From an uncultured virus (IMG/VR IMGVR_UViG_3300005573_000061) (Duplodnaviria > Heunggongvirae > Uroviricota > Caudoviricetes): a DNA stretch of 20,000 nucleotides. A program made the position numbers and the translations under genes. Each line of letters opens with the position of its first letter. Positions within the stretch are counted from its first letter, which is position 1. The stretch lies in IMG/VR virus record IMGVR_UViG_3300005573_000061; one strand, 5' to 3'. The notes under the pieces are model-generated. The model made no database searches. It was given only the letters and a program-made list of their open reading frames with translations, and was not told where the DNA came from. Positions 1 to 20,000 of this stretch are shown here, one piece after another.

Positions 1-1132
1 CCAGAGTATTGAAATCGGCCTGAATCAGGTTGGTGACACGATTAGCGAAATTACGAGCACGCTTCTTGAGATTTTGAAGGCGCTTCTGACTAGCGGTGAG
101 GCTCTTAGTGCTCTGACCATTAAGATGACCCGCAACCTGCTCCAAATTCCCAGCATACTCACTAGCAGCGATAACAAAATCTGCCCACGCATCGGCATGC
201 ATTTGGAAAGTATCCGGACGAAGCCGAGCGGTGGTCCCACCAGACTTGATATCGGGAAGCTCAGGGAAAGTACCGAAAAGACGAAGCTGAGCAGCATTCA
301 AACGAGAGCCCAACTTAACCATCTTATCCTCAGCCTCAGTGAATTCACGACGGCAGATGTTACGCACCTCTCCAAGCATGCCCATCAAGGACCGCTCCGA
401 GAAATCATTACCCAAAGCATCACGTACGTAGCTACGAAGCTCATGCGCCTCATCGAAGATGACCGAATCGTATTCACCAAGCAGTGCATTGGAAAACACC
501 AGATCCATGGCGAACACTGCGTGATTGACGACCACGATATTCGCATCAGCCGAATTCTTACGAGCACGAGCGGCGCAGCAACGCAGAGCGGGATCCTTCA
601 TGCACCGATTATCACCACAAAACTCGGAATCCGAGCGGACCTTATTCCAGGTAGACCAGGGAATCTCACGCCCCATGATCGTCTCAAAAGACTCCTTCTC
701 ACCAGAAAAGGTAATCGGCTGCTCGTTAAGGATACGCAGCATCTCGCCAAGCTCAGGAGCTTCAGCGGGATCCAAACCCTCAGCACGAGAAGCACAGAAA
801 TAGTTGCTGCGGCCCTTAAGGAGAGCCCACTTAAACTTGAAATTGAAAGCCTCAGCCATAAAGCTCTCAAGAGTAGGGAGATCCTTGCTCACGATCTGGT
901 CCTGAAGAGCCTTGGTAGCGGTGGAATAAACCACTCGCTTACCGGTAAGGATCGCTGGAATAAGAGCACCATAGCTCTTGCCGGTACCACAGCCAGCCTC
1001 ACCCAGCAGGTGAGATCCAGAAGCCAAGGCCGACTCAATGGCGGTAGCCAGCCGCTCTTGCGGCTCCCGGCGCTCGTAGCCAGGGATCATATCTGCGAGT
1101 CGGGCCTCAACCTCAGCGAACGTGGTGACCAT
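1..1132 (-). CDS. dinG: DinG/YoaA-family (XPD-like) Fe-S ATP-dependent DNA helicase, N-terminal part; 3' end lies outside the window
   Basis: Manual translation from ATG at 1132 (SD GAGAGGT upstream), with no stop to the window edge: MVTTFAEVEARLADMIPGYERREPQERLA (Q motif), EAGCGTGKS (Walker A), STATKALQDQ (Ia), LKGRSNYFC ... FCGDNRCMKDPALRCC (Fe-S cysteines), VVVNHA, IFDEAH (motif II). It is absent from the ORF track; the listed + ORF 74..1138 is its in-register antisense shadow. Confidence 0.95.
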   Translation of the reverse strand, partial: MVTTFAEVEARLADMIPGYERREPQERLATAIESALASGSHLLGEAGCGTGKSYGALIPAILTGKRVVYSTATKALQDQIVSKDLPTLESFMAEAFNFKFKWALLKGRSNYFCASRAEGLDPAEAPELGEMLRILNEQPITFSGEKESFETIMGREIPWSTWNKVRSDSEFCGDNRCMKDPALRCCAARARKNSADANIVVVNHAVFAMDLVFSNALLGEYDSVIFDEAHELRSYVRDALGNDFSERSLMGMLGEVRNICRREFTEAEDKMVKLGSRLNAAQLRLFGTFPELPDIKSGGTTARLRPDTFQMHADAWADFVIAASEYAGNLEQVAGHLNGQSTKSLTASQKRLQNLKKRARNFANRVTNLIQADFNTL

Positions 1133-1464
1133 GTATAGATTCTACCTCTCTAGGGGGAAGTCTAAACCTCAATGAACAAAATTTTTGCGAGCACGCTTGG
1201 TGGCAGCGGCAGCGCTCATGCCACAACTCTCCACAACTCTACCCATCCTGTCAAGATCCTAAACATGTTCCCTTTGTCCGAATTTTAGGGCACGCCCATC
1301 CCTGATCCCGACCCTGGCGGGTGCGCCCCGTACTCTTAAACAGGTTGACCCCTTCAGCCTACCCAAGCACTGAGGGGGTCTAAACCTAAGCTACGATCAC
1401 GGCACCGGGTCTACGAGGATGGTAGGCATCGACATATCTGTATTATACCCAACCATCCCAAGAC

Positions 1465-2070
1465 TCAAACCCCACACATCAGCGATGTTTGAGGCCAAGC
1501 CGACCACCCAGCCTGAGCCAGTACCCGCTGCGCCACTGTGATTTGCTCAGAAGGACTAGTGTACTGAGGCATGGAAGCAAACTGCGCTCCCCCATTGGCT
1601 AGCCAGGTAGATTCCAGAAATTGGAGGCCACCGTAATAGCCATTTCCCGTATCGATAGACCAATTTCCTCGGGACTCATAATGGGCAATGCAAGACCAAA
1701 TTCCATAATTAGCAGCCGTTTGTACGGGCGCTGGGGTGGGTGTCACCGGTAGATACGCCACCGAATGATGGACTACCGGGGTGGGTGCAATATTTATCAA
1801 TGCCACCCTGGTTTGGAATCGCTTCGGTGGAATTCTAAAAATCTGACCAGTGAAAATCAGATTTGGATCTGCAATATGATTGAATTCGGCAAACTGCTGC
1901 CAGGTTCTTCCATAGCGAGAGGCAATCCCTGAGAGGGTGTCTCCTGTATGGACACGCACCACTGGTGTATTTGTCGAAATTGGCTGAGCAGATGCTCTAC
2001 CAGTAAATGATGCAATAAACAATGTGGCAACAAGTCCACATAAAATAGCAATTTTTGCTACTCGGCGCAT
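1465..2070 (-). CDS. rpf: Secreted resuscitation-promoting factor: signal peptide + LysM + Pro/Thr linker + Rpf (transglycosylase-like) domain, 201 aa
   Basis: Start moved to ATG 2070 (AAGGAG 6 nt upstream). Sec-type signal peptide MRRVAKIAILCGLVATLFIASFTGRASA. LysM VRVHTGDTLSGIASRYGRTWQQFAEFNHIADPNLIFTGQIFRIP (~1829-1959). Rpf signature WSCIAHYESRGNWSIDTGNGYYGGLQFLESTW...EQITVAQRVLAQAGWSAWP (~1468-1698), with the catalytic Glu present. Confidence 0.93.
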   Translation of the reverse strand: MRRVAKIAILCGLVATLFIASFTGRASAQPISTNTPVVRVHTGDTLSGIASRYGRTWQQFAEFNHIADPNLIFTGQIFRIPPKRFQTRVALINIAPTPVVHHSVAYLPVTPTPAPVQTAANYGIWSCIAHYESRGNWSIDTGNGYYGGLQFLESTWLANGGAQFASMPQYTSPSEQITVAQRVLAQAGWSAWPQTSLMCGV

Positions 2071-2173
2071 TCTTGGCTCCTTTTTAGGGGGGTTACGGTT
2101 GCGTCGAAGCATATTTTCTCTTATGCCACAACACAGTTTAGATGCGACTTGCATCCTTATGTTTGAAGCGACC

Positions 2174-2203
2174 ACGCTAGTACATGGGGCTACTGGCTGT
2201 CAA
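2174..2203 (-). promoter_or_regulatory. Putative sigma70/SigA-type promoter for rpf
   Basis: TTGACA (2203-2198) - 18 nt - TAGCGT (2179-2174, TAnnnT), about 100 nt upstream of the rpf start. Confidence 0.55.
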
Positions 2204-2204
2204 T

Positions 2205-2438
2205 TCATGGATTACTTGAATATATTTCAGCCAATCTTTGATCAAAGACCTCAAGTATTTTCAATGCTTCTGTGTCTGTATCATACTCAACCAGGAAGGG
2301 AACCTCATAAAAAAGGTTTCTAATCTTAGCTGCCAAGGAAAGACTCAAATCGTCTTTGTCTATGACAAACTCTAATTCTGATAGAATCTCATACTTTTCA
2401 GAATTATCATGCAAATACCACATGAACTTATATTTCAT
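2205..2438 (-). CDS. Small acidic hypothetical protein (77 aa)
   Basis: The ORF fills the gap between tRNA-Thr(CGU) and the rpf promoter and has AAGGA upstream of ATG. No recognisable motif. Confidence 0.65.
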   Translation of the reverse strand: MKYKFMWYLHDNSEKYEILSELEFVIDKDDLSLSLAAKIRNLFYEVPFLVEYDTDTEALKILEVFDQRLAEIYSSNP

Positions 2439-2459
2439 TTTTGATCCTTGGTGGTCTAG

Positions 2460-2531
2460 AGCTTCCTAGCGGATTCGAACCGCTTTCTTTTCTTTACGAG
2501 AGAAATGTTTTACCGAGTAAACTAAGGAAGC
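2460..2531 (-). tRNA. tRNA-Thr (anticodon CGU)
   Basis: Cloverleaf: acceptor GCTTCCT/AGGAAGC, D arm GTTT..AAAC, anticodon arm TTTCT-CT CGT AA-AGAAA, T arm AGCGG-TTCGAAT-CCGCT. No encoded CCA. Confidence 0.92.
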
Positions 2532-2545
2532 TGGGTATAAACCCC

Positions 2546-2896
2546 TTACGACAGCTTGAAATCAAGATTCTGGCCGCTCAAATTAACCAAAACGGATCCA
2601 GACTTGACATGAGGATATCCGGCTGATCCAGGTACATACTGAGTCAGTCCTGGTAGAGATAGACCAGCCTTCCCGGGAGGAGGGCTAAACAAGACGGCAC
2701 CCTTTGGGGTGTAACCACTTCCAGGCAAAAATAGCCCAAAGTCAGGACGCTTCTCTCCACCCCATGCAGGATTAGTTAGCTCAATTTTCCAGAATACAGC
2801 ATTTCCGTTACGGACTAACTCAATGCATTCATCCAAATTGTGATTTTCTACATACCAAGCGGGTGGTACTGGATTCATGATATCTACTGCTGCCAT
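2546..2896 (-). CDS. Hypothetical protein (116 aa, Pro/Gly-rich)
   Basis: Strong SD (AAGGAG) and its own promoter; lies between the two tRNA genes. No family recognised. Confidence 0.8.
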   Translation of the reverse strand: MAAVDIMNPVPPAWYVENHNLDECIELVRNGNAVFWKIELTNPAWGGEKRPDFGLFLPGSGYTPKGAVLFSPPPGKAGLSLPGLTQYVPGSAGYPHVKSGSVLVNLSGQNLDFKLS

Positions 2897-2924
2897 TTAA
2901 TTTCTCCTTTTTAGCCTCATCCCA

Positions 2925-2954
2925 AGTATAGCAAGATCCCCATGACTCAGTCAA
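2925..2954 (-). promoter_or_regulatory. Near-consensus sigma70/SigA-type promoter with extended -10
   Basis: TTGACT (2954-2949) - 18 nt ending TGC - TATACT (2930-2925), upstream of the SD of the 116-aa ORF. Confidence 0.7.
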
Positions 2955-2955
2955 G

Positions 2956-3027
2956 AGCCCACTACCTGAATCGAACAGGCATTTTTGCGTTACAAAGGCA
3001 ATGTTTTAGCCATTAAACTAAGCGGGC
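2956..3027 (-). tRNA. tRNA-Thr (anticodon UGU)
   Basis: Cloverleaf: acceptor GCCCGCT/AGTGGGC, D arm GTTT-AATGGCTA-AAAC, anticodon arm TTGCC-TT TGT AA-CGCAA (C31.C39 mismatch), T arm GCCTG-TTCGATT-CAGGT. No encoded CCA. Confidence 0.88.
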
Positions 3028-3044
3028 ATTAGCGTATTTTTTAC

Positions 3045-3362
3045 ATATATGGATACATATATGGATACTTATATGGATACATATATGGATATATATATGA
3101 ATGCTTATTATATATATAATAAAAACCATATATAGATTTAATTATTAAATACATATATATATAATAAAAATCATATATATAATAAAACTATATATAGGTA
3201 TTTATTATTATATATATATATAATAAAAATAAAAATCATATATAGATTTTAATTAAATACATATATGTTTTTATTATATATATATCTATATACTTATTAT
3301 AAAACTTATAAGGATTCATATAAGTACCCATATAGTACCTATATAGTACCTATATAGTATTC
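3045..3362. repeat. AT-rich repeat region, candidate replication origin
   Basis: Five 12-bp ATATATGGATAC-like units (3045-3104); a central near-pure A/T tract with perfect palindromes (3105-3122, 3205-3226) and a duplicated ~50-bp block; three to four 11-bp ATATAGTACCT-like units (3318-3362). Non-coding and located between divergent transcription units. Confidence 0.8.
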
Positions 3363-3402
3363 TTATTAAGAACCCATTATAGGTTGCCACACCCAAATCC
3401 AC

Positions 3403-3432
3403 TTGTCAAATCGCTACCCAGATATGTATATT
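3403..3432 (+). promoter_or_regulatory. Putative promoter for the SNF2-like operon
   Basis: TTGTCA (3403-3408) - 18 nt - TATATT (3427-3432). ATG at 3442 follows 9 nt later with no SD, suggesting a leaderless or near-leaderless mRNA. Confidence 0.5.
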
Positions 3433-3441
3433 GGCACGATA

Positions 3442-5025
3442 ATGACCACGTACAAGACACCCCCTTTTGAATTACACCCATTTCAATGGCACATAATCGA
3501 AGATGCTATCCAGTCCACATCCAAGATCATGGGAGCTGACTGTGGGATGGGCAAGGGGGTTATGTCGATTTTCGTAGCCTGCTGGCTGTACGACAATGGA
3601 CTTATTGATCATATTCTACTGGAGTGCGAAAAGAATAAATTCAATGAGTGGAAGAGCGAGCTAGCCAGATATTCCACATTTAGTGTTGCGTACCTAGATA
3701 CACCCAAGGGGAGAGACGAAGCTTTCGCTAATCCACCAGAGGTGCTTTTGGGAGTCTACGAGACAGTCCGAAACTACGCCTCAGAGCTAGCTGTAAAATC
3801 CGTAGAGGGCCGGGAACGCAAATCATGGGTGACAGGACCCCTTACCGAATCTTTGGCCGGGAAAAGAATTTTGTGGATCGCTGATGAGGGTCCAGCGAAG
3901 CTGGGTGCTAGTCGATCCTCAGCAATCTACAAATCCCATGAAAAGATGTTAAAAGATTTGCGTAAAGCTGGGTCTGTGAGGGCTCTGTCGTTGACAGCCA
4001 CTTACATCAACCGGGACCCTCTTGGGTTTATAAACTTTTGTAGATTGATGGATCCCCACATATTTCCCCGAATTGTCCAGGCCGAAGAAGAGCACGTGGT
4101 CAAAGACCAATTCAACAATCCGATATTTTTTAAAAACTTAGACGAAAACGATACTCCTGCTGGGCAGAAATCCCTAAAAGAGAAAACATCTCATTTAATC
4201 ATTTTCAAACGTAAGACCGACCCAGATGTAATTCATTTATTTCCGAAGATTGAACCATCGTTTGAGTATGTTAGAATGGGGAATCTTCAACGAGATTTTT
4301 ATAATGCAGTCCTAAAGAAGGCAAAGCAGTCTTCGGCTTTTGAGGGAGCCAATTTCTTTTCTGTTTTACGTATGATTGCGGCCCACCCGTATTCTGTGGT
4401 ACGCTCGGTTGATAACGCCATCGCTGGCAAGAAGGATCCACCCGCACTTTCCAAATATTTAGTAGACACTTTAGGAAGAGATACTTTAGCGGTAATTCCA
4501 TCAGCTAAGGTTGATCGTTTGATTGAAATTATTCAAAGCTCTGACGAGCCAGCGGTGGTGTTTACCTTCTTTGGTCAATCTGTACTCCCATTGATCCACC
4601 AGGAATTTGAAAAGAATGATATTAAAACGTCGATCAACCACGGAAGCCTTAATTATACCCAAAGGGTCAGCGCTCAGTCAGATTTTAACTCAGGCAGAAC
4701 TCAGGTCTTTCTTACTTCGGACGCTGGAGCAAGAGGAATCAACCTGCCAGCAGCAGGCAGAGTATTTAACTTTGATGTTCCTCTCACATATGCAAACTGG
4801 TGGCAACGGGTCAATAGAGCTAATCGATTGGACTCACAGAAAGCTTCCACTAATATCATAGATATGGTGGTACAGGATTCTATCGAAGAGGGGATTTTGG
4901 AATTGGGATTGAAGCGGCACGCTTGGTCTGATTCTTTAACCCCCGAAGATGAGGATTCTCCAGACTATCTATCGGCAGCACAAAGACGAGAAATAATGAA
5001 TTTTACAAAGGACATAAATGGCTGA
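3442..5025 (+). CDS. SNF2-family (SF2) helicase/ATPase with atypical motifs
   Basis: LHPFQ, GADCGMGKG (motif I), IADEGP (II), LTAT (III), SAKVDRL/VVFTFF (IV), TSDAGARGINL (V), QRVNRANR (VI), DSIEE. The start is uncertain (TTG 3403, ATG 3424 or ATG 3442). Confidence 0.88.
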   Translation: MTTYKTPPFELHPFQWHIIEDAIQSTSKIMGADCGMGKGVMSIFVACWLYDNGLIDHILLECEKNKFNEWKSELARYSTFSVAYLDTPKGRDEAFANPPEVLLGVYETVRNYASELAVKSVEGRERKSWVTGPLTESLAGKRILWIADEGPAKLGASRSSAIYKSHEKMLKDLRKAGSVRALSLTATYINRDPLGFINFCRLMDPHIFPRIVQAEEEHVVKDQFNNPIFFKNLDENDTPAGQKSLKEKTSHLIIFKRKTDPDVIHLFPKIEPSFEYVRMGNLQRDFYNAVLKKAKQSSAFEGANFFSVLRMIAAHPYSVVRSVDNAIAGKKDPPALSKYLVDTLGRDTLAVIPSAKVDRLIEIIQSSDEPAVVFTFFGQSVLPLIHQEFEKNDIKTSINHGSLNYTQRVSAQSDFNSGRTQVFLTSDAGARGINLPAAGRVFNFDVPLTYANWWQRVNRANRLDSQKASTNIIDMVVQDSIEEGILELGLKRHAWSDSLTPEDEDSPDYLSAAQRREIMNFTKDING

Positions 5026-5365
5026 GCATCTTTTTTCCTATCTAGATGAAAATTTTGAAGAATTGATTGAGGAGATTGCCCCTCGGGAGAACCTGAAATA
5101 CTTATATGAGTTTCAGATTGCTCCTACCCAGCAAGGTCCCCAACCTATCATTTTGTTTGTATTGACTGCCCCTTCCGGCGTGCTAGGTCAAGAGGTTTTG
5201 TCGATTCGTCCTATGCCTTTAGCTTTGGCATCGAACCCAGATGCCATCAAGTCTTTGCTTCGGGATATATGGGCAGAGATGCAAGCCCAGCGTGCTGATG
5301 TGTTGGGGCAAAATCATGATAATGCAATTGATGTAAATTCCAAGTTGATCGTTCCGGGGAAATAA
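5018..5365 (+). CDS. Hypothetical protein (115 aa, acidic)
   Basis: Overlaps the helicase stop by 8 nt; SD AAGGA; protein-like composition. Confidence 0.8.
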   Translation: MAEHLFSYLDENFEELIEEIAPRENLKYLYEFQIAPTQQGPQPIILFVLTAPSGVLGQEVLSIRPMPLALASNPDAIKSLLRDIWAEMQAQRADVLGQNHDNAIDVNSKLIVPGK

Positions 5366-5369
5366 GTAA

Positions 5370-5735
5370 ATGGAAATAGTCAACGGGGAACAAGAGCTTC
5401 GGGAAATTATCCACAACTATCTAGAAGAATCTTTCAAAGATGAGCCGGGTAAAATTTCATACAGCGTTACTCTAATCAATAGTACCCATCTATGTAGAAA
5501 CCACGGCATAGAGATTACCCCGTGTTATAGGGTTGCTATTTTCTTTAATACTCAAGATGAAACGGAAGCAGTTTTTAGAGCCGATGATATATTTGATGTT
5601 GTACTAGCGCATCAACAGATTGTTGAATGGTTAGATGACATTGTGGATTCCTATCGAATCGGTAGTTTGGAGTTGTCTCTTTTACATTCTGATCAAACCC
5701 ATGATTATTACGATCAGGAAGATACTGATAATTAG
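5370..5735 (+). CDS. Hypothetical protein (121 aa, strongly acidic)
   Basis: Starts 4 nt after the previous stop. Its stop codon overlaps the stop of the convergent 1594-aa gene. Confidence 0.8.
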   Translation: MEIVNGEQELREIIHNYLEESFKDEPGKISYSVTLINSTHLCRNHGIEITPCYRVAIFFNTQDETEAVFRADDIFDVVLAHQQIVEWLDDIVDSYRIGSLELSLLHSDQTHDYYDQEDTDN

Positions 5736-8700
5736 GTAGTAGTTACGCTACTGGCGCTCACTGATGCTGTAAGGGTTATAGTGCCCAAAGGTGGGTATAT
5801 CTGAGTCTCTTCGTGACCCTGGACAATCTGTCCCACTATAGCTTGGTCATCATTGACACCGATTCGGTAGTAAGAAATCGTATCCTTGAATCCGGCACCG
5901 ATATCGCTCGTAACAATTCTGGTGAAGTGACCATTTATGTGGTTTGCTACATCCGAGAAGTTAAAGCTATCAAACGTGTTGGCGATCTTATGGATAATAG
6001 AAGATGCTGAATCCAAGAATGAGCCGCTAATTGTTTCACTTTCAACAGCATTGATAAATTGGCTGAACTGGTTAGTAACTACACCGTCAGGGAACAAATT
6101 AGGAGATTGCTGATAGCCAAGGAACCACCATTTTGGAATAGGCAAATTCCAAGTTTGGAATACTGGGTCATCGAAAATATCCGGAAGCGTATCTGCTGGA
6201 TTTACATTAGGTCCGCTCATAATTGGGTGAACTACTCTATTGAGTTTATTGGCATAGAGCGGACGCATTTGTAGATACGTCACATACATGTTGTTTCTAA
6301 AACAGGTAGCTCTCCAAATAAGCTGGTTACCAGGCAACGGAAACGTCAAGCTTCCACGAGGATTATTGCGAACGCCTGTTGCTTGATAGAAGGTAACTCC
6401 ACCATCGTTGGAGAATTCCCAAACGATTGACTCATCAAACACGGATAATCTGTTGATTTCAACGATATCGCTGGATTCACCTTTTTGCACCACAGCTACC
6501 ATCAAAACATCACTCACGGTAGAGTTGGGTACCGAGCCAATATCATATACATCATAATATTCAGTAATCTGATTTTCAGCTAGACCAGTAATTTCAGATT
6601 CCCAAATTGGATTTCCAGTAATAGTATCAATTAGCTGAAGGTACCAAGGATTAGTAATTGGGGTTAGAGGCACCATGCGAATAGCTACCCACGCTCTACC
6701 TGCGGGAGAAAGAATGAGCCCACCATTAGCCAATCCACCTGCACCATATCCAAGTGAATCAGAGCTATGATTATTACCCAAAATGAGATGTTCTGGTTGG
6801 TGAATGTCACCAATTTGGTATGGATCCTGGGCGTTTTCTTGAGCAATATTGATGCGACGAGAAATGATGATACTGCTATTGATTGAATTGTAACTCAGGT
6901 TAGATGGACCCACATCTCCCACAGCATGCCAAGTAGACGTATCAGTCCAATTGTTTTGTTGTAGCGACGTAGCAATAAACGAATCGTCAGTTACGCACTG
7001 ATATGGTTCGCTTTGCTGCGTAGCAAATTGAACGCCCGTCACATCGGTATAAGAAAAATAGGTTTGGGACTGAGCCACTACAGGCAAAAGATTTGATTGT
7101 GAGGGTGCGGGAGAGATAAGCATTCCTTCTTGCTGATCCCAACTATTTGATTCAATATGAGAATTGTCGTAAAAATGTTCTTTGTAAACATCGGTATCAT
7201 ATTCGGCAGAGATGTTGGTCAAACTCAAAGCAATCTGTTTGAATCCACAGAAGTATGAAACTTTGTTTACCGGCGCTATAGACGAAGTAACATATGTCAT
7301 AGGAGCAATACCGTCTGTCATGGGAGCAGATTGGCCCTGATGATAATCTGAATATGAATAGGCAGGAGACTGGGCTAATGCCTGTGCATATTCAGGATCT
7401 CTAGCTACCATTACTCCCATTGAGCTAGTGGTTAGAGTGTTGGCTGTAGTAGATGGAGGGGTGGGAGATGTTTGTGAATATGGATAAGGGCTCTGTCCCA
7501 AATTACTATTCAACAAAGTAGCAAACCCGGGGGGATTGCTGCCAGGATTTCCAGGTGTAGCAATGCCAGGAGAGATTGCTCCATCGGTAAATGTATTTAC
7601 CGATCGACTAACTGGCATAAATCCTTCGTATTGTTCAGCAGCAAGATTGGTCATCTCAAATCGAATGAAAGATGCACGGATTGGCTCAATAGAGATATTA
7701 CCCTTTGTTAGTACAAAGTCACCCGGGATTGGGGTCCAATTAATATTTGGATAGAAAGAGGTAGGACCGCCTACCATCCCGGTTGGATTCAAATCAGTAA
7801 CAAAGTTAGAGTTATAACGCAAAACTGCGTTGTTTGTGTTGTCTTGTGTGTACACCGAATAGTATTCGCCCTTGTAGGTGTAAGAAGAAGGATCGGTAAA
7901 GAAACTATTGATAGTGTAATTATTGAGAGTTTCGTTCTTAAGTACAAGGTTGTACAGAAGCATTCCTGAAGTAGAAGGTGCTGTTACATTAGCATCATTG
8001 ATTCCACCGATGGTGATATAAGTGCTCAGTGGTGTAAGATCAGATTCAGCGCTTGGAGCAGCAAAGAACTGGTTGACGATAGCGTTTGATCCGATTTGGA
8101 AAGACAAGAACCATCCAGCAGATGTGCATCCAGCTACCAGGGTGATATGAGATCCTAAAGGCAAAATAGCCGGTACAGTTACTTGGTTTCCAGCCGATGG
8201 GCTGATGGCAAACCATTGGTTACCATAATCGTAATAAACGACGGTACCCTCAAGATCGATCAGAGGAATAATGCCAGTTTCATCGGTGGCATTAGAGATA
8301 AATTCTAATCCTACCCACCAATCGGCATTGGGGTTATATTGCACCGCTGAATTCTGTATAGAGATATCTCCCAATGTTCCTGTACTTTGAGGAAATTGAA
8401 GACCTGTCCCAGTATCATAAACATTTCCCGAAATTATAGCAATGGGAGCGGTCAATGAGGTATCGTTTGCCTCATTGGTGGTTGATGGGATGACCGGATC
8501 ATTACTCCAATACAAAGTTGCGTGGACTCCAATATGGGTGGGGTCCACATAGATAGTATCAATTTGTTGAGCGTTTCCATTACCATCTCTTGTATCAATA
8601 ACATAATTGACTACAGCATTAACTATTGGCTGCGGCTCACATCTCCACTGGGTGGGACTATTTTGTATTGGCCCATTGGGGGATTCACTGTAAAGCTTGT

Positions 8701-10516
8701 AGGTAACGGTGCGACCAAGAATGTCAGTAGATGAATCAAGGGCTGTTCCAGTAGGAGCAATCGGTAAATCATTGGCCGAATTGATCTGAAAGCCTACCTT
8801 GAAATCACGCAAACCTAGAGAGTAAGGTTGAGGAGCTACAATCTGACTGAAATTACCATTAGCATCTGGATACATAGTGGTAAATTCTGTGACTGGAGGA
8901 ATTCCTTGGATACGTTGCAGAACCACACGGCATCGCTGAAAATTCACAGGAGGGAATTTAAAGGCCATGTTATCCCAGTGGCCCTCTCCTTGGTGTTGAG
9001 GGTGGACCTTGTTTTTTAGAGCCTCCTCAGCGTTTGGTAGCACGTATGGTACAGAATCATAAATGGACGTAGATCCTGCATCTACCCACACTAAATTATT
9101 TGGATCAAAATACTGGAATACAATATTTTGTGGGAAGTGCGCTACATCAAAAGATACGATGTTGGCAACGTGCTGGTTACCCATGCGGAATTCGATAATA
9201 TCTAGGGTAGGATCATCCATGTTTCTGTTGTCGGTAGACCAGAAATTAAGATTATTATTGATGCCAGCTTGAGTTACAGTGCGATTGGTATTTGTTTGGA
9301 TAGCCTGGATAAGTTGCGCCGCAGACATTCCATCGAAATAGAGATCCGATACACTAGGGTTGACAGTGTTGGTACCCGCTCCAGAAAGTACATTGATGCT
9401 CATAACGCCATCCAGTGAGTAGCGACTGAGAGCAGTTTGCCATCCTGGCATAATGGCGTGGTTTGGAGAAAAGCTGGTAGTAGAGCCATCCGCCCATTGA
9501 ATTTGCTGGTAATCAATGTCACCAATCAAATTGAAATTCTCGGTATTAGAATAAGATAAACTTCCAATAATGAAGCTGTTATAATACCATTGTTCACCGA
9601 TATATGAGTTGAATGGTGGTTGTAGATGAGGTGTGCTTACTCCATTGATTATCACGTCCGATTCTATTTCCCAATAGCTAGAATCTGCCCACGCATTTTG
9701 TAATGGGATGTTATAAACTGGATCTATGATTCCCCCGACATTAATGGTGTATACAGTATTAGCGGGCTTGAGGACATCTAACACCAACTTGAGATTGTAG
9801 GCATCTACCACCCCAATAGACTCTAAAGGTGAGATAATGAACTGATTGTTGATGAGAGAGTTTGATACGCCTTCGGTTCTGCCCTCTAATTCACCGAAGG
9901 TGAAGGTATCCATCGTTCCGAAGGTATAATTACTATCAAAGTATCCGAATGTTTGACCCTGCTGTGCTGCATACACAAAACTCTCTTGCACTACGCAGGG
10001 AATTCCTAGGATCGCCTCGGAAATCAAACGAATTCCTAAGGCTGACGGGGCATATCCGATCGATCTTGCAAAATTGAATAAACGAGCCTTATAGGATACA
10101 TCAGCCTGCTGAAGGGTGCGCCAATCGGACTGACTTAAAATATCTTTAGTTGGATCAACGATGCTACCATTGATTAATAATTGCTCTGAGGGAGTACGTT
10201 GAATTCCGAATACGAACCCGTAAAAACTATCTAAATCATAAAAGCTAGATGACTGTAAAGTCTGAGATAGACGACTACGATTCAAACGCTTAAGTAGCTG
10301 GCCCACCCCAGCATCACCAAGGATGGTGCGCATAAATTTCACCAAATGACTGGTGGGCTGAAGATTATAGACTTGTGGAGGAAAATTAGAAAACTGCGAT
10401 CCAGTTTGAATTACATTAACTAAAGGAGCAGTAACGGTATCTAGGTTAGCGGTAGCTACAGATCCACTCTGTGTTACAATCTGTTGTATCTCGCCGGGGC
10501 TAGTTGTAAGACTCAT
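5732..10516 (-). CDS. Large baseplate wedge/tail protein (P2 gpI-like N-terminus plus multiple beta-rich putative binding domains), 1594 aa
   Basis: Directly follows baseplate J. The N-terminal ~265 aa has a gpI-like pattern (DLDSFYGFVFGIQR...DVSYKARL...LDVLKPANTVYTI). The rest is rich in S/T/N and aromatics, with segments resembling discoidin/F5-8 and LamG sandwiches (inferred). Confidence 0.75.
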   Translation of the reverse strand: MSLTTSPGEIQQIVTQSGSVATANLDTVTAPLVNVIQTGSQFSNFPPQVYNLQPTSHLVKFMRTILGDAGVGQLLKRLNRSRLSQTLQSSSFYDLDSFYGFVFGIQRTPSEQLLINGSIVDPTKDILSQSDWRTLQQADVSYKARLFNFARSIGYAPSALGIRLISEAILGIPCVVQESFVYAAQQGQTFGYFDSNYTFGTMDTFTFGELEGRTEGVSNSLINNQFIISPLESIGVVDAYNLKLVLDVLKPANTVYTINVGGIIDPVYNIPLQNAWADSSYWEIESDVIINGVSTPHLQPPFNSYIGEQWYYNSFIIGSLSYSNTENFNLIGDIDYQQIQWADGSTTSFSPNHAIMPGWQTALSRYSLDGVMSINVLSGAGTNTVNPSVSDLYFDGMSAAQLIQAIQTNTNRTVTQAGINNNLNFWSTDNRNMDDPTLDIIEFRMGNQHVANIVSFDVAHFPQNIVFQYFDPNNLVWVDAGSTSIYDSVPYVLPNAEEALKNKVHPQHQGEGHWDNMAFKFPPVNFQRCRVVLQRIQGIPPVTEFTTMYPDANGNFSQIVAPQPYSLGLRDFKVGFQINSANDLPIAPTGTALDSSTDILGRTVTYKLYSESPNGPIQNSPTQWRCEPQPIVNAVVNYVIDTRDGNGNAQQIDTIYVDPTHIGVHATLYWSNDPVIPSTTNEANDTSLTAPIAIISGNVYDTGTGLQFPQSTGTLGDISIQNSAVQYNPNADWWVGLEFISNATDETGIIPLIDLEGTVVYYDYGNQWFAISPSAGNQVTVPAILPLGSHITLVAGCTSAGWFLSFQIGSNAIVNQFFAAPSAESDLTPLSTYITIGGINDANVTAPSTSGMLLYNLVLKNETLNNYTINSFFTDPSSYTYKGEYYSVYTQDNTNNAVLRYNSNFVTDLNPTGMVGGPTSFYPNINWTPIPGDFVLTKGNISIEPIRASFIRFEMTNLAAEQYEGFMPVSRSVNTFTDGAISPGIATPGNPGSNPPGFATLLNSNLGQSPYPYSQTSPTPPSTTANTLTTSSMGVMVARDPEYAQALAQSPAYSYSDYHQGQSAPMTDGIAPMTYVTSSIAPVNKVSYFCGFKQIALSLTNISAEYDTDVYKEHFYDNSHIESNSWDQQEGMLISPAPSQSNLLPVVAQSQTYFSYTDVTGVQFATQQSEPYQCVTDDSFIATSLQQNNWTDTSTWHAVGDVGPSNLSYNSINSSIIISRRINIAQENAQDPYQIGDIHQPEHLILGNNHSSDSLGYGAGGLANGGLILSPAGRAWVAIRMVPLTPITNPWYLQLIDTITGNPIWESEITGLAENQITEYYDVYDIGSVPNSTVSDVLMVAVVQKGESSDIVEINRLSVFDESIVWEFSNDGGVTFYQATGVRNNPRGSLTFPLPGNQLIWRATCFRNNMYVTYLQMRPLYANKLNRVVHPIMSGPNVNPADTLPDIFDDPVFQTWNLPIPKWWFLGYQQSPNLFPDGVVTNQFSQFINAVESETISGSFLDSASSIIHKIANTFDSFNFSDVANHINGHFTRIVTSDIGAGFKDTISYYRIGVNDDQAIVGQIVQGHEETQIYPPLGTITLTASVSASSVTTT

Positions 10517-12961
10517 TTAGGCTCCATTTTGGAACGTGTTAGCTGCTCTCAAGATTAAATTAACTCCATTGAGCACAGGCAACGTATCGTCATTTAGTCT
10601 TATGTCCGTTGCTCGGCTAATAGACCCCACCGTCCCACTGTTGGTTGAGTAAGTTTCAACCAGTGCTCCCGCAGATGTAAATTCTTGAATTGCATAGTTT
10701 GACGCATCATCAGCCGATGTAGCAAATCGTACTGATTGAATACCAGGAACTGGACCCACCGCACTGAGAATGGCAGATGTAGAAACGATGCCATCAAAAC
10801 CAATGGAGTTAAAAACTGCTTGGATAGCAGATTCTACCAATGATTGTACTGAAGAAATGGTACTCCCTGATCCCAGCACCACCACAAGATTGACAACAAA
10901 GTAAATTAGAATAGCTTGATGGACCCATACATCACTAGTGATCATGCGCCATCCCTGAAGAGCGGTTTCAATTTCACTGGGTAAAGCGTTATAGTCATAG
11001 CTCAAATTTATGAGTGAATTGGCTGGTGGGAGAGCGGGGGCAGAAACGGGGGATGTGGTAAATTCAATTCCAGAATAACTATGAGCGGTACCACCCTGAG
11101 CGGTTATATCGTTGACCAACCAATAATCTACGCCCAGATAATAAGTTTGGGCTCCCACATCGCTAGCTTGGCCCTGGTCGGTCGAAACAAGAATGCCACC
11201 AATTGTTTGGTAGCTGGAGCTAGTGACTGGCGTTCCACCCGAACTAGCGATAGAAATTTGAGAAGGTAATTCAGTGACCGGGGTAAATCCAAGAGGAATA
11301 AAGTAGTTGCCTGAAACAGGGTTACTTCCGTCCGGTCGCTTAAAATTCTGCACATAATACGGGCTAGTGGTTGAATTATTGAACGCTATATTTGTAGTGA
11401 ATGGAATCGTTTGCGTAGCCTGCTGAATATCATTACCGGCTACATAAATGTCTACTTTGTTTATTACACCATTGGCTGGATCATTACGGCTACAAATGGG
11501 TGTGTAATCAAATTGAAATTCATAAATACCGTCTGGGAAATTTTTAGCATCAATTGAAGTTACAGTAGGAGCATATCCGCTTGTATTGGTAGATGGTTGA
11601 GCTTGCCCGTAGGAAGTAGGACCGACAGAGCCTCCCGATGTGTATGCAGAGGTAACATTAGCGGTGATCTGAAAATTGGTTGCATTGATAACGGTTACAG
11701 TCCAGTTACCATTTGCTTGGGTAGCTCCTTCTACTCCTGATATGGTTGCTTGTTCACCGGTTACTAACCCATGAGGAGAAGATGTGGTAACAGTGGATGG
11801 GTTAGATTGAGTTATATTAGAAATGGCAGCGCTGGATATTCCTTCATCATTCCACCCAGATGCCGTAGCAGGAACAATTGCCACTAATGTTTCAGATCCC
11901 GATACTGATCCTTCATAAATGTAGACCCATTGCGCACCGGCTCGTGCCACCCAGGTTAATTCGGCAGCACTACCGGCCGAAGCTATATCCACCGAAACGC
12001 TAGATGATGCAGAGCTTATTCCGGTTTCATTACCCCAAGCGATGCGATAATATCTCGTACCTGTATATGTTGCTGTTGCATTGGTCACCGAAGATACGGC
12101 AAAGTTATCCGGGGAGCTAGTGCTAGGTGCGCTCAATGCGTATGTATTTGGATTGATGGTATAGTTAACATTAGGCGTCAAAAGGTCCCCACCACTGATA
12201 CTGGGACCAAACACATAATTTTGATCATAGATATATTTGGCGGATTGAACCTCTGATTGACCAGTCCCATTAATTACCTGTAATTGTTCATCCCATACTT
12301 TATAGGCACCTATCACGTTAGCCGCCGTGGTATTGGGGTTTTCTAGAGCCGTTCCCAAATACTGAGAAACTGTACCTGCTAAGTTACGGAATACGGTATT
12401 TTTGAATCTGTTAATTAGGGATTGGTCTGATTCAGCATCATTGCCTCCCGAAGTAGCGGAGGTATTAGTAACTGCTGTGATACCATTGAGAGGGGTAGTG
12501 ATAGCATTGATTTGATTAGCCTCTACATTGCCCGTAGAGCCAGCTACAGTTGCCACCACTGGCACATCTACACTCACAGATCCCAGTGATAATGTCGAGG
12601 TAGTAATTACGGTGAATTTAACTACAGGGCTACTATTAGTAGAAACTGTTGTGCCAGCTTGAATAGAGATAGCTTGGGTTGCTGGTGATGGTGTCGTAAA
12701 AGTGACTACACCGCTAGCTCTAGTAGCTGGAAATCTGGTAAAGCCAAATTCATTTACGAAATCATCTAGTGATGTTCCTGTCAGAGAAGAAATATCATAC
12801 TGATTGTTTATAAAGTATTGATTGACATACGCAGACGAAAGCTGAGAAGAAAATTGATCAATTACCTTACGTAACGGCGTACCAATACTGGTATCCAAAT
12901 TAGGCTCTGTGACCAATAGCCCTTGTGTTATTTGAGAAGCAATATCGGAAGCTGATGGCAT
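10517..12961 (-). CDS. Baseplate J/gp47-family wedge protein with inserted domains, 814 aa
   Basis: Typical J signatures: LTGTSLDDFVNEFGFTRFPATRASGVVTF, VPVVATVAGSTGNVEANQI, VTNTSATSGGNDAESDQSLINR. Confidence 0.93.
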   Translation of the reverse strand: MPSASDIASQITQGLLVTEPNLDTSIGTPLRKVIDQFSSQLSSAYVNQYFINNQYDISSLTGTSLDDFVNEFGFTRFPATRASGVVTFTTPSPATQAISIQAGTTVSTNSSPVVKFTVITTSTLSLGSVSVDVPVVATVAGSTGNVEANQINAITTPLNGITAVTNTSATSGGNDAESDQSLINRFKNTVFRNLAGTVSQYLGTALENPNTTAANVIGAYKVWDEQLQVINGTGQSEVQSAKYIYDQNYVFGPSISGGDLLTPNVNYTINPNTYALSAPSTSSPDNFAVSSVTNATATYTGTRYYRIAWGNETGISSASSSVSVDIASAGSAAELTWVARAGAQWVYIYEGSVSGSETLVAIVPATASGWNDEGISSAAISNITQSNPSTVTTSSPHGLVTGEQATISGVEGATQANGNWTVTVINATNFQITANVTSAYTSGGSVGPTSYGQAQPSTNTSGYAPTVTSIDAKNFPDGIYEFQFDYTPICSRNDPANGVINKVDIYVAGNDIQQATQTIPFTTNIAFNNSTTSPYYVQNFKRPDGSNPVSGNYFIPLGFTPVTELPSQISIASSGGTPVTSSSYQTIGGILVSTDQGQASDVGAQTYYLGVDYWLVNDITAQGGTAHSYSGIEFTTSPVSAPALPPANSLINLSYDYNALPSEIETALQGWRMITSDVWVHQAILIYFVVNLVVVLGSGSTISSVQSLVESAIQAVFNSIGFDGIVSTSAILSAVGPVPGIQSVRFATSADDASNYAIQEFTSAGALVETYSTNSGTVGSISRATDIRLNDDTLPVLNGVNLILRAANTFQNGA

Positions 12962-12964
12962 AGA

Positions 12965-13411
12965 TTACCCAATCGTGGTAGCGTTGCTGTTAGTATTTGT
13001 TTTCACAGATAGAACCGCACCGCTGCTAGTTTGAACAGATACCGATGCTTGAATGGTGTCCCCATTTTGAGTTGCGTTGATAGAGTTGACACCAGAGATA
13101 ATTTCATTGTCATTATATTGGTTGGCTAATCCTGCATTAGCTAGCGATTGCATTTTAGATTGTTGCACTGAAATGTAATTAGATACCAAACGATTCAATT
13201 CTGAGTTGACCAGGGTTGAAACATCTGATGTAGAAGCATATCCCACAAAATTATTTATGATGCTTCCCCACCCAGGATGAAAGGGATCAGATCCATAAGG
13301 CTCCATAACAGCACAACTAAGATCCTGTACCACCTTTTTATTCCCAGTGAGGGTGGCAAACCCACCCGATCCTAATACTAAATCACCATTTGAAATTTGC
13401 CATGTATCCAT
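12965..13411 (-). CDS. Baseplate wedge/sheath-initiator protein (gp25/gpW-like)
   Basis: GDLVL...LTGNKKVVQDL...EPYGSDPFHPGWGS motif, 148 aa, immediately upstream of J. Confidence 0.85.
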   Translation of the reverse strand: MDTWQISNGDLVLGSGGFATLTGNKKVVQDLSCAVMEPYGSDPFHPGWGSIINNFVGYASTSDVSTLVNSELNRLVSNYISVQQSKMQSLANAGLANQYNDNEIISGVNSINATQNGDTIQASVSVQTSSGAVLSVKTNTNSNATTIG

Positions 13412-13426
13412 AACGCTCAGTTTATC

Positions 13427-14146
13427 CTAAATAATCGGTATACTCATAATTTCTAACTTACCATTCGTATAATTGGTGGAATTACCATTCAAAACCGAGA
13501 TGGTTACTGTGTAGGTATGAGAACCGGGGGTAGTTGTTAGCTGTCCAAAATCGGCAATTGTGTCATAATCTCCCGCAAAAACACTTACTGCTTGTGGAGA
13601 TATTTCTTTTCCATCTTCTAAAAAGACCGCATTATAGCTTACTGAGCCAGTAGTATTTGTGTTAACTAAACCTAAGCTGTAAGACCATCTAATATATGTA
13701 TTGGTATCACAAGTGAGGGATAATGCGGTGACCCCTATCGGAGTAGCGGTTCCTGTTCCTGTGGAAGTATATCCTAATGGATATGTTCCCCTTAACTCAT
13801 TCCAATCTCCAGTAAACTTTAAGAAGCCTAAATCTTGAAGGGCTAAAACCACCCCTATAATGTCAGATGCTTGAGGCTCTACTTGCACCATCCGAGCGCC
13901 AAATGTCCAGGTTCCTCGATCCTTATTTAAAGTCCAGGTTTCTCCAACCTGAGGATATGCTCCAGACCCTACATATGTCGATACACCCACTTGACGTAGC
14001 ACTTTGAATTGATCGACTGTGACAGCAATTCCTTTTGGATCCGAATTGACATTGCCAGCCTGAGATTTGTCGATTCCCACAACATATGCCTGAACCGGGA
14101 AACCGGTCGTATTGATAAATTGTTGGGGGGTGCCGAGAGCTTTCAT
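13427..14146 (-). CDS. Putative baseplate central spike (gpV-like OB-fold N-terminus plus C-terminal beta domain)
   Basis: Lies between the hub and gp25-like genes. PQVGETW resembles the PxVGExV OB-fold motif of spikes; the C-terminus is beta-rich. Confidence 0.55.
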   Translation of the reverse strand: MKALGTPQQFINTTGFPVQAYVVGIDKSQAGNVNSDPKGIAVTVDQFKVLRQVGVSTYVGSGAYPQVGETWTLNKDRGTWTFGARMVQVEPQASDIIGVVLALQDLGFLKFTGDWNELRGTYPLGYTSTGTGTATPIGVTALSLTCDTNTYIRWSYSLGLVNTNTTGSVSYNAVFLEDGKEISPQAVSVFAGDYDTIADFGQLTTTPGSHTYTVTISVLNGNSTNYTNGKLEIMSIPII

Positions 14147-16686
14147 TACATCATTCCTCCATAGCCGCCCTTGACTACATCATATAGACCCGCACCCGCC
14201 TGTCCATATTTTGAAGGAGCCATAATGGTAACTTCAGTATTGAATCCGCCACCCTCTGTTAAATCAAAGGTATGGGTTACACTTTTGACATATGCTTGGA
14301 ACCCGAAATCAACAGCACGCATAATCATCCCAGGGTATAGTTCAGGCATAAATGTAATAGGTACAGTAGCGCTAAACTGATTCGCCCAGTTCATTTGAAA
14401 AAGGTAGACCGCATACCAAAAAGTAGCTTCTGGGCTCACCAGTGTTTCCATTGGTTGGAAGTTAGGACGAATTCCGAATCTGTCTATAATTGATTGAGAT
14501 AACTTAGATGTAGCTTGGTCGGCTGGGAGATTGAATAATTCTCCTAATAGTTCTACTTGCTCGACCGTAGCAATACCCATAGTGGTAGCTATGTTGAATG
14601 CTTGAATGGGACCACCGGGACTGGGACCCAAAATAGTTGGCGTAGATGTACCAGCCACAAATTGGTGGGTAACCAATGCAGCGTCGGACCAAGAAATGGC
14701 TAGATCCTCTAGTTCAATAGCTTGAACATCCATAACTGCTGCGGTTCCATAGATATTGAAATAGTCAGGGAACCAACACATCATGTCACCATTGGGTGCA
14801 GCACACCACGAACGCATAGCAGCTTTAATAATCATGTCAAAATATGGCAAAACTGGCTGATCATTCATAAGCGATCTAACACCAGAAAGTGTTTGTGAAA
14901 GAGGATCTGGTCCTTGACCAAACCAGTCCCAAATAGTAATTAGCTGGTTTCCACCACCATTATTTGCACCACTTACAATAGTGTTTTGAACACCTAAGGT
15001 AGATGAATAGCTAGCTGATCCATTGGTGGTATCACCTTGAGTATTTACTCTTCCAATGCCTACAAATTGATTACCACTCAAAGCTGCTGTAGTGATATTG
15101 CACCCAGCCGAGGGATCAGAAGCTTGAGCCATTTGACCATTACCAATGTACATAGCTACGTGACCGGGAGATGTGGAAGTACCTCCATCTCCCACACCTA
15201 TATAGAATATGAGATCCCCGATTTGTATGTCTTTTGGAGGGATGCAGTTTGCTCCATTGTTGGTTGTTTGAGCGTATTGCATCTGAGAGTCCCCGGGTAA
15301 TGTGACCCCAGCAACTTCCCATGCACATCCAACTAAAGCTGAGCAATCTACTCCAGTAGACTTAAGATTTTTTAAATTGGTATCCCATCCACTCGGACCT
15401 CCTCTGCCTGCGCCAAATACATATGGAGTTTTTTGATCCACAATTTTTACAGCAAAATTAGCAGCAGCAGCAGCAGGCCCACTAGCGGTCGCTACCTGTC
15501 CCCCAATGGCACTCCCTGTAGTGTAGGCTGTAGTAGCAGCCGCACTTCTTGTTGAATTCATTAATGCGAGTTGCTTACCATAATTAGATGTTGGACTACT
15601 AGGGTGCTTTATTCCGGTGGGAGAATAGTAACCAACAGTAGTTTGATTAGTGATGTTTTGATCCACCCACCCGATATTTACATCATCTCCCACCTTTAAT
15701 TTCAATGCCGTCAAAACATTCTGGGATAAACAAATTCCAGCATTAGCAACACTCAATTCTTGTGTACTTTGAGGGGTACCATTGGAAAATCTATTACTAG
15801 TGGATGCAGGGCTCTCTACCGGTCCCCATCCTATGGGTTCTACTACCACCCCAGATCCAGTTTTTACATTTTCAACAAAGAGTTTTTGCTTTTTGAGAAA
15901 ATTGATTGCATCTTCTTCAGTTACCTGTTTGTTGGGTGAGCCTGTTGGTCTTGTGAGATATCCCCACTGCATAGCACACCAGAAGTCGTTTACCGAGTCT
16001 GTAAATTTGAGAGAGCCGCTAGGAGCAATATTAGTAACCGTTCCTATACTGGTAGGCAATTCAGCACCAGGAACTAATTTAACTTGACCATTTAGCGCAT
16101 TGCTACCTCCAATACTGCCCGCTCCTCCCAGCAAAGAGTAAGAGTTACCGTAGTCTCGATTCACCAGATTGTATTGACTTGTAATAGAATTAAGCCATGC
16201 TGGAGGTAAATTACCTATATGAATTCTCGACGGTTGATAACCAACCACATCAGTAAGGATGGTTTTAGCTAGTCCACTCAATCCGCTATCTGTTGAGTTT
16301 GTACTATATTGATAGCGACTCATTAGATTAAATGCCGCCATAGAGCCTGGATCCCAAAAATGATAAAGGGCTCTTTTGTTAGCGCAGTATCCACTGATGC
16401 CGATCGAACGAGGCCATGCAGTTAGAAGAGGCACCGAATTTAAATATCCGGTCATAACTACCAATTCATTAATCCTCTTCATATAGATCACAAAACGATC
16501 ATTTGGGGTAAAGGCATGATCATATTTACGATTCTTATTCAGGAGATTGATCTGCATATGATGTAGACCATTCTCATTGATAGTGACTTGACCTGAAACT
16601 ATATCGTCAGAAATATCGATGTTATGACCAGCCATGGTGGAATCAATGACCACCCGAATACCTGGATTGTAAACCATAATAGCCAT
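14146..16686 (-). CDS. Baseplate hub / tail-associated lysin with internal NlpC/P60 peptidase and DPBB-like domain, 846 aa
   Basis: Hub-like N- and C-termini (IDISDDIVSGQVT...MTGYLNSVP; FMPELYPGM...YVKSVTHTF). NlpC/P60 motifs PYVFGA...GVDCSALV...IQIGDLIFY...GHVAMYIGNGQMAQAS (~15045-15480). Confidence 0.88.
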   Translation of the reverse strand: MAIMVYNPGIRVVIDSTMAGHNIDISDDIVSGQVTINENGLHHMQINLLNKNRKYDHAFTPNDRFVIYMKRINELVVMTGYLNSVPLLTAWPRSIGISGYCANKRALYHFWDPGSMAAFNLMSRYQYSTNSTDSGLSGLAKTILTDVVGYQPSRIHIGNLPPAWLNSITSQYNLVNRDYGNSYSLLGGAGSIGGSNALNGQVKLVPGAELPTSIGTVTNIAPSGSLKFTDSVNDFWCAMQWGYLTRPTGSPNKQVTEEDAINFLKKQKLFVENVKTGSGVVVEPIGWGPVESPASTSNRFSNGTPQSTQELSVANAGICLSQNVLTALKLKVGDDVNIGWVDQNITNQTTVGYYSPTGIKHPSSPTSNYGKQLALMNSTRSAAATTAYTTGSAIGGQVATASGPAAAAANFAVKIVDQKTPYVFGAGRGGPSGWDTNLKNLKSTGVDCSALVGCAWEVAGVTLPGDSQMQYAQTTNNGANCIPPKDIQIGDLIFYIGVGDGGTSTSPGHVAMYIGNGQMAQASDPSAGCNITTAALSGNQFVGIGRVNTQGDTTNGSASYSSTLGVQNTIVSGANNGGGNQLITIWDWFGQGPDPLSQTLSGVRSLMNDQPVLPYFDMIIKAAMRSWCAAPNGDMMCWFPDYFNIYGTAAVMDVQAIELEDLAISWSDAALVTHQFVAGTSTPTILGPSPGGPIQAFNIATTMGIATVEQVELLGELFNLPADQATSKLSQSIIDRFGIRPNFQPMETLVSPEATFWYAVYLFQMNWANQFSATVPITFMPELYPGMIMRAVDFGFQAYVKSVTHTFDLTEGGGFNTEVTIMAPSKYGQAGAGLYDVVKGGYGGMM

Positions 16687-17402
16687 TAAACACTCACCAC
16701 CACACGAGGATTAGATGAAAGTGGAGGTGGTCCAGAATAGTAGGCATAAGGATCTGCACCCGGATAACTCACTGTTGTTACCGGTGTTGGATTGTATTTA
16801 CTGTCTTCTACAGATCCGATAGACGCATTGACGTTCATATCAGATGGATAGAAATATAGAGATTGAGAATCAAAATTAGGGTCTGCACTGTTGGGACCTA
16901 CAAAACTGGAAATAGTGACAGGCTTAGTCGAACTACCGTATTGCTGACCACCCCTAAAAGTGAGGTTCATAGCCCATGCCACATCTGTAGCTTTATAGTT
17001 TTTGTTTGGTCCATCCGTTAGAATACCCGTAAAATCGAATCCTCGGGGACCTTGGATACGCATATAAGGAGCAAATTCCCTATTTCTCCAGTCAGATGCG
17101 GTTTTCATATATCTGACCGCCCATAGAGTAAAATCTTCTTTTTCTTCAAAAGTGGAGAATAATAATTCTAAGCTAAATGTAGATTGAAAAACTTGGCGGG
17201 TATAGAACATATGAGAGGCATAGCCCTGCGTGGATGGTCCTCCTTGAGCAAAATCCTCATTACCTCTAATCTCCATACCATAAAGAATGCGTCCAATCTT
17301 AACTGAATAAGCCTCCCGATCGTATGAGAGGGTACCGTTCGGATTGCTTGATTGATAGCGCTTATTTACGGTATGGGGAAGAGGGGGTTTTACTACAGCC
17401 AT
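16686..17402 (-). CDS. Tail/baseplate structural protein (tube-initiator-like), 238 aa
   Basis: Translationally coupled within the tail operon between tape measure and hub. The function is inferred from position only. Confidence 0.6.
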   Translation of the reverse strand: MAVVKPPLPHTVNKRYQSSNPNGTLSYDREAYSVKIGRILYGMEIRGNEDFAQGGPSTQGYASHMFYTRQVFQSTFSLELLFSTFEEKEDFTLWAVRYMKTASDWRNREFAPYMRIQGPRGFDFTGILTDGPNKNYKATDVAWAMNLTFRGGQQYGSSTKPVTISSFVGPNSADPNFDSQSLYFYPSDMNVNASIGSVEDSKYNPTPVTTVSYPGADPYAYYSGPPPLSSNPRVVVSV

Positions 17403-17405
17403 AAA

Positions 17406-17594
17406 TTATCCATGATTGTCGGGGGGTATTAGATTACTTACCATATCATCTTTTTGTGCTTGATTGAAAATAATAGCTAAGCCGAATTTGGTCATTCCAA
17501 AGCCAGTCCCAGCTAGCTCATGAATAATAGGAACCTCATCGCTGTTTGGTTCTGGTAATGAGATGGGACCATCACTTCCCCAATCATTAGGCAT
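17406..17594 (-). CDS. Small hypothetical protein in tail operon (62 aa)
   Basis: Fills the gap between its neighbours exactly; SD AAGGGGAG. Confidence 0.75.
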   Translation of the reverse strand: MPNDWGSDGPISLPEPNSDEVPIIHELAGTGFGMTKFGLAIIFNQAQKDDMVSNLIPPDNHG

Positions 17595-17606
17595 TTTTTT
17601 ACTCCC

Positions 17607-18773
17607 TTATACCGATGTATAGCCTTTGTCACTCCAGATGGACAAGGAGTTTTGAACTGCCGGATCTCCTGTATTTAATCCTACTCCCGCCATTAAAGCC
17701 TTTAAGATTGGTCCATACCAATTAGTAGTTTGAGGAGGAGTAGTTGTGAAGATATCTACGTATGCCTGAAGACCCTGTTGCCAAGAAGTATAAGCCTGTA
17801 CTCCTGAGCCGGGGGCGCCCGTAGCATAATTGACAGACCCTGGGAGTTGTAAACCACAGTTAAATGGATTGTATTTGGCGGTATTGCCCCAGTTACCACC
17901 TTCTTTTCCGTACCAATTATTAAGAGATGTAATATTGGCTGCTGTTTGAGGGGCGCCCAATGCCTTGAGTAAAGCTACTGACCAATCTTGATAATTAGCA
18001 ATTGAGCCAGGATCCGATACCGTACCGGCATGACCTTGAGCACTTGACGCTGAAGTCGGTGGTGTACTATCTCCTTGCGATGAAAGTGTTTGCTCGCCCG
18101 GTAGACCAAATTGTTGATTGACCTGTCCAGCATTGATGGGCTTGGTTGAGGACTCAAAGACATTACCCATGTATCCAGTTTCCTTATATCCAAGTCCCGC
18201 CTTGAGTCTGGCGATATAAGCGTTTGATGCTGCTCTTACCAAATTTCCCCCGGTATTATCTGCATCAATCATCAATGTCAGATGCCAATCAGGAGCAAAA
18301 TTTTCATTTTGAAAGTCGATAGCCATTCCGGATGCTGACCCATAGCTTTTAAGATATACCATGAAGTCATAATTACGCTGAGGGTAAAAAAATCTAACAG
18401 GTCCATGGGGGGCTTTAGCGTATGCCAAAGGAGATGCCTGATAATTAGCCAGATTCATCATGTCCTCTAAGAATTTGGCTTGTTCTTGCCATCCACCAGC
18501 ACCGAAAGTACCAATAATATTCAGATCCCCTAATTCCACCCCGAATACCTGGACTACCATCCCTCCAATAGTAGGGGTTTCTGATGCTTTTACTCTATAG
18601 TCCAATGATATTTTAGTGGGATTGAGGCGAAAATGTACCCCATTGAGCACAGCGTTTTGGTAGCCGCTGAGATTGCGGCCAAGAAAGCTAGACCTCACGC
18701 CAGGGTTTGGACCCTTATTGACAAAATTATTGGTTTTGCCAAATGGTTGGGGGAGTCTAGGGTTAGCCACCAT
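17607..18773 (-). CDS. Tail tube-initiator-like protein with C-terminal lysozyme-like (peptidoglycan hydrolase) domain, 388 aa
   Basis: The N-terminal FRLNPTKISLDY...TPTIGGMVVQVFG...LNIIGTFG pattern is typical of post-tape-measure proteins. After an S/Q/P linker comes WYGKEGG...YNPFN...GVQAYTSWQQGLQA, resembling a lysozyme-fold domain. Confidence 0.7.
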   Translation of the reverse strand: MVANPRLPQPFGKTNNFVNKGPNPGVRSSFLGRNLSGYQNAVLNGVHFRLNPTKISLDYRVKASETPTIGGMVVQVFGVELGDLNIIGTFGAGGWQEQAKFLEDMMNLANYQASPLAYAKAPHGPVRFFYPQRNYDFMVYLKSYGSASGMAIDFQNENFAPDWHLTLMIDADNTGGNLVRAASNAYIARLKAGLGYKETGYMGNVFESSTKPINAGQVNQQFGLPGEQTLSSQGDSTPPTSASSAQGHAGTVSDPGSIANYQDWSVALLKALGAPQTAANITSLNNWYGKEGGNWGNTAKYNPFNCGLQLPGSVNYATGAPGSGVQAYTSWQQGLQAYVDIFTTTPPQTTNWYGPILKALMAGVGLNTGDPAVQNSLSIWSDKGYTSV

Positions 18774-20000
18774 GGGCCGCCGTAGTAGACTGAGGCACCA
18801 GCGAATGAGTAGCCCCCGTTTCTCCCATAGATGCGTGTACGGTCTTAATGATTTTCTGGAAATATGGGCTCGGTTTTAGATTTAGGTTTACATTTACACT
18901 ACCGGTTAGCTTCGGTACATTTACCTTAGAACCATTATTATATAGGGTAGACAAATTCTCCCAATTGCCTTTACCCATATTCATCTTGGCGGTGCCTGCG
19001 GCTGCTTGTTTCTGATAATTCTTATTACTCATAAGCTCATTAAAGGATACTGTCTTGGTTTTGCCATTTTCTTGTATTTGGAATTGATGACCCCATCCAG
19101 CATTATTATTTTGACTCTTATTTTGGAGTAACTGATCAATAATGCCAGAATTCTGTCCTGTATCGGCGATTTGTTTAGCATATTGAATACGAGTACCCGC
19201 TGTTCCTTCTGTACCATTTATTTGACCAATATTAATATGCTGGCTATTTAGATATGACTGAATCTTATGAAGTTCCGTACTACCACCCATAGACATATTG
19301 CCAAATCTCCCAATTGTAGGTTGCGTCTGAGATTGCATATAGCTATTTACTAAATTGGAAAGATGAGCAGTTACACCCTTGCTAAGATTTGTAGAATTGG
19401 CCTGACTTGATAGAGGAAGATTGCCGGACTGTTGCTGTAGCTGAGGTAAACGGGCAATCACTTGAATAGCTTGCTGGGGAGTTAAACCTTGACCAAAACC
19501 TTGTGCAAATGAGTTCAAGGCAGGCTTTAGTATCTGCATCAAATTCTGATTGGGATTATTTTTTAGTACATAAGAAGATGCAGCATTCCATTCAGAGGTA
19601 TTCATATGAGAGAAATCATAACCGTTGGCCTTAGCCCATTTTTGAATCTCTGGCGTAATAGATCCTAAAGAAGTATTTTGATCAATCCTACTTTGGAGAT
19701 TACCTAGAAGCATTCTATTAAATTGAGCAGGATCGGTCTGACCCATAGCTACAAATTGATCATATCCCATCTTATTTTTGGTCGCTGTTTGCAGAAGTGA
19801 CGATGTGCCATAAAGAGCAGCTAGGTTGGTTTGTTTTATACCAAAGTCTTTACCAAGATACCCTTGAGCTTGGACAAACCCAGTAGCCGATTGAATAGCG
19901 CCACTTCCACCCCCCAAAACATGTTGAGCAGCGCCAAGATACTGATTAAATGCCTGATGCATTACTTGTGCGTTGACCCCGAATTGCTGGGCAACTTGGT
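18763..20000 (-). CDS. Tape measure protein, C-terminal part (5' end outside the window)
   Basis: The frame stays open beyond the ATG at 19962 to the window edge (...QVAQQFGVNAQVMHQ...). It is Q/A/G/N-rich and helical, and lies upstream of the baseplate genes. Confidence 0.75.
   Translation of the reverse strand, partial: QVAQQFGVNAQVMHQAFNQYLGAAQHVLGGGSGAIQSATGFVQAQGYLGKDFGIKQTNLAALYGTSSLLQTATKNKMGYDQFVAMGQTDPAQFNRMLLGNLQSRIDQNTSLGSITPEIQKWAKANGYDFSHMNTSEWNAASSYVLKNNPNQNLMQILKPALNSFAQGFGQGLTPQQAIQVIARLPQLQQQSGNLPLSSQANSTNLSKGVTAHLSNLVNSYMQSQTQPTIGRFGNMSMGGSTELHKIQSYLNSQHINIGQINGTEGTAGTRIQYAKQIADTGQNSGIIDQLLQNKSQNNNAGWGHQFQIQENGKTKTVSFNELMSNKNYQKQAAAGTAKMNMGKGNWENLSTLYNNGSKVNVPKLTGSVNVNLNLKPSPYFQKIIKTVHASMGETGATHSLVPQSTTAAHGG

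What the first reader, a model, noticed from the sequence alone, without database searches (positions are those of the whole stretch)
1465..2203. Stand-alone secreted LysM-Rpf gene in an apparent phage genome: possible phage-encoded 'wake-up' signal for dormant hosts
Seen: a complete signal peptide-LysM-linker-Rpf gene with its own promoter and SD, outside the virion operon and next to phage-like tRNAs and ORFans. Known: Rpfs are actinobacterial muralytic enzymes that resuscitate dormant cells. In phages I mainly know Rpf-like motifs as parts of tape-measure proteins. Inference: infected cells could secrete this protein to revive neighbouring dormant cells and create new hosts, or to remodel their own wall. 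It could alternatively be a signal-peptide endolysin.
Basis: partly seen in the sequence, partly recalled or inferred. Interest (0 to 1): 0.85.

Follow-up and report, generated by a model that had tools for sequence, protein, structure and literature searches.

The report
Phage-encoded exported LysM-Rpf wall enzyme
A large uncultivated phage carries a real gene for a secreted cell-wall-cutting enzyme of the bacterial "resuscitation-promoting factor" type; such genes turn out to be common in phages of this group, and whether they wake sleeping hosts or simply help lysis is still untested.

Summary
The gene is real. Window 1465-2070 (-) encodes 201 aa: signal peptide, LysM, Pro/Thr linker, Rpf domain (Pfam 48 and 90 bits; model on RpfB at 0.6 Å). 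The SD is present; a separate promoter is not supported.

Both flanks are viral. The DinG-like helicase on the left has relatives in 58 IMG/VR loci. 36 of these also carry the window's SNF2 helicase and 19 its tail-fibre gene, so no host junction is indicated.

The kind is not new. Cultured actinophages (BRock, Alone3, REQ1, Weasels2, prophi79-1) already carry annotated exported stand-alone Rpf genes. 249 IMG/VR stretches encode relatives, PHROGs holds such families, and this scan noted similar genes on other DNA.

Two points are new. The protein belongs to a subfamily whose conserved Cys pair has moved one helical turn: 11 of the 80 viral loci kept, 0 of 80 kept from cellular genomes. Where neighbours can be named, they are replication genes, never lysis or virion genes.

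Three cultured phages inspected also have a separately annotated endolysin, so the gene is more likely an accessory than the endolysin.

Best reading (about 0.4): an exported enzyme, probably made early, that supplies Rpf activity to the host wall. "Wake-up of neighbours" remains possible and untested. Interest is moderate.

The parts
1465..2070 (-). CDS, 201 aa: signal peptide, LysM, Pro/Thr linker, Rpf domain (stop codon TGA at 1467-1465)
   Evidence: ORF and translation; Pfam LysM and PF06737; exact protein P0002 in the public collection on 3 contigs, longest 127,062 bp
2077..2082 (-). Shine-Dalgarno AAGGAG, 6 nt upstream of ATG 2070
   Evidence: read from the sequence
1987..2070 (-). residues 1-28: predicted Sec signal peptide (MRRVAK, hydrophobic core, ASA before Gln29)
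   Evidence: hydrophobicity heuristic; pLDDT under 50 for residues 1-30 in the model; homologues have like N-termini. No SignalP was run
1828..1956 (-). residues 39-81: LysM peptidoglycan-binding domain
   Evidence: Pfam PF01476, E 8.9e-13; pLDDT 92-95; Foldseek LysM matches
1474..1704 (-). residues 123-199: Rpf catalytic domain. Glu132 codon at 1677-1675; relocated Cys pair Cys127 (1692-1690) and Cys199 (1476-1474)
   Evidence: Pfam PF06737, 90 bits; phmmer to RpfB 3eo5, E 5.6e-22, with Glu132 aligned to the Glu that follows Cys in RpfB; Foldseek TM 0.94-0.96 (normalised to the target), rmsd 0.6-0.7 Å to 4emn; Cys positions
2071..2204 (-). upstream spacer between orf77 and the gene; no supported promoter
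   Evidence: no minus-strand site
1133..1464 (-). 332-nt spacer (GC 0.52) between the gene and the helicase. It holds two hairpins just after the stop codon and a promoter-like TTTAGA-16-TAGAAT ending 6 nt before the helicase ATG
   Evidence: fold z-score -1.2, so not unusually structured
2..1132 (-). N-terminal 377 aa of a 660-aa DinG-like helicase, co-directional and downstream of the Rpf gene
   Evidence: Pfam DEAD/DEAD_2 and phrog_2488; full-length P0122; 58 IMG/VR loci with relatives
2205..2438 (-). orf77, no family hit; upstream and co-directional
2459..2531 (-). tRNA-Thr (CGT)
   Evidence: ARAGORN; Rfam, 66 bits
2546..2896 (-). orf116, no family hit
2955..3027 (-). tRNA-Thr (TGT)
   Evidence: ARAGORN; Rfam, 58.4 bits
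3030..3400 (.). AT-rich (GC about 0.24) iteron and inverted-repeat region between the divergent Rpf-side and SNF2-side units; candidate origin or control region
3403..5025 (+). SNF2-family helicase, divergent from the Rpf-side unit
   Evidence: Pfam and PHROG; 100% identical over the 499 residues aligned in near-identical record G001

Best explanation
Window 1465-2070 (-) is a genuine gene of a large (contig about 127 kb), 43%-GC tailed phage. The phage is related to big actinobacterial myoviruses.

Shown or strongly indicated: the product is a 201-aa pre-protein. It has a Sec-type signal peptide (residues 1-28), one LysM peptidoglycan-binding domain, a disordered Pro/Thr linker and a C-terminal Rpf-type lysozyme-like domain. 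The domain keeps its catalytic Glu (E132).

The domain belongs to a subfamily in which the usual Cys pair (one Cys just before the Glu, one after AWP) is replaced. The replacement pair is shifted by four residues in both segments (C127 and C199).

Inferred: the protein is exported as it is made, so it cannot be a virion part. The signal peptide is cleaved, LysM holds the protein on the wall, and the Rpf domain nicks glycan strands from outside the membrane.

The gene stands in a co-directional run with a DinG-like helicase, leading away from an AT-rich iteron region. Its closest phage homologues sit beside FEN, DnaC/DnaB or primase-polymerase genes. I therefore infer early or middle expression.

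Inferred role: an accessory one. The phage supplies Rpf activity to the infected cell's wall and so keeps or returns a slow-growing or dormant host in a growth-competent state that favours phage replication. Enzyme released at lysis could act on neighbouring cells as well. It is probably not the main endolysin.
For: Gene and domains. Glu132 aligns with the RpfB Glu and is invariant in 24 of 24 aligned homologues. The AF2 model has pLDDT 93-97 over the Rpf domain and superposes on RpfB 4emn with TM 0.94-0.96 (normalised to the target) and rmsd 0.6-0.7 Å.

Export: the N-terminal pattern. 10 of 11 viral subfamily members show a like hydrophobic N-terminus. All 13 subfamily domains keep exactly two Cys, whereas 4 tape-measure-embedded Rpf motifs (1385-2047 aa ORFs) and one 692-aa cellular ORF have none. 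That fits an extracytoplasmic disulfide.

Viral on both sides: baseplate, hub and fibre genes resemble those of Mycobacterium cluster C-type phages (e.g. Myrna, Cali) and of Rhodococcus E3 and Gordonia Skog phages. The helicase matches phrog_2488 and large phages. 58 IMG/VR loci encode relatives, the best at 55-56% identity over the full length. Within 10 kb, 36 of these 58 also have the SNF2 helicase and 19 of 58 the 1594-aa fibre protein.

A complete 156,983-bp relative, G002, has the same module order and a LysM + Rpf-like gene between FEN and a DnaC-like gene.

Replication-gene neighbourhood of subfamily genes: FEN, DnaC and DnaB at L242/L092 and L247; Prim-Pol at L262 and L271; HTH or HNH genes at L251 and L241. 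No lysis or structural neighbour was recognised among the 75 neighbouring ORFs scanned.

Accessory rather than sole endolysin: REQ1 has a second lysin, Orf83, after its tail genes. BRock gp40 and Alone3 gp187 are annotated endolysins beside the Rpf gene. A review states that no mycobacteriophage endolysin known then had a signal peptide or SAR sequence (PMC6116114, passage).

Rationale: host rpf genes go up during phage WC1 infection, and the authors suggest the phage drives this to prevent dormancy (PMC10986025, passages). Host Rpf loss reduced infection by two mycobacteriophages (meeting report PMC12908700, one passage).
Against: No expression, activity or secretion data exist for this or any homologous phage gene that I could find. 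The timing is inferred from gene neighbourhood alone.

In BRock and Alone3 the Rpf-LysM gene lies only three genes from the annotated endolysin and runs in the same direction. That fits a lysis helper at least as well.

PF06737 domains do serve as catalytic modules of Cluster A mycobacteriophage endolysins (PMC3314691, passages).

In the complete relative G002, I recognised no classical stand-alone endolysin or holin among the 137 ORFs scanned, out of 186 called. The only other muralytic domains are in tail-module proteins. An endolysin role in this lineage is therefore not excluded.

The rest of the window's own 127-kb contig could not be seen.

Composition steps at about 2100: helicase GC3 is 0.55, the Rpf gene 0.42 and the structural genes 0.30-0.38. 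The near-identical record G001 starts only at about window 3198. Continuity of the left 3 kb thus rests on synteny in relatives, not on reads.

With the Cys-bearing columns left out, the window's Rpf domain (a long branch) no longer groups with the other subfamily members in the free tree. The constrained tree is nevertheless better by 34.6 log-likelihood units and is not rejected (p-AU 0.76).
Confidence: 0.42

Rival explanations
1. Lysis enzyme. The protein is a Sec-exported endolysin or lysis helper. It accumulates in the wall and is unleashed, or simply adds glycan-cutting activity, when a holin depolarises the membrane at the end of infection.
For: LysM matches PHROG endolysin families 380, 291 and 7348. 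PF06737 is the central catalytic domain of eight Cluster A LysA endolysins (PMC3314691). Signal-peptide endolysins exist in other phages (review passage, PMC6116114). REQ1 Orf63 of like design is annotated 'lysin'. BRock gp43 and Alone3 gp184 sit three genes from the endolysin. No classical endolysin or holin was recognised in relative G002 among 137 of 186 ORFs scanned.
Against: No holin-like or lysis gene adjoins the gene in the window or at any of the 11 subfamily loci examined; where neighbours can be named they are replication genes. REQ1, BRock and Alone3 all have another annotated endolysin. 'Lysin' and 'endolysin' here are depositor annotations, not assays.
Confidence: 0.3
2. Paracrine 'wake-up' factor. 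The enzyme's selected function is on neighbouring dormant cells, creating new susceptible hosts, rather than on the producer.
For: Cellular Rpfs are described as secreted growth factors that resuscitate dormant cells (PMC1084345, abstract and passages). The protein is exported and would also be freed at lysis. It is conserved across a phage lineage.
Against: LysM should hold much of the enzyme on the producer's own wall. No data on diffusion or activity exist. A benefit to kin phage is needed for selection. Nothing in the sequence distinguishes a paracrine from an autocrine action.
Confidence: 0.15
3. Not a phage function. The left 3 kb is host chromosome (a prophage junction), an assembly chimera, or a recently captured passenger gene of no use to the phage.
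For: GC rises from about 0.43 to 0.50-0.55 left of about 2100. Record G001 begins inside the AT-rich repeat region. The best full-length cellular matches are only 34-40% identical, so a donor cannot be named. Read laying over the junction could not be done.
Against: The helicase family is found on 58 IMG/VR loci, adjacent to the same SNF2 and fibre genes. The top 120 helicase relatives sit on contigs of at most 166 kb. Related phages carry LysM-Rpf genes of the same relocated-Cys subfamily. Rpf GC3 (0.42) lies within the phage's range, with SNF2 at 0.44. No integrase or att-like feature was seen in the window.
Confidence: 0.05

Closest known systems
Streptomyces phage BRock gp43 and Alone3 gp184 (annotated transglycosylase / hypothetical protein)
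   Same: Stand-alone, about 190 aa, with an N-terminal signal-peptide-like segment, one Rpf domain and one LysM, encoded by 112-116 kb phages outside the tape-measure gene. Rpf domain 55-56% identical to the window's.
   Different: Domain order is Rpf then LysM (here LysM then Rpf). The Cys pair is canonical (A-Q-C-E-S ... W-P-V-C). The genes lie three genes from the annotated endolysin, not beside replication genes.
Rhodococcus phage REQ1 Orf63 ('lysin'), Weasels2 gp46 ('transglycosylase'), Mycobacterium phage prophi79-1 gp102 ('resuscitation-promoting factor')
   Same: Exported stand-alone Rpf-domain proteins of cultured actinophages. REQ1 Orf63 follows a primase/polymerase gene. Weasels2 gp46 lies among nucleotide-metabolism genes. 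Both resemble the replication context seen here.
   Different: Canonical Cys positions. Other or no accessory domains (REQ1: 358 aa with a C-terminal LysM; prophi79-1: 102 aa, Rpf only). High-GC hosts.
M. tuberculosis RpfB catalytic domain (PDB 3eo5, 4emn) and cellular LysM-bearing Rpfs (Micrococcus luteus Rpf type)
   Same: Same fold (TM 0.94-0.96 normalised to the target, 47% identity), the same catalytic Glu and the same TGNGYYGGLQF core. Secreted, and LysM-anchored in the non-mycolate subfamily (PMC1084345).
   Different: Phage-encoded. The disulfide-forming Cys pair has moved four residues in both segments. LysM is N-terminal.
Rpf motifs inside mycobacteriophage tape-measure proteins (TM4, Barnyard, Babsiella and others) and the TG domain of Cluster A LysA endolysins
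   Same: The same PF06737 domain, 50-55% identical (PMC1796659, listing only; PMC3314691, passages).
   Different: Those are internal modules of 1400-2000-aa virion proteins or three-domain cytoplasmic endolysins, without a signal peptide. The four tape-measure-type motifs I extracted have no Cys at all.
SP-LysM-Rpf proteins of Saccharibacteria/Parcubacteria MAGs
   Same: Best full-length cellular matches: 34-40% identity over residues 1-201, the same domain order, and in some a similar low GC.
   Different: Canonical Cys pair; cellular contigs of 100-290 kb; no phage context examined.
Enterococcus phage VRE9_2 'transglycosylase' (phrog_4602)
   Same: Signal peptide, LysM and a small lysozyme-like C-terminal domain, 188 aa, in the early region of a 140-kb phage. 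30% identity over 93% of the query.
   Different: The C-terminal domain is not PF06737; the host is a Firmicute.

Membership tests
Rpf / Transglycosylase-like domain (Pfam PF06737) | Profile match above the curated cut-off | tested here: met
   90 bits against a cut-off of 27, residues 123-194 covering profile positions 5-76 of 77
Rpf / Transglycosylase-like domain (Pfam PF06737) | Conserved catalytic glutamate | tested here: met
   Glu132 aligns with the Glu that follows Cys in RpfB and is invariant in 24 of 24 aligned homologues. That this Glu is the catalytic residue is recalled, not taken from a call
Rpf / Transglycosylase-like domain (Pfam PF06737) | Compact lysozyme-like fold of solved Rpf domains | tested here: met
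   AF2 model pLDDT 93-97 over the domain; Foldseek to 4emn, 3eo5, 4ow1 and 4cge with target-normalised TM 0.82-0.96 for the single-domain chains (lower, 0.33-0.45, for the longer RpfB chains 3eo5 and 5e27), rmsd 0.6-1.8 Å
Rpf / Transglycosylase-like domain (Pfam PF06737) | Cys pair at the canonical positions (Cys directly before the Glu; Cys two residues after AWP) | tested here: not met
   Tyr131 and Thr195 occupy those positions. Cys occurs instead at 127 and 199, four residues away in each segment. The same paired shift occurs in all 13 subfamily domains.
Rpf / Transglycosylase-like domain (Pfam PF06737) | Muralytic and resuscitation-promoting activity | not testable with these tools
   needs zymogram and resuscitation assays
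LysM (Pfam PF01476) | Profile match and beta-alpha-alpha-beta fold | tested here: met
   48.4 bits against a cut-off of 20.9; model shows E37-39, H46-52, H57-63, E77-79; Foldseek LysM matches
Sec-exported protein | N-terminal signal peptide with a cleavage site | tested here: inconclusive
   Positive n-region, 16-residue hydrophobic core, A-S-A before Gln29. No dedicated predictor was available. Support comes from like N-termini in homologues
Phage endolysin / lysis cassette | Adjacent holin or other lysis genes; late-gene position | tested here: not met
   Neighbours are a helicase, two ORFs without family hits and tRNAs. At 11 related loci no lysis gene was recognised. The rest of the genome was not seen, so this holds only for the neighbourhood
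Tape-measure-embedded Rpf motif | Domain embedded in a tape-measure protein of more than 1000 aa | tested here: not met
   201-aa stand-alone ORF bounded by stops
PHROG 'transglycosylase' families 29757 and 4602 | Profile match | tested here: met
   E 2.5e-21 (residues 114-194) and E 8.5e-18 (residues 6-109)

The most novel reading that the evidence does not exclude
The relocated-disulfide LysM-Rpf proteins are a phage-specific clade of resuscitation-promoting factors. They are transcribed with the replication genes. The phage exports its own Rpf early in infection to force a dormant or slow-growing actinobacterial host (and, after release, its neighbours) back into wall growth. That would make dormancy a poorer refuge from these phages.
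Probability: 0.25. Interest if true: 0.8.

Novelty: new variant of a known kind. Interest (0 to 1): 0.4.

Why it matters
Dormancy is thought to shelter bacteria from phages. Rpf is the best-known protein signal for leaving dormancy in Actinobacteria.

If phages routinely export their own Rpf together with their replication genes, that would be a counter-dormancy strategy. It would parallel the phage-borne sporulation sigma factors of Firmicutes phages (a title seen in the listing only).

It would also give a practical handle: culturable phages with homologues exist for direct tests.

If the gene is only a lysis helper, it is an ordinary member of the already large set of phage wall hydrolases.

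The relocated Cys pair is a small, clean natural experiment on how the Rpf fold is stabilised.

Tried and rejected
- Own genome: not held. The nearest record, G001, covers only window positions from about 3198 onward, so the rest of the 127-kb contig was not seen.
The 124,458-bp contig carrying P0003 (47% identical, canonical Cys) could therefore not be examined.
- Megablast of window 1-6000 against cultured phages: no match.
- Single-protein scans of viral contigs found one locus for Rpf (L003) and none for the helicase fragment or SNF2. Alignment-based scans were needed.
- Sequencing runs: two DNA holders labelled 'hot springs metagenome', both possible sources of the window, so not independent. 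No RNA holder was listed.
Read-level continuity is untested.
- Metagenome scan: none of the 80 loci shared any other window gene.
- Rfam: only the two tRNAs.
- The 332-nt spacer downstream of the gene is not unusually structured (z-score -1.2).
- Promoter scan: at chance level.
- Disulfide geometry could not be measured, because model coordinates are not exposed to scripts (one search lists /data).
- Rejected, recent capture from the host: Rpf GC3 lies within the phage's range and relatives carry the same subfamily.
- Rejected, virion-associated lysin: a Sec signal is incompatible with cytoplasmic virion assembly (inference), and the hub already carries NlpC/P60.
- Literature searches found no paper testing the function of a stand-alone phage-encoded Rpf. 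Supplementary files were not consulted.
Full report
OBSERVATION

The minus strand holds an ORF ending at 1465. The longest version starts at GTG 2175 (236 aa). ATG 2070 is the better start for three reasons. It is preceded by AAGGAG at 2082-2077, with a 6-nt spacer. Homologues start at the aligned Met. The public gene call is the same 201-aa protein, P0002, seen on 3 contigs, the longest 127,062 bp, in three source collections.

Pfam finds LysM (residues 39-81, 48.4 bits, cut-off 20.9) and the Rpf-type Transglycosylase-like domain PF06737 (residues 123-194, 90 bits, cut-off 27).

The N-terminus reads MRRVAK, then a 16-residue hydrophobic core, then A-S-A before Gln29. That is a classical Sec signal by eye and by hydropathy. 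No dedicated predictor was available.

Residues 82-122 are a Pro/Thr/Val-rich linker with low model confidence.

The claimed separate promoter is not supported. No sigma-70-like site was found on the minus strand upstream, and the scan as a whole is at chance (12 found, 11.7 expected).

IS THE CONTIG VIRAL ON BOTH SIDES?

Right of the gene lie two tRNA-Thr genes and two ORFs without family hits. Then comes a 370-bp AT-rich iteron region, a divergent SNF2 helicase, and a contractile-tail baseplate module: Baseplate_J, a hub with NlpC/P60, and a 1594-aa fibre-like protein. The best cultured relatives of this module are 142-165 kb actinobacterial myoviruses: Mycobacterium cluster C-type phages such as Myrna and Cali, Rhodococcus E3 and Gordonia Skog, at 28-32% identity.

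Left of the gene is the N-terminal 377 aa of a DinG-like helicase (phrog_2488, E 9.6e-26). The full protein is 660 aa (P0122). Its 120 best relatives all sit on contigs of at most 166 kb.

A profile scan of IMG/VR found 58 loci encoding relatives, the best at 55-56% identity over the full length. Within 10 kb of the helicase, 36 of 58 also encode a homologue of the window's SNF2 helicase. 19 of 58 encode the 1594-aa protein, and several encode Baseplate_J.

One relative, G002, is a 156,983-bp record rated complete, at 62% GC. Its gene order is tail, hub, Baseplate_J, fibre, SNF2, then (across the record's ends) DinG helicase. It also carries WhiB, Pol III alpha, RecA, RNR, DnaB, primase, ThyX and FEN.

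Caveats remain. GC rises left of about 2100 (helicase GC3 0.55, Rpf 0.42, structural genes 0.30-0.38, SNF2 0.44). The near-identical record G001 begins only at about window 3198. The SNF2-orf115-orf121 block is inverted in the window relative to L088-L092 and G002.

WHAT THE PROTEIN IS

phmmer against solved structures gives M. tuberculosis RpfB at E 5.6e-22, with Glu132 aligned to the Glu that follows Cys in RpfB. An AlphaFold2 model (mean pLDDT 80.5; 93-97 over the Rpf domain) superposes on RpfB, RpfC and RpfE crystal structures at rmsd 0.6-1.1 Å, with TM 0.94-0.96 (normalised to the target) for 4emn.

One defining feature differs. The canonical Cys directly before the Glu and the Cys after AWP are replaced by Tyr131 and Thr195. 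Cys appears instead at 127 and 199, four residues (one helical turn) away in both segments. I could not measure the Cys-Cys distance in the model.

THE RELOCATED-CYS SUBFAMILY

Among the 120 best database hits, 9 (including the query's own record) have this paired shift.

Counts among fetched loci:
- Viral contigs: 11 of the 80 best loci have it, 58 are canonical, 4 are Cys-free tape-measure ORFs and 7 were not matched by my pattern. L242 is the same record as L092.
- Metagenome loci: 2 of 80 have it (L009, L065). L009 is the same 77,172-bp contig as viral locus L245 and has PHROG-matching neighbours.
- Species-representative cellular genomes: none of the 80 best loci has it. The two pattern hits there also keep the canonical Cys.

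All 13 subfamily domains have exactly two Cys. The four tape-measure motifs and one 692-aa cellular ORF have none.

A tree of 230 distinct Rpf domains puts the 13 on one branch (SH-aLRT 96) when all columns are used. With the Cys-bearing ends removed, the window's long-branched sequence floats. The tree that holds the 13 together is nevertheless 34.6 log-likelihood units better than the free quick search found, and it is not rejected (p-AU 0.76). A single origin is therefore compatible with the data but not proven.

HOW COMMON IS A STAND-ALONE PHAGE Rpf?

It is common. tblastn against cultured phages hits 259 records. Many are tape-measure proteins, but stand-alone genes exist:
- BRock gp43 and Alone3 gp184: signal peptide, Rpf, LysM, about 190 aa.
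- Weasels2 gp46: signal peptide, Rpf.
- prophi79-1 gp102: annotated 'resuscitation-promoting factor', 102 aa.
- REQ1 Orf63: annotated 'lysin', signal peptide, Rpf ... LysM.

PHROGs holds two 'transglycosylase' families that match. IMG/VR yielded 249 confirmed stretches. Earlier notes of this scan describe like genes on other DNA. The existence of the gene type is therefore not new.

The window's version differs in three respects: the domain order (LysM first), the relocated Cys pair, and a 43%-GC phage from runs labelled 'hot springs metagenome'.

FUNCTION

A Sec signal means export during synthesis. This rules out a virion component (inference), and the hub already carries NlpC/P60.

Context points to the replication or early region. 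In the window the gene runs co-directionally into the DinG helicase and away from the AT-rich iteron region.

In relatives L092/L242 and L247 the subfamily gene lies between FEN and DnaC/DnaB. In L262, L271 and REQ1 it follows a primase-polymerase. In Weasels2 it lies among a thymidylate synthase and a methyltransferase. In G002 and G003 a LysM protein with a divergent Rpf-like domain (21.7 bits, below the cut-off) holds the same slot. No lysis or structural neighbour was recognised among the 75 neighbouring ORFs scanned at 10 subfamily loci.

REQ1, BRock and Alone3 each have another annotated endolysin. A review notes that no mycobacteriophage endolysin known then had a signal peptide (PMC6116114, passage).

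Set against this:
- BRock and Alone3 place the gene three genes from the endolysin.
- PF06737 does serve in Cluster A endolysins (PMC3314691, passages).
- I recognised no classical endolysin or holin among the 137 ORFs scanned in G002, out of 186 called.

A biological rationale for a phage-supplied Rpf comes from two papers. In the first, four of six host rpf genes are up-regulated through phage WC1 infection, and the authors suggest the phage drives this to prevent dormancy (PMC10986025, passages). The second is a meeting report that two mycobacteriophages infect Rpf-deficient hosts less well (PMC12908700, one passage).

I therefore rank the explanations as follows:
1. An exported accessory enzyme, expressed early or in mid-infection, that supplies Rpf activity to the infected cell's wall, with spill-over to neighbours possible: about 0.42.
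2. Lysis helper or endolysin: 0.30.
3. A primarily paracrine wake-up factor: 0.15.
4. An artefact or passenger gene: 0.05.

The remainder is left unassigned. All functional steps are inferred; none is shown.

LITERATURE

Five searches found no study of the function of a stand-alone phage-encoded Rpf. The papers I saw are these:
- PMC1084345: abstract start and passages. It covers the Rpf subfamilies, the LysM subfamily in non-mycolate actinomycetes and Rpf in a tape-measure protein. It states that the family is confined to Actinobacteria.
- PMC1796659: listing and abstract start only.
- PMC3314691, PMC10986025 and PMC6116114: passages.
- PMC12908700: one passage.

No supplements were read.

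VERDICT

It is a new variant (relocated Cys pair, LysM-first order, replication-module context) of an already known and widespread kind, phage-encoded exported Rpf enzymes. The wake-up idea is attractive and testable in culturable relatives, but unsupported by direct evidence. Interest is moderate (0.4).

Noticed in passing
window 3030-3400: A 370-bp region of GC about 0.24. It has five tandem 12-nt TACATATATGGA-type repeats on one side, related inverted copies on the other, and many AT-rich palindromes. It lies between divergent transcription units, so it is a candidate replication origin or control region. The near-identical IMG/VR record G001 starts inside it.
   Followed up: partly
window 3403-5735 versus L088-L092 and G002: The SNF2-orf115-orf121 block is inverted in the window relative to its orientation between the fibre gene and the DinG helicase in relatives. 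The window also has tRNAs, two ORFs without family hits and the Rpf gene inserted there. No tRNA was found in ten relatives' loci or in G002.
   Followed up: partly
L159-L167, L180 (genome contigs): The best full-length cellular matches (34-40% identity, same signal peptide-LysM-Rpf order, canonical Cys) are in Saccharibacteria and Parcubacteria MAGs. The Rpf family has been described as confined to Actinobacteria (PMC1084345 abstract).
   Followed up: no
L259, L264, L266, L305 (viral) and L171 (Gordonia genome): Rpf motifs embedded in 1385-2047-aa tape-measure ORFs, and in one 692-aa cellular ORF, have lost both Cys. All exported stand-alone forms examined keep a pair. This fits a disulfide that forms only outside the cytoplasm.
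   Followed up: partly
window 17607-18773 (-) versus G002 140304-142719: The 388-aa protein between the putative tape-measure gene and the hub (phrog_2786) has two tandem paralogues in G002. Their C-termini carry Amidase_2 and Glucosaminidase domains. The window's C-terminal half has no Pfam hit.
   Followed up: no
window 1133-1166 and 2-1132 (-): A promoter-like TTTAGA-16-TAGAAT ends 6 nt before the helicase ATG, suggesting a leaderless or near-leaderless mRNA. The helicase has a GC3 of 0.55, well above the rest of the window (0.30-0.44). This is unexplained.
   Followed up: no
L089 19077-19751; G002 12087-12761: In the slot after FEN, these relatives encode signal peptide-LysM plus a divergent small domain (C-x-x-x-R-E-S ... 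terminal Cys; PF06737 at only 21.7 bits). The catalytic module of this exported protein has diverged or been swapped within the lineage.
   Followed up: partly
window 10517-12961 (-): The Baseplate_J protein has an internal match to the ubiquitin-activating enzyme E1 FCCH domain (PF16190, 30.3 bits, residues 388-446).
   Followed up: no
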